From the NCBI GenBank assembly GCA_964410395.1, contig CAYPGS010000009.1, positions 6,038 through 70,037 on the forward strand: a stretch of DNA of 64,000 bases, in the 5' to 3' direction. Made by a program: the position numbers and the translations under genes. The DNA is from an uncultured bacterium (lineage in GTDB: Bacteria > Krumholzibacteriota > Krumholzibacteriia > JACNKJ01). The notes under the pieces were generated by a model that worked only from the letters and a program-made list of their open reading frames with translations, was not told where the DNA came from and made no database searches. Positions 1-64,000 of the stretch are shown one piece after another. Positions within the stretch are counted from its first letter, which is position 1. Each line of letters starts with the position of its first letter.

Positions 1-1182
1 GCAGTCGATGCAGCTCGCCGCCTCGCCATCACCATTTTCACGGCTTCGTCCATGCTTCGAACTGCGCCAGGCCGCGTACTCCTCTTCATGGCACTTGCCG
101 CAGTCCAGATGCGTCCAGTGCGGCGTGGCCTCGCCGCCATTCTCCACCTTCCAGTGATACTGATGGCACTCGGTGCAGTTGACCTCGCGACCCGTGACCT
201 CGGGATCCATGATATTGCCGTGGGCCAGGTCGTCGCCTTCGTGCTGGCTCTTCTCGTGACAGGAATTGCACCGGTTGAAGATACCGTCCTCTTTGAAGAT
301 CCGGTCGGCGATGGAGGTCATGTCGGTCTGGTGGCCGGTGTGGCAGTAGATGCAGCTCACCTCGGACTGCACCTCGTCGGCCTCCTTGTGAAGGCTGCGC
401 CGGTGCCCGGTGTGACAGGCGTCGCAGGTCTCGGAGATGTTGGTCGGATGCACCCGTGACCGTGAATCGGTGGGCTTGTAGATGGCGTGGCTGTCGTGGC
501 AGTCGGTGCAGGCCGGCGCCGCGTCGTCGCCGTCCTCCTCCAGCCGCCGGTAGTGAGTTGAGTGGACGTAGTTCTCGATGTCCTTCTGATGGCACTGGGA
601 ACAGGTGAGCACGATCTCCTGCTTGTAGGCCGTTGAGCCCACCAGTTCCTTCTTCCCTTTGAAGTGCGGATCGTGACAGGTGACGCAGGTGGGGTAGATG
701 CGCGTGTCGCCGGGGTGCCGCTGCGCATGCCAGCTCTCGTGATACTGATCACCCTGTTCTTCATGGCAGCGAAGGCAGAGCGCCTCGGCGTTGGACCTTT
801 CGGGATGAATCTGGTGCGCGCCGTGGCAGTCCACGCAACCGGGAATCTCGCCCTCGTAGTCCTTGCGCTGCAGGTGCGTGTAGAAGCGGTCCATCCAGAC
901 GTTCTGTGTCTCGTCGTGACAGCTACCGCAGTTGACGCTGGGGAAGCCCTGCCAGTGAGGCTCGTCCTCGAAGTCGCCGTCCTCGTGGCAGTCGATGCAG
1001 TCCAGGTCCTCATGAATGGATCCGACCAGCAGATCGGGGGCCGCGTGAATGACCTTGCCGGCGGCATTGGTCAGTTCCTCGTCGTCGTGGCAATCGAAGC
1101 AGTCCTCGTTGTTCATGGCCCAGGTGGAGCCGACGATCAGGAGGAGGAACAGTGCGGAGAGATTGACGAACTTCGAAGTCAT
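1..1182 (-). CDS. multiheme c-type cytochrome, 3'-truncated by window edge; signal peptide; >=13 CxxCH haem-binding motifs
   Basis: Minus-strand ORF from ATG (complement 1180-1182; MTSKFVNLSALFLLLIVGSTWA...) open in frame to position 1; my translation contains CFDCH, CIDCH, CGSCH, CVDCH, CLRCH, CVTCH, CSQCH, CTDCH, CDACH, CIYCH, CNSCH, CTECH, CGKCH and a partial 14th; absent from ORF track only because no stop codon lies in the window. Confidence 0.8.
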   Translation of the reverse strand, partial: MTSKFVNLSALFLLLIVGSTWAMNNEDCFDCHDDEELTNAAGKVIHAAPDLLVGSIHEDLDCIDCHEDGDFEDEPHWQGFPSVNCGSCHDETQNVWMDRFYTHLQRKDYEGEIPGCVDCHGAHQIHPERSNAEALCLRCHEEQGDQYHESWHAQRHPGDTRIYPTCVTCHDPHFKGKKELVGSTAYKQEIVLTCSQCHQKDIENYVHSTHYRRLEEDGDDAAPACTDCHDSHAIYKPTDSRSRVHPTNISETCDACHTGHRRSLHKEADEVQSEVSCIYCHTGHQTDMTSIADRIFKEDGIFNRCNSCHEKSQHEGDDLAHGNIMDPEVTGREVNCTECHQYHWKVENGGEATPHWTHLDCGKCHEEEYAAWRSSKHGRSRENGDGEAASCIDC

Positions 1183-1305
1183 GCGGTCCTCATAATTTCG
1201 TCTTTGTGAATTTTTTTCGGTCAGACGCGGTAACAAACTAGGTCGCCGAAGCTGATTGTCAACTCTGGACCCGGAAATCCTGTTCTGTCCATCCCAAAAT
1301 GCCTC

Positions 1306-1334
1306 TTGACTTTGGGCTTCTCCCCCATTATTAT
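1306..1334 (+). promoter_or_regulatory. putative sigma70-type promoter TTGACT-17nt-TATTAT in divergent cytochrome/TetR intergenic region, followed by TTAATTAA palindrome (candidate operator)
   Basis: TTGACT at 1306-1311, 17-nt spacer, TATTAT at 1329-1334; AT-rich ctagTTAATTAAaac at 1340-1355 just upstream of TetR start. Confidence 0.4.
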
Positions 1335-1382
1335 CCATCTAGTTAATTAAAACATTTGTTTAAGAGCAGGAGCAGGCCCCAA

Positions 1383-2087
1383 ATGGCCCCTATCGTCAAC
1401 ACCAGCAGCGAAGCGACCCGCGGCAAGCTCATTGAAGCCGGCCGCGAGCTCTTCGCGCGGGACGGTCTGGAGGGCACGAGGGTGGATCGTCTCGCCGACC
1501 TGGCGGGGGTCAACAAGGCCTTGATCAGCTATCACTTCCGCGGCAAGGAGGGGCTCTACCGGGCCGTCCTGGAGGAGATCTTCCGCGAGGTGGCGGTGGA
1601 GCTGGAGCATCGACTCGGCGGCGAGGTCGCCCCGAAGGAGCAATTGCGGGCATGGGCCTCGGCCCTGGGCGAAATCATGGAGGAGAAGCCCGACTTCGCC
1701 GCCATCTTCCTGCGCGAGATACTCGCGGGGGGAGAGCGTCTGGAGGGTGGCGCCGCCGAGAGCGCGCGGCGGAGCCTTTCCCTGCTGCGAAGCACCCTCG
1801 ACGCGGGACAGAGCCGCGGCGAGATCCGCGACACCGATCCATTCCTGCTGCATCTGCTCTTGCTGGGCGGCATCGTGCTCGCCCAGCTCTCCGCTCCCTA
1901 CCGGGAGCGCCTTGAGGGACCCGAATCCGACCGGGATCCCTCGGCCCATCTGCCGCCATCCACGCGGGAGATGGTTCCCTTCCTCGAAGACCTCATTCAG
2001 CGCTGCTACCTGTCGCAGCCCGGGTCATCCAACGCGCCTGAAGACCCTGAGGGGGATGTCGATCGCCGGCCGCCGGAGGGTGAGTAG
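1383..2087 (+). CDS. TetR/AcrR-family transcriptional regulator
   Basis: ORF 1356..2087; N-terminal HTH region GKLIEAGRELFARDGLEGTRVDRLADLAGVNKALISYHFRGKEGLY typical of TetR family; start moved to ATG 1383 which has AGGAG about 10 nt upstream (ATG 1356 has no SD). Confidence 0.75.
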   Translation: MAPIVNTSSEATRGKLIEAGRELFARDGLEGTRVDRLADLAGVNKALISYHFRGKEGLYRAVLEEIFREVAVELEHRLGGEVAPKEQLRAWASALGEIMEEKPDFAAIFLREILAGGERLEGGAAESARRSLSLLRSTLDAGQSRGEIRDTDPFLLHLLLLGGIVLAQLSAPYRERLEGPESDRDPSAHLPPSTREMVPFLEDLIQRCYLSQPGSSNAPEDPEGDVDRRPPEGE

Positions 2088-2130
2088 AGAACCGCGGCCC
2101 GGGGATCCGGGAGGGGAGGCACAGGACGAG

Positions 2131-2156
2131 GACCGGCGCTGTATCGTGCGCCGGTC
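2131..2156 (+). terminator. GC-rich stem-loop (9-bp stem GACCGGCGC / GCGCCGGTC, 8-nt loop) downstream of TetR gene; no U-tract
   Basis: Perfect inverted repeat read directly in sequence; lacks a T-run so termination function is uncertain. Confidence 0.3.
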
Positions 2157-2254
2157 CCGTCCCGCCGCTTGAATCCACATTCCCTCGACTCCTATTGACG
2201 CTCTCCCCGCGCTAAGTATCTTAAGCGAACAAATTTCAGACACGGAGAGCATCT

Positions 2255-3565
2255 ATGAGCCTGCCCATCGGTATCCGCCTGGAAGACAAGAATCGCTGGG
2301 AGCGGCGCGTGCCGCTGGTTCCCGCCGACCTCGCGGATCTCGCCCGCAGCCAGGGCCTGTCTTTCATCGTCCAGCCCTCGGCCCTTCGCACCTTCCCCGA
2401 CGAAGACTACGTGGCCGCCGGCGCGCAGCTCACGGAAGACCTCTCCGAAGCCGGACTGATCCTCGCGGTGAAGGAGATCCCCATCGAGAAACTTCTCGAG
2501 AACCGGGCCTACCTCTTCTTCGCCCACGTGATCAAGGGCCAGGACTACAACATGCCGTTGCTCCAGGCGCTCATGGACAAGGGCATCACCATGATCGACT
2601 ACGAGCGCATCCTCGACGAGAAGGGCCGCCGCCTGGTCTTCTTCGGTCTTCAGGCCGGGCAGGCCGGCATGATCGAAACCTTCCACGCCCTGGGCCGGCG
2701 CCTGGAGTCCGAAGGTTTCGAGACGCCCTTCGCCGAGATCGAGCAGGCCTATCACTATGAGGATCTCGCCGACGCCAAGAAGAAGATCGCAGCCCTGGCC
2801 GACGCGGTGGCCGGAGGTCTCAACGAGGCCCTGGCGCCTCTGGTTATCGGCTTCGCGGGCTACGGCAACGTGAGCCAGGGCGCTCAGGAGATCTTCGACC
2901 TCCTGCCCCACGAGGAGATCGCGCCGGAGGACCTGGAGTCCTTCGTGGAGAAGGGCGAGGCCAGGAGCGATCGCCTCTACAAGGTCGTCTTCAAGGAAGA
3001 GCACCTGGTCGAGCCCGCCGAAGGGCAGGATTTCGAACTGCAGGACTACTACCAGAACCCGGCCCGCTATCGCGGCATCTTCGATCGCTACCTGCCCCAC
3101 ATGACGGCCTTCGTCAACTGCATCTACTGGACCGAAGACTACCCGCGCCTGATCACCAAGTCCGACGCCCTGCGCCTGCAGGAGTCCGGCGATTCTCGCC
3201 TGCGCGTGATCGGCGACGTGAGCTGCGACATCGACGGCTCGGTGGAGTTCACCTACAAGGCCACCGAACCCGACGAGCCCAGCTTCACCTACGATGCCAG
3301 GGAGAACAGCTTCGTGGACGGCGTCGAGGGCGAGGGCATCGCGGTCATGGCCGTGGACAATCTGCCCTGCGAATTGCCCCGCGACGCTTCGGCGGCTTTC
3401 AGCACGGCGCTGCGGGAGTACATCCAGATTCTGGCGAACACCGACTTCACGAAACCGCTCGACCAGCTGGGGCTTCCTCCCGAGCTGGCGGGCGCGATCA
3501 TCACGCATCGGGGCGAACTGGCGCCCGAGTATCGCTATCTCGAGGAATTCCTGGCGAAGGCCTGA
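2255..3565 (+). CDS. saccharopine dehydrogenase (NAD+, L-lysine-forming) / lysine-ketoglutarate reductase (LKR) domain protein, alanine-DH/PNT fold
   Basis: 436 aa; strong resemblance to the LKR half of eukaryotic AASS (e.g. ...AYLFFAHVIKGQDYNMPLL..., MIDYERILDEKGRRLVFFGLQAG..., VSCDIDGSVEF..., AVDNLPCELP...). Confidence 0.75.
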   Translation: MSLPIGIRLEDKNRWERRVPLVPADLADLARSQGLSFIVQPSALRTFPDEDYVAAGAQLTEDLSEAGLILAVKEIPIEKLLENRAYLFFAHVIKGQDYNMPLLQALMDKGITMIDYERILDEKGRRLVFFGLQAGQAGMIETFHALGRRLESEGFETPFAEIEQAYHYEDLADAKKKIAALADAVAGGLNEALAPLVIGFAGYGNVSQGAQEIFDLLPHEEIAPEDLESFVEKGEARSDRLYKVVFKEEHLVEPAEGQDFELQDYYQNPARYRGIFDRYLPHMTAFVNCIYWTEDYPRLITKSDALRLQESGDSRLRVIGDVSCDIDGSVEFTYKATEPDEPSFTYDARENSFVDGVEGEGIAVMAVDNLPCELPRDASAAFSTALREYIQILANTDFTKPLDQLGLPPELAGAIITHRGELAPEYRYLEEFLAKA

Positions 3566-3599
3566 GGCAGCGGGGGAATCACCACCTGGAGGTTATGCA

Positions 3600-4928
3600 A
3601 TGGAACGTGGCAATCGTGTGCTGGTTTTGGGCGCGGGACTGGTGACCAATCCTCTAATCCAATATCTGCTGAAAATCCCGGGCCTCGAGTTGACGGTGGC
3701 CACCCGCACGGTGAGCAAGGCCGAGAACATGATCGCGGGGCACCCGCAGGGCAAGGCCGTGACCCTCGACATCGAGAGCGAGTCGGCCACCCGCGAGCTC
3801 ATCGAGAACTGCGATCTGGTCATCAGCCTGGTGCCCTGGATCTATCACCTCAATGTGGCGAAGCTCGCCATCGAGCTGAAGAAGCAGATGGTGACCACCA
3901 GCTACGTGAGCCCCGAGATGGCCGGGCTGGACGGCGCCGCGCGCGAGGCGGGCATCATCATCCTCAATGAGATCGGCCTGGATCCCGGCATCGATCACAT
4001 GAGCGCCATGAAGATCATCCACCAGGTGCAGAAGGATGGGGGCACGGTGAAGGGCTTCCTGTCCAACTGCGGAGGGCTGCCGGCGCCCGAGGCCAACACC
4101 AATCCCTGGGGATACAAGTTCAGCTGGAGCCCCCGCGGCGTGGTGCTGGCGGCCCGCAACACGGCCAAGTACCTCTGGGACGGCAAGGAAGTGAGCGTGC
4201 CCGGACCCGAGCTCTTCGCCGACGTGTATCCCCTGTCGGTGGAAGGTCTCGGAGAGTTCGAGGTCTACCCGAACCGCGATTCCCTGGGCTACCAGGAGAT
4301 CTACGGGCTGGAAGGCGTCGAGACCCTCAAGCGCGGCACCATCCGCAACCTGGGCCATTGCGCCACCTGGAAGGCCCTGGCCGACTGCGGCTGGTTCGAG
4401 CTCACCGAGATCAACGTGGAGGGAAAGACCTACGAGGACGTCTTCGCCGGCCTCATCGGCGCCGAGGGGAACCTGCCCGAGGCCCTGGCCGAGTTCCTGA
4501 AGATGGACGTGGACGCCGATCCCATCGGCCGCATGCAGTGGCTGGGCCTGCTCAGCGCCGCCACCGTTCCCGGCCAGGCCGACACCACGGTGCTCGACGT
4601 GCTCGCGGATCTTCTGCTCGAGAAGCTGCCCTACGAGAAGGACGAGCGCGACATGATCGTGCTGCAGCATGACTTCGAGGCGGAGTATCCCGACGGTCGC
4701 AAGGAGAAGATCACTTCCGCACTCGTGGACATGGGTATCCCCGGCGGCGACTCGGCCATGGCGCGCACGGTGAGCCTGCCGGCGGCCATCGCCACCCGGA
4801 TGATCCTGGAGGGCAAGATCACGGAGACCGGCGTGCACATTCCCGTGGAGCCGGCGATCTACGAGCCGGTGCTGGAGGAACTGGAAACCTTGGGCATCGG
4901 ATTCAAGGAAACGGTTTCCGCCGGCTAG
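3600..4928 (+). CDS. saccharopine dehydrogenase (NADP+, L-glutamate-forming), SDH-domain protein
   Basis: In-frame ATG at 3600 (MERGNRVLVLGAGLVTNP..., Rossmann GxGxxG) with GGAGG 9 nt upstream; matches SDH half of AASS (ISLVPW..., GLDPGIDHM..., GGLPAPE..NPWGYKFSWSPRGV..., YPNRDSLGY...). ORF-track start 3294 is a spurious overlap extension. Confidence 0.8.
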   Translation: MERGNRVLVLGAGLVTNPLIQYLLKIPGLELTVATRTVSKAENMIAGHPQGKAVTLDIESESATRELIENCDLVISLVPWIYHLNVAKLAIELKKQMVTTSYVSPEMAGLDGAAREAGIIILNEIGLDPGIDHMSAMKIIHQVQKDGGTVKGFLSNCGGLPAPEANTNPWGYKFSWSPRGVVLAARNTAKYLWDGKEVSVPGPELFADVYPLSVEGLGEFEVYPNRDSLGYQEIYGLEGVETLKRGTIRNLGHCATWKALADCGWFELTEINVEGKTYEDVFAGLIGAEGNLPEALAEFLKMDVDADPIGRMQWLGLLSAATVPGQADTTVLDVLADLLLEKLPYEKDERDMIVLQHDFEAEYPDGRKEKITSALVDMGIPGGDSAMARTVSLPAAIATRMILEGKITETGVHIPVEPAIYEPVLEELETLGIGFKETVSAG

Positions 4929-4932
4929 AGAT

Positions 4933-4946
4933 TGTACACGTGTACA
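4933..4946. repeat. perfect 14-bp palindrome TGTACACGTGTACA (copy 1 of GTACACGTGTACA motif)
   Basis: Read in sequence 5 nt after SDH stop codon and 11 nt before terminator hairpin. Confidence 0.9.
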
Positions 4947-4957
4947 GATTCGAACAA

Positions 4958-4982
4958 CCCGCTCCCATGGGGCGGGTTTTTT
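4958..4982 (+). terminator. rho-independent terminator (CCCGCTCC-CATG-GGGCGGG + T6) ending the LKR/SDH operon
   Basis: 8-bp stem with one G-U, tetraloop CATG, TTTTTT at 4977-4982. Confidence 0.75.
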
Positions 4983-4997
4983 GATAGGATCTCGCTC

Positions 4998-6365
4998 ATG
5001 TCAAAGCGTCCCGGCATTCTCATCGTGGCCATGGGCCATGGTGGACTCGCGCCCCTGCTGGCCGAGTTGGACCGCGGTCTGCAAGCGCGAGGCCTGTCAT
5101 CGTTGTATTGGGCCATGGGGGGCGGCGACGGCGGCGTGGAACTGCTCCGCGGCGAGGGACTCGAAGCCTTCACGCCGCTGCGCGACTATCAGCTTCCCCA
5201 CTACCTGAATGAGCTCCCCGAGACCGGCTACCCGGCCGAACACGCGCGCATGGCCTTCTACCGGGCTTTCGAGCGCGGCGCTGCGCCAGAGGCGCGGGTG
5301 GGCGAGGAGGGCCTCGAGCTCATCGCGCGTTGGGGATCGTATATACGCGGGCAGGCCGCCGAGTTGCTCGATATGCTGCGGCCCTCGGCCATGCTCGTCC
5401 AGAGCGGCGTGCGCCTGGTGGAAGGGGCTTTGGCAGACCTGGCCCGCGAGCGCAACATTCCTCTGCTCTTCGTCGAGAAGGGTGCTTTCCCGAACACGCT
5501 GCTCGTGGACGAACTCGGCGTGGGCCCCCTCAGCCTCTACGGAGATCTCGCGCGATGGCAGAAGGCCCGCCGCGAACTCGATACCGAGGACCGGCAACTG
5601 CTCGAGACTTTCCGCAGTGGATTTCGCGAGTCCCGCGCCTCGGCCTGGGAGCAACCCGAGGGCGATGGCGACCTGCGCGCCCGGCTCGGGCTGAGTCGCG
5701 ACCAGCGCATCCTCTTCGTGCCGGGGCAGGTTCGCCACGACGCCAACACCGTGCTCTACTCGCCCTGTTATCCCGACAACGAGAGCTTCCTGCGCCATCT
5801 GCTCGCCGCCAGCGAGGGGCTCGACCTCTTCGTGGTGGCCAAGCCCCATCCCAAGGAGAGGCGCGACGAAAGCCACCTGGCCGGGCTTCTCCAGGGACGT
5901 GGAGCCTGGATGCCCGAGCTCAACGTGCACGACGCCCTGGAGGCCGCCGACCTGGTTGCCTGCCTCAACTCCACCGTGGGTCTGGAGGCCCTGCTCTACG
6001 GCAAGCCGGTGATCAGCGGCGCGCGGGCCTTCTGGGCGGGCAAGGGCTTCACCTTCGATCTGCTCGAGGACGGGGGTAACCCGGCGCTGCGCGCGTTCCT
6101 GTCCGAAACACCGTCGCCGGATCCGGACCTGCTCGACCCCTTCCTGCATCATCTGATCACGCGGGGCAGTTACGGAGGGCCGGCGGGCCCCAGGCCTTCC
6201 ATGGACGCACTCGCCGAACGGCTCGCCGCCATGGCTCGCGACTCAGGTGGTGACGCCGACGCCGCTCTCGCATGGATGGAAAGCGCCGAAGCCGAGGCAT
6301 CGCGTCGCGAACGCGAGATAGAGGTATCGCCCGCGCTCCATCGCCTCATGCCCTTCTTCGACTAG
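4998..6365 (+). CDS. putative GT-B fold capsule polysaccharide biosynthesis protein, KpsC/KpsS-like (Capsule_synth family)
   Basis: 456 aa from ATG 4998 (MSKRPGILIVAMGHGG...); internal motif RILFVPGQVRHDANT resembles the conserved F-P-L-Q-V-x-x-D-S/T motif of KpsC/KpsS beta-Kdo transferases; assignment from memory of family motifs, not a search. Confidence 0.4.
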   Translation: MSKRPGILIVAMGHGGLAPLLAELDRGLQARGLSSLYWAMGGGDGGVELLRGEGLEAFTPLRDYQLPHYLNELPETGYPAEHARMAFYRAFERGAAPEARVGEEGLELIARWGSYIRGQAAELLDMLRPSAMLVQSGVRLVEGALADLARERNIPLLFVEKGAFPNTLLVDELGVGPLSLYGDLARWQKARRELDTEDRQLLETFRSGFRESRASAWEQPEGDGDLRARLGLSRDQRILFVPGQVRHDANTVLYSPCYPDNESFLRHLLAASEGLDLFVVAKPHPKERRDESHLAGLLQGRGAWMPELNVHDALEAADLVACLNSTVGLEALLYGKPVISGARAFWAGKGFTFDLLEDGGNPALRAFLSETPSPDPDLLDPFLHHLITRGSYGGPAGPRPSMDALAERLAAMARDSGGDADAALAWMESAEAEASRREREIEVSPALHRLMPFFD

Positions 6366-6433
6366 TGGTTCGGAAAACCGTCTGGGAATCAAGCTGATAG
6401 CCCTGATATCCAGATAGACACGGACGAAGCTCC

Positions 6434-6446
6434 GTACACGTGTACA
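6434..6446. repeat. GTACACGTGTACA palindrome copy 2
   Basis: Identical 13-mer to 4934-4946; sits between convergent capsule-like gene and subtilase gene, abutting terminator hairpin. Confidence 0.9.
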
Positions 6447-6473
6447 AAATCCCGCGCGACGACCGGGCGGGAT
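6441..6473 (-). terminator. intrinsic terminator for subtilase gene (minus strand): ATCCCGC-11nt loop-GCGGGAT followed by UUUGU
   Basis: 7-bp stem at 6449-6455/6467-6473; on minus-strand RNA followed by TTTGTACA (RC of 6441-6448). Confidence 0.5.
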
Positions 6474-6493
6474 CAGTGTGTCGCGAGCAGCGA

Positions 6494-9382
6494 TCAGTGG
6501 ATCACCACCACTTTCCGGGACAGGGATTCCCCGTTCACCTCGAGGCGCAGGAAATAGACGCCGTTGGCGAGCAGTTCCCCCTCGGAATTCCGACCGTTCC
6601 ACCGAAGCGTGTTGCCGCCCGGCAGCGCCCATTCATGATCCAAGGTGTTCAGGCGCCGCCCGCGGGCGTCGAAGATCTCCGCCTTGATCCGATGGGTATC
6701 CCGCAGTTCGAGTGAGAACTCGATCAGTCCTTCGCCGGCGTGGAAGGGATTCGGAAATCCCTGGCTCAGTTCGACGAAGTTCGCGTCGATGGCGCTGCTG
6801 CCGGCTCCATTGTCCAAGGCGAAACGCAGAACGGACAGTCCGCTCGACCGACAGATCAGCTTTTGGCGCTCCTCATCGTAGAAGCTGAGCAGCTGCACCC
6901 GGGAGTCGCTGAAGACCTGAAGGTTTTCCGGACCCATGCCGTCGGGAAAGACGAGGTCGCCATAGTCCCACTCGATGATCGCATCCTGGGTCATCTCGAT
7001 GGCGGGCATGATCTGGTAGACGGCGAGGTCGGGTTCCGCGTCGAGTTGCACGAGCCCCAGCAAGGGGTATTCGTCCAGGCTCCCCGCCTCGAAGTCCAAT
7101 CCCAGAAGCCCGTCGACGCTGATCAGATAGGGGCTTTCCCCGATCCCGATGGGATGCAGGCCGATGTTGTCGAAGATGCAGGTCTGGTTCCCGGCGAGAT
7201 CGCTTCCGCAGGCCTGCACGGAGAAGTCCGCGGCCCCGTGCTCGTAGAGGTACTCCGACTCCCACTGCAGTCCGTCGCTCCCCGCGACTTCGTTCACTTC
7301 GAGAATGATTCCCCAGGCGTCGGCAAAGAGATTCATGTCGACCATTTCCGGATCGAGGATTTCGGAAGCTTCGAGAAGCAGGTGGACGCTCCTCTCCTCC
7401 ACACTCATGTCCAGGCTCAGTTCGGGCGGAATCACATCGGACTCGGTGAGCTGCCCGCTCACGATGAAGGCGAAGCCCTGGGGTCCCATGGGCACGTTCT
7501 CGCCAATGACGCGGAGGGTCCAGACGCCGGTATCGGGATCGGTCACCACCACGCGTTCCACCGAGTTGAGGGGATCGCGCTCGCCGCCGGGCACGCTATA
7601 GCCGTCCGAAAACCAATTGCCCCAGTACTCCTGCCCCGAGGGCGAGGTGAGATGCAGGTCGAGATCGTTGACCACCGCCGGGTTCGCGCTGACCTCGGCC
7701 GGATAGTCCGAGAAGGCCATGGTGACCTTCAGGTCCAGGGAATCGTCGCCCACGGCGAAGGTGTAGATGCGCTCCTGGCCCGTGTTCAGACCCTCGGTGT
7801 GGCGGAAGTCCTGCAGATACTGATCGATGGGCGAATCCTCGCCGAGCTTCATGCCGAGGTTCATCTGGATGCGTCCCCAGCCTTCGCGGTCGCTGGGATA
7901 ACCGCTTACGCCCAGGAGGTCGTGGGTGGAGTTGATCAGGGTGGCCCGCATGAGGGCACCGCTGGGCGTGAAGGCATCTTCTGCCATCGGCGCGCCGCTC
8001 GGATACCAACCCTCCATGAAGTACTCGCGCATGAGCGAGGCCACGCTCACGATGGACGGGCAGGCCATGCTCGTGCCGCCCGCGCCCCGTCCGCGACAGA
8101 AGTTGGGCCAGTCCTCGGGATTGCTCGTGTAGGACTGGGCCGCGGCCCAGACCGTGCGCCCGGGGGCGTAGATCTCGGGCTTGCGCCGCCCGTCGATGGT
8201 AGGTCCCGTACCGCCGTAGCCGTGTTCCTCGAAGAAATCGAGGTCCTCCTCGGTGGCGTTCATGGTGGCGCCCACGGCCAGCACGTTCTTCGCGTTCTCC
8301 GGGGAACGCAGGGTGCTGGTGTTGGTCACGGCGAAGGCGACCATGTCCTCTTCGTTCTCGTGGCTGAACTTGTCGATGTCGTGGCAGTGCTGCGTGTAGT
8401 GGGTGTACTGGTCCTGCCCCCAGGAGTTCGTGTGCAGCCGCGATCCGTGGGAATGATGGATGCCGAGCGTCTCGTAGAGGCTGAAGCCCGTCACGTTGTA
8501 GCGCGAGGTGGCGAAACGCGAACGGAAGGCCTGGCCGCGATTGGTGGTCCAGCCGTAGAGGGGCTCGATGTCCCCGGCCAGGATGCTGGCCGTGTGAAGA
8601 CCGTGGGAGCTGAAGACATTCTGTGGGTCGATGTAGACCACCTTGCGGTGATCGGGCCCCACGGGATAGGCGTCGGGATCGTGGAAGTGGCAGGTCTCCA
8701 GCTGGAACCCTGAATCGATGTGCCCGAGGATCTGCCCCTCGCCGTCAAGGCCCAGATCCCAAACGGGCGTCAGGTCGACTTCCGCCGACTGCACGATCCA
8801 GCGCACGAAATCCAGGCGATCCTGGGCCTCGCCCACCTCGCTCAGCCATCGCAGGCCGGGCAGGGTGGTCAGGTCGGCCACGCGGCTGGCCCCGGCGCGC
8901 AGGAAAACCCGCGGGCTTTCGGCCATTTCGACTACGCGCAGGATCTGCGCTCCCCGGGCCGTGGCCCGGTCGGCGAATCGCGACGCGCTCTCGCCGGGCA
9001 GAAGCATGGCGCTCATCTCCAGTACCCGTCCGCCGCGGCCATCCAGAGCCGGATCCCGGCGCCACTCGGGCCGATAGGGATGTGCGAACTCCACCCCGGG
9101 AAGGCCGCCCTCGCGGGCTCCTACATCGCCCCGAACCAGCAGGTTGTTCACGGGCAGGTAGCCCAGGATCGTGAGGCCCGCCGATTCGAGCATCCCGCGC
9201 TCGCTCTCGCCGATGCGCCCCTCGAAGTGCATCACCCAGAGCCCGTCGTCGACCTCAGGCGGCGCCAGGCGGTCCAGATCGGCCTCGGTGAAACTGCCCG
9301 TGACCAGGTGCAGGGCACCGGGATCCAGGGCCAGGGCCGGCAGGGCCAGGATGAGCAGGGCTAGGGTGAGAACAGCGCGCAT
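6494..9382 (-). CDS. secreted subtilisin-like serine protease (peptidase S8) with T9SS-type C-terminal sorting domain
   Basis: 962 aa; signal peptide MRAVLTLALLILALPALA; catalytic triad contexts GHIDSG (Asp), HGLHTASILAG (His), GGTSMACPSIVSVASL (Ser); C-terminus ...FPNPF...IFD..GRR...W.G....GE.L.NGVYFLRLEVNGESLSRKVVVIH matches Por-secretion-tail pattern. Confidence 0.85.
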   Translation of the reverse strand: MRAVLTLALLILALPALALDPGALHLVTGSFTEADLDRLAPPEVDDGLWVMHFEGRIGESERGMLESAGLTILGYLPVNNLLVRGDVGAREGGLPGVEFAHPYRPEWRRDPALDGRGGRVLEMSAMLLPGESASRFADRATARGAQILRVVEMAESPRVFLRAGASRVADLTTLPGLRWLSEVGEAQDRLDFVRWIVQSAEVDLTPVWDLGLDGEGQILGHIDSGFQLETCHFHDPDAYPVGPDHRKVVYIDPQNVFSSHGLHTASILAGDIEPLYGWTTNRGQAFRSRFATSRYNVTGFSLYETLGIHHSHGSRLHTNSWGQDQYTHYTQHCHDIDKFSHENEEDMVAFAVTNTSTLRSPENAKNVLAVGATMNATEEDLDFFEEHGYGGTGPTIDGRRKPEIYAPGRTVWAAAQSYTSNPEDWPNFCRGRGAGGTSMACPSIVSVASLMREYFMEGWYPSGAPMAEDAFTPSGALMRATLINSTHDLLGVSGYPSDREGWGRIQMNLGMKLGEDSPIDQYLQDFRHTEGLNTGQERIYTFAVGDDSLDLKVTMAFSDYPAEVSANPAVVNDLDLHLTSPSGQEYWGNWFSDGYSVPGGERDPLNSVERVVVTDPDTGVWTLRVIGENVPMGPQGFAFIVSGQLTESDVIPPELSLDMSVEERSVHLLLEASEILDPEMVDMNLFADAWGIILEVNEVAGSDGLQWESEYLYEHGAADFSVQACGSDLAGNQTCIFDNIGLHPIGIGESPYLISVDGLLGLDFEAGSLDEYPLLGLVQLDAEPDLAVYQIMPAIEMTQDAIIEWDYGDLVFPDGMGPENLQVFSDSRVQLLSFYDEERQKLICRSSGLSVLRFALDNGAGSSAIDANFVELSQGFPNPFHAGEGLIEFSLELRDTHRIKAEIFDARGRRLNTLDHEWALPGGNTLRWNGRNSEGELLANGVYFLRLEVNGESLSRKVVVIH

Positions 9383-9386
9383 GGAA

Positions 9387-9749
9387 TCATCCTCCGGGGC
9401 TGGGTTCCGTGCTCTTGAAGAAGCCGATCAGGTTGCCTTCCGGATCGGCCACGTTGATGAAGATGGCCTCGCGGGTCACCTCTTCGCGCAGGATCTCCAC
9501 CCCGCGCTCGGCCAGCAGGCTGCGCAGGGTGATGGGATCGTCGATCTCCACGTCCAGGTAGGTGCCCTGGCCGGTGGGAGCGTCCCAATCGCCGTTTCGG
9601 GTCTCCTGCAGCCCGATGAGGAGGGCTCCGGCATCGATATAGCAGTAGCCCTTTCCCTCGTCGGTCAGATCCCAGCCGAGGGTCTTGGTGTAGAATCGCT
9701 TCATCTTGGTGTAGTGCCGGCACCGGAAGGTGACGCTGACCGCTCGCAT
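9387..9749 (-). CDS. small VOC/glyoxalase-like superfamily protein (tentative)
   Basis: 120-aa ORF immediately upstream of and co-directional with subtilase (5-bp gap); weak resemblance to glyoxalase/bleomycin-resistance fold; no strong motif. Confidence 0.35.
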   Translation of the reverse strand: MRAVSVTFRCRHYTKMKRFYTKTLGWDLTDEGKGYCYIDAGALLIGLQETRNGDWDAPTGQGTYLDVEIDDPITLRSLLAERGVEILREEVTREAIFINVADPEGNLIGFFKSTEPSPGG

Positions 9750-9888
9750 GATTCTCCTCGTTGGCTCGTCGCCGGAAAGCGTTCCCGGATACTACGCCAA
9801 GGTCCCCCCGGCATCAAGCCGTCGAGCGCTCCAAGATCCCAGGAATATTGCCGTTAAAAGGACGTGAAAAAACTCGCCGGGGTTGTGG

Positions 9889-9924
9889 ATTTCCCGGTCG
9901 ATATGCATAGATTGAACGGGAAAT
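9889..9924. promoter_or_regulatory. inverted repeat ATTTCCCG-N20-CGGGAAAT (spacer contains TATGCATA palindrome) 22 nt upstream of PFOR start; candidate operator
   Basis: Arms 9889-9896 and 9917-9924 are exact reverse complements; SD CAGGAGGA at 9933-9940; ATG 9946. Confidence 0.4.
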
Positions 9925-9945
9925 CAGGCCTTCAGGAGGATCGCC

Positions 9946-13533
<3,588 letters not shown>

Positions 13534-13535
13534 GC

Positions 13536-13634
13536 CTCCAGCTACCAGCAGCCAGCTACCAGCCGGATCCTCGCATCTCATGTGCGAATGGGAGTATTCC
13601 GGCTGAAAGCTGGCAGCTGGGGGCTGGTAGCTCA
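13536..13634. repeat. CCAGCTN-heptamer inverted-repeat hairpin element, copy A (long form with nested central hairpins)
   Basis: Left arm CCAGCTA CCAGCAG CCAGCTA CCAGCCGG (13538-13566), right arm CCGGCTGAAAGCTGGCAGCTGGGGGCTGGTAGCTC (13599-13634); between PFOR stop and ACD start. Confidence 0.85.
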
Positions 13635-13647
13635 GAAAGGAGTGACC

Positions 13648-15756
13648 ATGTACGAGTCACTGCTTTCTCCCGGCTCCATCTGCGTCATCGGCGCTTCCCA
13701 GACGCCCGGCAAGGTGGGCTACGAGATCTTCGCCAATCTGGTCGACGGCGGCTTTCAGGGAAAACTATTCCCCGTGAATCCGAAAGCCGACTCCATCCTC
13801 GGCCATGCCTGTTTTCCCGACATCTCCTTCCTTCCAGAAAGCCCCGACCTCGCGGTGATCGCGGTGCCTACGCCCGCGGTGAAGCCCGCCGTGGAGGCCA
13901 GCCACCAGAAGGGCGCCGGCGCGATCATCGTGATCACCGCGGGATTCAAGGAGACCGGTCCCGAAGGCGCGAAGCTCGAAGAGGAGATATCTCGTCTCTG
14001 TCGCGGGAAGGACGTGCCCCTCATGGGGCCCAACTGCCTCGGACTCGTGAACACGCAGCACGCCATGAACGCGTCCTTCGCCAGCCACATGCCCGAGGAA
14101 GGCGAGATCTCCGTGCTCTCGCAATCGGGCGCGTTGTGCACGGCCATCCTGGACTGGGCCGCCGGACGTCACCTGGGCCTGGCCAAGCTGGTGAGCATGG
14201 GCAACAAGGCGGGTCTGGACGAGCGCCACTTCCTTTCCGCCTTCGCCGAGGACGATGACACCAAGGTCATCGTGGGCTACCTGGAAAGCATCAGCGAGGG
14301 CGATGAGTTCATCCGCCGGGCCGAGGCCGTGGCGACGAAGAAGCCCGTGGTACTGCTCAAGGTGGGCAGCACCGAGGCCGGCGGAAAGGCGGCGAGTTCA
14401 CACACGGGTTCGCTGGCCGGAGCCGATGTGGCCTACGGCGCGGCCTTCAAGCGGGCGGGCGTGATCCGGGCGGAGAACTTCGAGCATCTCTTCGACGTGG
14501 CCACCGCCCTGGCCATGCAGCCCCTGCCCCAGGGCGACCGCGTGGCCATCATCACCAACGCGGGCGGACCCGGCATCATGGCGGCCGACGCCGTGGAGAA
14601 CGCCGGCATGACCGTGTCGAAGCTCTCCGGCGAAAGCGCCGAGGCCCTGGCCGACAAGCTTCCCGCGGCCGCCAGCGTCGCCAATCCCATCGACGTGCTG
14701 GGCGACGCCGATCCCGAGCGCTACGCCATGGCCCTGGACGTGGCCCAGGACGACGACACGGTGGACGCCATCGTCGTCATCCTCACGCCCCAGGCGATGA
14801 CCCGCCCCGCGGAGACGGCCCGGGCCATCGCCGCGCGGGTGAGGAACGAGAAGCCGGTTCTGGCGGTCTTCATGGGTGGGCGGGACGTCATGCCCGGCCG
14901 CGAGGAGCTGGTGGAGGCCAAGCTGCCCGACTACACGTCCCCCGAGCGCGCGGTGGCCGCGTTGAAGGCCATGCGCAGCTACGCCGAGTGGAGGAAGCGT
15001 CCGCCGCGCATCGTGTCGCGATTCCCCGTGAACCGGCGCCGGGTGGAGCGCATCCTCTCTCGGCAGGTTCGATCGGGACGCGTACAGGTCGGCGAAGTTC
15101 AGGCCAAGGAAATTCTGCGCGCCTACGATTTCAACGTGCCCGCCGGACAGCTCGCGACCAACGGCGATGAGGCCGTGGACATAGCCGAGCGCCTTGGGTA
15201 TCCCCTGGCCATGAAAATCGTTTCGGCGGAAATCGTGCACAAGTCGGACTTCGGCGGCGTGAAGATCGGCCTGGGTTCGGCCGATGAAGTGCGCGACGCC
15301 TTCGACCTCATGACCCTTCGCATCGGGCGGCGCATGCCCGAGGCGAAGATCGACGGGATCTACATCGAACAGATGGCGGGGCGCGGCCGCGAGGTCATCC
15401 TGGGAATGACCAGGGATCCGCAGTTCGGCCCCATGCTCATGTTCGGACTCGGCGGCATCTTCGTAGAGGTCATGAAGGACGTCACCTTCCACCTGGCCCC
15501 CATCACTCGCGATGAGGCTCTGCAGATGCTCATGGGCACGCGCTCCTACGCGCTCCTCGAGGGCGCCCGCGGACAGGGCCGCGTGGATATCGGCGCCATC
15601 GCCAAGGGCATCCAGCGCATCAGTCAGCTGGTGACCGACTTCCCGCAGATCGCCGAACTGGACATCAATCCGCTCATCGTCGGACCCGTGGGCACCGAAC
15701 CCGCCGTGGCCGACGCGAGGATCACCCTTTCCAAGGAGGGGGATGGCGATGATTGA
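13648..15756 (+). CDS. acd: acetyl-CoA synthetase (ADP-forming), fused alpha/beta subunits (acetate--CoA ligase [ADP-forming])
   Basis: ATG 13648 (MYESLLSPGSICVIGASQTPGKVGYEIF..., CoA-binding) with AAAGGAG SD; succinyl-CoA-synthetase-like and ATP-grasp regions; ORF-track start 13582 reads through the repeat element and is rejected. Confidence 0.85.
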   Translation: MYESLLSPGSICVIGASQTPGKVGYEIFANLVDGGFQGKLFPVNPKADSILGHACFPDISFLPESPDLAVIAVPTPAVKPAVEASHQKGAGAIIVITAGFKETGPEGAKLEEEISRLCRGKDVPLMGPNCLGLVNTQHAMNASFASHMPEEGEISVLSQSGALCTAILDWAAGRHLGLAKLVSMGNKAGLDERHFLSAFAEDDDTKVIVGYLESISEGDEFIRRAEAVATKKPVVLLKVGSTEAGGKAASSHTGSLAGADVAYGAAFKRAGVIRAENFEHLFDVATALAMQPLPQGDRVAIITNAGGPGIMAADAVENAGMTVSKLSGESAEALADKLPAAASVANPIDVLGDADPERYAMALDVAQDDDTVDAIVVILTPQAMTRPAETARAIAARVRNEKPVLAVFMGGRDVMPGREELVEAKLPDYTSPERAVAALKAMRSYAEWRKRPPRIVSRFPVNRRRVERILSRQVRSGRVQVGEVQAKEILRAYDFNVPAGQLATNGDEAVDIAERLGYPLAMKIVSAEIVHKSDFGGVKIGLGSADEVRDAFDLMTLRIGRRMPEAKIDGIYIEQMAGRGREVILGMTRDPQFGPMLMFGLGGIFVEVMKDVTFHLAPITRDEALQMLMGTRSYALLEGARGQGRVDIGAIAKGIQRISQLVTDFPQIAELDINPLIVGPVGTEPAVADARITLSKEGDGDD

Positions 15757-17626
15757 GGAGAAGAGCAGCATCGATCCCGCCTGGCAGGAGAAGTACGCCG
15801 ACCTGATCCTGAGCCCGAAGGAGGCGCTGGAGGGCATTCGTCCCGGACAGCGCGTCTTCGTCGGCACGGGATGCGCCCAGCCGCAGACCCTGGTCCAGGC
15901 CCTCGCGGACCGGGCCGGCGAACTGGCCGATACCGAGATCGTGCATCTGCTGACCTTCGGCGACGCGCCCTACGCGAAGAAGGAACTGGCATCGCAGTTC
16001 CGCGTGAACAGCTTCTTCATCGCCGACAACGTGCGCAGCATCATCCAGGAAGGCATGGGCGACTACACGCCCATCTTCCTGTCCGACATCCCCCGCCTCT
16101 TCAGCTCGGGACAGCTCCCTCTCGACGTGGCTCTCGTGCAGGTGACGCCGCCTGACGATCGCGGGCGCTGCAGCCTGGGCGTATCGGTGGACATCGTGAA
16201 AAGCGCCATGGCCAACGCCTCGCTGGTCATTGCCGAGGTGAATCCGCAGATGCCCCGCGTCCTGGGCAACAGCTTCGTGGACGTCTGGGATCTCGACGTC
16301 CTGGTTCCGATGGACGAGCCCGTTCTCGAACGACCTCCACGGGAGCCTGACGACCTCACCCGCAAGATCGGCGAGTACGTGGCCTCGCTGGTGGACGACG
16401 GCAGCACCCTGGAGCTCGGCATCGGGCGAATTCCCCACGCGGTGCTGGAGTTTCTCGGCGAGAAGAAGGACCTGGGCATCCACACCGAGATGCTCACCGA
16501 TGGGATCATCCCGATGATCGAATCAGGGGTGATCAATGGCAGCCGGAAGAGCCTGGACCGCGGGAAGATCGTGGCCAGCTTCTGCCTGGGCACGAAGAAG
16601 CTCTACGACTACATCGACGAGAATCCGAACATCGCCTTCCACCCCACCGAATACGTGAACGACCCCTTCGTGATCAGCCAGCAGAACAGGATGGTGGCCA
16701 TCAACGTGGCCCTCGAGGTGGATCTCACCGGACAGGTCTGCGCCGACTCCATCGGCTCGAAATTCTTCTCGGGCATCGGCGGGCAGGTCGACTTCAACCG
16801 CGGCGCCGCGCGCTCGGAGGGCGGCAAGGCCATCATCGCCATGCCCGCCACGGCACTGGCCGGCAAGAAGAGCCGCATCGTCTCGCAGCTCGCGCCGGGC
16901 GCCGGCGTGGTGACCACCCGTGGCGACGTGCACTACGTGGTAACCGAGTACGGTGTGGCCTACCTGCACGGAAAGAGCGTGCAGGACCGCGCACTGGCGC
17001 TGATCAGCATCGCCCATCCGGAGTTCCGGGCCGAGCTGCTGCGCGAGGCCATCGAGGCCAAGTACGTGAGCCCCGACAAGACGGGCGTGGAGGGACGTCT
17101 GGTGGTGGGGCCCCAGGAGCTTCGCAGCACCTACATCCTGGACGACGGAACGCCCATCGCCTTCCGGCCCATCCACCCCACCGACGAGCACAATCTGAAG
17201 GATCTCTACTACGCGCTGAGCCAGGAGACGATCTACTACCGCTTCATGCAAAATCTGAAACGGATTCCCCAGAAGCAGGTGCAGGACTTCGTCTTCATCG
17301 ACCACCGCAGCGACGTGGCCATCGTGGGCACACTGCCCGAGGCCCATGGCGAGCAGTTCGTGGCCATCGGCCGCTACTTCCTCGATCCGACTTCGAACCG
17401 GGCGGAGGTGGCCTTCGTGGTGAGGGACGAGTGGCAGAACCGGGGCATCGGCTCCTACCTGCTCAAGTCGCTCACGACCATCGCGCGGCGAAACGGTATC
17501 GGTGGTTTCACTGCGGAAGTGCTCAAGCAGAATCGCGCCATGCAGTCGGTCTTCAACAACAGCGGACTCAAGGTGAAGAGCCACCTCAAGGGCGAGGTCT
17601 GGCACTTCGATCTGGAGTTCAATTAA
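15743..17626 (+). CDS. acetyl-CoA hydrolase/transferase-family (4-hydroxybutyrate CoA-transferase-like) domain fused to C-terminal GNAT acetyltransferase domain
   Basis: 627 aa; overlaps acd stop by 14 nt; CoA-transferase signatures ...LELGIGRIPHAVL..., ...FFSGIGGQVDFNRGAARSEGGKAIIAMPAT...; C-terminal ~180 aa has GNAT motif A (WQNRGIGSYLLKSL). Confidence 0.7.
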   Translation: MAMIEEKSSIDPAWQEKYADLILSPKEALEGIRPGQRVFVGTGCAQPQTLVQALADRAGELADTEIVHLLTFGDAPYAKKELASQFRVNSFFIADNVRSIIQEGMGDYTPIFLSDIPRLFSSGQLPLDVALVQVTPPDDRGRCSLGVSVDIVKSAMANASLVIAEVNPQMPRVLGNSFVDVWDLDVLVPMDEPVLERPPREPDDLTRKIGEYVASLVDDGSTLELGIGRIPHAVLEFLGEKKDLGIHTEMLTDGIIPMIESGVINGSRKSLDRGKIVASFCLGTKKLYDYIDENPNIAFHPTEYVNDPFVISQQNRMVAINVALEVDLTGQVCADSIGSKFFSGIGGQVDFNRGAARSEGGKAIIAMPATALAGKKSRIVSQLAPGAGVVTTRGDVHYVVTEYGVAYLHGKSVQDRALALISIAHPEFRAELLREAIEAKYVSPDKTGVEGRLVVGPQELRSTYILDDGTPIAFRPIHPTDEHNLKDLYYALSQETIYYRFMQNLKRIPQKQVQDFVFIDHRSDVAIVGTLPEAHGEQFVAIGRYFLDPTSNRAEVAFVVRDEWQNRGIGSYLLKSLTTIARRNGIGGFTAEVLKQNRAMQSVFNNSGLKVKSHLKGEVWHFDLEFN

Positions 17627-17710
17627 CTTCAACTTGAACTCGAAATGAACTCCCCACCCCCATCCAACCGGTGGGGGTTCCTTCTTGTTCAAGTTCACGT
17701 TCAAGTTCAC
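17627..17710. promoter_or_regulatory. repeat-rich intergenic region: inverted GTTCAAGTT copy (17627-17639), hairpin CCCCCA-9nt-TGGGGG + T-rich tail (17657-17690, possible terminator of upstream operon), tandem GTTCAAGTTCAC x2 (17687-17710)
   Basis: All repeats read directly; lies upstream of first Cys-rich paralogue. Confidence 0.45.
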
Positions 17711-17777
17711 GTTTCTCATGATTCCGGTTCGCTTCTTGCAATTCCTCCAGCGGCACGCAATCACTGGAGGAGAATCA

Positions 17778-18356
17778 ATGCGCAAAGTACTGCTAACACT
17801 GGCACTTATGAGTATCGCCACCGTCGGCCTGGCCGATCCGGTGATCGGAATCTTTGCAGACGAGAACATGGTTTCTTGCGATACTGCCCTGATTCCTTAC
17901 GCCCCCACCATGCTCTACGTGATCGCCTACTGGACCACCGGTCCTCTGGATGACGGCATCACCGCCGCCGAGTTCAGGCTCGACGGGTTGCCCCAGAACG
18001 ACGGGTATCCCCTGGGTCAGGTCACGGTCAACCATACGACGGATCTGGTCATCGGTAACATCTGGCATGACTACTCCGCCGCCTGGTCGAATCCTCAGGG
18101 CGCGGGCGTGAGTCAGTTCACCATCTGCAGCATCGAGATTCTCATGTTCGACGCCGGCTGGGTCGGCCCGGACACCGAAGTCACCGTCTCCGCAGGATTT
18201 GACTGTGACTGCCTGGTTCTCGTGGACTCCTTCTTCGACGTGCACACCGCCGCCGGAGGGCTGTTCACCCTGAACTGTTCCGAGCCTCCCTGCGATTGCT
18301 TCCCGCCGGTCGCTACCGAGAGCACCAGCTGGAGCAATGTGAAGTCGCTTTTCTAG
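17778..18356 (+). CDS. secreted Cys-rich hypothetical protein, paralogue 1 (unknown family)
   Basis: ATG 17778 with GGAGG SD 7 nt upstream; signal peptide MRKVLLTLALMSIATVGLA; conserved blocks shared with paralogue 2: DGYPxGxVTVNHTTDLVIGxIWxDYSAAW, FTICSIE, CxCLxLVD, NCSxPPCDCFPP, TSWSxVKxLF. Confidence 0.6.
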   Translation: MRKVLLTLALMSIATVGLADPVIGIFADENMVSCDTALIPYAPTMLYVIAYWTTGPLDDGITAAEFRLDGLPQNDGYPLGQVTVNHTTDLVIGNIWHDYSAAWSNPQGAGVSQFTICSIEILMFDAGWVGPDTEVTVSAGFDCDCLVLVDSFFDVHTAAGGLFTLNCSEPPCDCFPPVATESTSWSNVKSLF

Positions 18357-18501
18357 AACGTTGCGTTTTCATTGGTTGTTTGAGGCCCCCGGCTCTTCGC
18401 CGGGGGTTTTCTAGTAATAATACTTGTCGCATTTCGTCGGCAACACTAGCCTGACACCAAACCCCTCACTGCCGCCCGGAAACTCAAACGGGAGGCAAGT
18501 G

Positions 18502-19077
18502 ATGCAAAAGACCAGTGCGATCATTGCGATTCTGTTGTTTGCGGTAAGCGCTCATGCAATGCCTGTCATCGGAGTCTTCGCCGATGAGGTGCCTTACATT
18601 TGCTACGCGGATGTGACTCCCTACGTACCTCTTACGCTCTACGTCGTCTCCTATTGGGAACCCGGAGAAATGGGCGCCGGAGTGACGGCCGCGGAGTTCA
18701 AAATCGCGAATTTCCCGACGAATGACGGCTACCCAAGCGGAACAGTGACCGTGAATCACACGACCGACTTGGTCATAGGCGATATCTGGACTGACTACTC
18801 AGCAGCATGGAACATCCCGCAAGATGAGGGAAACAAGTTCACGATCTGCAGTATCGAAGTTCTCCCATTCGATGCAGCCTGGATTCCAGGACAGCTGACC
18901 GTACTCGTCACCGAAGGTGACGATTGCTCGTGCCTGCTTTTGGTGGATGACATCTTCGAAATCGTCCCCGCTCGCGGAGGGCAGTTCACTTTCAACTGCT
19001 CGAATCCGCCCTGTGATTGTTTCCCGCCCACATCCACTCGCGATACCAGCTGGAGCAGCGTGAAGGCGCTGTTCTAG
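18502..19077 (+). CDS. secreted Cys-rich hypothetical protein, paralogue 2 (about 60% identical to paralogue 1 by eye), lower G+C
   Basis: ATG 18502 with GGGAGG SD; signal peptide MQKTSAIIAILLFAVSAHA; same six conserved Cys; ORF-track starts 17685/18424 are upstream extensions. Confidence 0.6.
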   Translation: MQKTSAIIAILLFAVSAHAMPVIGVFADEVPYICYADVTPYVPLTLYVVSYWEPGEMGAGVTAAEFKIANFPTNDGYPSGTVTVNHTTDLVIGDIWTDYSAAWNIPQDEGNKFTICSIEVLPFDAAWIPGQLTVLVTEGDDCSCLLLVDDIFEIVPARGGQFTFNCSNPPCDCFPPTSTRDTSWSSVKALF

Positions 19078-19089
19078 GGGCAGAATGAA

Positions 19090-19131
19090 CCCGTCTGGAC
19101 ATCAAGCATATCGACTTGATTTCCAGACGGG
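19090..19131. terminator. bidirectional terminator hairpin between convergent genes (10-bp stem CCCGTCTGGA / TCCAGACGGG with inner ATCAAG/CTTGAT stem)
   Basis: Inverted repeats read in sequence; T-rich tail on minus-strand side (ttcattctg). Confidence 0.55.
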
Positions 19132-19147
19132 TTCCAATAGTGGATCC

Positions 19148-21328
19148 CTACTTCAGAAGTAGCAGCTTCCGCTGCTGGCTCATTTCACCCGCAGCCAAGC
19201 GCGCGAAGTACAGCCCCGAGGGCAACTCGCGCCCGGTCGCGTCGCGACCGTCCCATGTATACACGTGTACACCCGCCTCGAGGTCTGTACCCGGGTGCAG
19301 TTCCCGCACCTGGCGTCCCATCGAATCGAAGATCGCGAGCCGGACCGGCCCGCGCTCAGGCAGCGCGAAACGAATCTGCGTGCTCGGATTGAAGGGGTTC
19401 GGCCAGTTGCTCAGGCGAAGCGCTGTGGCGGCATCGGCCACATCCGAGGCCGGATCGAAGAAGACCCAGATGGGATTGGTATAGGCCCTATGCCCGGCAT
19501 GGCCGTCCTGGGTGAGCAGTTCGGCGCGGAGCATGCGCCAGCCGTCCAGGCCCAGGCCGCCCACATCGAACTCGGCCGTGCCCTCGTAGGGCTGGCCGCC
19601 TTGGGCGGGGTTGAAGCTGTGCAGCACGGCGGTCCCGTTCGCGTCGCCGATAATGAGCTTCACCGACACGGCGTGTCCGAACTCGGGCAGGGTCTTCCAG
19701 CGGAAACGAAGGGGGCGGTAGCCGCTGGCAGGCGCGGATCCGTCATCGCCGATGACGAGGTCGCCGGCACCGTACCAGGAGCCGTCGGCGTCCACATCGA
19801 GGCCGATCTCCAGGAAGGGACCATCAGTGATCACGCTGCGACCCGCGCGATAGGCTTCGAGCAGCAGCTCCATGGGCGGCAGATTTCCCGGCCCCCACTC
19901 GCCGGGCACGTGCACCACGGTCTGCACCTTCCCCATGGCGTTGTCGGTGGCGTAGTTGTCCAGGCTGATGTACGTGGCGAAGTTGAAGTCGCCGTGGGCA
20001 TCGCTGCCGCCGGCGAGGAAGCACTTCCTCTGAAATCCCGCGGCGAGGTCGGCGGCCAGCAGCTCGTCCCAGAGATCGATGCCCGCCAGCAGCTCGCTCG
20101 GATAGGGATCATCCGCCGGCACGCCCGCGTCGAAGTCGCTCCAGGGATCGTACTGGTCGGCGGAGTACAGGGTCTCGCGGGTGTTGAAGGCCTGCAGGCC
20201 ACGGAAGGCCGAGTAGCCCAGGGCGGCTGAAATGTCTGCATCGCCCCAGCGCGCGCCGTTCACGCCCCAGTCCAGCCCGCCCCACTCGGCCCCGAGATCG
20301 CTCAGGGGATGGGCCGCGTAGGCGAAACCTTCCGGCGACAGCGCCGCCAGGCCCTCGGTGACGCTCAGGTCCACCGGCCGTTCGCCGATGGCGCCGCTAT
20401 TGGGCGAGTGGATGTAGTCGTCATTGTAGAAAAGCCCGTGCAGGGTCTTCTGCCAGGAATCCGAATCCACGGAAGCCAGGTTGATCTCGACCCCGCGATA
20501 CAATCTGAAATCCGGCGAGTCCAGCTCGGCCACGTCGGCTCCGAGCCCGCCCCAGGATGAACCGTGGGCGAAGACGTCGCGATAGTGCGGCGTGATGCCC
20601 GAGGGCGTCTGCATGGTCCACTCCCACCAGTGGGTGGCGTAGCTGAAGGGGCCGTCGCCGGTCTCGTCCAGGTCGCAGCTGTGGTCGGTGGCGGTGAGCC
20701 AGTGCAGGCCCATGGCCTTGGCGGCCTCGGCCACGGCGGGAAGCGGCATGCCGAATTCGGCGATGTTGTTGGTGTACATGGTGTGATAGTGAACGTCGCC
20801 GCCGAACCAGTCCTCCGGCCAGGGAAAGGGTCCGCTGCCCACGTGGATGCGAAGCGCCCGCTCCTCGGTGTAGTTGAACCAGTCGTCCTTGTAGTAGATC
20901 TCCACGAACCAATTGATTTTGTCGCCCTCGCTGTAGCCAAGGTTCGCGGGCGTCAGCAGCGTGCCGTTCGGGAGCCAGCTGTGGTTCTCGGTGACGGTGG
21001 TGATCCAGGTCCAGTAGTTGTCCTCGCTGGCGTCGTCGCCGATCTCCTCGTCGCCGAAGTCGTGGCGCCAGACCTGGGCGCCGGTGTTCGTGTCGGTGCA
21101 GCGGATCCAGTGCAGCTCGCGGATGTCGTCCTCGTCGCAGTCCTTCAGCAGGATGGCGAGCGGGATGACCGTATTGGCGTCGATGACCCGCCAGGGCGCA
21201 TCCATGATGAAGTCCTTGGCCAGGGTGTTGTCGTAGCGGTCGGCGTTCTCCCAGGGCCAGGGGCTGGGTGGCTCAATGTGGGCGAAGGCCACGGAGGTAA
21301 AGAGAAGTAGAGCAAAGGCAAGGCGCAT
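19148..21328 (-). CDS. secreted protein with putative PHP-like metal-dependent phosphoesterase region and T9SS-type C-terminal sorting domain
   Basis: 726 aa; signal peptide MRLAFALLLFTSVAFA; GGDVHYHTMYTNN ... WLTATDHSCDLD resemble PHP-domain metal-binding motifs (tentative); C-terminus SNWPNPFNPSTQIRFALPERGPVRLAIFDSMGRQV...GVHVYTWDGRDATGRELPSGLYFARLAAGEMSQQRKLLLLK matches Por-secretion-tail pattern. Confidence 0.6.
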   Translation of the reverse strand: MRLAFALLLFTSVAFAHIEPPSPWPWENADRYDNTLAKDFIMDAPWRVIDANTVIPLAILLKDCDEDDIRELHWIRCTDTNTGAQVWRHDFGDEEIGDDASEDNYWTWITTVTENHSWLPNGTLLTPANLGYSEGDKINWFVEIYYKDDWFNYTEERALRIHVGSGPFPWPEDWFGGDVHYHTMYTNNIAEFGMPLPAVAEAAKAMGLHWLTATDHSCDLDETGDGPFSYATHWWEWTMQTPSGITPHYRDVFAHGSSWGGLGADVAELDSPDFRLYRGVEINLASVDSDSWQKTLHGLFYNDDYIHSPNSGAIGERPVDLSVTEGLAALSPEGFAYAAHPLSDLGAEWGGLDWGVNGARWGDADISAALGYSAFRGLQAFNTRETLYSADQYDPWSDFDAGVPADDPYPSELLAGIDLWDELLAADLAAGFQRKCFLAGGSDAHGDFNFATYISLDNYATDNAMGKVQTVVHVPGEWGPGNLPPMELLLEAYRAGRSVITDGPFLEIGLDVDADGSWYGAGDLVIGDDGSAPASGYRPLRFRWKTLPEFGHAVSVKLIIGDANGTAVLHSFNPAQGGQPYEGTAEFDVGGLGLDGWRMLRAELLTQDGHAGHRAYTNPIWVFFDPASDVADAATALRLSNWPNPFNPSTQIRFALPERGPVRLAIFDSMGRQVRELHPGTDLEAGVHVYTWDGRDATGRELPSGLYFARLAAGEMSQQRKLLLLK

Positions 21329-21400
21329 GGAAGCTCCCGGAAAAGGCTTGCGGAAAGAGAATTCCTGCAGATTTTATCATGTTAGCCCGCCAGGAGACAA

Positions 21401-22588
21401 ATGCCCGCCTTACCCGAAGACAGCATGGCCGACCGCCCCTTCCGCAAGGGACGCGTATTCTCCGTGTCCTTCGGGCACTTCATCCACGACACCTTCTCGG
21501 TCTTCCTGGCGCCCCTGCTGCCCCTGATCATCGACAAACTCGGCATCTCGCTGACCCTCAGCGCCTCGCTCACCGTCTACCAGCGGGCGCCGGCGGCGGC
21601 CAGCCCCTGGATCGGCCTGGTGGCCGACCGGCGGGACCTGCGCTGGGCCATCATCCTGGCGCCGGGCCTGACCACCGTGGCCATGTGCCTCTTGGGCATC
21701 GTGCCGGGCTACTGGACGCTCGCCGCCCTGCTATTCGTGGCGGGGCTCTCCAGCGCCGTCTTCCACGTGCCCTCGGCCGTGGTGGTGGCCGCCGAATCGG
21801 GCACGGCCAAGGGGCGGGGCGTGAGCATATACCAGCTCGGCGGCGAGCTGGCCCGCACCGTGGGCCCCCTGCTGGCCGTGGCGGCGGTGAGCTGGTGGGG
21901 ACTGCCGGGCATCTGGCGCCTGGCGCCGGTGGGACTGGCCACGAGCTTGCTGCTCGGGTGGCAGATCCGGAAGATTCCGGCTCGGGTGGAGGCCAAGGGG
22001 CCGCGCCCCAAGTTCGCCGAGAGCTGGCGGGCCATGCGGCCCACCCTCCTGCCCGTGCTCAGCGTGGTCGTGGTCCGCAGCTTTCTGGTGGGCTCGCTGG
22101 CCACCTTCCTGCCGGTGTTCATGACCGGCGAGGGCTTCAGCGTGACGGCGGCCGGCGGGGCCTATGCCCTCTATCAGGGCGCGGGAGCGGCCGGGGCGCT
22201 GATCCTGGGCAGCCTGAGCGACCGCTGGGGCCGGCGCCGGACCATCCTGCTGGCCACGATCGTGTCGCCTATCCTGTTGCTGCTCTTCATCTTCGGGGAC
22301 GGGCCCTTCCGCCTGCCCCTGCTCTTCGCCCTGGGCTTCTTCGCCCTGTCCACCACCTCGGTGATGATCGCCCTCATCCAGGAGAACGCCCACGGGCACC
22401 CGGCCACGGCCCATGGCATGTTCACGGCCACGGGATTCGCCCTGCGCTCGGTGGTGGTGCTCATCGTGGGCGCCCTGGCCGACTGGCTGGGCCTGCAGAA
22501 CGCCCTGCTCATCAGCGCGGGCATGGGATTTCTGGCCCTTCCACTGGCCTTCGCCCTGCCCAGGGACGGCTCCAGCAAAGCGGAGTAG
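21401..22588 (+). CDS. MFS transporter
   Basis: 395 aa, ~12 predicted hydrophobic helices, MFS-like loop motifs (GLVADRRDLR...). Confidence 0.7.
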   Translation: MPALPEDSMADRPFRKGRVFSVSFGHFIHDTFSVFLAPLLPLIIDKLGISLTLSASLTVYQRAPAAASPWIGLVADRRDLRWAIILAPGLTTVAMCLLGIVPGYWTLAALLFVAGLSSAVFHVPSAVVVAAESGTAKGRGVSIYQLGGELARTVGPLLAVAAVSWWGLPGIWRLAPVGLATSLLLGWQIRKIPARVEAKGPRPKFAESWRAMRPTLLPVLSVVVVRSFLVGSLATFLPVFMTGEGFSVTAAGGAYALYQGAGAAGALILGSLSDRWGRRRTILLATIVSPILLLLFIFGDGPFRLPLLFALGFFALSTTSVMIALIQENAHGHPATAHGMFTATGFALRSVVVLIVGALADWLGLQNALLISAGMGFLALPLAFALPRDGSSKAE

Positions 22589-22738
22589 GCGCTCCGGATT
22601 CCCTATTTGCCGTATTTTCATCATCTTCCCCCCTTGCCGAAGTCCGCAATTACCATACTTTGTGGCGCTTGAAGGCCTTCTTGCCTTCCCGCCGGGCCAT
22701 CCGGCCCGCCCACACTCCCAGACATTCAGGAGAGCGGC

Positions 22739-24829
22739 ATGAGTACCGACCTGAGCAAGGTCCGCAACATCGGCATCAGTGCGCATATCGACTCGGGGAA
22801 GACCACCCTGACCGAGCGGGTCCTTTTCTATACCGACCGCATCCACGCCATCCACGAGGTGCGCGGCAAGGACGGCGTCGGCGCCACCATGGACAGCATG
22901 GAGCTGGAGCGCGAGCGGGGCATCACCATCGCCTCGGCCGCCACCCACGTGGAGTGGGACGGCCACCACGTCAACATCATCGACACCCCCGGCCACGTGG
23001 ACTTCACCATCGAGGTGGAGCGCAGCCTGCGCGTGCTGGACGGCGCGGTGCTCATCCTCTGCGCCGTGGCCGGCGTGCAGAGCCAGTCCATCACCGTGGA
23101 CCGCCAGATGAAGCGTTACAAGGTCCCCCGCATCGCCTTCGTGAACAAATGCGATCGCTCGGGCGCCAACCCCTTCCGCGTGACCGACGGGCTCATCGAG
23201 AAGCTCGGTCACAACGCCGTGATGATGCAGATCCCCATCGGGCTCGAGGCTGATCACGAGGGCGTGGTCGACCTGATCAAGATGAAGGCCATCTACTTCG
23301 ACGGCGAGAGCGGCGAGACCATGCGCGAGGAGGACATCCCCGCGAACCTGCTGCCCGAGGCGGAACACCGCCGCGAGATGATGCTCGACGCCGTGTCCAT
23401 GTTCAGCGACGAGCTCATGGAGGCCATGCTCGAGGAGGCGGTCACCGAGGAGATGATCCACGAGGCCGTGCGCACGGGCACCCTGAGCCGCGAGCTGACC
23501 CCCGTCTTCATGGGATCGGCCTACAAGAACAAGGGCGTGCAGCCCCTGCTGAACGCCGTGCTCCGCTACCTGCCCGAGCCCCGCGAGATCGAGAACGAGG
23601 CCATCAGGCTCAACGGCGGCGACGAGGACGAGACCTTCGTGGTGAGCAACGATCCCGAGGATCCGGCCATCGCCCTGGCCTTCAAGCTGGAGGACGGGCA
23701 GTACGGGCAGCTCACCTACATCCGCATCTATCAGGGTTCGCTCAGCAAGGGCGACACGGTGAAGAACAACCGCACCGGCCAGAAGGTGAAGGTCGGCAGG
23801 CTCGTGCGCATGCACTCCAACAAAATGGAGGACATCGAGCGCGCCGAGGCCGGCGACATCGTCGCTCTCTTCGGCGTGGACTGCGCCTCGGGCGACACCT
23901 TCACCGCGCCGGACATCTCGGCCTCCATGGCCAGCATGCACGTACCCGATCCGGTGATCAGCCTTTCGGTGAAGCCCGTGGACAAGAAGGCCCAGGACAA
24001 CATGTCCAAGGCCCTCGGCCGCTTCACCCGCGAGGATCCCACCTTCCGCGTGGGCGCCGACGAGGAGACCGGTGACACGGTCATCCAGGGCATGGGCGAG
24101 CTTCACCTCGACGTCTACATCGAGCGCATGAAGCGCGAGTACAACGCCGAGGTCGAGGTCAGCCCGCCCCAGGTGAGCTACCGCGAGGCGCTCGGCAAGT
24201 CGGTGGCCTTCGACTACACCCACAAGAAGCAGACCGGCGGATCGGGACAGTACGCGAAGGTGCAGGGCGTTCTCGAGCCCCTCGCCGAGGGCGAGTTCGA
24301 GTTCGTGAACGAGGTGAAGGGCGGCAACATCCCCACCGAGTACATCGGCGCCGTTGAGAAGGGCTTCAAGGGTGCGCTGGACAAGGGCCCGGTGATCGGC
24401 GCCCACGTGGTCGGCGTGAAGGTCATCCTGCAGGACGGGAACAGCCACGCCGTGGACAGCTCCGACACCGCCTTCATGACCTGCGCCCGCGACGCCTTCC
24501 GCCAGTTCTATCCCAAGGGTGGACCCAAGGTACTCGAGCCGCTTATGCTCGTGTCGGTGGAGACCCCGCGGGAATTCCAGGGCGAGGCCATGGGCACGCT
24601 GATGCAGCGCCGGGCCATCGTGCTGGGTACCACGGAGGACGCGGGCTTCGTGCGCATCGACGCCGAGGTGCCGCTGTCGGAGATGTTCGGATACGCCACC
24701 GTGCTGCGTTCGGTGACCCAGGGCAAGGCGGGCTTCACCATGGAGTTCAAGCGTTACGCGCCGGCTCCTGCGGACGTGGCCGACGAGCTGAAGAAGCAGT
24801 ACCAGGAAAAACTCAAGGAAGGCAAATAG
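22739..24829 (+). CDS. elongation factor G paralogue (EF-G2-like translational GTPase)
   Basis: 696 aa; G1 [10 protein letters not shown]3 DTPGHVDF, G4 NKCD; distinct from the str-operon fusA at 48661-50733. Confidence 0.85.
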
Positions 24830-24845
24830 CCGGGGGTAAGGGCTC

Positions 24846-25556
24846 ATGGTTTTCAGCAAGGAACTGAACAAGCGCAGTCCCCTGCGCATCTTCGAGCGCT
24901 CCATCCATGGAGGCCTCGGCAAGGGCAACATAGGCCTGGTGACCAGCCGCAAGGGCGTGGGCAAGACGGCCATGCTCATCGGCGTGTCCCTGGACGACCT
25001 GCTCCAGGACCGCAAGGTCCTGCACGTGAGCGTGGGCGGTTCGGTGGACAATCTCGCCCGCTTCTACGACGAGATCTTCCAGGAACTGGTTACCTCCAGC
25101 AAGGTCGAGGACGTGCCCGAGTGCCGCCTCACCATGGAGCGCAACCGCCACCTTCTCGCCTACCGCGACGGCGAGTTCAGCGTGGATCGCATCCGCGAGA
25201 GCATGAACTTCCTCTCCGAGCACGCGGCCTTCGATCCCTACGCGCTCATCCTGGACGGCTGGCCCGACTTCGAGACCGTCACCGGCGAGGAGCTGGCTGC
25301 GCTCAAGCAGCTGGCCGAGGACATGCAGGTGGAGATCTGGATCACGGCCCTGCGCCATCGCGAGGGTCAGGAGCGCGACGAGCGCGACGTGCCCATGGAA
25401 GTGGCGCGCCACGACGAGCACCTGGCGGTGATCGTGCGCCTGGAGCCCAAGGCCGATCACGTGAAGCTGCGCATCGTCAAGGACCACGAGAATAAGGACA
25501 TGGCCGACCTGCATCTGGAGCTCGATCCCAAGACTCTTCTGCTCAAGTGGGGATGA
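24846..25556 (+). CDS. small RecA-superfamily (KaiC/DnaB-like) P-loop ATPase, co-operonic with EF-G2
   Basis: 236 aa; Walker A-like TSRKGVGKTAML, Walker B-like YALILDGW; 16-nt gap after EF-G2; shared terminator downstream. Confidence 0.45.
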   Translation: MVFSKELNKRSPLRIFERSIHGGLGKGNIGLVTSRKGVGKTAMLIGVSLDDLLQDRKVLHVSVGGSVDNLARFYDEIFQELVTSSKVEDVPECRLTMERNRHLLAYRDGEFSVDRIRESMNFLSEHAAFDPYALILDGWPDFETVTGEELAALKQLAEDMQVEIWITALRHREGQERDERDVPMEVARHDEHLAVIVRLEPKADHVKLRIVKDHENKDMADLHLELDPKTLLLKWG

Positions 25557-25584
25557 TTCCGGCCAGAACCCCCGCTTGAAAAAA

Positions 25585-25613
25585 CCCGGGTCCTGAGGGC
25601 CCGGGTTTTTTTT
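25585..25613 (+). terminator. rho-independent terminator (CCCGGG...CCCGGG + T8)
   Basis: aaaaaaCCCGGGtcctgagggCCCGGGtttttttt; marks left edge of lower-GC island. Confidence 0.8.
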
Positions 25614-25645
25614 GCTTGGATCGTCGCACCCTTTCCCGTGTAGGA

Positions 25646-25663
25646 TAAGAGATGTATCTCTTA
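25646..25663. promoter_or_regulatory. inverted repeat TAAGAGAT-GT-ATCTCTTA upstream of VWA gene (candidate regulator binding site)
   Basis: 8-bp arms exact reverse complements, 2-bp spacer; AT-rich region 25620-25758. Confidence 0.35.
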
Positions 25664-25758
25664 CAATCTTCTTACATGGATCTGACCATCATTTTCTTAG
25701 TAAGACGTAGACTCATGACGATGAATCCTGTGGATTTTCTAGAAGGAGGGCCAACGTC

Positions 25759-27084
25759 ATGAGTGGAAGAATCAAACGAATGAACCTATCCATCCTCGTT
25801 TTCGCATTACTGTTCTGGCAGAGTCCGGAAACGGCAAAGGCCAGGATGATCGACTTGAGTGTGGCGGTCGACAAGCCCATCGTTCTTCGGAATGAGAGTC
25901 AGGTCGCATACTTAAGGGTCGGGCTGACCGGATTCCCGATGCACGACCTACAGAATCGCAGCCCCTTGAATGTGGCAATCGTGCTCGACAAGTCGGGTTC
26001 GATGCAGGGAGAGAAGATCGAACGGGCAAAAGAAGCTGCGATCATGGCGATCCATCGTCTTGACTCAAGGGACATCGTGTCGATCATCGCCTACGACGAA
26101 ACCGTCGAAGTCGTTGTTCCGGCCACGAAAGCTTCAGACATCGAAGCCATCAGCGCTGCGATTCGCGCAATCCAGGCGCGCGGCAACACAGCCCTTTTTG
26201 CCGGAGTCAGTAAGGGCGCGGCTGAAGTGCGGAAGTTCCTCAGCAAGAATCATGTGAACCGTATTGTGCTCCTTTCAGATGGAGTAGCGAATGTGGGTTT
26301 GAGCTCGCCTTCTGACCTCGGCGCTCTGGGGTCAATTCTTGCGGACGAGGGCATGTCTGTTACGACCATCGGCCTCGGACTGGGATACAACGAAGACCTG
26401 CTAAGCGAACTCGCGACAAGAAGTGACGGGTATCACTATTTCGCTGAGGGATTGGAGGATCTCTCCCAGATGTTCGACCAGGAGTTCGGCAAGGCACTGT
26501 CCTTAGTCGCACAGGGAATTGAAATCCGCATTCGATGCGCCCCCGGTGTCATCCCGCGCCGCATCCTAGGCAAGTCAGCCACGATCGATGGCTCTGATGT
26601 GAGGATTTCCCTCAACAACCTATTCAGCGAGAGCGAGCGGCGGATCGTTTTGGAGGTAGAGTTGTCTCCCGAAATGCTTCGGGATCCGGATGTCGAGATT
26701 GCCGCCATTGACGTAGACTATGACAACCTTCTTACTCGCTCGCGAGATCATCTAGATCGTAAGCTGAGCATCGAAACAACTCTATCGAGAGCTGATGTCG
26801 ATGCGAACATCAATTCGCGTGTAATGGTCGACGTAGTCAAGATCCTTGCGGTGGAGCAGAACATGCAGGCTTCGCTACTTAGAGACCAGGGACGCATTGC
26901 CGAAGCGCTTGAGCTTCTTCTTAGGAACGCAGACTTCCTCGCCGAGAACGCCCTTCGTTTCAATTCCCAGGATCTCCAGGCATACTCACTGCAGCAGGAG
27001 ATCGACGCCCAGAACTTGGACGACACAAACTGGGATCGCCAACGCAAGGAAATGGAGTTCAACGCTGTGAAAGCCCTTTACTAG
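25759..27084 (+). CDS. secreted von Willebrand factor type A (VWA) domain protein
   Basis: 441 aa; SD AGGAGGG; signal peptide ...LVFALLFWQSPETAKA; MIDAS DxSxS in VAIVLDKSGSM; lower G+C than flanks. Confidence 0.75.
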   Translation: MSGRIKRMNLSILVFALLFWQSPETAKARMIDLSVAVDKPIVLRNESQVAYLRVGLTGFPMHDLQNRSPLNVAIVLDKSGSMQGEKIERAKEAAIMAIHRLDSRDIVSIIAYDETVEVVVPATKASDIEAISAAIRAIQARGNTALFAGVSKGAAEVRKFLSKNHVNRIVLLSDGVANVGLSSPSDLGALGSILADEGMSVTTIGLGLGYNEDLLSELATRSDGYHYFAEGLEDLSQMFDQEFGKALSLVAQGIEIRIRCAPGVIPRRILGKSATIDGSDVRISLNNLFSESERRIVLEVELSPEMLRDPDVEIAAIDVDYDNLLTRSRDHLDRKLSIETTLSRADVDANINSRVMVDVVKILAVEQNMQASLLRDQGRIAEALELLLRNADFLAENALRFNSQDLQAYSLQQEIDAQNLDDTNWDRQRKEMEFNAVKALY

Positions 27085-27116
27085 GCTGAACGACACGATT
27101 CTCGATCGGAATCTGA

Positions 27117-28685
27117 ATGAAACCGAAGCTCTCTATTCTGCTTGCTCTACTGATTCTCCTTCCCGCGATTCTCGTCACGATCCTGGGAATCAGGCTCGCC
27201 TATCATGAGCAAGAGCAGACGAGGTTGCGATTCGAGCATCTACACCTCGAACACCTGGGCGATGTTGACAATGGCATCGTCCAGGTTACTTCTCGATGGG
27301 AAACTGAGCTTCTCCAGGCATTATCTGTTTCCGATGTCAACGCTATGACCCTGAAGAACCTGTCCCGCAATCATGCTCGTATCAGACAGGCATTTCTGCT
27401 TGATCCTCAGGGCAAGCTCATCTACCCCCTTCCCAGCGAACATGCAAGTTCCTCGGAGCTGGACTTTCTAGATGGGGCAAGCGAACTGATCCTTAGGAAA
27501 GAGTTGGTTGCCCTTCCTGGAACAGAAGCATCCGCCGTCCCTCAGGGGTGGTACTCCTGGTATTGGGGCAGGGATATCCGGACACTTTTTTGGCTACATA
27601 CAAGTGAAGGACAAATCCTCGGAGCCGAGATCGAGACTGTATTGCTTGTCTCTGACATCATCAATGCATTGCCCGTCACGCAAACAAGTTCGGAGTCAGA
27701 TTTATCGACCGGGCTCTTAGATCGTACCCGCCTGCTGAACTCTAGAGGTGAGATCATTTATCAATGGGGGCGACTGGAGGTACCCGAGGATACTTCGCCG
27801 GCCTCACGAATCCAGCTCTCCCGACCACTTTCGGCTTGGAGCCTGGAGCTCTATCGTAGCGACGGTGCCGGATCGATCGCTGGCCGAGGCGTCCTGATGA
27901 CCATCATTGCGAGTTCCTTGGCCCTTGCGCTGGTCTTTGTCGGCTTCGGCATCTTCCTTTACCGGGAAAACTCCCGCGAGCTACGTGAGTCCGCCCGGCG
28001 AGTCAGCTTCGTCAATCAGGTCTCCCATGAGCTGAAGACCCCACTCACGAATATCCGCCTCTACGCCGAACTCCTAGACCGCCGGATCGACGAGGACGAT
28101 TCCCAGGCCCGTGGATATGCTGGTATTATCGTTTCGGAAAGTCGCAGGCTTAGCCGACTCATTGGCAATGTCCTCAGTCTTGGCCGACAGCGGGAAAAGA
28201 GGCTTACTCTCCATCGAAGGGCGGGGTGCATTGACAGTGTGATCGAAGGGGTACTCGAACAATTCCGACCTGCCCTGAGGACCTCAGGAATCGCGGTTCT
28301 TACTGATCTTCAGGCTATCGGAAATGTCTCCCTGGATGCCGATTTACTCGAGCAGGTCCTGGGAAATCTGATCAGCAATGTAGAAAAGTACGCCGCTTCA
28401 GGTGAGCAGCTGGCGATTGCAAGTCGTCAGCGTGATGGAGTCACGACCCTTACGGTTGAGGATCGCGGCCCAGGCATTCCAGACAGTGAGAAAGCTCGAG
28501 TGTTCGAGCCCTTCTACCGAATCAACACGAGCCTTGTCGAGGGAGTGTCCGGGACTGGTATCGGACTTTCCATCGCTCGTGATTTGGCCCGTCTGCACGG
28601 AGGAGATCTGAAGCTGATGCCAAGCGAGATGGGGGCGAAGTTCGAGCTGACTCTGTTCACTCCTGATATGAATCTGGGAGAATGA
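27117..28685 (+). CDS. sensor histidine kinase (two TM segments flanking a periplasmic domain; HisKA + HATPase_c)
   Basis: 522 aa; H-box SHELKTPLTNIRLYAELL; G-boxes GTGIGLSIARDLARLHGGDL. Confidence 0.85.
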   Translation: MKPKLSILLALLILLPAILVTILGIRLAYHEQEQTRLRFEHLHLEHLGDVDNGIVQVTSRWETELLQALSVSDVNAMTLKNLSRNHARIRQAFLLDPQGKLIYPLPSEHASSSELDFLDGASELILRKELVALPGTEASAVPQGWYSWYWGRDIRTLFWLHTSEGQILGAEIETVLLVSDIINALPVTQTSSESDLSTGLLDRTRLLNSRGEIIYQWGRLEVPEDTSPASRIQLSRPLSAWSLELYRSDGAGSIAGRGVLMTIIASSLALALVFVGFGIFLYRENSRELRESARRVSFVNQVSHELKTPLTNIRLYAELLDRRIDEDDSQARGYAGIIVSESRRLSRLIGNVLSLGRQREKRLTLHRRAGCIDSVIEGVLEQFRPALRTSGIAVLTDLQAIGNVSLDADLLEQVLGNLISNVEKYAASGEQLAIASRQRDGVTTLTVEDRGPGIPDSEKARVFEPFYRINTSLVEGVSGTGIGLSIARDLARLHGGDLKLMPSEMGAKFELTLFTPDMNLGE

Positions 28686-29374
28686 CCATGAGAATACTCA
28701 TCGCCGAGGACGACATGAACATCCGCAACGCCCTGGCGAAAATCTTTCGGGAGGAAGGCTACGAAACTCTGCTCGCGTCAACCGGGTCTGAAGCATTGCT
28801 GCTTTTCGAGACGGAAAAGCCGGATCTGGTCTGCCTGGACATCATGATGCCGAGTGTGAATGGCTATGATGTTTGCCGCGAAATTCGAAGGAAGGGTTCA
28901 AATGTTCCGGTCATCTTCATCAGCGCAAAGTCCGAGGAAATCGACAAGGTGCTTGGCCTGGAGTTGGGTGCCGATGATTTCATCGTGAAGCCATTCGGAC
29001 TTCGGGAAGTGATCGCCCGCGTTCGGGCCGTAAGTCGACGCTATCGCCTGGGCCCCTCTCTCGGCAAGGACCCTGCGCCTTTCCACATGGGCTCCCTTGA
29101 GGTCGCTCCCGCCGAGCTGAGAGCCTACCGAGATGGCCAGAGTATCGAACTCAGCCAGCGTGACATGGATATCCTCAAGATCCTTCATGATCAGCAAGGA
29201 CGGGTCGTCGATCGAGTAACATTGTTCCGGATAGCCTGGGGCCTGGACCACATTCCCACTAGCCGTACTTTGGACCAGCACATTTCCCAGTTAAGGAAGC
29301 GAATCGAGTTGGATCCGAAGAACCCGACTCTAATCAAGACGGTGCATGGAGTAGGCTATCGCTTTGAAGGCTGA
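28682..29374 (+). CDS. OmpR/PhoB-family response regulator (receiver + winged-helix)
   Basis: 230 aa; overlaps HK stop by 4 nt; receiver ILIAEDD...LDIMMP...; C-terminal ...TVHGVGYRFEG. Confidence 0.85.
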   Translation: MTMRILIAEDDMNIRNALAKIFREEGYETLLASTGSEALLLFETEKPDLVCLDIMMPSVNGYDVCREIRRKGSNVPVIFISAKSEEIDKVLGLELGADDFIVKPFGLREVIARVRAVSRRYRLGPSLGKDPAPFHMGSLEVAPAELRAYRDGQSIELSQRDMDILKILHDQQGRVVDRVTLFRIAWGLDHIPTSRTLDQHISQLRKRIELDPKNPTLIKTVHGVGYRFEG

Positions 29375-29381
29375 GAGCAGT

Positions 29382-30509
29382 TCAAAGGTGCTGGCTGCTC
29401 ATGACGCGAATCGTCATACCTGATTTGCGCAAGTCGTAGGGTTTCCTCACGTTGGGGCAGACTAGCAGGTTCTCACCCTCGGGATATGCCTCCCGGAAAA
29501 CGGAGAGCGCTCTCGCATCGAATGCATCGGGATTGACCTTCACCTCAATCGCGTCGACGGCCTTTCCCTTGGCCTTGACCACGAAGTCGATCTCTCGCTG
29601 ACTCTTGTCCCTCCAATAGTGGATGGCTTGACCAGGACGCGATACGCGCAGCTCGTCCAGCACCAGATGCTCCCAGAGCTGCCCCCTGTCCCCATCCCGC
29701 AGAGACTCCCATCCCCGGACATGAGCGACCAAACCCGTATCGAAGGCATAGACCTTGGGTTGACGGATTATCTCGCGATGCCCGCCGCCATGGAATGGCG
29801 GCACGCGGGTCAGCGCGTGCGCGATTTCCATCGCCTCCAGATGAGCCATCACAGTTTGACGACTCAAGCCGCTTTCCTTGGCGAGATCGCTGATCTCGAG
29901 CTGCCCCCCACTGCGGTGACAGACCAGGCGCAGGAGCTTTAGAAAACCACTTCGGTTACGCACACTGAACAGCTCCTGGATGTCTCTCGCAAAGAAACTG
30001 TCCATCCATTCTTCGAAGAAGCTTGGGTCGGGAGCGTCCGCGAGCAGCAATTCAGGAAAACCGCCGTGGAGGAGCCGCTTGTCGAAATCAGGCGGTCCGA
30101 ACTCGCCCTGGCACTCTCTCCAAAGCACCGGGGTCAACTGAACCGTATGCTTGCGGCCGCTGAGGCTGTCGCGGAATTTACTCGTCGCCTGCAAGGTCGA
30201 CGAGCCCGTGGCCAGTACCTTCAAGTGCGGGAACTCATCGGCAGCGATTTTCAGAACCGAGCTCGGATCCGCGATCCGATGAACCTCATCGAGGATCACG
30301 GGCCTGCCACCCGGCTGGCTCGAGAGGAAGAACTCGGGATCCTCCAATCGCCTCTGAGTTGAGGGGAGATCGCAGTTGAAGTAGATCGCCTCGGAAATCT
30401 GCTTGCACAGTGTGGTCTTTCCCACCCGGCGAGCGCCGGAGAGCCAGACGATGCTTCGCTTCTCCCAAAGGGCGTGGATTCGTTCGACCCATTGACTGCG
30501 TCTTTTCAT
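29382..30509 (-). CDS. AAA+ superfamily ATPase (COG1373-like, DUF4143-type)
   Basis: 375 aa; Walker A GARRVGKTT; Walker B VILDEVH; convergent with RR gene (7-bp gap). Confidence 0.65.
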   Translation of the reverse strand: MKRRSQWVERIHALWEKRSIVWLSGARRVGKTTLCKQISEAIYFNCDLPSTQRRLEDPEFFLSSQPGGRPVILDEVHRIADPSSVLKIAADEFPHLKVLATGSSTLQATSKFRDSLSGRKHTVQLTPVLWRECQGEFGPPDFDKRLLHGGFPELLLADAPDPSFFEEWMDSFFARDIQELFSVRNRSGFLKLLRLVCHRSGGQLEISDLAKESGLSRQTVMAHLEAMEIAHALTRVPPFHGGGHREIIRQPKVYAFDTGLVAHVRGWESLRDGDRGQLWEHLVLDELRVSRPGQAIHYWRDKSQREIDFVVKAKGKAVDAIEVKVNPDAFDARALSVFREAYPEGENLLVCPNVRKPYDLRKSGMTIRVMSSQHL

Positions 30510-30573
30510 ACACTGTACTTAGCAATGAGCCGGCCAAATGTAAAGTAGAAATGCATTTGGCGGCAAAGCAAAA

Positions 30574-30600
30574 GGGCCAAAAGCGCCTGGCTTTTGGCCC
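30574..30600 (-). terminator. terminator hairpin for ferritin gene (GGGCCAAAAG-7nt-CTTTTGGCCC, U-rich tail on minus strand)
   Basis: 10-bp perfect stem; minus-strand RNA continues TTTGCTTTG. Confidence 0.5.
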
Positions 30601-30627
30601 AATTGCTTGCTATTCAGCGAGTTAGCT

Positions 30628-31149
30628 TTACTCTTCCGCCATGACGGCGTTGATGTCGATGGCCGCCCGCGCGCCCAGCTCCTTGTCGATCATGTAGAGA
30701 CCGCTGCCGGAGTCGCCCACCATCTTGAGCTTCTGGATGATGCTCTTGGCCGTGGCTTCCTCCTCCACCTGCTCGCTCACGAACCACTGCAGGAAGACCT
30801 TCGCCGCGCGGTCGTTCTCGGCGTCGGCCAGGTCGGCAAGGGAATTGATGAGTGCGGTGACTTCCTGCTCGTGCTTGAGAGTCTCCTCGAAGACCTCGAG
30901 CACGCTGCTCCACTCGCTAGGCGGGGCGGGCAGTTCGTCGAGCACCACGCGGCCGTCGCGGTCGTTGATGAAGTTGAAGAACTTCATGGTGTGGGCCATC
31001 TCTTCCTGGGACTGCACGTACATCCAGTGGGCCAGGCCGTCCACATCCGCGGAGTAGAGATAGGCCGACATGGCCAGGTAGAGATAGGACGAGTACATCT
31101 CCGCGTTGAGCTGCTTGTTCAGTGCTTCTTCGAGCTTGGGACTCAGCAT
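30628..31149 (-). CDS. ftn: ferritin (non-haem, ferritin-like diiron)
   Basis: 173 aa; EEALNKQLNAEMYSSYLYLAMSAY...QEEMAHTMKF...EQVEEE typical ferritin ferroxidase-centre residues. Confidence 0.8.
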   Translation of the reverse strand: MLSPKLEEALNKQLNAEMYSSYLYLAMSAYLYSADVDGLAHWMYVQSQEEMAHTMKFFNFINDRDGRVVLDELPAPPSEWSSVLEVFEETLKHEQEVTALINSLADLADAENDRAAKVFLQWFVSEQVEEEATAKSIIQKLKMVGDSGSGLYMIDKELGARAAIDINAVMAEE

Positions 31150-31207
31150 CGGATCCTCCTCACGGTCGGTTTTCGCCCACGAATCTAGTCAGTCGAGGGA
31201 CGAATGT

Positions 31208-32467
31208 CTAGTCGCCCACCGTGTATCCCAGGGCCTCGATGGCGCCTCGGATCTGAGCCAGGTCGTAGCCATCGCCGCGGAAACGCGCCTCGCCTCCCTG
31301 CAGGTCGATCTCGACTTCCTTCACGCCCTGGCTCTCGCTCACTGCGCGCTTCACGCTACCCGCGCAGTGTTCGCAGGTCATTCCGTCGACCTTGAGGGTA
31401 ACGGCGTTTTCCATGATCGTCTCCTTCATGTCGGATTTCGTGATCCTCGGCCAGAGCAGGGCCAGCATCATCATGAAGACCAGGGCCCAGGCGCCGCCGG
31501 TCTTGAACCAGCCGGGCACGGTCTCGTGGTGATGGCCCATGGCGGGCATCCACTCGGCCTGCACCCAGTTCTGAGTGAAGAGGAAATCCAGAAGCAGTCC
31601 CGAGAGAATTGCGAACACCGCCACCACCAGCAGATAGACGATGGCCGAGCGCTTGCCGAGGATCTTCCAGACCGTGGCTAGGGTGGCCGTGTTGGTGGCC
31701 GGCCCGGTGATCAGGAAGACCAGTGCCGCGCCGGGCGAGATGCCCATGTGGATCATGGCCAGGGCCAGGGGCACCGAGCCCGTGGCGCAGACGTAGATGG
31801 GAATGCCCACCAGCATCATGACGATGAGCCCCAGGAAGCCCGAGCCCAGGGAATCGGCGAAGTAGTTGGCCGGGATGGCGGCGCTGATCACGGCGGCCAC
31901 CACCATGCCCACGATGAGGGCCTTGGCGATGTCCCGGGGCAGGGTGATGAAGCCGTAGACCAGAGCGTTCAGCCACCGATTGCCTTCCGTGGGCATCTCG
32001 CCGCAGCCGTCGTCGCAATCGGCCTCGGCCTTTACTGTCTCTCCGTTGGGATCGGTCTCCAGGGCCGAGACGGTGGTCCCTCCCAGCACGCCGGTGACAA
32101 GGGCGGCCAGGGGTCGGAAGATGGCGAAGATGGGGCCCAGGAGTCCCCAGGTGACCATGATGCTGTCCACGCCGGTCTGGGGCGTCGAGAGCAGGAAGCT
32201 CGTGGTCGAACCCCGGCTGGCGCCGTGCTGGCGCAGGGAGGCCGCCACGGGAATCACCCCGCAGGAGCACAGCGGCAGGGGAATGCCGAAGAGCGTGGCC
32301 TTCCAGATGGGCCCCTGGCCGCGTCCGCCCAGGTGCCGCTCGATGATCTGCGGGGAAATGAAGGCCGAAAGGGCTCCAGCCACGGCGAAGCCAAGGATCA
32401 GATAGATGGCCATCTCTTCCATGAGGTACCAGAACTCGCGGGGCACTTCGAGGAGGAAGTCGAGCAA
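31208..32467 (-). CDS. predicted permease (COG0701/DUF318-like, metal efflux-type) fused to C-terminal heavy-metal-associated (HMA) domain
   Basis: 419 aa multi-TM; C-terminal LKVDGMTCEHCAGSVKRAV...GYTVGD is a canonical MxCxxC HMA fold. Confidence 0.65.
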   Translation of the reverse strand: MLDFLLEVPREFWYLMEEMAIYLILGFAVAGALSAFISPQIIERHLGGRGQGPIWKATLFGIPLPLCSCGVIPVAASLRQHGASRGSTTSFLLSTPQTGVDSIMVTWGLLGPIFAIFRPLAALVTGVLGGTTVSALETDPNGETVKAEADCDDGCGEMPTEGNRWLNALVYGFITLPRDIAKALIVGMVVAAVISAAIPANYFADSLGSGFLGLIVMMLVGIPIYVCATGSVPLALAMIHMGISPGAALVFLITGPATNTATLATVWKILGKRSAIVYLLVVAVFAILSGLLLDFLFTQNWVQAEWMPAMGHHHETVPGWFKTGGAWALVFMMMLALLWPRITKSDMKETIMENAVTLKVDGMTCEHCAGSVKRAVSESQGVKEVEIDLQGGEARFRGDGYDLAQIRGAIEALGYTVGD

Positions 32468-32531
32468 GTGGGCTCCCTTCGCGGGGTGAACGTCACTCCC
32501 TCAATCTATGTAATTCCACCCGAGATGACAC

Positions 32532-32556
32532 AAAAAAACCGCCCCGGAGGACGGTT
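32532..32556 (-). terminator. intrinsic terminator after rplQ (end of alpha operon): hairpin CCGUCC-UCCG-GGGCGG + U7
   Basis: A7 run on plus strand at 32532-32538 preceded by GC dyad 32539-32555. Confidence 0.6.
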
Positions 32557-32579
32557 TCAAAACGGTTAAGGGGGTCCGT

Positions 32580-33110
32580 TTATTCGGTCTTCTCTTCTTC
32601 CTCGGCGGCTTCGGGAGCATCCGCTTCGGCCTCGACGGCTTCGTCTTCAGCTTCCGGCGCTTCGGCTTCCGGTTCGGTGGCAGCCATCTTGGGGGCGCCG
32701 CCGATGCGGGCCTCCAGGGGCTTCTTCTCGCGGCTGGGCTTGGGCGTGAAGTCCGCCTCCACCAGCTCGAGAATGGCCTGAGGCGCGTCGTCGCCCTTGC
32801 GGCGGGTGCCCAGCTTCATGATCCGCGTGTAGCCGCCGTTGCGCTCGGCGTAACGGGGACCGATCTCGGCGAAGAGCTTCTGCAGCACCTTCGGATCGTT
32901 GATGAAGCGCGCGGCCTGACGGCGCGAACCCAGATCGCCCTTCTTGGCGAAGGTGATCATCCGGTCGGTGAAACGACGGGCTTCCTTGGCGCGGGTCTCC
33001 GTGGTGGTGATGCGCTCGCCCGCGAGCAGGCTCGTCACCATGTTCCGGAGCATTGCGCGCCGGGCGGCCTTGCCGCGATTCAAACGATTTCCGCTGACTC
33101 GATGTCGCAT
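32580..33110 (-). CDS. rplQ: 50S ribosomal protein L17 with acidic C-terminal extension
   Basis: [29 protein letters not shown]... L17 signature; tail ...[33 protein letters not shown]. Confidence 0.9.
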
Positions 33111-33136
33111 GATTGCACTCTCTTCGTCGTCGGCGT

Positions 33137-34156
33137 CTAGCTGGTGACGCCCTCGATCTCCATGGGTTTCTCAGTCTCTTCCGAGCCCGAAAGGACGGCG
33201 CTGAGGTCCATGCCCCAGTGCAGGCCCATCCCTTCGAGGATCTCGGTGATTTCCTTGAGGCTCTTGCGACCGAAGTTCCGGTACTGGAGCATCTCGTTCT
33301 CGCTCTTGATCACCAGCTCGCCGATGCTGCGGATGTTCGCGGCCTTCAGGCAGTTGGCGCTGCGCACGCTGAGCTCCAGCTCGTCCACGCTGCGGTCCAG
33401 GGTGTCGCGCAGGCGCTCGATCTCCTCGTCCACTTCCTCGTCGGCCTCGTCGAGGGGTTCCTCGTCGAAGTTGATGAAGAGGTAGAGGTGATCCTTCACG
33501 ATCTTCGACGCGAAGCCCAGGGCCTCTTCCGGCGTGATGGCGCCGTTGGTCTCGATCTCGAGGATGAGGCGATCGTAGTCCGTGCGCTGGCCGACTCGGG
33601 TGTCCTCCACGCGGAAGTTCACCTTGGTCACCGGGCAGAAGATGCTGTCCACCGGCACCACGCCGATGCTGCTGTCGGGCAGCTCGTGGTTCTCGGCGAG
33701 CACGAAACCGCGGCCGTCGCCGATGAGGACCTCGGCCTTGATGGTCGCGCCCTCGTTGAGGTGGCAGATCACCTGGTCCTTGTTGACGATCTCCACCGCG
33801 GGATCCTGGGTGATGTCCGCGGCCGTGACCGGTCCGGGACCCTTGGCCTCGAGGTAGAGCTTGTGCCAGTGGTCGGCGTGCAGCCGGACCACCAGAGCCT
33901 TGAGATTCAGCACCACGTCGGTGACGTCCTCGAGCACACCCGGGATATTGGTGAACTCGTGCAGGGCGTCCTCGAACTTCACAGCCGTGACGGCAGCTCC
34001 CTGCAGGCTGCTGAGCAGGGTGCGACGCAGGGACGTGCCCAGCGTCTGACCGAAACCGCGCTCCAGAGGCTCGACGACGAAGCGAGTGAAGTACTGGCTC
34101 TCGTCTTCCTTCTGGACCTCTACGGTCTTCGGCATCAGAACGTTCTTCCACTTCAT
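33137..34156 (-). CDS. rpoA: DNA-directed RNA polymerase subunit alpha
   Basis: 339 aa; N- and C-terminal domain sequences ([16 protein letters not shown]...) typical of RpoA. Confidence 0.93.
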
Positions 34157-34194
34157 ATGCGGAATTCCTCCCTCTCAGTCTAGTCCTGTCAGGC

Positions 34195-34824
34195 TTACTT
34201 CGAGTAGAGCTCGACGATCAGCTGCTCCTGAACCATGGTCGGGATCTCGGCCCGCTCGGGAACGCTGATGTAGGAGCCCTCGAACTTCGCGTCGTCGGTG
34301 CTGATGTAGCTGACGCGGCCGCGGCCGGTCGCGCTCTTCAGCGAGTCGACGATGAAGGGATTCTTACGACTCTTGTCCCGCAGGGTCACCACGTCGCCGG
34401 GCTTCACCTGGAAGCTGGGCACGTTGACGATGCGGCCGTTCACTTCGAAGTGGCGATGGGCAACAAGCTGGCGCGCCGCGTTGCGGCTGGGCGCGAAGCC
34501 CATGCGGTAGACCATGTTGTCCAGGCGGCCCTCGAGGAGCTGCAGCAGGTTGGTGCCGGTCACGCCCGTGCGGCGAGCGGCCTCCGCGAAGTAGTTGCGG
34601 AAGGGCTTCTCGAGCACGCCGTAGATGCGGCGGAGCTTCTGCTTCTCACGGAGCTGGAGTCCGAACTCGGAGGCCTTGCGGCGGCGTCCGCGTCCGTGCT
34701 GTCCGGGAGGATAGGGTCGCTTCTCGATGGCGCAGCGATCGCTGAAGCAGCGCTCGCCCTTCAGGAAGAGCTTGTCCCCCTCGCGCCGGCAGAGCTTGCA
34801 TTTCGCGTCGGTGTATCGGGCCAT
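34195..34824 (-). CDS. rpsD: 30S ribosomal protein S4
   Basis: MARYTDAKCKLCRREG...; start set at ATG complement 34822-34824 with AGGAGG SD (ORF-track start 34878 is an extension). Confidence 0.9.
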   Translation of the reverse strand: MARYTDAKCKLCRREGDKLFLKGERCFSDRCAIEKRPYPPGQHGRGRRRKASEFGLQLREKQKLRRIYGVLEKPFRNYFAEAARRTGVTGTNLLQLLEGRLDNMVYRMGFAPSRNAARQLVAHRHFEVNGRIVNVPSFQVKPGDVVTLRDKSRKNPFIVDSLKSATGRGRVSYISTDDAKFEGSYISVPERAEIPTMVQEQLIVELYSK

Positions 34825-34847
34825 TTGGCCTAAACCTCCTGATATAC

Positions 34848-35237
34848 CTAGTTGCGGCGCCGCTTGGTGGGACGGCATCCGTTATGGGGAACGCTGGTCT
34901 TGTCCTTGATGCCGGACACTTCGATGCCCGTGGCATGGATGGACCGAATCGCGGCTTCGCGGCCCGGGCCGGGACCCTTCAGGTGGATCTCGCAGCGGCG
35001 CAGGCCCGCGTTCATTGCGTCGCGAACGACCTTCTCGGCGGCGATCTGCGCGGCGAAGGGCGTGCTCTTACGGCTGCCCTTGTATCCCGCCGTGCCGGCG
35101 CTGCCCCAGGCGAAGACCTCGCCCTGGGTGTTCGTGACCGTGATGATCGTGTTATTAAAGCTGGACTTGATGTGCACCACGCCCACCGAGTCCATCTTCT
35201 TCGACTTTTTTCTCGTCGTCCTTCTTGGACCAGCCAT
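34848..35237 (-). CDS. rpsK: 30S ribosomal protein S11
   Basis: ...GVVHIKSSFNNTIITVTNTQGE... S11 signature. Confidence 0.93.
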   Translation of the reverse strand: MAGPRRTTRKKSKKMDSVGVVHIKSSFNNTIITVTNTQGEVFAWGSAGTAGYKGSRKSTPFAAQIAAEKVVRDAMNAGLRRCEIHLKGPGPGREAAIRSIHATGIEVSGIKDKTSVPHNGCRPTKRRRN

Positions 35238-35291
35238 GTTCCTCCTCAGAATTTCAAGCAGGCCGAAGCCCTAAACCCTGAAATCGGGGTT

Positions 35292-35663
35292 CTACTTCTT
35301 CTTTCCGCCGGGACGGGCCTTGGGGCCCTTCCGCGTGCGGGCGTTCGTCTTGGTTCGCTGTCCCCTGCAGGGCAGCCCTTTGCGGTGGCGGAGGCCGCGA
35401 TAGCAGCCGATGTCCATGAGACGCTTGATGTTCATGGACGTTTCGGTGCGAAGTGTACCTTCCGTCTTGTACTCCGCCTTGTTGAGCTCATCGCGAAGCA
35501 GAGCGTTCTGCTCCTCGGTGAGATCCTTCACGCGGATGCTCTCATCGATGCCGGTGGCCCCCAGGATCTTCTCGCTGGTGGTCCGGCCGACGCCGAAGAT
35601 GTAGGTCAACGCCACGACGATGCGCTTGTTGGCCGGAAGGTCTACGCCTTGAATTCGAGCCAA
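35292..35663 (-). CDS. rpsM: 30S ribosomal protein S13
   Basis: [26 protein letters not shown]... S13 signature. Confidence 0.93.
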
Positions 35664-35685
35664 AACCTATCCTCCTAGAGGTCCA

Positions 35686-35805
35686 TCAACCCTGGCGCTG
35701 CTTGTGCCGGGGATTCTTTTTGCAAATGACCCGCACAACTCCGTTGCGCCGGATCACCTTGCAGTGATCACACATCGGTTTGACCGAGGCTCGGACTTTC
35801 ATCAT
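35686..35805 (-). CDS. rpmJ: 50S ribosomal protein L36
   Basis: Unlisted small ORF translated by hand: [39 protein letters not shown] (zinc-ribbon CxxC...CxxxxH). Confidence 0.85.
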
Positions 35806-35841
35806 TACCTCTCATTAGCGGTCCGGGCGGACCCGGTTACT

Positions 35842-36060
35842 CTACTTGTAGCGGTAGACGATTCTGCCCCGGGTCAGGTCATAGGGTGATAGTTCCACCG
35901 TGACCTTGTCTCCGGGCAGGATGCGAATCAGGTGCATCCTCATCTTGCCGGCCACGTGGGCCAGCACCGTGTGGTTGTTCTCCAGCTCAACGCGAAACAT
36001 GGCGTTGGACAGGGCCTCAACCACGGTTCCCTCTACCGATATGGCTCCTTGCTTTGCCAT
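35842..36060 (-). CDS. infA: translation initiation factor IF-1
   Basis: [41 protein letters not shown]... S1-like fold. Confidence 0.93.
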
Positions 36061-36074
36061 TCTCCTCCCGACCG

Positions 36075-36824
36075 TCAGTCCAGGAGCGTCAGGATTCTAG
36101 GTCCCTGCTCCGTTACCGCGACCGTGTGCTCGAAGTGGGCGGACAGCTTCCCGTCGGCTGTGACGACGGTCCACTCGTCTTCGAGAGTCTTCACCTTCTC
36201 GCCGCCGGCGTTCACCATCGGCTCGATGGCGAAGACCATTCCGGCCTTGAGCACGGGCCCCCGTCCGGGAGGTCCGAAGTTGGGGATCTGCGGCTCTTCG
36301 TGCAGCTTCGAGCCGATCCCGTGTCCAACCAGGTCCTTCACCACGGAGAAGCCGTGGGCTTCCACGTGCACCTGGATGGCGTTCGAAATGTCGCTCAGGT
36401 GCTTCCCGGGAACGCACTGCTCGATGCCCTTCTCCAGGCTTCGAAGCGTGACGTCCATGAGCCGGGCCGCCTCTTCGCTCACCGCCCCGACCTTGAAGGT
36501 CACGGCGGAGTCGGCCATCCAGCCATCTTTCTCGACACCCACGTCGATGCTCACCAGGTCGCCCTCATCCAGGACGCGCCCGTTGGGGATGCCGTGCACC
36601 ACCTCGTCATTCACGGAGATGCAGCTGTTGGCCGGGAAACCCATGTAGCCCTTGAAGGCGGGCCGGGCGCTCTCGCGCTCTATGGTTTCCCTGATGATCT
36701 CGTCCAAATCCTTCGTGGACGCTCCGGGCCGAACGGCTTCGCCGGCGGCGTCCAGGGCCCTGCGGAGAATCGTCCCCGCGGCGGCCATCTTGTCGATCTG
36801 TCCCTCGGTCTTGAGCGTGATCAC
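36075..36824 (-). CDS. map: type I methionine aminopeptidase
   Basis: Metal ligands in ...GHGIG..., ...FAIEPM..., ...HFEHT...; start assigned to GTG (complement 36822-36824, VITLKTEGQ...) overlapping adk stop; ORF-track extension to 37100 rejected. Confidence 0.85.
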
Positions 36825-37495
36825 GCCGACTGCTTCTCGCCGAACTGATCGCGCAGGATCGAGAAGATCGCGTCGGTCACCGTGTCGGGCGCCTGCGATC
36901 CGTCGATTTCCACCAGCTTGTCCCGATCGCGGAAGAAGCCGATGACCGGGGCCGTTTCCTTCTCGAAGACCTCCAGCCGACGCCGGATGGTCTCGGGGCG
37001 GTCGTCGTCCCGCAGGAAGTAGGCGCCGCCACACTTGGGGCACTCGCCTTCCTCGGAGATGTCCTCGCCCAGCTCGGCCGGGCTGAGGATGGCGCCGCAA
37101 TCCTTGCAGGTGCGACGCGAGCTGAGGCGCTTCACGACTTCCTCGGCGTCCACCTGGATGAGCACACCCAGATCCAGCTCACCCTCCATGCCTTCCAGAA
37201 GGCCTTCCAGGCCTTCGGCCTGCGCCACCGTGCGGGGGAATCCGTCGAGGATCCAACCCTTGGCGCAGTCGTCCTGGCGGAGGCGCTGATCCATCATCCC
37301 CAGGATGATTTCGTCGCTCACGAGTCCGCCGGACTCCATGATCTTGCTCGCGGCCTTGCCCAGGTCGCTTCCCGCGGCGATCTCGGCGCGGAGGATGTCC
37401 CCCGTGGAGATGTGCGCCAGCTGATAGCGATCCTTGATCTTGGCGGCCTGCGTTCCCTTGCCTGAACCGGGAGCACCCAGAAAGACCAGGTTCAC
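36821..37495 (-). CDS. adk: adenylate kinase (with zinc-finger LID: CKDCG...CPKCG)
   Basis: MNLVFLGAPGSGKGTQA... P-loop; Cys4 lid. Confidence 0.93.
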   Translation of the reverse strand: MNLVFLGAPGSGKGTQAAKIKDRYQLAHISTGDILRAEIAAGSDLGKAASKIMESGGLVSDEIILGMMDQRLRQDDCAKGWILDGFPRTVAQAEGLEGLLEGMEGELDLGVLIQVDAEEVVKRLSSRRTCKDCGAILSPAELGEDISEEGECPKCGGAYFLRDDDRPETIRRRLEVFEKETAPVIGFFRDRDKLVEIDGSQAPDTVTDAIFSILRDQFGEKQSA

Positions 37496-37497
37496 GG

Positions 37498-38796
37498 TTA
37501 CCTCCGCCCTCTCAGCTTGCCCTTTTTCATGAAGCCGTCGTAGTGGCGCATGAAGAGGTGGCTTTCGATCTGCTGCAGAGTGTCCAGTACCACGCCCACC
37601 ACGATGAGCAGTCCCGTGCCGCCGAAGTAGAAGGGCACGCGGAACTTCGCGATGAGGATGTCCGGCAGCACGGCGATGAAGGCCAGGAAGATCGCGCCCG
37701 GTAAGGTAATGCGGCTCAAGGACTTATCGATGTAGTTCGCCGTGTTCTTGCCGGGGCGGATGCCGGGAATGAATCCGCCGAATTTCTTCATGTTCTCCGC
37801 CATGTCCACCGGGTTGAGCACGATGGCCGTGTAGAAGTAGGCGAAGAAGATGATGATGAGCGAATAGACGACCACGTAGACCGTCTGCCCGGGCGATAGG
37901 AGCCGTGTAATGGCGTCCATGAACGCGTTGCCCTGGAAGAAGGCCGAGATCGTCGCCGGGAACATCACGAATGCCTGGGCGAAGATGATGGGAATCACGC
38001 CCGCCGTGTTCACCTTCAACGGAATGTGCGTGTTCTGTCCGCCGTAGACCTTTCGCCCCACGACCCGCTTGGGATACTGCACCGGAATGCGGCGCTGCCC
38101 CTGGGTCATGAAGATGATGCCCGCGATCACCAGGATCATCATGGCCAGCATCACCAGGCCGCCCATGTAGCTCATCTGCTTGGTCTGCAGGGCCTTGATC
38201 GTGTTGAACAGGTCGGTCGGATAGCGGGCGATGATGCCGATGGTGATGATCAGGCTGATCCCGTTTCCGATTCCCCGCTCGGTGATCTGCTCACCCAACC
38301 ACATGACGAAGATGGTTCCCGTGGTCAGGGTGAGGATCGTGAGCAGCTTGAAGGGCAGTCCGGGGCTCGCCACGACCTCGGGTCCCATGGACTCGAGGAA
38401 GAAGCTCACGCCGATACCCTGCATGGCCGCCAGCAGCACCGTGCCGTAGCGGGTGAACTGGGTTATCTTCTTTCGACCCTCGTCGCCTTCCTTCGACAGC
38501 TTCTCGAAATACGGAATCACAGCCTGGAGAAGCTGCATGATAATCGAGGCGCTGATGTAGGGCATGATGCCCAGGGCGAAGATGGTCGCCTTACTGAGGT
38601 TTCCTCCGGCGAACAGGTCGTAGAGCTGCAGCACTCCGCCGCCCTGGTTCTGGAAGAACTCCAAAATGGCAAGCCGATTCACGCCGGGCAGCGTCACGTG
38701 GCCGCCCAAGCGATACACGATCAGCATCAACGCCGTGAAACCGAGGCGCCGACGCAGGTCGGGAATCTTGAACATGCTCTGGAAACTGCTGATCAC
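37498..38796 (-). CDS. secY: preprotein translocase subunit SecY
   Basis: 432 aa, 10 TM, typical SecY N-terminus and plug region. Confidence 0.93.
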   Translation of the reverse strand: MISSFQSMFKIPDLRRRLGFTALMLIVYRLGGHVTLPGVNRLAILEFFQNQGGGVLQLYDLFAGGNLSKATIFALGIMPYISASIIMQLLQAVIPYFEKLSKEGDEGRKKITQFTRYGTVLLAAMQGIGVSFFLESMGPEVVASPGLPFKLLTILTLTTGTIFVMWLGEQITERGIGNGISLIITIGIIARYPTDLFNTIKALQTKQMSYMGGLVMLAMMILVIAGIIFMTQGQRRIPVQYPKRVVGRKVYGGQNTHIPLKVNTAGVIPIIFAQAFVMFPATISAFFQGNAFMDAITRLLSPGQTVYVVVYSLIIIFFAYFYTAIVLNPVDMAENMKKFGGFIPGIRPGKNTANYIDKSLSRITLPGAIFLAFIAVLPDILIAKFRVPFYFGGTGLLIVVGVVLDTLQQIESHLFMRHYDGFMKKGKLRGRR

Positions 38797-38838
38797 CCTA
38801 TTTCTCCACTTTCCGCGGCCTCAGCCGCAAGAGATTCC

Positions 38839-39285
38839 CTAGGCGACGGACTCCACCGAGCCGCCGGCGGCCTCGACGAGCTCGCGGGCCTTCCCGCTGC
38901 ACTTCTCGACCTGGATTTTGAAGGCGCGGCTGACCGTGCCCTCGCCCAGCAGTTTCACCGGCCGGTTGCGCTTGCCCACGAGACCGTTCTCGAAGAGCAC
39001 GTCGGGAGTGATCTCCTCGACGCCCTCGGGCAGCTTGTCCAACTGGCCGACGTTGACGATCTGGAACTCGACCTTGAAGATGTTCGTGAACCCGCGCTTG
39101 GGCACACGGCGCTGGATGGGCATCTGACCGCCCTCGAACCAGGCGCGCTTCTTCGAGCCGGAGCGGGATCCGTATCCCTTGTGGCCGCGACCCGAGGTCT
39201 TTCCGAGGCCGCTGCCGGGCCCACGTCCGAGGCGCTTCCTCTTCTGCGTCGCGCCGGGGGCGGGCTTGAGTTCGTTAAGCTTCAT
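38839..39285 (-). CDS. rplO: 50S ribosomal protein L15
   Basis: MKLNELKPAPGATQKRKRLGRGPGSGLGKTSGRGHKG... Confidence 0.92.
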   Translation of the reverse strand: MKLNELKPAPGATQKRKRLGRGPGSGLGKTSGRGHKGYGSRSGSKKRAWFEGGQMPIQRRVPKRGFTNIFKVEFQIVNVGQLDKLPEGVEEITPDVLFENGLVGKRNRPVKLLGEGTVSRAFKIQVEKCSGKARELVEAAGGSVESVA

Positions 39286-39289
39286 GGAG

Positions 39290-39478
39290 CTACTCCTCCA
39301 CTTCCTCGACCCGAACCATGTGCTTTACCACGAAAGCCATGCCCCGGATCTGGGGGGTATCCTCGTGAACCACGGTGTGGTGCATACGCTTGAGGCCGAG
39401 GGCCTCGATGGTCCTCTTGGCCTTGACCTTGTTCCCGATCAGGGACCGGGTCTGTGTGATCTTGAGCTTCTTGGCCAT
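39290..39478 (-). CDS. rpmD: 50S ribosomal protein L30
   Basis: [29 protein letters not shown]... Confidence 0.9.
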
Positions 39479-39481
39479 GGC

Positions 39482-40108
39482 CTAAGCCTCCTCGTTCAGG
39501 CCGTACATCTTGCGGACCGACAGGCCGCGGCGCTTGGCCACCTGGCTCGAGGTCTTGATCCGCGTCAGTCCCTCCATGGTCGCGCGGACCATGTTGTGCG
39601 GGTTGTTGGTCCCCAGGGACTTGGTCAGGATGTCCGAGATGCCCGCCGCCTCGAGGACCGCACGCACCGGCCCGCCGGCGATAACGCCGGTACCGGGCGC
39701 TGCGGGCTTCAGCAGCACGCGACCCGCACCCCAGCGACCGGTGACCTGGTAGGGAATGGTCCGGTTCTGGAAGCGGTTGACGTCCACCATGTTCCGCCGG
39801 GCGGCTTCGGTGCCCTTGCGGATGGCATCGGCGATTTCCCGCGCCTTGCCCAGGCCCGTGCCCACCTTGCCGTTCCCGTCGCCCACGGCGACCAGAGCGG
39901 TGAAGCTGAAGTTCTTGCCGCCCTTCACGGTCTTCGACACGCGGTTGATGGCGACGACATTTTCGATCAGGTTCGAGCGTTCCTCTTCCTGCTCGCGGCG
40001 GCGGTCGCGACGATCGCGGCGATCACGGTCGCGGCCTCCTCCCGGCCCGCGCTGGCCTCCGGGTCCTGCTGGTCCGCGCTGCCCGCCCCTGTCATTGTCT
40101 CTGAACAC
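39482..40108 (-). CDS. rpsE: 30S ribosomal protein S5 with Arg/Gly-rich N-terminal extension
   Basis: ...[35 protein letters not shown]... S5 core preceded by ~45-aa RG/RD-rich low-complexity stretch. Confidence 0.9.
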
Positions 40109-40128
40109 GTTCGGTCCCCCTTAGGTAC

Positions 40129-40500
40129 CTAGAATTCCAGTCCCGCTTCGCGGGCGGCCTCGGCCAGGGCCTTCACCCGGCCGTGATAGAGGAAGCCGCC
40201 CCGGTCGAACGCCACTTCCTTGATTCCCTTGGCGAGCGCAGCCTCGGCGATGGCCCTGCCCACCGCGCGGGCCTGAGCAACCTTGCGGGTCTCGCCCTCG
40301 CCGGGCTCCACCGTCAGCTTCAGGCTGTTGGCGCTGGCCATGGTCACGCGGGATCGATCGTCGATCACCTGCGCGTAGATATTGGTCAGGCTGCGATACA
40401 CGGCGAGGCGCGGACGCTCGGCGCTTCCGCCGATGTGCTTGCGGATCCTGCGATGGCGCTTGATGCGCTGTCCTTTGCGATCGAAGGGCTTGATCGACAT
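40129..40500 (-). CDS. rplR: 50S ribosomal protein L18
   Basis: ...[20 protein letters not shown]... L18 signature. Confidence 0.92.
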
Positions 40501-40503
40501 GGT

Positions 40504-41055
40504 TTACGCTCCCTCCTTCGCAGAGGCCTTACCGGCCTTGCGGATGATGTGCTCGCCCTTGTAGCGAATGCCCTTGCCCTTGTAAGGCTCCGGCGGACGC
40601 CAACCGCGGATGTTCGCGGCCATCTGTCCCACCTTCTCCTTGTCGAAACCGAGAATCTTGATCTCGGTGGGAGAAGGCACCTCGAAGGTGACGCCCTCGA
40701 AGGGCTCCACCACCACGGGGTGCGAGAAGCCGAGGGCCATCTCGAGGTTCTTGCCCTTGAGCTCGGCGCGGTAGCCCACGCCCTCGATCACCAGCTCCTT
40801 CATGAAGCCCTCCGACACGCCAAGCACCATGTTGGCGATGAGCGTGCGGGTCAGGCCATGCTGAGCCTTGTGATACTTGCTCTCGGTGGGCCGGGCCACG
40901 TTGAGTTCACCGTCTTCGAGCTTGAGCGCCATCTCGGTGTTCACCTTGCGGCTCAGCTCTCCCTTGGGACCCTTCACCGAGACCAGGGAATCGTCGCCGA
41001 TATCCACGGTCACGCCGGAGGGGATGGGGATCGGTTTCAGTCCGATTCTAGACAT
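40504..41055 (-). CDS. rplF: 50S ribosomal protein L6
   Basis: MSRIGLKPIPIPSGVTVDIGDDSLVSVKGPKGEL... Confidence 0.92.
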   Translation of the reverse strand: MSRIGLKPIPIPSGVTVDIGDDSLVSVKGPKGELSRKVNTEMALKLEDGELNVARPTESKYHKAQHGLTRTLIANMVLGVSEGFMKELVIEGVGYRAELKGKNLEMALGFSHPVVVEPFEGVTFEVPSPTEIKILGFDKEKVGQMAANIRGWRPPEPYKGKGIRYKGEHIIRKAGKASAKEGA

Positions 41056-41069
41056 CTCTCTCCTCCCCC

Positions 41070-41468
41070 CTACCAGATCTGGCAGAGGAACTCTCCGCCA
41101 ACGCCCTCTTTGCGGGCATCCGTTCCGGTGAGGATTCCCCTGCTCGTCGAGAGGACGGCAATACCGTAGCCGCCCATGACGCGGGGAATCTCCTCGCGCT
41201 TCACGTAGACTCGCCGGCCAGGCTTGCTGACTCGCTTCAAGCCCTCGATGGCGGGGGTGTTTTCCTTGTCATACTTCAGGTACACCCGAAGCAGTCCCTG
41301 CTTCGAGTCGTCCACGAGCTTGACGTCCTTGACGTAGCCCTGGTGCAGGAGGATCTTCGCGATCTCGCCCTTCACCCGGGAAGCCGGGATTTCGACCCGG
41401 CTGTGCTTGGCACGGGTCGCGTTCCTTATTCTCGTCAAGAAGTCCGCAATGGGATCGGTCATCGACAT
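41070..41468 (-). CDS. rpsH: 30S ribosomal protein S8
   Basis: MSMTDPIADFLTRIRNA... S8 signature. Confidence 0.92.
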   Translation of the reverse strand: MSMTDPIADFLTRIRNATRAKHSRVEIPASRVKGEIAKILLHQGYVKDVKLVDDSKQGLLRVYLKYDKENTPAIEGLKRVSKPGRRVYVKREEIPRVMGGYGIAVLSTSRGILTGTDARKEGVGGEFLCQIW

Positions 41469-41505
41469 GTGTTCCTACCCCTTGTGTCGATCCAAAGTCT
41501 TGAAT

Positions 41506-41691
41506 CTACCAGCTGGCCTTCACCACGCCGGGTATCTCGCCTTTAAGTGCCAACTCACGGAAGCAAATCCTGCAAATACCAAACTGGCGCATGTAAGCCC
41601 GGGGACGTCCGCAACGGCGGCACCGGGAGTACTCACGCACACCGAACTTCGGCTTGCGCTTCTGCTTGGCGATGAGACATTTCTTGGCCAC
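41506..41691 (-). CDS. rpsZ: 30S ribosomal protein S14 type Z (zinc-binding)
   Basis: 61 aa, CRRCGRP...CRICFRE Cys4. Confidence 0.9.
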
Positions 41692-41707
41692 GATTACCTC
41701 TCGCTGG

Positions 41708-42253
41708 TCAGTTGCTGCGCCGGAAAGGCATGTTGAGAAGGCGGAGCATTTCGGCGGCCTCCTCGTCCGTTTCGGCTGTGGTTACGATGCTGATATCCAT
41801 ACCCATGATCCGGGCGATCTTGTCGTAATCGATCTCCGGAAAGATGATCTGCTCTTTGACGCCCAGGTTGTAGTTACCCCGGCCGTCGAAGCCCTTCTCG
41901 GACACGCCGCGGAAGTCACGGATACGCGGCAGGGCCACGTTCACCAAGCGATCCATGAACTCCCACATCATCTCGCCGCGCAGGGTCACCTTGCTGCCCA
42001 CGTCCATGCCCTCGCGAAGCTTGAAATTCGCGACGGATTTGCGGGCCTTGGTGATCTTCGGCGCCTGGCCGGTGATGGCGGCCATGTCCTTACGCGCGGC
42101 CTCGATGAGGTTGCCGTCGCGCGATCCTTCTCCGACGCCCATGTTCACCACAATCTTCACCATCTTCGGGATCTGATTGGGATTGGCGTACTTGAACTTC
42201 TCGTTCATCGCCGGCGCCACGTTTTCCTTGTAGTACTCTTTCAGCCTGGCCAT
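41708..42253 (-). CDS. rplE: 50S ribosomal protein L5
   Basis: [42 protein letters not shown]... Confidence 0.93.
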
Positions 42254-42314
42254 GGATTTCCTTTCCTCGAGCCGTCCTGTCCGGGCCCCTCTGGCGGGGG
42301 ACCGGGTCGGCTAC

Positions 42315-42548
42315 CTAGCCTCTGCTGCCCTGTTCAATCAACTTCACGTTGGAGGCGTGGATGGGACCTTCCTTCTCGATGATCCCGCCCGGATCCTGCT
42401 GACTGCGCGGCTTGGTGTGCCGCTTCTGCAGGTTCACGCCTTCGATGACCACGCGGTTCACTTCGGGCAGTACCTTAAGCACCTTGCCCTTGCGGCCCTT
42501 GTGGGCTCCGCTGATCACCTCGACTGTGTCGTTCTTCGCGATCTTCAA
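42315..42548 (-). CDS. rplX: 50S ribosomal protein L24 (short form, 77 aa)
   Basis: KOW motif ...GAHKGRKGKVLKV...VVIEGVNLQKRHTKP... Confidence 0.85.
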   Translation of the reverse strand: MKIAKNDTVEVISGAHKGRKGKVLKVLPEVNRVVIEGVNLQKRHTKPRSQQDPGGIIEKEGPIHASNVKLIEQGSRG

Positions 42549-42559
42549 AGCTCTTCCCC

Positions 42560-42928
42560 CTAGAGGACTTCCGGGGCGAGCGACACGATCTTCATGAATC
42601 TCTTCTCACGAAGCTCGCGCGCCACGGGTCCGAAAATACGGGTGCCCACCGGCTCGTTGGTCTGGTTGATGATCACCGCGGCGTTCTGGTCGAAGCGGAT
42701 GTAGCTTCCGTCGCGACGACGGACCTCTTTCCGCGTTCTCACCACGACCGCCCTGGCGACCTGGCCCTTCTTCACGGTGCCATTGGGGAGGGCCTGTTTC
42801 ACGGCGACGGTGATGACGTCGCCCACGGACGCGTACTTCCTGCGGGAGCCGCCGAGTACCTTGATGCACTGGGCCTTCTTGGCTCCGGAGTTGTCCGCGA
42901 TGACGACCATGCTTTCCTGCTGAATCAT
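42560..42928 (-). CDS. rplN: 50S ribosomal protein L14
   Basis: [33 protein letters not shown]... Confidence 0.93.
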
Positions 42929-42940
42929 CGGTCTCTCCCC

Positions 42941-43204
42941 CTATTCGGCTCGCTTGACGATCTCGGAAACGCGCCAACGCTTGGTCTTGCTCAAGGGGCG
43001 CGTGGACATGACGCGAACCTGGTCGCCCGTTCTGCAGCTGTTCTCCGCATCGTGGGCCACCACGCGGGTCGTCCGCTTGTAGTAGCGCTTGTAGCGAGGA
43101 TGGGGAACGCGGCGCTCGACGGCCACCACGACGCTCTTGTCCATCTTGTCGCTGACGACGGTACCCAGGAGGGATTTCCTCAGGTTCCGGCTCTTCTCTT
43201 CCAT
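42941..43204 (-). CDS. rpsQ: 30S ribosomal protein S17
   Basis: ...[30 protein letters not shown]... Confidence 0.92.
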
Positions 43205-43228
43205 GATCTTCTCCTGTCCTCGCCCGGC

Positions 43229-43426
43229 CTAGCTCAGCTTGGCCTGGTTTTCTTCGATCAGGGTCTTAACCCTGGCCAAATCGCGGCGAAGGTTCCGGAT
43301 CTGGATGGGATTATCGAGCTGGTTGAGCGAATGGCGCATCTTCAGGTTGAAGAGCTCCTCCTTCAGCTCGTTTTCCTTCTCCCGGAGTTCCTGGAGATTG
43401 AGATCCCTCAGCTCATTGACCTTCAT
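43229..43426 (-). CDS. rpmC: 50S ribosomal protein L29
   Basis: MKVNELRDLNLQELREKENELKEELFNLKMRH... Confidence 0.9.
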   Translation of the reverse strand: MKVNELRDLNLQELREKENELKEELFNLKMRHSLNQLDNPIQIRNLRRDLARVKTLIEENQAKLS

Positions 43427-43435
43427 GACTTCCCC

Positions 43436-43840
43436 CTAGCGGGTAACGAACTTGACTTTGGCCGGAAGTTTGGCGGCGCCCCTGCGCATGGCCTCGCGGG
43501 CGGTATGTTCATCCACCCCTTCCAGCTCGAACATGATCCGGCCCGGCTTCACCACGGCGACCCAGTACTCGGGGTTGCCCTTACCCTTACCCATGCGGGT
43601 CTCGGCGGGCTTGATGGTGATGGGCTTGTCCGGAAAGATGCGGATCCACAGCTTTCCGCCACGCTTCACGTGACGCGTGATGGCCACACGCGCGGCCTCG
43701 ATCTGACGGCTGGTCACCCAGCAGACTTCCTGGGCCTGGAGGCCATACTGTCCGAAGGAGATCGTGGAGCCACGATAGGCGAAGCCGCGCCTCTTACCCT
43801 TCTGGACCTTGCGGTGCTTGACTCGCTTGGGCATCAACAT
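43436..43840 (-). CDS. rplP: 50S ribosomal protein L16
   Basis: [36 protein letters not shown]... Confidence 0.93.
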
Positions 43841-43843
43841 GAC

Positions 43844-44515
43844 TTAGATGGCCTCCTGAACCTGGCTCCGGAGCTCCTTCTTGAACTCCTTGGGGAAGAT
43901 CTCCCCGTGATTGATCCACACCTTCACGCCCACCGTGCCGAAAGTGGTGATGGCCGTGGCGGTGTTGTAATCGATGTCGGCGCGCAGGGTGTGGAGGGGA
44001 ACCTCGCCCTCGCGGTAGAGCTCGGTGCGGGCGATCTCGGCGCCGTTCAGGCGGCCGGAGCACTGCACCTTGATGCCCTTGGCGCCCATGCGCATGGCGG
44101 AGGTCAGGGCCTTCTTCATGGCGCGCTTGAAGCTGACGCGTCCCACGAGCTGGTCGGCGATGTGCTCGGCCACCAGCTTGGCGTTCAGTTCGGGGCGCTT
44201 CACTTCCTTGATGTTCAGGAAGACCTGCTTGCCCGTCAGATGCTTGAGCTGATCGCGGAGCAGATCCACCTCGGCGCCCTTGCGGCCGATGACGATGCCC
44301 GGCCGGGCCGTGTGGATGTTCACCGTGACCTTGCCCTTCTGGCGCTCGATGGCCACGCGGGCGATGCCGGCCCTGGAAAGACGGCGGTTGATGAAGCGAC
44401 GGATGGTGATGTCCTCGTTCAGCCAGTCCGCGTACTTCTTCCCGCCGAACCAGCGGGAGTTCCACGTCTTGATGATTCCGAGCCTAAAGCCTGTGGGATG
44501 AGTCTTCTGACCCAA
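43844..44515 (-). CDS. rpsC: 30S ribosomal protein S3
   Basis: [23 protein letters not shown]... KH domain. Confidence 0.93.
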
Positions 44516-44526
44516 AACGGTCCTCC

Positions 44527-44868
44527 TTATTCGGCGACTACCACGTGGATGTGGGTCGTCCGCTTACGGATGCGAAAAGCGCGTCCCTGGGCGCGAGGGC
44601 GGATCCGCTTCATGGTCGGACCCTCGTTCGCGTAGATTTCCTTGACCACCAGGCTGTCCACGTCGACGGGATTCTCCTCGTCGGACAGGTGCAGGGCGTT
44701 GGCGGCAGCCGACTGCAGCAGTTTGTAAACCGGCTGCGCGGCCTTCTTGTTCATGTGCTTCAGCATCTCCATGGACTCGCTCACGTTCCGTCCACGAACC
44801 AGGTTGATGACCTGGCGCGCCTTGCTCGGCGAGATGCGAATGAATGTGGCGCTGGCCTTTCCAGCCAT
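44527..44868 (-). CDS. rplV: 50S ribosomal protein L22
   Basis: [37 protein letters not shown]... Confidence 0.92.
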
Positions 44869-44917
44869 GACAAACCTCCAAGAGCCGGCGAGCGATTACG
44901 CGCGCCCGGCCCGCTCT

Positions 44918-45181
44918 TTAGTCCTTTTTCCTGTGACCCCGGAAGGTCCGGGTCGGCGCGAACTCACCCAGCTTGTGACCCACCATGTTCTCGGTCACGT
45001 AGACGGGGATGAACTTGTTGCCGTTGTGGATCGCGACGGTGTGTCCCACGAACTCCGGAGAGATCGCGCTCCGACGCGCCCAGGTCTTGATGACGGTCTT
45101 GTCTCCCGACTCGTTCATCTTCTCGAGCTTGCCCAGAAGGCGCTCGTCAATGAAGGGGCCCTTCTTGAGGGAACGTGCCAA
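44918..45181 (-). CDS. rpsS: 30S ribosomal protein S19
   Basis: [23 protein letters not shown]...[32 protein letters not shown]. Confidence 0.93.
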
Positions 45182-45198
45182 AGTCCCTTCCTCCTCGT

Positions 45199-46029
45199 TT
45201 ACTTGCCGTAGCGGCGGCGGACGATGAACTTGTCCGTGGCCTTGTTTCTGCGAGTCCTGAAGCCCTTGGACGGCTGTCCCCAGGGAGAGACGGGATGCCC
45301 GCCGCCCGAGGTCTTGCCTTCTCCGCCGCCCATGGGGTGGTCCACCGGGTTCATGGCGACGCCGCGCACCTTGGGACGCTTGCCCAGCCAGCGCGAGCGG
45401 CCGGCCTTGCCGGACACCACGTTTTCGTGATCCAGATTGCCCACCTGTCCCAGAGTCGCGTAGCAGTTCTGGTGCACCAGGCGCACCTCGCCGCTGGGCA
45501 GGCGCATGTGGGCGTATTCGCCGTCCTTCGCCATGAGCTGGGCGTAGGCGCCGGCGCCGCGGGCCATCTGTCCGCCCTTGCCGATGCGAAGCTCGATGTT
45601 GTGCACCAGGCTACCCGTGGGGATGCTCCGAAGGGGCAGCGCGTTGCCGGTGCGGATCTCGGCCTCGGGTCCGGCCAGCAGGCTGTCGCCCACCTTCAGG
45701 CCGTTGGGCGCGATGATGTAGCGCTTCTCGCCGTCGGCATAGAGCAGCAGGGCGATGCGCGCCGAGCGGTTCGGATCGTACTCGATGGTCTTGACCGTCG
45801 AGGGGATCCCCGCCTTGTCGTGGCGCTTGAAATCGATGCGACGGTACTGGCGCTTGTGGCCACCGCCGCGACGACGCATGGTGATCCGTCCCTTGTTGTT
45901 GCGGCCGCCGCTCTTCTTGAGGGGCTCCATGAGGGACTTCTCGGGCTTGTTCGTCGTGATCTCAGCGAAGTCCGAAACCGTGCGGTAACGCAGGGTCGGT
46001 GTCTTCGGCTTGAACTTCTTGATACCCAT
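45199..46029 (-). CDS. rplB: 50S ribosomal protein L2
   Basis: 276 aa; ...[21 protein letters not shown]... Confidence 0.95.
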
Positions 46030-46040
46030 GACGGTTCTCC

Positions 46041-46328
46041 CTAGAGCTCACCGACGATGTCGATGCTGTTGCCTTCGGCCAGCGTGACGACGGCTTTCTT
46101 CCAGTCGGGGCGCTTACCGCTGAAGCGGCCCATGGTCTTGATCTTGCCCCGGACGTTCATGGTCCGGACGTCTTCCACGGTGACCTTGAACATGGTCTCG
46201 ACGGCGCGCTTGATCTGCGGCTTGTCGGCCTTGCGGTCCACCTCGAAGACGTACTTGTTCTCCGCCATGAGCGCGCTCGTGCGCTCGGTCTGCAGAATGC
46301 GGCGGATGGTCTGGTGCAGGTCGCTCAC
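46041..46328 (-). CDS. rplW: 50S ribosomal protein L23
   Basis: ...[37 protein letters not shown]... Confidence 0.9.
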
Positions 46329-46954
46329 GATCCGAACACCTCCTTGACCTGCTCCAGCGCGGAGGAGGTCATCACGATCTTGTCGGCCCAGAGCACCTGG
46401 TAGGCGTTCAGTTCGCGGCCGACGATGAAGTCGAGGTCGCGCACGTTGCGGGCGGACTTGCTGATGTTGATGTCGTAGTCGTCCATGACCAGCAGGACCT
46501 TGCTGCCGGACACGCCCATCTCGCCGAGAACGCCGGTGAAGGCCTTGGTCTTGGGCTCGTCCATGCTGAGGTCTTCGATGACCAGGACATTGCCCTCCGA
46601 GGCGCGATCGCTCAACGCGGCGAAGAGGGCCTTCCTGCGGGCCTTCCGGGGCATCTTGTAGGAATGATCCCGGGTCTTGGGCCCGAAGGCGGTACCGCCG
46701 CCGACGCGCGTGGGCGACTTGGCGGAACCGGCGCGGGCGCGGCCCGTGCCCTTCTGGCGGTAGAGCTTCGCGGTGGAGCCCGTCACCTCGGAACGATCCT
46801 TGGTGTGGGCAGTGCCGGAGCGCTGGTTGGCCAGGTAATTCCTGACGGCCTCATAGAGCAGGTGCCCGTTGACTTCCTGGCCGAAGATCTCGGCCGGAAG
46901 ATCGGTGCTTCCCTTGCTCTTGCCGTTCGCGTCGTAAAGCGTTGCGTTCGCCAT
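46325..46954 (-). CDS. rplD: 50S ribosomal protein L4
   Basis: ...[48 protein letters not shown]... matches L4 (not L3). Confidence 0.92.
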
Positions 46955-46989
46955 TTCGACTCCCGTCTATCCTTGTCCGGGCTCTGGCC

Positions 46990-47301
46990 TCAGACCTTGA
47001 TCTCGATGTCCACGCCCGCCGGCAGGTCCAGCTTCGTCAGCGCGTCCAGGGTCTGGGGGGATGATTTCGTGATCTCGATGAGGCGCTTGTGGATGCGCAT
47101 CTCGAACTGCTCGCGGCTCTTCTTGTCCACGTGGGGCGAGCGCAGCACGGTATAGAGGCTGCGCTGCGTGGGCAGCGGGATGGGTCCGGAGATCTCGGCG
47201 CCGGTCCGCTTGGCGGTGCGCACGATCTCGAAGGCGGACCTGTCCAGCGTCGCGCTCTCGTAGGCCTTGAGCCTGATCTTGATCTTCTGGCCAGTGTACA
47301 T
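46990..47301 (-). CDS. rpsJ: 30S ribosomal protein S10
   Basis: [45 protein letters not shown]... Confidence 0.93.
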
Positions 47302-47370
47302 TCTTGCTCCTCTTTCGGTCGGCTACTCCAGCATTTCCGTCGTTCGCGGAATCTGCTCGCCTGTCGATTT

Positions 47371-47437
47371 AGCTACCAGCTTCCAGCTACCAGCGACCAG
47401 CTTCTTGCTGGCGGCTGGCAGCTGGCTGCAGGCGGCC
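47371..47437. repeat. CCAGCTN-heptamer inverted-repeat hairpin element, copy B (immediately 3' of tuf stop)
   Basis: AGCTACC AGCTTCC AGCTACC AGCGACC AGC - TTCTT - GCTGGCG GCTGGCA GCTGGCT GCAGGCGGCC; near-identical to copy D1 at 63642-63705. Confidence 0.85.
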
Positions 47438-47439
47438 TT

Positions 47440-48630
47440 TTACTCGTTGATCTTCGTCACCACGCCGGCGCCCACCGTGCGGCCGCCTTCACGGATCGCG
47501 AACCGAAGGTTCTCCTCCATCGCGATCGGCGTGATCAGCTCAACGTCCAGCTTAACATTGTCACCGGGCATCACCATCTCCGTGCCCTCAGGCAGCGTCG
47601 CAACACCCGTCACGTCCGTCGTACGGAAGTAGAACTGGGGACGGTAGCCCTGGAAGAAGGGAGTATGACGGCCGCCCTCTTCCTTCGTCAGGATGTAGAC
47701 CTCGCCCTCGAACTTCGTGTGAGGCGTCACGCTGCCAGGCTTCGCCAGCACCATGCCGCGCTCCAGGTCGCTCTTCTCCACGCCGCGAAGCAGAAGGCCC
47801 ACGTTGTCGCCAGCCTGGGCATCGTCCAGAAGCTTGCGGAACATCTCAACACCGGTCACCGTCGTCTCGAGCGTGTCACGGATGCCGATCCGCTGGACCT
47901 TGTCGCCCACCTTCACCACGCCGCGCTCGATACGGCCCGTGCCCACCGTGCCGCGACCCGTGATCGAGAAGACGTCCTCGACCGGCATCAGGAAGGGCTT
48001 GTCCGTGTCCCGCTCAGGCTCCGGAATGTAGCTGTCGATCGCTTCCAGAAGCTCGTCGATGCTCTTGTTTGCCGCATCGTCCTCAGGGTTGTTCAGGGCC
48101 TGAAGCGCGCTGCCCCGGATGACCGGAATGTCGTCGCCCGGGAACTCGTACTCGCTCAGAAGCTCGCGAACCTCGAGCTCCACCAGGTCCAACAGCTCTT
48201 CGTCGTCAACCTGGTCCACCTTGTTCATGTAGACCACCATGTAGGGAACGTTCACCTGACGACCCAGCAGAACGTGCTCGCGGGTCTGGGGCATCGGGCC
48301 GTCGGCCGCGCTCACCACCAGAACCGCGCCATCCATCTGAGCCGCACCCGTGATCATGTTCTTCACGTAGTCGGCGTGACCCGGGCAGTCAACGTGAGCG
48401 TAGTGACGGTTCTCCGTCTGGTACTCCACGTGAGCCGTCGCGATGGTGATGCCGCGCTCGCGCTCCTCAGGAGCCTTGTCGATCTCGTCGAAGGGCGTGA
48501 ACTCGGCAAGGCCCTTGGCGCCCTGACGCTGAGTGATCGCCGCCGTCAGCGTCGTCTTCCCGTGGTCAACGTGACCGATCGTACCCACGTTTACGTGCGG
48601 CTTTGTCCTCTCAAACTTCTCTTTCGCCAT
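47440..48630 (-). CDS. tuf: elongation factor Tu (str-operon copy)
   Basis: 396 aa; [32 protein letters not shown]... Confidence 0.97.
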
Positions 48631-48660
48631 GGCGAATCGACCTCCTGTAGGGTCTCGGTT

Positions 48661-50733
48661 TTACTGGGCCGTCACAAAGCGGCTTGCGATACTCGATGGC
48701 ACTTGCTCGAAATGCGAGAACTGCATCGAAAAGGTGGCCCGCCCCTGCGTGAGCGAGCGCAATTTCGTCATGTACCCGAACATCTCCGAAAGAGGGACCG
48801 TCGCATCGACGATCTGGGCATCCGCCCTGGGGGCCATTCCCGCCACTTTCCCGCGGCGGGCGTTCAGGTCCCCGATGACCTCCCCGGTAAAATCTCCGGG
48901 CGTTACGACCTCCACGCTCATGACCGGCTCGAGAATCATCGGCTCGGCGCCCCTGGCGGCTTCGCGGAAGGCCAGGGCCCCCGCGGCGTGAAAGGCCTGT
49001 TCAGAGGAGTCGACCTCGTGGTGGATGCCTGCCAGGAGCTCCACCTTCAGGTCAGTCATCTCGTATCCGGCGATGACTCCGGAGGCCGTGGCCTCCCTGA
49101 CCCCTCTCTCCACGGCGGCGACGAAATCCTTGGGGAGATCGTCACCGTCCAGCCGGTTCTCGAACTGGATCCCGTCGCCGGTGGCGGCGGGTTCCACGGC
49201 CAGGGTCACTTGGGCGAACATTCCCTGGCTTCCGGCTGTGCGCTCGAAGCGCAATTCCTTCTCCGCACGTTTGGTCACCGACTCGCGGTAGACCACCTGC
49301 GGCTTTCCGACGTTCGCCCCCACGTTGAACTCCCGGAGCATTCGGTCCAGGAGGATCTCCAGGTGCAGTTCGCCCATCCCGGAGATCAGGGTCTGGCCCG
49401 TGTCCTTGTCGACGCGGACCTTGAAAGTCGGGTCTTCCTCGGCGAGGCGTCTGAGCGAGTCGTCGAGCTTCTCCTGATCGGCCTTGGTCTTAGGCTCGAT
49501 GGCGATGTCGATGACCGGCTCCGGAAACTCCATCCGCTCCAGCAGCATGGGCTTCTTGGGATCCGTGAGCGTGTCGCCCGTCCGGACTTCCTTGAGCCCC
49601 ACCACCGCGGCGATGTCTCCCGCCAGAACCTGCTCCACTTCCTCACGCTTGTTGGCGTGCATCCGGAGCAGCCGGCCCATCCTCTCCTTGCGTTCCGTGG
49701 CGACGTTCAGAACCTGCGCCCCGGATTTCAGCTGACCGCTGTAGACCCTGATGTAGGCCAGTTTCCCGGCGAACGGATCGTTGGCGATCTTGAAGAGGAG
49801 AGCCGCGAAAGGCTCGTCCACCGAGGCCTTCCGGCTCACCGTCTCCTCCCGGCCGGGCTTGATGCCCTCCACCGCCGGAAGGTCCAGAGGGCTGGGCAGG
49901 AACTTCACGATCCCGTCCAGCAGGGGCTGGATCCCCTTGTTTCCCAGAGCCGATCCGCAGAACACGGGGATGATCTCCACCGTCAGCGTTCCCTTTCGGA
50001 TGGCCCCCCGAAGCAGCTCGCCGTCGAGCTCGCCGCCCTCGAGGTAGGCCTCGGCCACTTCGTCGTCGAAGTCCGCCAGGGCCTCGATGAGCCGGGTGCG
50101 GGCCTCTTCGGCCTCGGCCTCCGACTCGGCGGGGATGTCGGCGATGCGATACTTGGCGCCGAGAACATCCTCGTCATAAAAGAGCGCTTTCATTTCCACG
50201 AGGTCGATGACCCCCCGGAAAGCGTCCTCGCTTCCGATGGGAAGCTGGACCGCGACGCCGTTGGCCCCAAGACGCTCCCGGATCGCTGTGAGCACGGCGT
50301 CGAAGTCGGCGCCTATCCGGTCCATCTTGTTGACGAAGGCCAGACGCGGGACCCGGTAGCGGTCGGCCTGCCTCCAGACCGTCTCGCTTTGAGGCTCCAC
50401 GCCGCCCACGGCGCAGAAGACGGCCACCATGCCGTCCAGGACCCGCAGGCTTCTCTCCACTTCCATCGTGAAATCGACGTGCCCGGGGGTGTCGATAATG
50501 TTCACACGATGGTCGAGCCAGTCGCAGCTCGTGGCGGCGGAGGTGATGGTGATCCCCCGCTCCTTCTCCTGCTCCATCCAGTCCATGGTCGCGGCCCCGT
50601 CGTGGACCTCTCCCATGCGATGGATGATTCCGGCGTAGTAAAGAATCCTCTCGGTGGTCGTCGTCTTACCGGCATCGATATGTGCAGCGATGCCGATGTT
50701 GCGTATTCGATCGATGGACTCTTTCTTCGCCAT
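48661..50733 (-). CDS. fusA: elongation factor G
   Basis: Start set at ATG complement 50731-50733 ([33 protein letters not shown]...); ORF-track start 50880 reads through the upstream hairpin and is rejected. Confidence 0.93.
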
Positions 50734-50739
50734 GGCCCT

Positions 50740-50804
50740 AAAAAAACCCCTCCTGAGACCCTTCGACTTGTACATAGTCCTGCAGTCAAGGGTCTCAGGA
50801 GGGG
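50740..50804 (-). promoter_or_regulatory. terminator-like RNA hairpin in rpsG-fusA spacer: perfect 15-bp stem (CCCCUCCUGAGACCC ... GGGUCUCAGGAGGGG), 28-nt loop, then U7, ending 6 nt before fusA AUG; the 3' arm contains AGGAGG
   Basis: Plus-strand arms 50747-50761 and 50790-50804 are exact reverse complements; A7 at 50740-50746 (U7 on the minus-strand transcript). Confidence 0.6.
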
Positions 50805-50920
50805 TTTCCCTTTCGGGACCTTTTCCTGCAGGTATCGTCCTCCGGCGGTTCGGCCCGTCGATACTTGGGGCCTCGTTCACCGCTGCCGGCGGCTATGTAA
50901 GGGTCTTCCTTTCCTAGAGA

Positions 50921-51391
<471 letters not shown>

Positions 51392-51409
51392 CGTTTTCCT
51401 CTGCTAGCC

Positions 51410-51794
51410 CTATTTCTTGGGCTTCTTGGTTCCGTACTTGGAGCGACGCTGTCCGCGTCCGTCCACTCCGCTGGTATCCAGGGCGCCGCGCACGATGTGG
51501 TACCGCACGCCGGGGAGGTCCTTCACTCGGCCTCCGCGCACCAGGACGATGGAGTGCTCCTGGAGATTGTGTCCCTCACCGGGAATGTAGGCCGTCACCT
51601 CGATGCCGTTGGTCAAGCGCACGCGCGCGACCTTTCGCAGCGCGGAATTGGGCTTCTTGGGCGTCGTCGTGTAGACCCGGGTGCAGACGCCCCGACGCTG
51701 CGGATTGCTCTGCAGGGCCGGCGACTTGCTCTTCTTCTTGATGACCTTGCGGCCATTCCGGATCAACTGATTCAGGGTCGGCAATCCAACTCTC
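51410..51794 (-). CDS. rpsL: 30S ribosomal protein S12 (likely TTG start)
   Basis: Conserved S12 begins ...[24 protein letters not shown]...; TTG at complement 51792-51794 with AAGGAG 6 nt upstream; ORF-track ATG 51877 adds a non-conserved 27-aa extension. Confidence 0.85.
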
Positions 51795-51897
51795 CTTGAG
51801 ACCGCGCACCCCGCCTTAGGGCTTTTTGCCCAGACGTAATGCCTTGCCGTGTAAGTAGTTAACGCAAGGTGGGCCAAGCAGGGCGCACAAAGAACCG

Positions 51898-51926
51898 AAA
51901 CTACTCGATAGGCCCTTGTTTGTCAA
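51898..51926 (-). promoter_or_regulatory. putative str-operon promoter TTGACA-17nt-TAGTTT on minus strand
   Basis: RC of 51921-51926 = TTGACA; RC of 51898-51903 = TAGTTT; located between rpoC terminator element and rpsL. Confidence 0.4.
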
Positions 51927-51942
51927 CCCGTTAGGGAATAAA

Positions 51943-52011
51943 AGCTACCAGCTTCCAGCTGCCAGCTACCGGCCAGAATCCGGCTGGGAGCTGGTTGCTG
52001 GCGGCTGGCCG
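51943..52011. repeat. CCAGCTN-heptamer inverted-repeat hairpin element, copy C (immediately 3' of rpoC stop)
   Basis: AGCTACC AGCTTCC AGCTGCC AGCTACC GGCC - AGAAT - CCGGCTGGGAGCTGGTTGCTGGCGGCTGGCCG. Confidence 0.85.
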
Positions 52012-56226
<4,215 letters not shown>

Positions 56227-56240
56227 GCTTTCCTCCTCGA

Positions 56241-60041
<3,801 letters not shown>

Positions 60042-60079
60042 AATGACCTCCGGCGGTCGCTTACGGTGAAGGCACGGAA

Positions 60080-60111
60080 CCCGTCCGGGCGGCAATGCCC
60101 CCCGGACGGGG
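60080..60111 (-). promoter_or_regulatory. GC-rich hairpin (10-bp stem CCCGUCCGGG/CCCGGACGGG) in rplL-rpoB spacer, candidate attenuator
   Basis: Inverted repeat read directly; weak U-tract; position analogous to the known rplL-rpoB attenuator of E. coli. Confidence 0.4.
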
Positions 60112-60144
60112 TCCTATCGACAAAAAAGAGGAATCGAGAGCTTC

Positions 60145-60525
60145 TTACTTGATTTCGACAAGCGCTCCCACTTCCTCGAGCTGGGTCTTGATACCCTCGG
60201 CCTCGTCCTTGGAGGCACCCTCCTTGACGGCCTTGGGCAGTCCATCGACCAGCTCTTTGGCTTCCTTCAGGCCCAAGCCGGTGATGGCGCGCACCACTTT
60301 GATGACCTGGATCTTCTTGTCGCCGGCGCCGTTGAGCATGACGTCGAACTCGGTCTTCTCTTCGGCGGCCGCTTCGCCACCGCCCGCGGGCATGGCGGCA
60401 ACGGCCATGGCGGGAGCGGCAGCGCTCACGCCGAACTTGTCTTCGATGGCCTTGACGAGCTCGGAGAGCTCCATGACGGTCAGTTCCTCAACCTGGGAAA
60501 CCAACTGTTCGATCTTCTCAGACAT
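60145..60525 (-). CDS. rplL: 50S ribosomal protein L7/L12
   Basis: [33 protein letters not shown]... Confidence 0.93.
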
Positions 60526-60591
60526 GGTTTCTTGCTCCTCTATTCACCTGCGGTTTGAACCGCTCTGTTACCTGTTGAGCTGGCGGGCGGC

Positions 60592-61113
60592 CTAAGCGGC
60601 TTCGCCCTTCTGCTTCGCCAGCTGGTCGATGACGTTCGCGAATCCCTGGATGTTGGCGTTGAGCACGCGCGCAAAGCCGCTGATGGGAGCCTGCAGGGTC
60701 CCGGCGACCATTCCGAGCAGCTCTTCGCGACTGGGCATGTCGGCGAGGGCCTTGACGCCGTCCTCGTCGATGACCTGCCCATCCACGTAGCCCGCCTTCA
60801 TGGTGAGCTTCTGGAATTCCTTCTGGAAATCCTTCAGCACCTTGGCAGGCGTGGAATAGTCCTCGCTGTAGGCCAGCGCGGTGGGACCGACGAAGTGATC
60901 GTCGAGACCCTCCATGCCGACTTTCTCGGCGGCGCGCAGGAGCAGGGTGTTCTTGATGACCCGGAAGGTCACACCCGACTCGCGGCAGCGCTTGCGCAGC
61001 TCGGAGATCTCCTCGACGTTGATCCCCTTGAAGTCGCAAAGGACGACGCTGTTGGCGCTTTCCAGTTTTCCGGCGATTTCTTCGACCAGCGCGATCTTTT
61101 CAGGCTTTGGCAT
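60592..61113 (-). CDS. rplJ: 50S ribosomal protein L10
   Basis: ...KIALVEEIAGKLESANSVVLCDFKGINVEEISELRKRCRESGVTFRVIKNTL... Confidence 0.92.
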   Translation of the reverse strand: MPKPEKIALVEEIAGKLESANSVVLCDFKGINVEEISELRKRCRESGVTFRVIKNTLLLRAAEKVGMEGLDDHFVGPTALAYSEDYSTPAKVLKDFQKEFQKLTMKAGYVDGQVIDEDGVKALADMPSREELLGMVAGTLQAPISGFARVLNANIQGFANVIDQLAKQKGEAA

Positions 61114-61145
61114 GGTCTATCGCCCCTCTCTCTTGAAAACGGACT

Positions 61146-61844
61146 CTACTTGGCCGCGGTCAGTTCGGACTCTGCGATGCGAATGGAAGGACCCATGGTC
61201 GAGCTAAGGAAAGCCGACTTGAAGTACTTGCCTTTCGCGGAGGCCGGTTTGACGCGCAGCAGCTCCTGGATCAATGTTCGGATGTTGTCTTCCAGCTTCG
61301 ACGCTTCGAAGGATGCCTTGCCCACGGACACGTGGACGTTGGATCCCTTGTCAACGCGGTATTCAACCTTACCCGCCTTGACTTCCTGAACCGCCTTGCC
61401 GACGTCCTGAGTAACGGTTCCGCTCTTGGGGTTCGGCATCAGGCCCTTGGGGCCAAGCACCTTACCCAGGCGTCCGAGGTCCTTCATCATGTCGGGCGTC
61501 GTGATGATGACGTCCGTGTCGGCCCAACCGCCCTGGATCTTTTCGATGTACTCGTCGGCGCCGACCATGTCGGCTCCGGCTTCCTGGGCGGCCGTGGCGT
61601 TGTCGCCACGAACCAGGGCCAGCACCCGGACTGAGCGTCCGGTGCCATGAGGAAGGACCACCGTACCGCGCACCATCTGGTCCGCGTGACGGGGATCCAC
61701 GCCAAGCTTTGCGGAGACCTCTACCGTTTCGTCGAATTTCGCCTTGGACATGCTCCGAACAAGCTCCACCGCCTCACTGAGGGTGTAGGCGGACGTCCTG
61801 TCCCGGAGAGTGGCGCTTTCGCGGTAATTCTTCCCACGCTTCAT
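61146..61844 (-). CDS. rplA: 50S ribosomal protein L1
   Basis: [43 protein letters not shown]... Confidence 0.93.
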
Positions 61845-61968
61845 CGTGATTCCTAACGATCAGCTTGGTCCGATACTCTTAGTTAACAGAGGGACAAAAC
61901 CGGTGGCTGAGAAGCGTGCTTCCCGCCCTCCAGCCGGGAAACCGTACCATCCGATTTTATATTGAAGG

Positions 61969-62403
61969 CTAGCCTTCAACCTCGATGCCCATGCTGCGAG
62001 CGGTGCCCGCGATCATGAGCATGGCGTTCTCTACGTTCGCCGCGTTGAGGTCCGGCGCCTTCAATTCCGCTATCTCGCGGAGCTGCGCGCTGGTCACCTT
62101 GCCAACCTTGTCGCGGTTGGGTTCACCCGAGCCCTTCTCGATGCCGGCGGCCTTGCGAAGCAGCACGGCGGCGGGAGGAGTCTTGGTGATGAAGGTGAAG
62201 CTGCGGTCCGCATACACGGTGATGACCACGGGCGTGATCATCCCCTGGGCGTTCTGCGTCTGGGCGTTGAAGGCCTTGCAGAACTCCATGATATTCACCT
62301 GATGCTGTCCCAGGGCGGGGCCCACGGGCGGGGCGGGATTAGCCTGTCCGCCGGGAATCTGCACCTTGATCTGAGCGATCACTTTCTTCTTGGGCTTGGC
62401 CAT
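61969..62403 (-). CDS. rplK: 50S ribosomal protein L11
   Basis: [41 protein letters not shown]... Confidence 0.93.
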
Positions 62404-62433
62404 TCTAAATGCTCCCGTTCTTTCGTCCTGGGC

Positions 62434-63240
62434 CTAGAGGGGTTCAACCTGGAGGAAGTCCAGTTCCACAGGCGTCTCCCTGCCGAAGATGGTCACCATG
62501 ACTTTCAGAGTTCCTCGCTCCTGGTTGACCTCGTCGACGATGCCGTTGAAATCGCTGAAGGGCCCGTCCATGACCTTCACGTGGTCGCCCACGTGATAGG
62601 GAATCTCGGTGGGCTTGTGCTCCGCGGGCCTCTCGATGCGCCCCAGAACCCGATCCACTTCGGCCGGACGCAGGGGCACCGGACGGCGGGACGGTTCGCG
62701 CGGGTCCAGACCCACGAAGCTCGTCACGCCGCTGATTCCATTGACGAGGTGATAGGCCTCGTCGCACATCTCCATCTCGACCAGGATGTAGCTCGGGAAG
62801 TACTTCCGCGTGGCGGTCGTCTTCTTCCCCTTCTTCATCTCCGTCACCTCTTCGGTGGGGATGAGAACCTGGCCGACCTTGTCCTCCATGCCCTCCAGGG
62901 CCACCCGGCGAAGCAGGTTTGTGCGCACCTTGTTCTCGTGTCCCGAGTAGGTGTGCACGGCGTACCACTTCAGCTTCGGGTTGCGAGGCGCTTCGGGCTG
63001 CTCGGGCACGGCCGCGGGCAGTTCCTCTTCGACCTCGTCGGAATCCTCTTCCTCGTCAGCCTCCGCTTCGACCTCCGCCGCCTCGAGAGTCTCCTCCTCG
63101 GCGGTTTCGGTTTCGTCCTTCTCGGGCTCGACGACCTCTTCGACCTCGCCCCCTCCCGCGAAAGGATTCTCAACGGGAGCGGAAGCCTCGGGCGCGACGC
63201 CTTCGGCTTCGGAAGCTATGTCCTTCTCCCGCTCTTCCAT
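62434..63240 (-). CDS. nusG: transcription termination/antitermination factor NusG with ~85-aa acidic N-terminal extension
   Basis: NGN + KOW core (...KLKWYAVHTYSGHENKV... ...HVGDHVKVMDGPFSDFNGIVDEV...) preceded by E/D-rich low-complexity region. Confidence 0.92.
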   Translation of the reverse strand: MEEREKDIASEAEGVAPEASAPVENPFAGGGEVEEVVEPEKDETETAEEETLEAAEVEAEADEEEDSDEVEEELPAAVPEQPEAPRNPKLKWYAVHTYSGHENKVRTNLLRRVALEGMEDKVGQVLIPTEEVTEMKKGKKTTATRKYFPSYILVEMEMCDEAYHLVNGISGVTSFVGLDPREPSRRPVPLRPAEVDRVLGRIERPAEHKPTEIPYHVGDHVKVMDGPFSDFNGIVDEVNQERGTLKVMVTIFGRETPVELDFLQVEPL

Positions 63241-63276
63241 GATTCCTCCAGGAGGGTCAGTGGTGAGTGTTGAGGT

Positions 63277-63474
63277 TTAGGAACCCAGCAGACGGGTGAT
63301 ACCGTCGATGCCGAAGCCCATGACGCGGTCGATGAGAAAAATGAACACGGTCAAAAGAATGGAGCCGATGATGACCACACGCGTGGATTCCTTCAGCTCG
63401 TCCCGGGTCGGCCAGGTGACCTTGCCCATTTCGAGCCAGACCTCGCGAACGTAGTTCTGGAGTCTCGTGAACAT
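63277..63474 (-). CDS. secE: preprotein translocase subunit SecE
   Basis: MFTRLQNYVREVWLEMGKVTWPTRDELKESTRVVIIGSILLTVFIFLIDRVMGF...; ORF-track start 63621 reads through tRNA-Trp and is rejected. Confidence 0.88.
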   Translation of the reverse strand: MFTRLQNYVREVWLEMGKVTWPTRDELKESTRVVIIGSILLTVFIFLIDRVMGFGIDGITRLLGS

Positions 63475-63486
63475 CTCGGATCCTTT

Positions 63487-63554
63487 CCAGCTTCCAGCTC
63501 CCAGCTCCCAGCTTCCAGCTTTCTGGCTGGCCGCTGGCTGCTGGCTGCTGGTGG
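63487..63554. repeat. CCAGCTN-heptamer inverted-repeat hairpin element, copy D2 (five perfect tandem heptamers; between tRNA-Trp and secE)
   Basis: CCAGCTT CCAGCTC CCAGCTC CCAGCTT CCAGC - TTTCT - GGCTGGC CGCTGGC TGCTGGC TGCTGGT GG. Confidence 0.85.
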
Positions 63555-63563
63555 CTTCTTCGG

Positions 63564-63637
63564 CAGGCCAGGAGGGATTCGAACCCCCAACATCCGGTTT
63601 TGGAGACCGGCGCTCTACCAATTAGAGCTACTGGCCT
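63564..63637 (-). tRNA. trnW: tRNA-Trp (anticodon CCA)
   Basis: RC reads AGGCCAGTAGCTCTAATTGGTAGAGCGCCGGTCTCCAAAACCGGATGTTGGGGGTTCGAATCCCTCCTGGCCTG: 7-bp acceptor stem, anticodon loop CUCCAAA, T-arm GGTTCGAATCC. Confidence 0.85.
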
Positions 63638-63641
63638 ACTG

Positions 63642-63705
63642 AGCTACCAGCTTCCAGCTACCAGCAGCCAGCTTCTTGCTGGAGGCTGGCAGCTGGCCGC
63701 TGGCC
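63642..63705. repeat. CCAGCTN-heptamer inverted-repeat hairpin element, copy D1 (3' of rpmG; near-identical to copy B)
   Basis: AGCTACC AGCTTCC AGCTACC AGCAGCC AGC - TTCTT - GCTGGAGGCTGGCAGCTGGCCGCTGGCC. Confidence 0.85.
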
Positions 63706-63710
63706 ACTCT

Positions 63711-63860
63711 TTACCTTGCTTCCTTGAAAATCGTGTGCTGCCGGTCCCGGGGGCAGTACTTCTTCTGCTCGATCCGGTCCGGATGAAGCCGCTTGTTCTT
63801 CATAGTGGTGTACCAGTGCTTCTCGCACTTGGTGCAACGCAGCTTGACGATCTCGCGCAT
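63711..63860 (-). CDS. rpmG: 50S ribosomal protein L33
   Basis: Unlisted ORF translated by hand: MREIVKLRCTKCEKHWYTTMKNKRLHPDRIEQKKYCPRDRQHTIFKEAR (zinc ribbon CxxC...CxxxxH); AAGGAG SD. Confidence 0.85.
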   Translation of the reverse strand: MREIVKLRCTKCEKHWYTTMKNKRLHPDRIEQKKYCPRDRQHTIFKEAR

Positions 63861-63871
63861 GATGCGGCTCC

Positions 63872-64000
63872 TTATTCGTTGATCTTCGTCACCACGCCGG
63901 CGCCCACCGTGCGGCCGCCTTCACGGATCGCGAACCGAAGGTTCTCCTCCATCGCGATCGGCGTGATCAGCTCAACGTCCAGCTTAACATTGTCACCGGG
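63872..64000 (-). CDS. tuf: elongation factor Tu, second copy (C-terminal end only; continues past window)
   Basis: 63877-64000 is nucleotide-identical to 47445-47568 (3' end of the str-operon tuf); stop codon TAA at complement 63872-63874. Confidence 0.9.

Follow-up and report, generated by a model that had tools for sequence, protein, structure and literature searches.

Inverted pairs of tandem heptanucleotide repeats after stop codons of an uncultured bacterium keep their sites while their units turn over

In a 64-kb stretch of DNA from an uncultured bacterium, here called the window, hairpin elements made of two convergent arrays of 7-nt units lie next to the ends of genes. Across close relatives the sites and the paired 7-nt architecture are kept while the sequence of the unit turns over; a change in one arm is compensated in the other and recurs in every unit, and similarity is higher among the copies of one genome than between orthologous copies of different genomes. 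We give an even chance to the explanation that these are inverted pairs of tandem heptanucleotide repeats, able to fold into hairpins and placed after stop codons, which evolve by slippage and by copying between sites under a constraint on pairing. The CCAGC hairpins join a known class of bacterial intergenic heptamer repeats, a kind already described, while we found no description of the CCAGC unit itself; their most interesting property is that the same sites are occupied by different units in different relatives.

Periodic hairpins of the window

Five elements, A, B, C, D1 and D2, have the overall form (CCAGCNN)3-5, loop, (GCTGGNN)3-5, and all five CCAGC arrays in the window are paired as inverted arms. 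They are given here in the order of the window with neighbouring features and a sixth periodic hairpin (folding energies in kcal/mol, followed by z-scores).

Element A, 13536-13634, + strand: arms (CCAGCNN)4 and (GCTGGNN)4 around a 45-nt inner hairpin; -64.7, z -6.0
Neighbours of element A: PFOR stop codon at 13531-13533; then, for an ADP-forming acyl-CoA synthetase-like gene, the ribosome-binding site and the ATG (13648)
Sixth periodic hairpin, 17622-17713, + strand: 6-nt units, (AACTTS)3 ... (GTTCAM)4, with an inner G+C-rich stem; -36.2, z -4.2
Element B, 47371-47437, - strand: between the tuf stop codon (47440-47442) and the rpsJ start (47301); -48.1, z -6.6
TTGACA hexamer, 51921-51926, - strand: candidate -35 element of an rpsL promoter, in a block kept among relatives 3' of the putative terminator
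U-tract UUUUAUU, 51937-51943, - strand: directly 3' of the stem of element C
Element C, 51943-52011, - strand: at the rpoC stop codon, TAG (52012-52014); -46.2, z -4.2
Element D1, 63487-63554, - strand: between the 3' end of tRNA-Trp and the ribosome-binding site and ATG of secE; -45.4, z -5.6
tRNA-Trp (anticodon CCA), 63562-63637, - strand: bracketed by D2 and D1
Element D2, 63642-63705, - strand: between the rpmG stop codon and the 5' end of tRNA-Trp; -53.4, z -7.1

A preliminary description of this DNA had reported the five hairpins at these positions as an intergenic family at gene 3' ends, and both statements hold. The motif CCAGCNNCCAGCNNCCAGC, with at most one mismatch, has 21 matches in the window, compared with 0.02 expected from dinucleotide-preserving shuffles, and all 21 lie inside the five elements. 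None of the CCAGCNNCCAGCNNCCAGC matches is in coding sequence, abundance in coding regions being the outcome that the preliminary description had named as speaking against the family, here checked within the window. A two-unit scan of the window detected no copies beyond the five, and the bare pentamer is, as expected, common outside the elements (147 CCAGC in the window). A second concern raised in advance, that heptamer periodicity would vanish on alignment, is met by Tandem Repeats Finder, which assigns period 7 to each arm of all five elements.

The flanking genes and the tRNA were checked as well: PFOR, the ADP-forming acyl-CoA synthetase-like protein, S10, S12 and SecE are recognized by Pfam, and the identities of tuf, rpoC, rpmG and nusG are taken from annotated loci of relatives (the window tuf protein has no exact protein match on record). 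At the curated gathering score, tRNA-Trp is the sole Rfam match in the whole window, and no Rfam family covers the CCAGC hairpins. The absence of a named family noted earlier thus holds for the CCAGC unit, in Rfam and in the literature searched, although the kind has already been described in Xanthomonas (PMC4692102).

Folding of each copy, which had been proposed as a check, gives one long predicted RNA stem in all five cases (-45 to -65 kcal/mol, z -4.2 to -7.1), composed of 5-bp CCAGC:GCUGG helices with 2-nt spacers between them that are often unpaired; in D1, with 5 units per arm, nearly all of the spacers are unpaired. The right arms had been written as NAGCTGG, which is to be corrected, as on the + strand of the window they mostly read GCTGGCN instead. 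The reported near-identity of B and the rpmG-side copy, D2, is real (88% on the same strand, the TTCTT loop included), and the apical stem-loop of the B transcript is CCAGC-AAGAA-GCUGG. Offsets from the stop codon are 3-7 nt in the window, and the TAG of rpoC overlaps the terminal partial unit of element C. The sixth hairpin, which represents a second unit family, starts within the TAA stop codon of an acetyl-CoA hydrolase/transferase gene and has a T-rich tail. Spurious ORF extensions can read through these hairpins.

Unit turnover at orthologous sites

The EF-G of the window has relatives of 87-93% identity and one of 76%, labelled Candidatus Krumholzibacteria. Their rpoC sites read as follows.

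rpoC site, window: (CCAGCNN)4
rpoC site, L318 (EF-G 92%): (CCGCCTA)5 / (GCGGNNN)4
rpoC site, L323 (EF-G 93%): (GAACTGR) / (YCCYAGT) arrays, 140 nt
rpoC site, L327 (EF-G 91%): 6-nt units, (TTGAAC)5 / (GTTCAN)4, the first unit containing the TGA stop codon
rpoC site, L325 (EF-G 87%): short CCAGCC...GGCTGG stem
rpoC site, L326 (EF-G 76%): no hairpin

The rpoC hairpin is followed by a run of four to five T and by a common downstream promoter-like block in the window, L318, L323, L327 and L325, and not in L326. The rpoC-site sequences of the window, L318, L323 and L327 fold better than their shuffles, whereas the short stem of L325 does not (z -1.7). The TTGAAC/GTTCAA unit of L327 is that of the hairpin at 17622-17713. 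Unrelated repeat units coexist within one genome.

At the sites after tuf and rpmG, CCGCC-type hairpins are present in a relative and CCAGC-type hairpins in the window, and each genome has one apical stem-loop common to its B and D2 sites (window, CCAGC-AAGAA-GCUGG; relative, CCGCC-AGAGA-GCGG). The hairpins at the tRNA-Trp/secE site (D1) are homologous and differ by a change of C:G to U:A that recurs, always at the same position, in four consecutive units. Identity among paralogous sites is 0.73-0.88 for the window and 0.67-0.70 for the relative, compared with 0.55-0.65 for orthologous sites. All four sites (after rpoC, tuf and rpmG, and between tRNA-Trp and secE) are occupied in every examinable relative with EF-G identity of at least 87%. 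In contrast, two spacers of these relatives, rpsG-fusA and rplL-rpoB, contain non-periodic hairpins with a conserved sequence.

According to the explanation that we prefer, slipped-strand mispairing in steps of 7 nt would let the arms grow, shrink and homogenize, ectopic copying would spread unit families from site to site, and what is retained would be the pairing of the cores. Independent assemblies of the window's own species have identical arrays, which means that slippage is not fast on that timescale.

Among L318, L323 and L327, identity is 97-99% in the flanks of the rpoC hairpin and 96-97% in rpsL, but only 43-50% in the hairpin segment. Full replacement of the unit between such flanks points to the replacement of a cassette, since it is hard to achieve by point mutation plus slippage, and a dedicated mobilizing mechanism therefore stays in play. 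The elements could then be REP/REPIN-like or MITE-like and non-autonomous, moved by an enzyme encoded elsewhere in the genome to targets just after stop codons or to existing terminator hairpins, with slippage as a secondary decoration. We consider this unlikely, while recognizing that, apart from the cassettes swapped whole at the rpoC site, it would account for a unit, and sometimes a loop, being common to the copies of one genome (88% identity of B and D2) and for the family of 17622 being found at the rpoC site of L327. The precise boundaries obtained at the rpoC site by comparing the three genomes (TAG| ... |TTTT) show neither a target-site duplication nor fixed termini, and the ends of the elements are mere partial units, as seen in the end logo. 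In addition, the D1 hairpins of relatives have been altered by substitution rather than replaced, and no transposase is found among the 27 non-ribosomal window proteins scanned, with 64 kb being a small sample of a genome.

REPs are extragenic imperfect palindromes, often intercistronic or post-stop, that form genome-specific classes and serve as RNA 3' stabilizers or terminator-like barriers. The window has five elements in 64 kb, and B, C, D1 and D2 are 73-88% alike. Unlike the present elements, a REP is one palindrome of 20-40 nt, has a conserved head (GTAG, for example), depends on a RAYT transposase gene, and shows neither tandem periodicity nor a variable number of units; the REP/REPIN family is described in PMC3116915 and PMC2817692. 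Two defining features are missing: the terminal inverted repeats with target-site duplication of a MITE, no duplication being seen at the rpoC site of the three genomes and the element ends being only partial units, and the single palindrome of fixed length of a REP, the arms here being arrays of variable unit number, from 3 to 13.

Distribution in other bacteria

A scan of GTDB species genomes with the hairpin pattern returned at least 117 loci, which together with the window gave 152 elements; the family counts below (152, 139 and 93) refer to the matches listed plus the window, with genes called by a GC3-based caller. Acidobacteriota, in particular Vicinamibacterales, make up most of the matches listed. 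Cultured carriers are found in the Chromatiaceae (Thiorhodococcus, Imhoffiella, Thiohalocapsa) and in Deinococcus, and bins labelled Planctomycetota, Actinomycetota, Patescibacteria and others match as well, where some of the labels may reflect misbinning.

Gene context is co-oriented, convergent and divergent for 93, 15 and 6 of these elements, compared with 490, 84 and 82 in the background. Among the 139 copies adjoining a gene 3' end, 96 start 0-20 nt after the stop codon, and the most frequent offset is the one at which a TAG and the terminal partial unit overlap (tAGCNN-CCAGC). Four units is the commonest arm length (72/152 left arms, 68/152 right arms), exceeding three even though detection begins at three. 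Core positions are paired in 87% of cases and spacer positions in 51% (152 elements), and variant cores are matched across the arms (CCAGT/ACTGG, CCCGC/GCGGG, TCAGC/GCTGA, CTAGC/GCTAG). The numbers of units in the two arms are uncorrelated within Acidobacteriota, which is uninformative with respect to selection. Chromatiaceae arms are long and unequal, for example 13 and 4 units, suggesting that the two arms may slip independently.

The loci that bear elements are rich in tandem-array hairpins of this period: 128 have period 7, including 20 with unrelated units (GATTGNN, CGGAAGN, AATGCTG, ATTGCCN and AAATCCC among them), 2 have period 6 and 4 have period 8. A control of 1.2 Mb of unrelated rpoB loci, drawn from an RpoB scan of metagenome contigs in which the best relative was 63% identical among the matches listed, contains 3 with period 7, 1 with period 6 and 0 with period 8. 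When the scan was relaxed, codon periodicity swamped period 6, whereas the period-7 scan was clean.

This distribution also bears on mobility. A non-palindromic 11-nt loop is common to Chromatiaceae copies across species, a subfamily in Vicinamibacterales has a common inner hairpin, and the CCAGC form occurs in many phyla, all of which would suit elements that move, as would their random orientation relative to transcription (see below). Against this, the hairpin-specific pattern is absent from 2.9 million viral contigs; a looser pattern gives mostly single matches there, and the viral loci with several matches are tandem arrays spaced by 21 nt without an inverted partner.

It is also conceivable, albeit quite improbable in our estimate, that a dedicated machine acting in trans makes the 5+2 architecture, copies it to positions after stop codons and reads it; this would be an RNA-binding protein or an enzyme whose footprint is 7 nt and whose specificity drifts between lineages. 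If true, this would explain why there is one unit per genome, why close relatives have different units, and why the architecture recurs across phyla.

Strand symmetry and possible roles

The preliminary description took the uniform orientation of the elements, (CCAGCNN)n followed by (NNGCTGG)n on the transcript, as a sign of function at the RNA level. This argument is uninformative, since the reverse complement of (CCAGCNN)n-loop-(NNGCTGG)n has the same form and the statement holds for either strand. B, C, D1 and D2 do have a real polarity in common, being 73-88% identical on the same strand compared with 65-70% to the reverse complement, and these four lie in one cluster of co-oriented genes; the polarity of element A is ambiguous.

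In 93 related copies flanked by co-oriented genes we see no bias for the transcribed strand. Folding energy is better for the sense strand in 49 and for its complement in 37 (Wilcoxon p = 0.28), the G.U counts are in favour of sense 39 times and of antisense 36 times, and arm polarity relative to transcription is 37 vs 31 (p = 0.54). A downstream run of at least four T is present in 12/93 on the sense and in 7/93 on the antisense strand, and about 87% of related copies are without a U-tract. In the absence of a sense-strand bias, a process at the DNA level, or no function, fits as well as a role in RNA.

A reading without function would hold that polymerase slippage and template switching are especially frequent at hairpins after stop codons, with arms that persist where they are harmless. 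The missing strand bias of any kind, the fast turnover of sequence, the lack of elements in L326 (EF-G 76%) and the unequal arms of Chromatiaceae are all compatible with such a neutral by-product, and polymerase slippage has been named as the source of the heptamer excess (Mrazek 2007, as cited in PMC4692102). Nevertheless, we regard it as rather unlikely: the four examined sites are occupied in all examinable relatives with EF-G identity of at least 87% despite complete turnover, compensatory changes keep the cores paired, mismatched spacers are maintained in every unit instead of being corrected to perfect palindromes, and four units is the commonest arm length both here and in Xanthomonas (PMC4692102).

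The symmetry of the strands also agrees with elements that are read as double-stranded heptamers, either as arrays of protein-binding sites or as cruciforms (recombination or Chi-like sites, nucleoid sites, buffers between replication and transcription). The Chi octamer of E. coli begins with the five bases GCTGG, and GCTGGTGG is present in D1 at 63547-63554. Three 7-bp units span 21 bp, or two turns of B-DNA. However, the units differ even between close relatives (CCAGC, CCGCC, GAACTG, TTGAAC), which excludes a fixed recognition sequence unless the protein co-evolves, unrelated units occur together in one genome, and the close association with stop codons belongs to transcripts and translation and not to the chromosome; protein-binding arrays or cruciforms appear very improbable to us. 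Two candidates with fixed sequence, a Chi-like site and HutP-type NAG-N4 binding, were dropped because the units differ between relatives.

Returning to hairpins retained for their pairing, element C is a plausible intrinsic terminator stem for rpoC, judged from its sequence context. It is read in this way because it is followed by a U-tract, as the only one of the five copies in the window. As in intrinsic terminators, a G+C-rich stem precedes the U-tract, here at the end of rpoC and upstream of a promoter-like block, although the stem, at about 28 bp, periodic and interrupted, differs from the 5-12 bp of usual terminator stems. The block includes the TTGACA hexamer, which may be the -35 element of an rpsL promoter and was not called in a consensus promoter scan. 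The termination role proposed earlier for the elements is accordingly plausible for the rpoC copy (stem, UUUUAUU, U-tract in four relatives), but is not supported for A, B, D1 and D2, which have no U-tract on the transcribed strand.

These four lead straight into the ribosome-binding site of the next gene or into the tRNA, and may act as intercistronic RNA stem-loops that protect 3' ends or form barriers to processing. Two of them, D2 and D1, bracket tRNA-Trp, the mature 5' end of which lies approximately 4-6 nt beyond the end of the D2 stem. By folding on itself, an element would draw the upstream stop codon near the next ribosome-binding site, and this could be why it is tolerated inside transcription units. 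Every RNA-level role of these hairpins is inferred.

Relation to known heptamer repeats

The closest described counterpart is the GGGAATC family of Xanthomonas (Rehm et al. 2015, PMC4692102), comprising about 185 intergenic heptamer arrays, of which 70-75 are in convergent pairs capable of forming stem-loops. These arrays favour positions between aligned ORFs over those between divergent ones, where they are rare, lie at most 50 bp from a stop codon or overlap it, and show a preference for four units; the same sites are occupied in two species with variation in length, and the authors interpret the arrays as G-quadruplex formers (PMC4692102). The present elements share with these pairs the tandem 7-nt units, the convergent arms, the co-oriented context, the proximity to stop codons and the number of about four units, as well as intergenic sites that are filled in related genomes with variable arrays. 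They differ in the unit, which is CCAGCNN (CCGCCTA, GAACTGR and others in relatives), not rich in G and hence unable to form a G-quadruplex, and in their presence in other phyla. The replacement of units at orthologous sites and the compensatory change in each unit, both seen here, are not reported for Xanthomonas.

Formation of G-quadruplexes has been proposed for the heptamers of Xanthomonas and Nostoc, and the match with GGGAATC repeats in period, inverted pairing, position after stop codons and preference for four units (PMC4692102) would recommend it here. Neither strand of CCAGCNN/GCTGGNN contains a run of three or more G, by which the proposal is refuted for the CCAGCNN family; as a reading of the present elements it is almost certainly wrong. 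G3 tracts are a trait of the GGGAATC subfamily and not of heptamer arrays generally. Stop-codon position, inverted pairing and the four-unit preference recur without the capacity to form a G-quadruplex, which means that this explanation does not generalize, and the G-quadruplex reading of the four-unit preference in particular is weakened.

Heptanucleotide intergenic repeats also include the STRR repeats of cyanobacteria. TAACTGA direct repeats occur in Beggiatoaceae and cyanobacteria (PMC4679880), the finding that heptamers are over-represented in prokaryotes is credited to a survey by Mrazek 2007 as cited in PMC4692102, and the SPADE survey (bioRxiv 10.1101/309039) lists heptamers as the most abundant intergenic periodic repeat in prokaryotes and sees "no clear clue" as to what they do. 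Intergenic heptamer simple sequence repeats resemble the present elements in their 7-nt period, intergenic location and patchy occurrence across phyla, but are mostly direct, unstructured and often upstream of start codons, whereas the elements described here are inverted pairs with long stems after stop codons. A literature search returned no description of CCAGC hairpins, and sequence strings matched primers only.

The four sites lie in the universally conserved cluster of tuf, rpo and ribosomal-protein genes and stay filled while the unit is swapped or co-changes, which provides a comparative handle, and the cultured carriers Thiorhodococcus drewsii, Imhoffiella purpurea and Deinococcus murrayi make experiments feasible. 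In several metagenome assemblies, contig ends lie close to these hairpins.

Hairpin subfamilies in other bacteria

Among the loci recovered by scanning GTDB species genomes for the CCAGC hairpin pattern, a Vicinamibacterales subfamily (L130, L141, L174, L177, L183, L184, L193, L204, L221, L233 and L234; also L126, L148 and L149) carries a conserved inner hairpin, AAGGAAG-N5-CTTCCTT, which is enclosed by CCAGC arms and in which a Shine-Dalgarno-like sequence is paired to an anti-Shine-Dalgarno-like counterpart. Members of this subfamily also turn up under the bin labels cyanobacterium, Gemmatimonadales and Dehalococcoidia, a distribution that points to misbinning or to transfer. Chromatiaceae copies (L129, L132, L145, L150, L159, L179, L190, L214, L219 and L231) are built as (CCAGCTA)4-13, loop, (GCTGGCG)4-8, with a spacer mismatch, TA versus CG, in all units; their conserved 11-nt loop is non-palindromic, gagatKatatc-like, and common to Thiorhodococcus and Imhoffiella.

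L293 (metagenome contig ODUC01000149.1, 45% G+C), from an unrelated A+T-rich organism, has 13 separate heptamer arrays in the 24 kb around rpoB, with units that include AATGACC, ACTAAYN and TCAAAAY, and its hairpin pair is one among these 13 arrays.

Other hairpins in the window

Four further structures were found in the window:
17622-17713, periodic hairpin of 6-nt units AACTTS / GTTCAM
25579-25611, A6-stem-T6 palindrome, arms AAAAAACCCGGGTCCT / AGGGCCCGGGTTTTTT
50744-50807, perfect 20-bp inverted repeat in the rpsG-fusA spacer, arms AAACCCCTCCTGAGACCCTT / AAGGGTCTCAGGAGGGGTTT
60076-60114, non-periodic G+C-rich hairpin in the rplL-rpoB spacer

The first begins within the TAA stop codon of an acetyl-CoA hydrolase/transferase gene, and its 6-nt-unit arms enclose an inner G+C-rich stem that has a T-rich tail; the hairpin after rpoC in the relative's locus L327 is built from the same unit family. 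The palindrome resembles a bidirectional intrinsic terminator of the ordinary kind, which indicates that conventional terminators are also in use in this genome. The rpsG-fusA repeat, a candidate fusA leader or attenuator, is kept in sequence in a second relative (L318), where TTTTTTT comes after the second arm. A third relative (L325) has a hairpin similar to the rplL-rpoB one at the equivalent position, where the classical rplL-rpoB attenuator lies.

D1, the heptamer hairpin between tRNA-Trp and secE (63487-63554, minus strand), has the E. coli Chi octamer GCTGGTGG in its right arm at 63547-63554, probably a coincidence arising from the GCTGG unit.

Contig ends in related assemblies

Three contigs of the window's own species (L331-L333) all begin within tRNA-Trp, beside the hairpins, and heptamer-repeat hairpins may therefore cause assembly breaks. 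Many relatives' contigs (L324, L326 and L323/L328; ~15.4-16.3 kb) start at rplJ and have the order fusA-tuf-rpmG-tRNA-secE-nusG-..., which looks like assembly collapse through two tuf copies.

Protein-coding genes

Two protein-coding genes of the window deserve mention:
22739-24829, second EF-G paralogue, 696 aa
62434-63240, NusG, 268 aa

The EF-G paralogue has the full EF-G domain set and lies outside the str operon. In relatives, NusG has an acidic, low-complexity N-terminal extension of variable length (250-287 aa among homologues).

Follow-up and report, generated by a model that had tools for sequence, protein, structure and literature searches.

A conserved structured RNA between rpsG and fusA in Krumholzibacteria-related bacteria, a candidate attenuator leader for fusA and tuf

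The str operon and the start of fusA

The window, meaning the whole 64 kb stretch of DNA that was analysed, contains the genes rpsL, rpsG, fusA, tuf and rpsJ in this order, which on the basis of NCBIfam equivalog models encode S12, S7, EF-G, EF-Tu and S10, respectively. The features of the locus, listed in the direction of transcription with positions numbered from the start of the window, are as follows:

51898-51926, minus strand: conserved promoter-like sequence TTGACA-17 nt-TAGTTT, upstream of rpsL
50921-51391, minus strand: rpsG, encoding ribosomal protein S7 (156 aa; TIGR01029, 206 bits)
50923-50921, minus strand: UAG stop codon of rpsG
50920-50734, minus strand: rpsG-fusA spacer, 187 nt
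50773-50775, minus strand: AUG in frame with fusA, in the loop of the hairpin P4 described below; the start used by gene callers for a 704 aa EF-G
50739-50734, minus strand: AGGGCC, the 6 nt between a tract of seven U residues (U7) and the fusA AUG
48661-50733, minus strand: fusA, encoding EF-G (690 aa; TIGR00484, 1023 bits), with its AUG at 50733
48630-47440, minus strand: tuf, downstream of fusA

The AUG at 50733 is taken as the true start of fusA because the EF-G model aligns from the first residue of this form, with model positions 1-686 matching residues 1-687 of the 690 aa protein. The longer, 704 aa form starting from the AUG at 50775 is contradicted by the same alignment, and its start is unconserved, the calls in relatives being of 690 aa or beginning at another GTG. 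A conserved upstream open reading frame in the P4 loop was likewise rejected, as the frame is broken in one relative (L105). Several public assemblies contain EF-G sequences called 13-14 codons too long, extending into the hairpin loop.

Across 11 aligned rpoC-rpsL spacers, the TTGACA hexamer is invariant and the consensus is TTGACA-17-TAnnTT, found within a common arrangement of a variable hairpin with a T-run, TTGACA, 17 nt, TAnnTT and a 5' UTR of approximately 115 nt. This conservation indicates that the str operon has its own promoter upstream of rpsL, which is the likely origin of the transcript reaching the region before fusA. A scan of positions 44000-63000 for sigma-70-like sites found none, and also misses the real str promoter because the -10 box of the latter is weak. 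A separate fusA promoter 3' of the hairpin was discarded, as the 13 nt available leave no room for one. With the promoter situated upstream of rpsL, and only these 13 nt separating P4 from the AUG, fusA, which is presumed to be essential, would be reached only by transcription reading through the hairpin.

Structure, conservation and distribution of the spacer RNA

An earlier note on this DNA had described a perfect 15 bp hairpin followed by U7, ending 6 nt before the fusA AUG within a 187 nt spacer. These observations were borne out, the 5' arm CCCCUCCUGAGACCC (50804-50790, minus strand) being perfectly paired with the 3' arm GGGUCUCAGGAGGGG (50761-50747). However, although the 15 bp arms are real, the stem is longer than was described, and what had been considered a 28 nt loop is not open. 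Perfect complementarity extends over 20 nt (AAACCCCUCCUGAGACCCUU / AAGGGUCUCAGGAGGGGUUU), making these arms the longest 100% inverted repeat of the 64 kb window, and four further pairs beyond a one-base bulge bring the stem to around 24 bp in all, an unusual length for an intrinsic terminator; the 24-28 nt formally lying between the perfect arms fold further, down to an apical loop of 6 nt. The minimum free energy of this hairpin, designated P4, is -46.7 kcal/mol, compared with -19.4 +/- 2.9 kcal/mol for 200 dinucleotide shuffles (z = -9.4), none of which was as stable. Its G+C-rich stem ends in GGAGGGG, immediately followed by the U7 tract in the manner of an intrinsic terminator, and the likeness to a strong intrinsic terminator in the str operon that the earlier note pointed out is supported. 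P4 went unreported by a simple consensus terminator scan because this only permits loops of 3-8 nt.

Relatives of the locus were collected through exact-protein look-ups and an EF-G homology search, and their contigs were compared. The EF-G identities of the series are 100, 93, 92, 91, 87, 76, 72, 71, 70 and 67%; one relative with an EF-G 87% identical to that of the window (P0006) lies outside the spacer comparison, and the relative at 76% is named Candidatus Krumholzibacteria by one source. A pattern scan of metagenome contigs contributed three more distinct members, as well as ten unrelated hairpins, and a search of a genome collection with S7 returned, among the matches listed, distant phyla only, at no more than 61% identity.

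In all relatives the rpsG-fusA spacer is 168-189 nt long, and these sequences align along their full length, such that the hairpin is the last module of a larger RNA. Treating it as a stand-alone element, as had previously been done, captured only a third of what is present. The spacer as a whole is a single conserved RNA, represented by 15 distinct relatives and composed of elements P1, P2, PK1, P3 and P4. Its core of approximately 156 nt (50898-50743), together with the flanking A-box and tail, fills the entire 187 nt. The components of this RNA, from 5' to 3', are:

50907-50915, minus strand: purine-rich box AGGAAAGGA, right after the rpsG stop codon, with one like it in most relatives
50899-50906, minus strand: A-box AGACCCUU, the complement of AAGGGUCU in the distal P4 3' arm
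50891-50897, minus strand: CAUAGCC motif, nearly invariant, at the 5' edge of the core
50839-50892, minus strand: P1 (CC.CCGGCAG / C.CGCCGG.GG), enclosing P2
50872-50868 and 50856-50852, minus strand: P2 (GGCCC / GGGCC), inside P1
50832-50864, minus strand: PK1, in which the P2 loop sequence GUAUC (50864-50860) pairs with GAUAC (50836-50832) downstream of P1
50825-50832, minus strand: J-box CCUGCAGG, able to pair with CUGCAG of the P4 loop (50785-50780)
50807-50818, minus strand: P3 hairpin UCCC-GAAA-GGGA, with a GNRA tetraloop in most lineages
50743-50807, minus strand: P4, of which the base (ACCCCUCCUGAG / CUCAGGAGGGG) is almost invariant and the distal stem changes with compensation
50749-50753, minus strand: GGAGG, resembling a Shine-Dalgarno (SD) sequence, in the P4 3' arm, 15 nt upstream of the AUG
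50740-50746, minus strand: U7 tract, directly 3' of P4, forming a terminator tail

The alignments provide consistent evidence for this architecture. When 14 spacers were aligned with MAFFT, without reference to structure, 96.1% of cells were able to pair, as compared to 36-51% when the partners were slid by 1-3 columns; 13 pairs had changed on both sides, and none of 500 shuffles matched the observed values. In the covariance-model alignment of 15 sequences, 96.6% of cells pair and compensatory changes, affecting both sides, are found in 18 pairs. Considered individually, P1 is 96% paired, with both sides having changed in some sequence in six of its nine pairs; in P2, the outer two pairs reach 97% and the inner three 78%; and P3 is 98% paired, with its fourth pair seen as C-G, U-A or A-U and its loops including GAAA, GCAA, GAGA and GUGA. 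The pseudoknot PK1 is paired in 75 of 75 cells, despite being absent from the covariance model behind the alignment, with one of its pairs being C-G in eight sequences and U-A in seven, and another changing from U-A to C-G in two. A further pairing, P5, between GGUCC and the GGRCC just before the AUG, is a possibility, being 85% paired, showing one-sided changes only and missing from four lineages.

For P4, 97.8% of cells are paired across the 15 sequences and six pairs have changed on both sides, the distal stem being found in the forms GACCC/GGGUC, GAUUC/GAAUC, GGUCU/AGACC and GAUCU/AGAUC. The comparison with relatives' spacers that the earlier note had advocated thus finds a hairpin of around -40 kcal/mol in 15 out of 15 cases, with compensatory changes in its distal portion indicating that it is under selection.

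The element lies between the S7 and EF-G genes, once per locus, in every relative recovered (EF-G identity 67-100%). The covariance model has a single match in the 64 kb window, scoring 169 bits; the most distant relative recovered, L126, also carries the element (123 bits), and there was no match in 80 S7/EF-G loci of other phyla. Judged by these sequence searches, the element is confined to a Krumholzibacteria-related clade. No Rfam family was reached at either gathering or permissive thresholds: across the whole window, only a tRNA was detected at the gathering threshold, and searching the spacer at E values up to 10 returned just sub-threshold miRNA-hairpin noise. A dispersed repeat, of the REP or MITE type, or a mobile element was also rejected as an explanation, as neither the pattern search nor the covariance model identified a second copy in the 64 kb, and the orthologous junction is occupied in all relatives with compensatory changes.

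At least six U residues in a row follow P4 in ten of the 15 relatives, including the outgroup L126, but the tract is degenerate, with 3-4 U residues within the first 8 nt, in the five others (L105, L107, L109, L111 and L115), all of which keep the entire structure, including a hairpin of around -40 kcal/mol, as well as the alternative pairings described below. The distance from P4 to the fusA AUG, 13 nt in the window, ranges from 9 to 16 nt among relatives. The retention of the full hairpin by the sub-clade with degenerate U-tracts indicates that it has a conserved role besides termination, which may not be the ancestral or sole output of the element; in this sub-clade the output is perhaps exerted on ribosome access or RNA stability.

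Alternative pairings and candidate modes of action

Folds that stop at the P4 loop, before the 3' arm, contain a common candidate antiterminator in nearly all lineages. In this structure, CCUGCAGG pairs with the loop sequence CUGCAGG, GGUC on the 5' side of P3 pairs with GAYY of the P4 5' arm, and AGGG pairs with CCCU, with the result that both P3 and P4 are excluded. These pairings are compatible with 91.9% of alignment cells, as against 38-55% for slid controls, and the substitutions in the P4 5' arm all retain pairing with the invariant GGUCC, via G-U or U-G. Most of the support comes from pairs that are invariant or changed on one side (G-U), and as only one pair is doubly compensated, the alignment test is suggestive rather than proof. 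The J-box pairing with CUGCAG, in which five pairs are invariant and one has undergone an A-U to U-G double change in four sequences of one lineage, can tentatively be assigned to a pseudoknot, PK2, or alternatively to the antiterminator, of which it would be the outer helix.

The A-box offers a partner for the other side of the hairpin. In most lineages, it can form duplexes of -15 to -27 kcal/mol with the P4 3' arm, using lineage-specific sequences that track the variable distal stem; the complementarity is absent in L101, L102 and L111. Fisher combination of one shuffle p-value per lineage gives approximately 1e-4, the lineages not being independent of one another. When the antiterminator is enforced, 12 of the 15 sequences have the P4 3' arm paired with the A-box region. 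The resulting ON fold lies 12-28 kcal/mol above the OFF, or terminator, fold in energy, as would be expected if the choice between them were made kinetically during transcription. Taken together, the conserved alternative pairings are suggestive of a terminator/antiterminator switch, which they fit better than a fixed stop. The attenuation proposed in the earlier note is made plausible by these pairings and by the need for read-through, but sits less easily with the degenerate U-tracts of five relatives.

The interpretation favoured, with moderate confidence, is that the RNA is a lineage-specific, pseudoknotted attenuator leader for fusA and tuf, probably answering a translation component such as S7. 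Transcription would begin at the promoter upstream of rpsL and have to pass P4 for fusA and tuf to be expressed. During synthesis, the P3 segment and J-box might pair with the 5' arm and loop of P4, forming the antiterminator, after which the 5' A-box could capture the P4 3' arm and so permit read-through. If the sensor domain were stabilised, with P1, P2 and PK1 formed and P3 closed, the P4 5' arm would be left free, the far more stable P4 would form and RNA polymerase would terminate at the U-tract. In the sub-clade lacking a good U-tract, the hairpin may instead limit the access of ribosomes. Termination, read-through and any regulation at this leader are here deduced from the sequence.

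Feedback by a translation component, with S7 the leading guess and EF-G the second, is favoured over a metabolite as the effector because the element is found at just one locus, within an operon for ribosomal proteins, and because S7 controls the synthesis of EF-G in E. coli. Resemblances to the sarcin-ricin loop, SRP RNA helix 8, the S7 site of 16S rRNA, and h45 with the anti-SD tail were sought by eye, the comparison being with E. coli rRNA; those noticed were all in lineage-variable positions or too short to mean anything, and rRNA mimicry was set aside.

Given its strength as a terminator, P4 could simply be a fixed partial stop. In this scheme, which is considered unlikely while being the best of the alternatives, the RNA would be a constitutive leaky attenuator and/or a processing or stability element that senses nothing, setting a constant ratio of S12/S7 to EF-G/EF-Tu, with the upstream fold serving as a scaffold; in one variant, it would provide a double-stranded target of the RNase III type or stabilise the 3' end of the rpsL-rpsG message. 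The very strong perfect stem, of some 24 bp, and an OFF fold far more stable than any alternative are both in keeping with such a role, and U-tract hairpins of unrelated sequence, found just before fusA in Zixibacteria (L005, L016) and Gemmatimonadota (L006), suggest that a stop or structure is generally required at this position. However, a fixed terminator could do without a 100 nt pseudoknotted domain that contains invariant single-stranded motifs and a GNRA hairpin, and without a 5' box whose sequence co-varies with that of the 3' arm, and the near invariance of the 11-12 bp at the base of the stem suggests that more than one pairing constrains them, as happens in riboswitch switching sequences.

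Slightly less credence is given to a dedicated sensor through which the synthesis of EF-G and EF-Tu would be set by a signal of translational state other than S7, such as EF-G, a guanine nucleotide or an alarmone acting at PK1/P3. Were this to be the case, the element would represent the first known fusA-specific riboregulator, with a new aptamer or protein-binding fold, and the ACCCCUCCUGAG / CUCAGGAGGGG duplex would be a recognition or switching surface rather than a mask for an SD sequence.

Lower again is the probability accorded to a riboswitch for a small molecule or ion, in which P1, P2, PK1 and P3 would constitute an aptamer for a metabolite linked to the capacity for translation, for instance a guanine nucleotide or alarmone, and P4 the terminator of the expression platform. 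A compact, pseudoknotted RNA with invariant nucleotides at its junctions, upstream of a terminator and accompanied by candidate antiterminators, resembles such a design, which would have to be a new class given that none of those known matches. Riboswitches for metabolites tend to govern multiple genes of transport or biosynthesis, whereas this element is found at one type of locus only, always before fusA and once per locus, and leaders located, as it is, within an operon for ribosomal proteins typically bind proteins.

A separate trans-acting sRNA, derived from the 3' UTR of rpsL-rpsG and ended by the P4 terminator, is a distinctly improbable explanation. A structured RNA of about 180 nt with a strong terminator at its end, directly downstream of a highly expressed gene, would have the right form, but one sub-clade keeps the RNA while losing the U-tract, the element is invariably adjacent to the fusA start, which comes 9-16 nt past the stem, there is no space beyond the terminator for fusA to have its own promoter, and no sign of a target seed region was found.

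Scarcely credible is a purely translational operator, in which the hairpin would hide a fusA SD sequence, AGGAGG, behind an anti-SD: the earlier note was right that AGGAGG lies in the 3' arm and is paired with CCUCC of the 5' arm, the organism uses SD sequences of this type, all 15 sequences have identical CCUCC/GGAGG pairs and relatives with a degenerate U-tract retain the hairpin, but the single-stranded U-rich tail and the AUG are outside the stem, and in 14 of the 15 sequences the AUG follows GGAGG at a distance of 15-18 nt (11 nt in L111 alone), too far when compared with the 5-10 nt of neighbouring genes in the window (rpoC 5, rpsL 7, rpsG 5, tuf 10 and rpsJ 5 nt). The case for the sequestration of an SD sequence that had been suggested is therefore weak, and masking of this kind is a doubtful role for the hairpin.

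Relationship to known regulators

To our knowledge, E. coli, with its S7 site between rpsL and rpsG, is the only organism in which str operon control is understood, and the element has a bearing on the control of this operon outside of the Gammaproteobacteria, where it has been little studied. It provides an approximately 156 nt RNA, rich in covariation, before fusA in an uncultured phylum, along with an explicit two-state model of how it may act. The leader is amenable to in vitro work with the S7 or EF-G encoded adjacent to it, for which no culturing is needed. There is as yet no Rfam model, and the covariance model built here could seed one; recognition of the element is also of value for annotation, through identifying the EF-G starts miscalled into the hairpin loop in public assemblies.

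Several leaders of ribosomal-protein operons are analogous to the attenuator proposed here. The E. coli S10 operon leader is subject to L4-mediated, NusA-dependent attenuation and also affects translation, and the infC-rpmI-rplT leader of B. subtilis undergoes L20-dependent termination. In both, as envisaged for the present element, protein binding favours an intrinsic terminator hairpin; by contrast, they are found at the 5' ends of their operons rather than internally, and their structures are unrelated. The rplL-rpoB attenuator of E. coli is an internal partial terminator that is regarded as largely constitutive and lowers downstream expression. It is similarly internal to one translation/transcription operon and must be read through, but is without a conserved, pseudoknotted domain resembling a sensor. 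Terminator riboswitches resemble this element in having a structured domain like a sensor, terminator and antiterminator helices that exclude one another, and switching sequences under strong conservation, yet no known class matches, and the single ribosomal-protein-operon context argues for a protein effector.

In the str operon itself, E. coli S7 binds between rpsL and rpsG, repressing the production of S7 and, through translational coupling, that of EF-G (PMC3616713, PMC10931766). Both the E. coli operator and the present RNA are structured elements inside the str operon that would limit the synthesis of S7 and/or EF-G, the latter in a coupled manner in E. coli, and in each the fold links the upstream stop codon with the downstream start. 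The E. coli operator, however, is upstream of rpsG and acts on translational coupling, whereas the present RNA is downstream of rpsG and carries a terminator, and its binding by S7 is putative. An operator of the E. coli type cannot exist here because it takes up about 100 nt of structured RNA, and the gap between rpsL and rpsG is 18 nt; among relatives this gap is 15-64 nt.

A close precedent is the 'multiform rpsL-leader' of Naville and Gautheret, a set of predicted terminator-type attenuators of the str operon with candidate antiterminators, the examples of which have no common sequence or structure among themselves (PMC2965389). P4 is likewise a terminator-like hairpin inside rpsL-rpsG-fusA-tuf, ending 13 nt before the fusA AUG, and the two share the same operon, a single locus, a predicted premature intrinsic terminator, candidate antiterminator pairings and a presumed feedback by S7, with the streptococcal case being at the same junction (PMC2965389). 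Both are known from predictions, and they are unrelated in sequence and structure, the present element differing in its large pseudoknotted domain with strong covariation and its confinement to one clade. The survey of Eckert and Weinberg, covering 20 ribosomal leader candidates, includes none for S7 or EF-G. As a structure, the element is outside any described family; in its proposed mode of action, it belongs with regulators already known, the attenuator leaders found within ribosomal-protein operons.

The rpoC-rpsL spacer and the str promoter

The spacer between rpoC and rpsL (window 51785-52011, minus strand) can be divided into three parts: a variable region, a promoter and a 5' untranslated region (UTR). 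The first of these, 3' of rpoC, is highly variable; its short repeats, tandem or inverted, and a T-run (51966-51947, for example) give it the look of a terminator. The middle part contains an invariant promoter, TTGACA-17 nt-TAnnTT.

51926-51921, minus strand, TTGACA element of the str promoter
51903-51898, minus strand, TAGTTT element of the str promoter

The last part is a conserved 5' UTR of approximately 115 nt, including the hairpins CCUUGC...GCAAGG and GGGC-AAAAA-GCCC. This UTR may itself be another leader, like those of the rpsL-leader set of predicted str operon attenuators, and it is dissimilar to the fusA leader. In most relatives a YGUGYG-like motif, either GUGCG or GUGUG, occurs in the apical loop (about 50779-50764) of P4, the terminator-like hairpin of the fusA leader, and the conserved sequence UGUGCGCC is found just 3' of the str promoter in the rpsL 5' UTR (about 51885-51875). 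The candidate motif common to these two regions may constitute a shared protein site, or have arisen by chance in a G+C-rich genome.

Annotation of the EF-G start

Public gene calls make EF-G 13-14 codons too long by taking an in-frame ATG or GTG within the hairpin loop as its first codon.

50773-50775, minus strand, in-frame start inside the P4 loop in public gene calls

Such extended calls include the EF-G protein records P0001 (704 aa) and P0004 (703 aa) and those at the loci L081-L090 and L095-L097, with the reading frame open by happenstance across the stem and U-tract. The upstream start was rejected as an annotation artefact, since it is unconserved and it is the AUG further downstream with which the EF-G model starts.

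Neighbouring operons and repeats

The minus strand S10 operon lacks rplC (L3) from its usual place (window 46325-47301), such that the order, based on Pfam matches, is rpsJ, rplD, rplW, rplB, rpsS.

47301-46990, minus strand, rpsJ, directly adjoining rplD
46954-46325, minus strand, rplD (L4), identified with Pfam

The same gene order, with no rplC between rpsJ and rplD, is present in the relatives' loci L092 (5942-6918) and L109 (5647-6649). Two copies of tuf were identified, both on the minus strand, one at 47440-48630 and a partial second at 63875-64000, upstream of rpmG-tRNA-secE-nusG; only its last 42 residues, identical in protein sequence, lie inside the window, the end of which truncates the rest. 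The repetition of tuf accounts for many of the relatives' metagenome contigs ending at this gene, at a length of about 15.4 kb, and for some assemblies (L095, L098 and L102) joining fusA-tuf to rpmG-secE-nusG.

Further long, near-perfect inverted repeats are located at 25579-25611, 19087-19134 and 30566-30608. The repeat AAAAAACCCGGGTCCT/AGGGCCCGGGTTTTTT resembles a bidirectional terminator, and two additional hairpins have arms of 19-20 nt; these repeats indicate that canonical terminators are in use in this organism.

Hairpins preceding fusA in other phyla

Strong hairpins followed by U5-U7 are also found shortly 5' of fusA in the rpsG-fusA spacers of other FCB-related phyla, namely those of loci L005 and L016 (both Zixibacteriota) and L006 (Gemmatimonadota). 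None of these three spacers was matched by R1, the covariance model built from the fusA leader alignment, and the hairpin sequences are unrelated to the window's leader. In L005 the arrangement of hairpin, U6, six nucleotides and AUG nevertheless matches the layout in the window. A stop or structure 5' of fusA may be a recurrent solution.

Follow-up and report, generated by a model that had tools for sequence, protein, structure and literature searches.

The STRR units of filamentous, heterocyst-forming cyanobacteria are the heptamers STRR1 (CCCCAGT), STRR2 (TTGGTCA) and STRR3 (CAACAGT), and STRR sequences were reportedly seen by Vioque in 1997 inside the RNase P RNA gene. Inverted arrays of these 7-bp units fold into hairpins in spacers such as that of hupS-hupL, and it has been suggested that they affect transcript stability (PMC2670836). 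Heptamer direct repeats of the TAACTGA type have been described in Beggiatoaceae, Cyanobacteria and Bacteroidetes, where they are patchily distributed and have no known mechanism (MacGregor 2015; PMC4679880). Roles in mRNA stabilisation, in termination and at the DNA level have been proposed for the REP/BIME elements (PMC3733652). Finally, two reports describe the stem-loops of selective RNA processing and stabilisation (SRPS) operons, which set differential transcript stability (PMC4423207, PMC8219983). Keyword searches of the literature returned no heptamer hairpins described outside cyanobacteria, and a search by exact repeat sequence returned nothing relevant.

The locus studied here lies near the end of the window (the whole 64-kb stretch of DNA that was analysed), where the genes, all on the minus strand, are arranged in the order tuf-rpmG-hairpin-tRNA-Trp-hairpin-secE-nusG-rplK-rplA-rplJ-rplL-rpoB-rpoC (Table 1); of tuf, the last ∼130 nt alone fall inside the window. 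An earlier note had placed a tRNA-Trp gene next to rpmG, secE and nusG and described it as bracketed by two heptamer hairpins. ARAGORN, Rfam and Pfam agree on the gene and its neighbours, and tandem-repeat detection (TRF), folding and shuffling showed both flanks to be inverted period-7 arrays (63485-63557 and 63641-63709) forming hairpins of 65-75 nt. The 3′ CCA of the tRNA is incompletely encoded, CCG following the discriminator base.

Table 1. Positions in the window of the heptamer elements and of the genes around tRNA-Trp
Feature	Positions	Strand	Description and evidence
Element A	13531-13634		CCAGC-type heptamer hairpin, 35-nt loop insert; plus-strand genes
Element B	47367-47439	minus	CCAGC-type heptamer hairpin, 2 nt after the tuf stop codon
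Element C	51939-52015	minus	CCAGC-type heptamer hairpin from the rpoC stop codon, then UUUUAUU
nusG	62434-63240	minus	
secE	63277-63474	minus	Pfam PF00584, E 4e-19; ATG 63472-63474
secE ribosome-binding region, GGAAAGGAUCCGAG	63475-63486	minus	directly 3′ of the downstream hairpin
Downstream element, tRNA-secE spacer	63481-63561	minus	GAAGAAGCC linker, then CCAGC/GCUGG hairpin 63487-63556
tRNA-Trp, anticodon CCA	63562-63637	minus	ARAGORN
tRNA-Trp	63564-63637	minus	Rfam RF00005, 65.3 bits
Upstream element, rpmG-tRNA spacer	63638-63710	minus	CCAGC/GCUGG hairpin, 4+4 heptamer units, loop AAGAA
rpmG (ribosomal protein L33)	63711-63860	minus	Pfam PF00471, E 2e-19

Read in the transcribed sense, both flanks have 5′ arms of the form (CCAGCNN)n and 3′ arms of the form (GCUGGNN)n, which makes 5-bp helices alternate with 2x2 internal loops. 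TRF assigned them a period of 7 and 3-5.3 copies per arm; the downstream hairpin contains 4-5 heptamer units per arm, its arms being scored as 5.3 and 3.7 copies. The lag-7 self-match was 0.79 for 63485-63557 and 0.71 for 63641-63709 (range for the arrays, 0.66-0.79), values reached in none of 5000 shuffles, and CCAGCTNCCAGCT, with ≤1 mismatch allowed, occurs 23 times in the window where chance would give 0.66. Folded on the gene strand, each element formed a single hairpin (upstream, −53.4 kcal/mol, z −7.2; downstream, −47.7 kcal/mol, z −6.0), which bears out their description as strongly structured elements within a tuf-rpmG-tRNA-secE-nusG string. Rfam searches of the whole window with gathering thresholds, and of 63250-63900 with E≤5, returned the tRNA alone, the rest being sub-threshold microRNA-hairpin noise. 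The idea that GCTGGTGG might be a Chi site was dropped: the sequence occurs once, at 63546, and the other copies have no such feature.

The rpmG-secE spacer, which holds the tRNA and the two hairpins, is 236 nt long. The upstream hairpin starts 1-2 nt beyond the stop codon of rpmG; 3 nt (AGU) lie between its base and the first nucleotide of the tRNA. Between the 3′ end of the tRNA and the first downstream pair there are about 9 nt (5-10), namely GAAGAAGCC. The elements had been said to adjoin the tRNA with no gap; they do flank it immediately, and it is the literal abutment that does not hold, given the 3 nt upstream and 5-10 nt downstream. The distance of 12 nt given between the downstream element and the secE start codon is exact: the array ends at 63487, and 63475-63486, which include GGAAAGGA, separate it from the ATG. 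This ribosome-binding site is unpaired in the predicted fold. Neither of the tRNA-flanking elements carries a U-tract, so this feature of intrinsic terminators is missing from both.

The downstream hairpin allele was identical in the independent Logan assemblies L121-L123, and the element at the rpoC end had identical alleles within each strain type across several independent assemblies. Since these assemblies derive from several sequencing runs, the hairpin sequence is not an assembly artefact. Samples that carry these strains include SRR31802805, SRR24302418 and ERR2281803. Such repeats can break short-read assemblies, although the contigs compared here break off at the tRNA and at the duplicated tuf.

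A covariance model (R1) was built from four copies and run over the 64 kb with filters off. It retrieved exactly five elements, the next best match having an E value of 0.09; the upstream and downstream tRNA-flanking elements scored 91 and 89 bits, respectively, and the other three are elements A, B and C of Table 1. Elsewhere period-7 arrays are rare, seven of the nine in the 64 kb lying within the five elements. Each copy folds to a 20-27-bp hairpin in which 2x2 internal loops interrupt a series of 5-bp helices. All five are extragenic and lie in strings of co-directional genes, each beginning 0-10 nt past a gene 3′ end, and four of the five mark borders between blocks of translation-apparatus genes. 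Judging by their identity, the genes that host the copies are likely to be highly expressed as a rule.

Element A fills the spacer that runs from the stop codon of a gene for pyruvate:ferredoxin oxidoreductase to the ribosome-binding site of a gene for an ADP-forming acetyl-CoA synthetase; when its polarity was compared against R1, it scored equally on either strand. Element B, which has no U-tract, is upstream of the rpsJ (S10) leader and the S10 operon. It is identical to the upstream tRNA-flanking element at 58 of 63 positions, loop included, and the two are therefore copies of one another rather than independently grown arrays. Element C together with its UUUUAUU was picked up by a terminator consensus scan, and a TTGACA promoter-like site for rpsL lies 13 nt beyond the U-tract; element C is thus predicted to be the intrinsic terminator of rpoC. 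Ordinary terminators are also used in this genome, for example after rplQ.

NusG homologs put the organism close to metagenome-assembled genomes labelled Latescibacteria or Krumholzibacteria, and orthologous loci were gathered by exact-protein look-ups. Hairpins were present at both tRNA-Trp flanks in the window and in six relatives (L124, L127/L133, L216, L217, L219 and L220). The rpmG-secE spacer was 201-239 nt long in L124, L127/L133, L216, L217 and L220, and similar in L219. In all seven lineages the upstream hairpin ended 3-4 nt before the tRNA and the downstream hairpin ended at a GAAAGGA ribosome-binding site, with GAAAGGA(T/C)CC kept in 7/7. As seven related lineages share both hairpins and their spacing, the bracketing of the tRNA is not a one-off coincidence. 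All hairpin carriers fell into one clade of a neighbour-joining tree. Three other relatives (L130, L132 and L134) had rpmG-secE spacers of 126-134 nt and no hairpins, and no period-7 arrays were found near the tRNA at ∼45 more distant tRNA-Trp-secE-nusG loci among the matches listed in a metagenome scan for NusG; these matches, mostly distant relatives, were used solely as negative controls.

The sequence of the unit differed from lineage to lineage. Both flanks are built of CCAGCNN in the window and of CCAGTCG/GACTGGA in L124, where the two flanks are near-copies of each other; both flanks of L217 belong to the unit family of L124. The upstream and downstream units are CCGCYNN and GTCGCMA in L127, and CCGC-like and GCCAAWA in L219. 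Both flanks are degenerate in L216, with a weak downstream hairpin (−18 kcal/mol), and L220 has a degenerate upstream element and a short, non-periodic and weak downstream one (−8 kcal/mol). The unit families seen across lineages are CCAGCNN, CCAGTCG, CCGCYNN, GCCAAWA and GAACTGW. The same exchange was seen at the rpoC end, where three genomes with an alignable downstream flank have three different units, each followed by a U-tract: CCAGCNN and UUUUAUU in the window, CCGCCTA and UUUUCUU in L128, and GAACTGW and UUUUCU in L222. The U-tract is specific to this site, other copies of those unit families being without it; this argues that the terminator function belongs to the rpoC-end site and that the hairpin is an exchangeable stem. 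At the tuf-rpsJ site, orthologous to that of element B, L222 has an asymmetric, mostly direct CTGGAGA array.

How local this change is can be seen by comparing the window with L124/L222, to which it is 95-96% identical over 32 kb. Within those 32 kb, identity fell below 70% (40-nt windows) in four heptamer elements only, and at the same four sites tested the 96% identical L124/L222 has different 7-base units. The alignments show the position of the elements to be inherited within one clade, and the repeat unit to have been rewritten time and again. The elements are fixed-position, unit-switching cassettes and the sole hypervariable DNA in 32 kb of 96% identity.

The earlier note had offered two interpretations of the bracketing, one in which structured hairpins could guide RNase processing of the transcript and another in which the tRNA served as an insertion hotspot for the repeat. 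As for copies elsewhere, for which it had looked to tRNAs or operon junctions, no association with tRNAs was found, and copies do sit at co-directional gene and operon junctions, right behind gene 3′ ends. Most matches listed in a scan of a genome collection with CCAGCTNCCAGCTNCCAGC were 21-nt repeats in coding sequence or came from unrelated taxa, and the window's own genome was not among them. The CCAGC-type hairpins of other genomes among the matches listed were mostly in Acidobacteriota metagenome-assembled genomes (MAGs); at two such loci (L012 and L013) they fill the stop-to-start spacers of co-directional genes, and a tRNA was nearby at none of 10 loci in the sequence available among those matches. 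Other tRNA genes were also looked at: the Thr-Tyr-Gly-Thr tRNA cluster that lies ∼1.5 kb upstream in relatives has no 7-nt elements. The elements are therefore associated with the 3′ ends of genes and with operon junctions rather than with tRNAs, and the bracket is best read as two junctions that happen to be neighbours, one where rpmG ends and one where the tRNA ends. The earlier interpretation is in this way partly supported, the elements being structured RNA-level candidates at operon junctions and not products of insertion at a tRNA.

Taken as a whole, the reading that we favour, and to which we give about equal credence and doubt, is that these are heptamer-periodic palindromic intergenic repeats that serve as hairpins at RNA 3′ and 5′ ends and turn over by concerted evolution or conversion. 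The hairpins around tRNA-Trp would then act as structural insulators and end-protectors. Upon cleavage by RNase P, the tuf-rpmG mRNA would end in a hairpin with a 3-nt tail, an end that 3′ exonucleases should attack poorly. Once the tRNA 3′ trailer had been cut, a hairpin would stand at the head of the secE-nusG mRNA, with the ribosome-binding site free. A cut of the RNase Z type is plausible because the CCA end is not encoded; since 9 nt of single-stranded RNA would then remain in front of the hairpin, the 5′ end would be protected only in part. The hairpins may also prevent mispairing between the tRNA and the mRNA on either side. The geometry of the locus would fit protection of the mRNA ends that tRNA excision leaves, and it would fit a stem-loop acting as a stabiliser of mRNA ends, with a predicted hairpin start 0-2 nt after the stop codon. 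The units might turn over by slippage within arrays, by palindrome-templated correction of one arm by the other and by copying or conversion between loci, processes that would make the cassettes diverge far faster than their surroundings. Counting against this reading are the weak downstream hairpins of L216 and L220, and the fact that L130, L132 and L134 do without hairpins at these sites.

Whether base pairing is maintained, and at which level, bears on this reading. An RNAalifold consensus of the seven upstream elements contained 22 predicted pairs, 11 of them with compensatory changes, and in L220 the arms of the upstream element still pair although its units have diverged from one another. 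The upstream hairpin was stable in all seven lineages (−33 to −53 kcal/mol) despite 4-25% divergence of the flanking sequence. When folding energies of the sense and antisense strands were compared for 20 elements, no consistent bias was found, the sense strand being the more stable in 10 of them; in the rpoC-end terminator of L128, the antisense strand folds far better than the sense strand. As folding energy shows no preference for the transcribed strand, the palindrome may be maintained at the DNA level rather than selected as RNA. If the DNA were kept up by template switching in the palindrome or by conversion, the pairing would be accounted for no less well than by selection on the RNA.

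The absence of strand bias is also what would be expected if the elements were neutral or selfish repeat DNA, expanding in permissive spacers by replication slippage, template switching and ectopic conversion, and co-opted only where a U-tract follows, as after rpoC; those beside the tRNA would then be of no use to the cell. This explanation is possible, if somewhat improbable. It would account for the extremely fast turnover of the units, with the elements as the sole hypervariable segments of 32 kb, for the one-armed, asymmetric expansion at the tuf-rpsJ site of L222, for the decayed copies in L216 and L220, and for the sister lineages that lack the elements altogether; the heptamer repeats of other phyla, too, are without a known function after decades (PMC4679880; PMC2670836). 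It is harder to reconcile with a stable upstream hairpin in 7/7 lineages, in which pairing is kept even where periodicity is lost, or with the constant limits of the hairpins relative to the tRNA and the ribosome-binding site. Nor does it readily explain why 5/5 copies lie directly behind the ends of genes that are likely to be highly expressed, or why the rpoC-end U-tract was kept through three unit families.

The rewriting of units could also be the work of a dedicated, horizontally transferable activity directed at gene-end hairpins, such as a recombinase or a polymerase with a 7-nt template, that puts in its own unit, although we consider this unlikely. If true, it would explain how a 96%-identical genome comes to have different units at four orthologous sites, why one unit is common to all five copies in the window, and why a CCAGCTW hairpin is also found in Acidobacteriota MAGs, among them contigs CAWGBU010000008 and JBKPLP010000145; the cyanobacterial, Beggiatoaceae and Bacteroidetes heptamer repeats might stem from a like process.

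Slightly less probable still, in our judgement, is that the elements are sites for a DNA-acting protein (a nucleoid protein or gyrase, as has been proposed for BIMEs, or else a recombinase or a factor of replication or repair), in which case the hairpin in the RNA would be incidental. The palindromes are equally good on both strands, element A matches R1 equally in both orientations, copying between loci resembles conversion, and REP/BIME elements provide a precedent (PMC3733652). No candidate protein was found, however, when 26 ORF translations of the window were scanned against Pfam, and the strict placement after stop codons, together with the rpoC-end U-tract, fits transcription better. 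The occurrence of five different units at equivalent sites argues against a sequence-specific DNA-binding protein.

It is very improbable that the two flanks function by pairing with each other into one long stem around the tRNA, in the manner of the RNase III processing stems of 16S and 23S rRNA. The minimum free energy fold of the 301-nt transcript does pair both elements around the tRNA (−148 kcal/mol, against ∼−126 kcal/mol for separate local hairpins, the latter being an estimate from the two hairpin energies plus an assumed ∼−25 for the tRNA), and the flanks of L124 are likewise of one unit family. In L127/L133, however, they are CCGCYNN and GTCGCMA, and in L219 they also belong to different families, so that they are not complementary, and relatives with such flanks are predicted to form two local hairpins plus the cloverleaf. 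In addition, the upstream hairpin forms during transcription before the tRNA exists. Since the long-range stem cannot form in L127 or L219, it can be rejected as a conserved function.

Genes for tRNAs are classical integration sites, and the elements are absent from more distant relatives, but it is highly improbable that a mobile element favours this tRNA gene for integration and left the hairpins as its remnants or ends. The tRNA is intact, with elements on both sides and nothing between them and the flanking genes, and no duplication or direct repeat of the tRNA 3′ end is present at the locus. The Pfam scan of 26 window ORF translations showed no integrase, transposase or RAYT. The four neighbouring tRNAs have no such flanks, no tRNA turned up in the sequence available for the 10 loci elsewhere with CCAGC-type hairpins, and elements A, B and C do not lie at tRNAs.

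Returning to hairpins at RNA ends, what is kept at these sites is a long interrupted hairpin behind a gene end, and what is free to change is its 7-nt unit: position, length and spacing to the tRNA, the ribosome-binding site or the U-tract are fixed while the unit is exchanged. Two questions become testable here, one on the protection of mRNA ends around an embedded tRNA and on exchangeable terminator stems, the other on the process that homogenises and replaces the units. The cassettes could serve as strain markers.

Set against the described systems, REP, BIME and REPIN elements are, like those reported here, short repeated imperfect palindromes that lie in intergenic regions at gene 3′ ends. 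The REP tag GTAG is contained in the GGTAGCT with which four of the five window copies end; the downstream element lacks it, as do the other unit families that occupy these sites. REP sequences have no internal 7-nt periodicity and measure 20-40 nt, as against 60-100 nt here. Membership of the REP/RAYT family is rejected because the unit families do not all keep GTAG and the window ORFs scanned included no transposase. The SRPS stem-loops resemble the present elements in being very stable and in following directly on the upstream stop codon inside an operon; unlike them, they do not form repeat families and have no 7-nt periodicity.

The TAACTGA repeats, like the elements described here, form heptamer arrays in intergenic DNA close to ribosomal genes and other essential ones, and the rpoC-end unit of L222, GAACTGA, matches TAACTGA at six of seven positions. 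They are direct repeats placed just upstream of start codons, with one inverted case, whereas the arrays at this locus are inverted, form hairpins and are anchored to the 3′ end of the upstream gene. The closest system is STRR, which likewise consists of tandem 7-bp intergenic units in inverted arrays that form hairpins. Its hosts are filamentous cyanobacteria, a different phylum from that of the present elements, whose NusG relatives are labelled Latescibacteria or Krumholzibacteria; the copies found here are, in comparison, all inverted pairs directly behind gene ends. One of the units seen here (CGCCAGT/CTCCAGT) is one position in seven away from STRR1 CCCCAGT, although no unit equals a canonical STRR. 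In the literature searched, no description was found of STRR units switching at orthologous sites of near-identical genomes. Heptamer repeats have been catalogued for decades in cyanobacteria, Beggiatoaceae and Bacteroidetes, and the tRNA-Trp locus with its relatives offers an unusually clean comparative system for them.

The unit CCAGCTW of the window is also found in two contigs from Acidobacteriota metagenome-assembled genomes (L012 and L013), i.e. in a different phylum. Fold energies of the hairpins in these contigs reached -96 kcal/mol; that of L013 and the first of the two in L012 fill the spacer between a stop codon and the next start codon. Other units were seen in the window's relatives. 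Downstream of cysS in relative L124, a degenerate hairpin contains the array GCCAAGA GCCAAAA GCCGAGA GCCAATG and is followed by TTTTTTT, the two together appearing to form the cysS terminator; the GCCAAWA unit is shared with the downstream tRNA-Trp flank of a further relative, L219. The array in the tuf-rpsJ spacer of relative L222 (GCA_964344565.1) is lopsided, with ∼1.5 units on the 5′ side (GTCGCCA GCCAG) against 5.5 CTGGAGA units in direct orientation on the 3′ side, which means that only one of the two arms has expanded. Two hairpins of the window are very stable and lack heptamer structure; that at 17631-17696 has GAACT/AGTTC cores reminiscent of the GAACTGW unit in the rpoC terminator of L222.

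Positions of the features discussed, in the window and in related or other contigs
Feature	Contig	Position	Strand	Remarks
NusG N-terminal extension	window	62434-63240 (NusG)		residues 1 to ∼85; Glu/Asp composition
tuf copy 1	window	47440-48630	minus	
tuf copy 2	window	63872->64000	minus	runs past window edge
Non-heptamer hairpin	window	17631-17696		behind plus-strand ORF; -30.6 kcal/mol, z -6.0
Non-heptamer hairpin	window	19085-19140		behind plus-strand ORF; -38 kcal/mol, z -5.9
Octamer GCTGGTGG	window	63546-63553	plus	inside downstream element
Fourth kind of 7-nt array	L124	7470-7560		downstream of cysS, ∼190 nt ahead of tRNA-Thr cluster
tuf-rpsJ spacer array	L222	14343-14405		orthologous site to window element B
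Hairpin, near-perfect CCAGCTW/WAGCTGG heptamers	L012	6616-6727		
Hairpin, near-perfect CCAGCTW/WAGCTGG heptamers	L012	7608-7737		
Hairpin, near-perfect CCAGCTW/WAGCTGG heptamers	L013	4685-4774		

The ∼128 nt of tuf copy 2 that lie inside the window differ from copy 1 by one base (allowing for a 3-nt offset), and many metagenome contigs from this lineage have a length of ∼15.5 kb and end at tuf. In relative L128, rpmG is joined straight to tuf, a junction suggesting that the duplicated tuf was collapsed during assembly. The gene calls placed the L4 gene directly after that for S10 in both L222 (14478-15454) and the window (46325-47301), with no L3 gene (rplC) called between them; an S10 operon without rplC at this position is unusual. 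The NusG of the window carries an N-terminal extension very rich in Glu and Asp. Among the homologues listed, those with 100% query coverage belonged mostly to the clade with tRNA-flanking hairpins, and for most of the remaining relatives listed the alignment began at about residue 86.

The octamer GCTGGTGG, which has exactly the sequence of Chi in E. coli, does not characterize the remaining copies of the heptamer element; its single occurrence, within the element downstream of tRNA-Trp, is probably a coincidental match to Chi.
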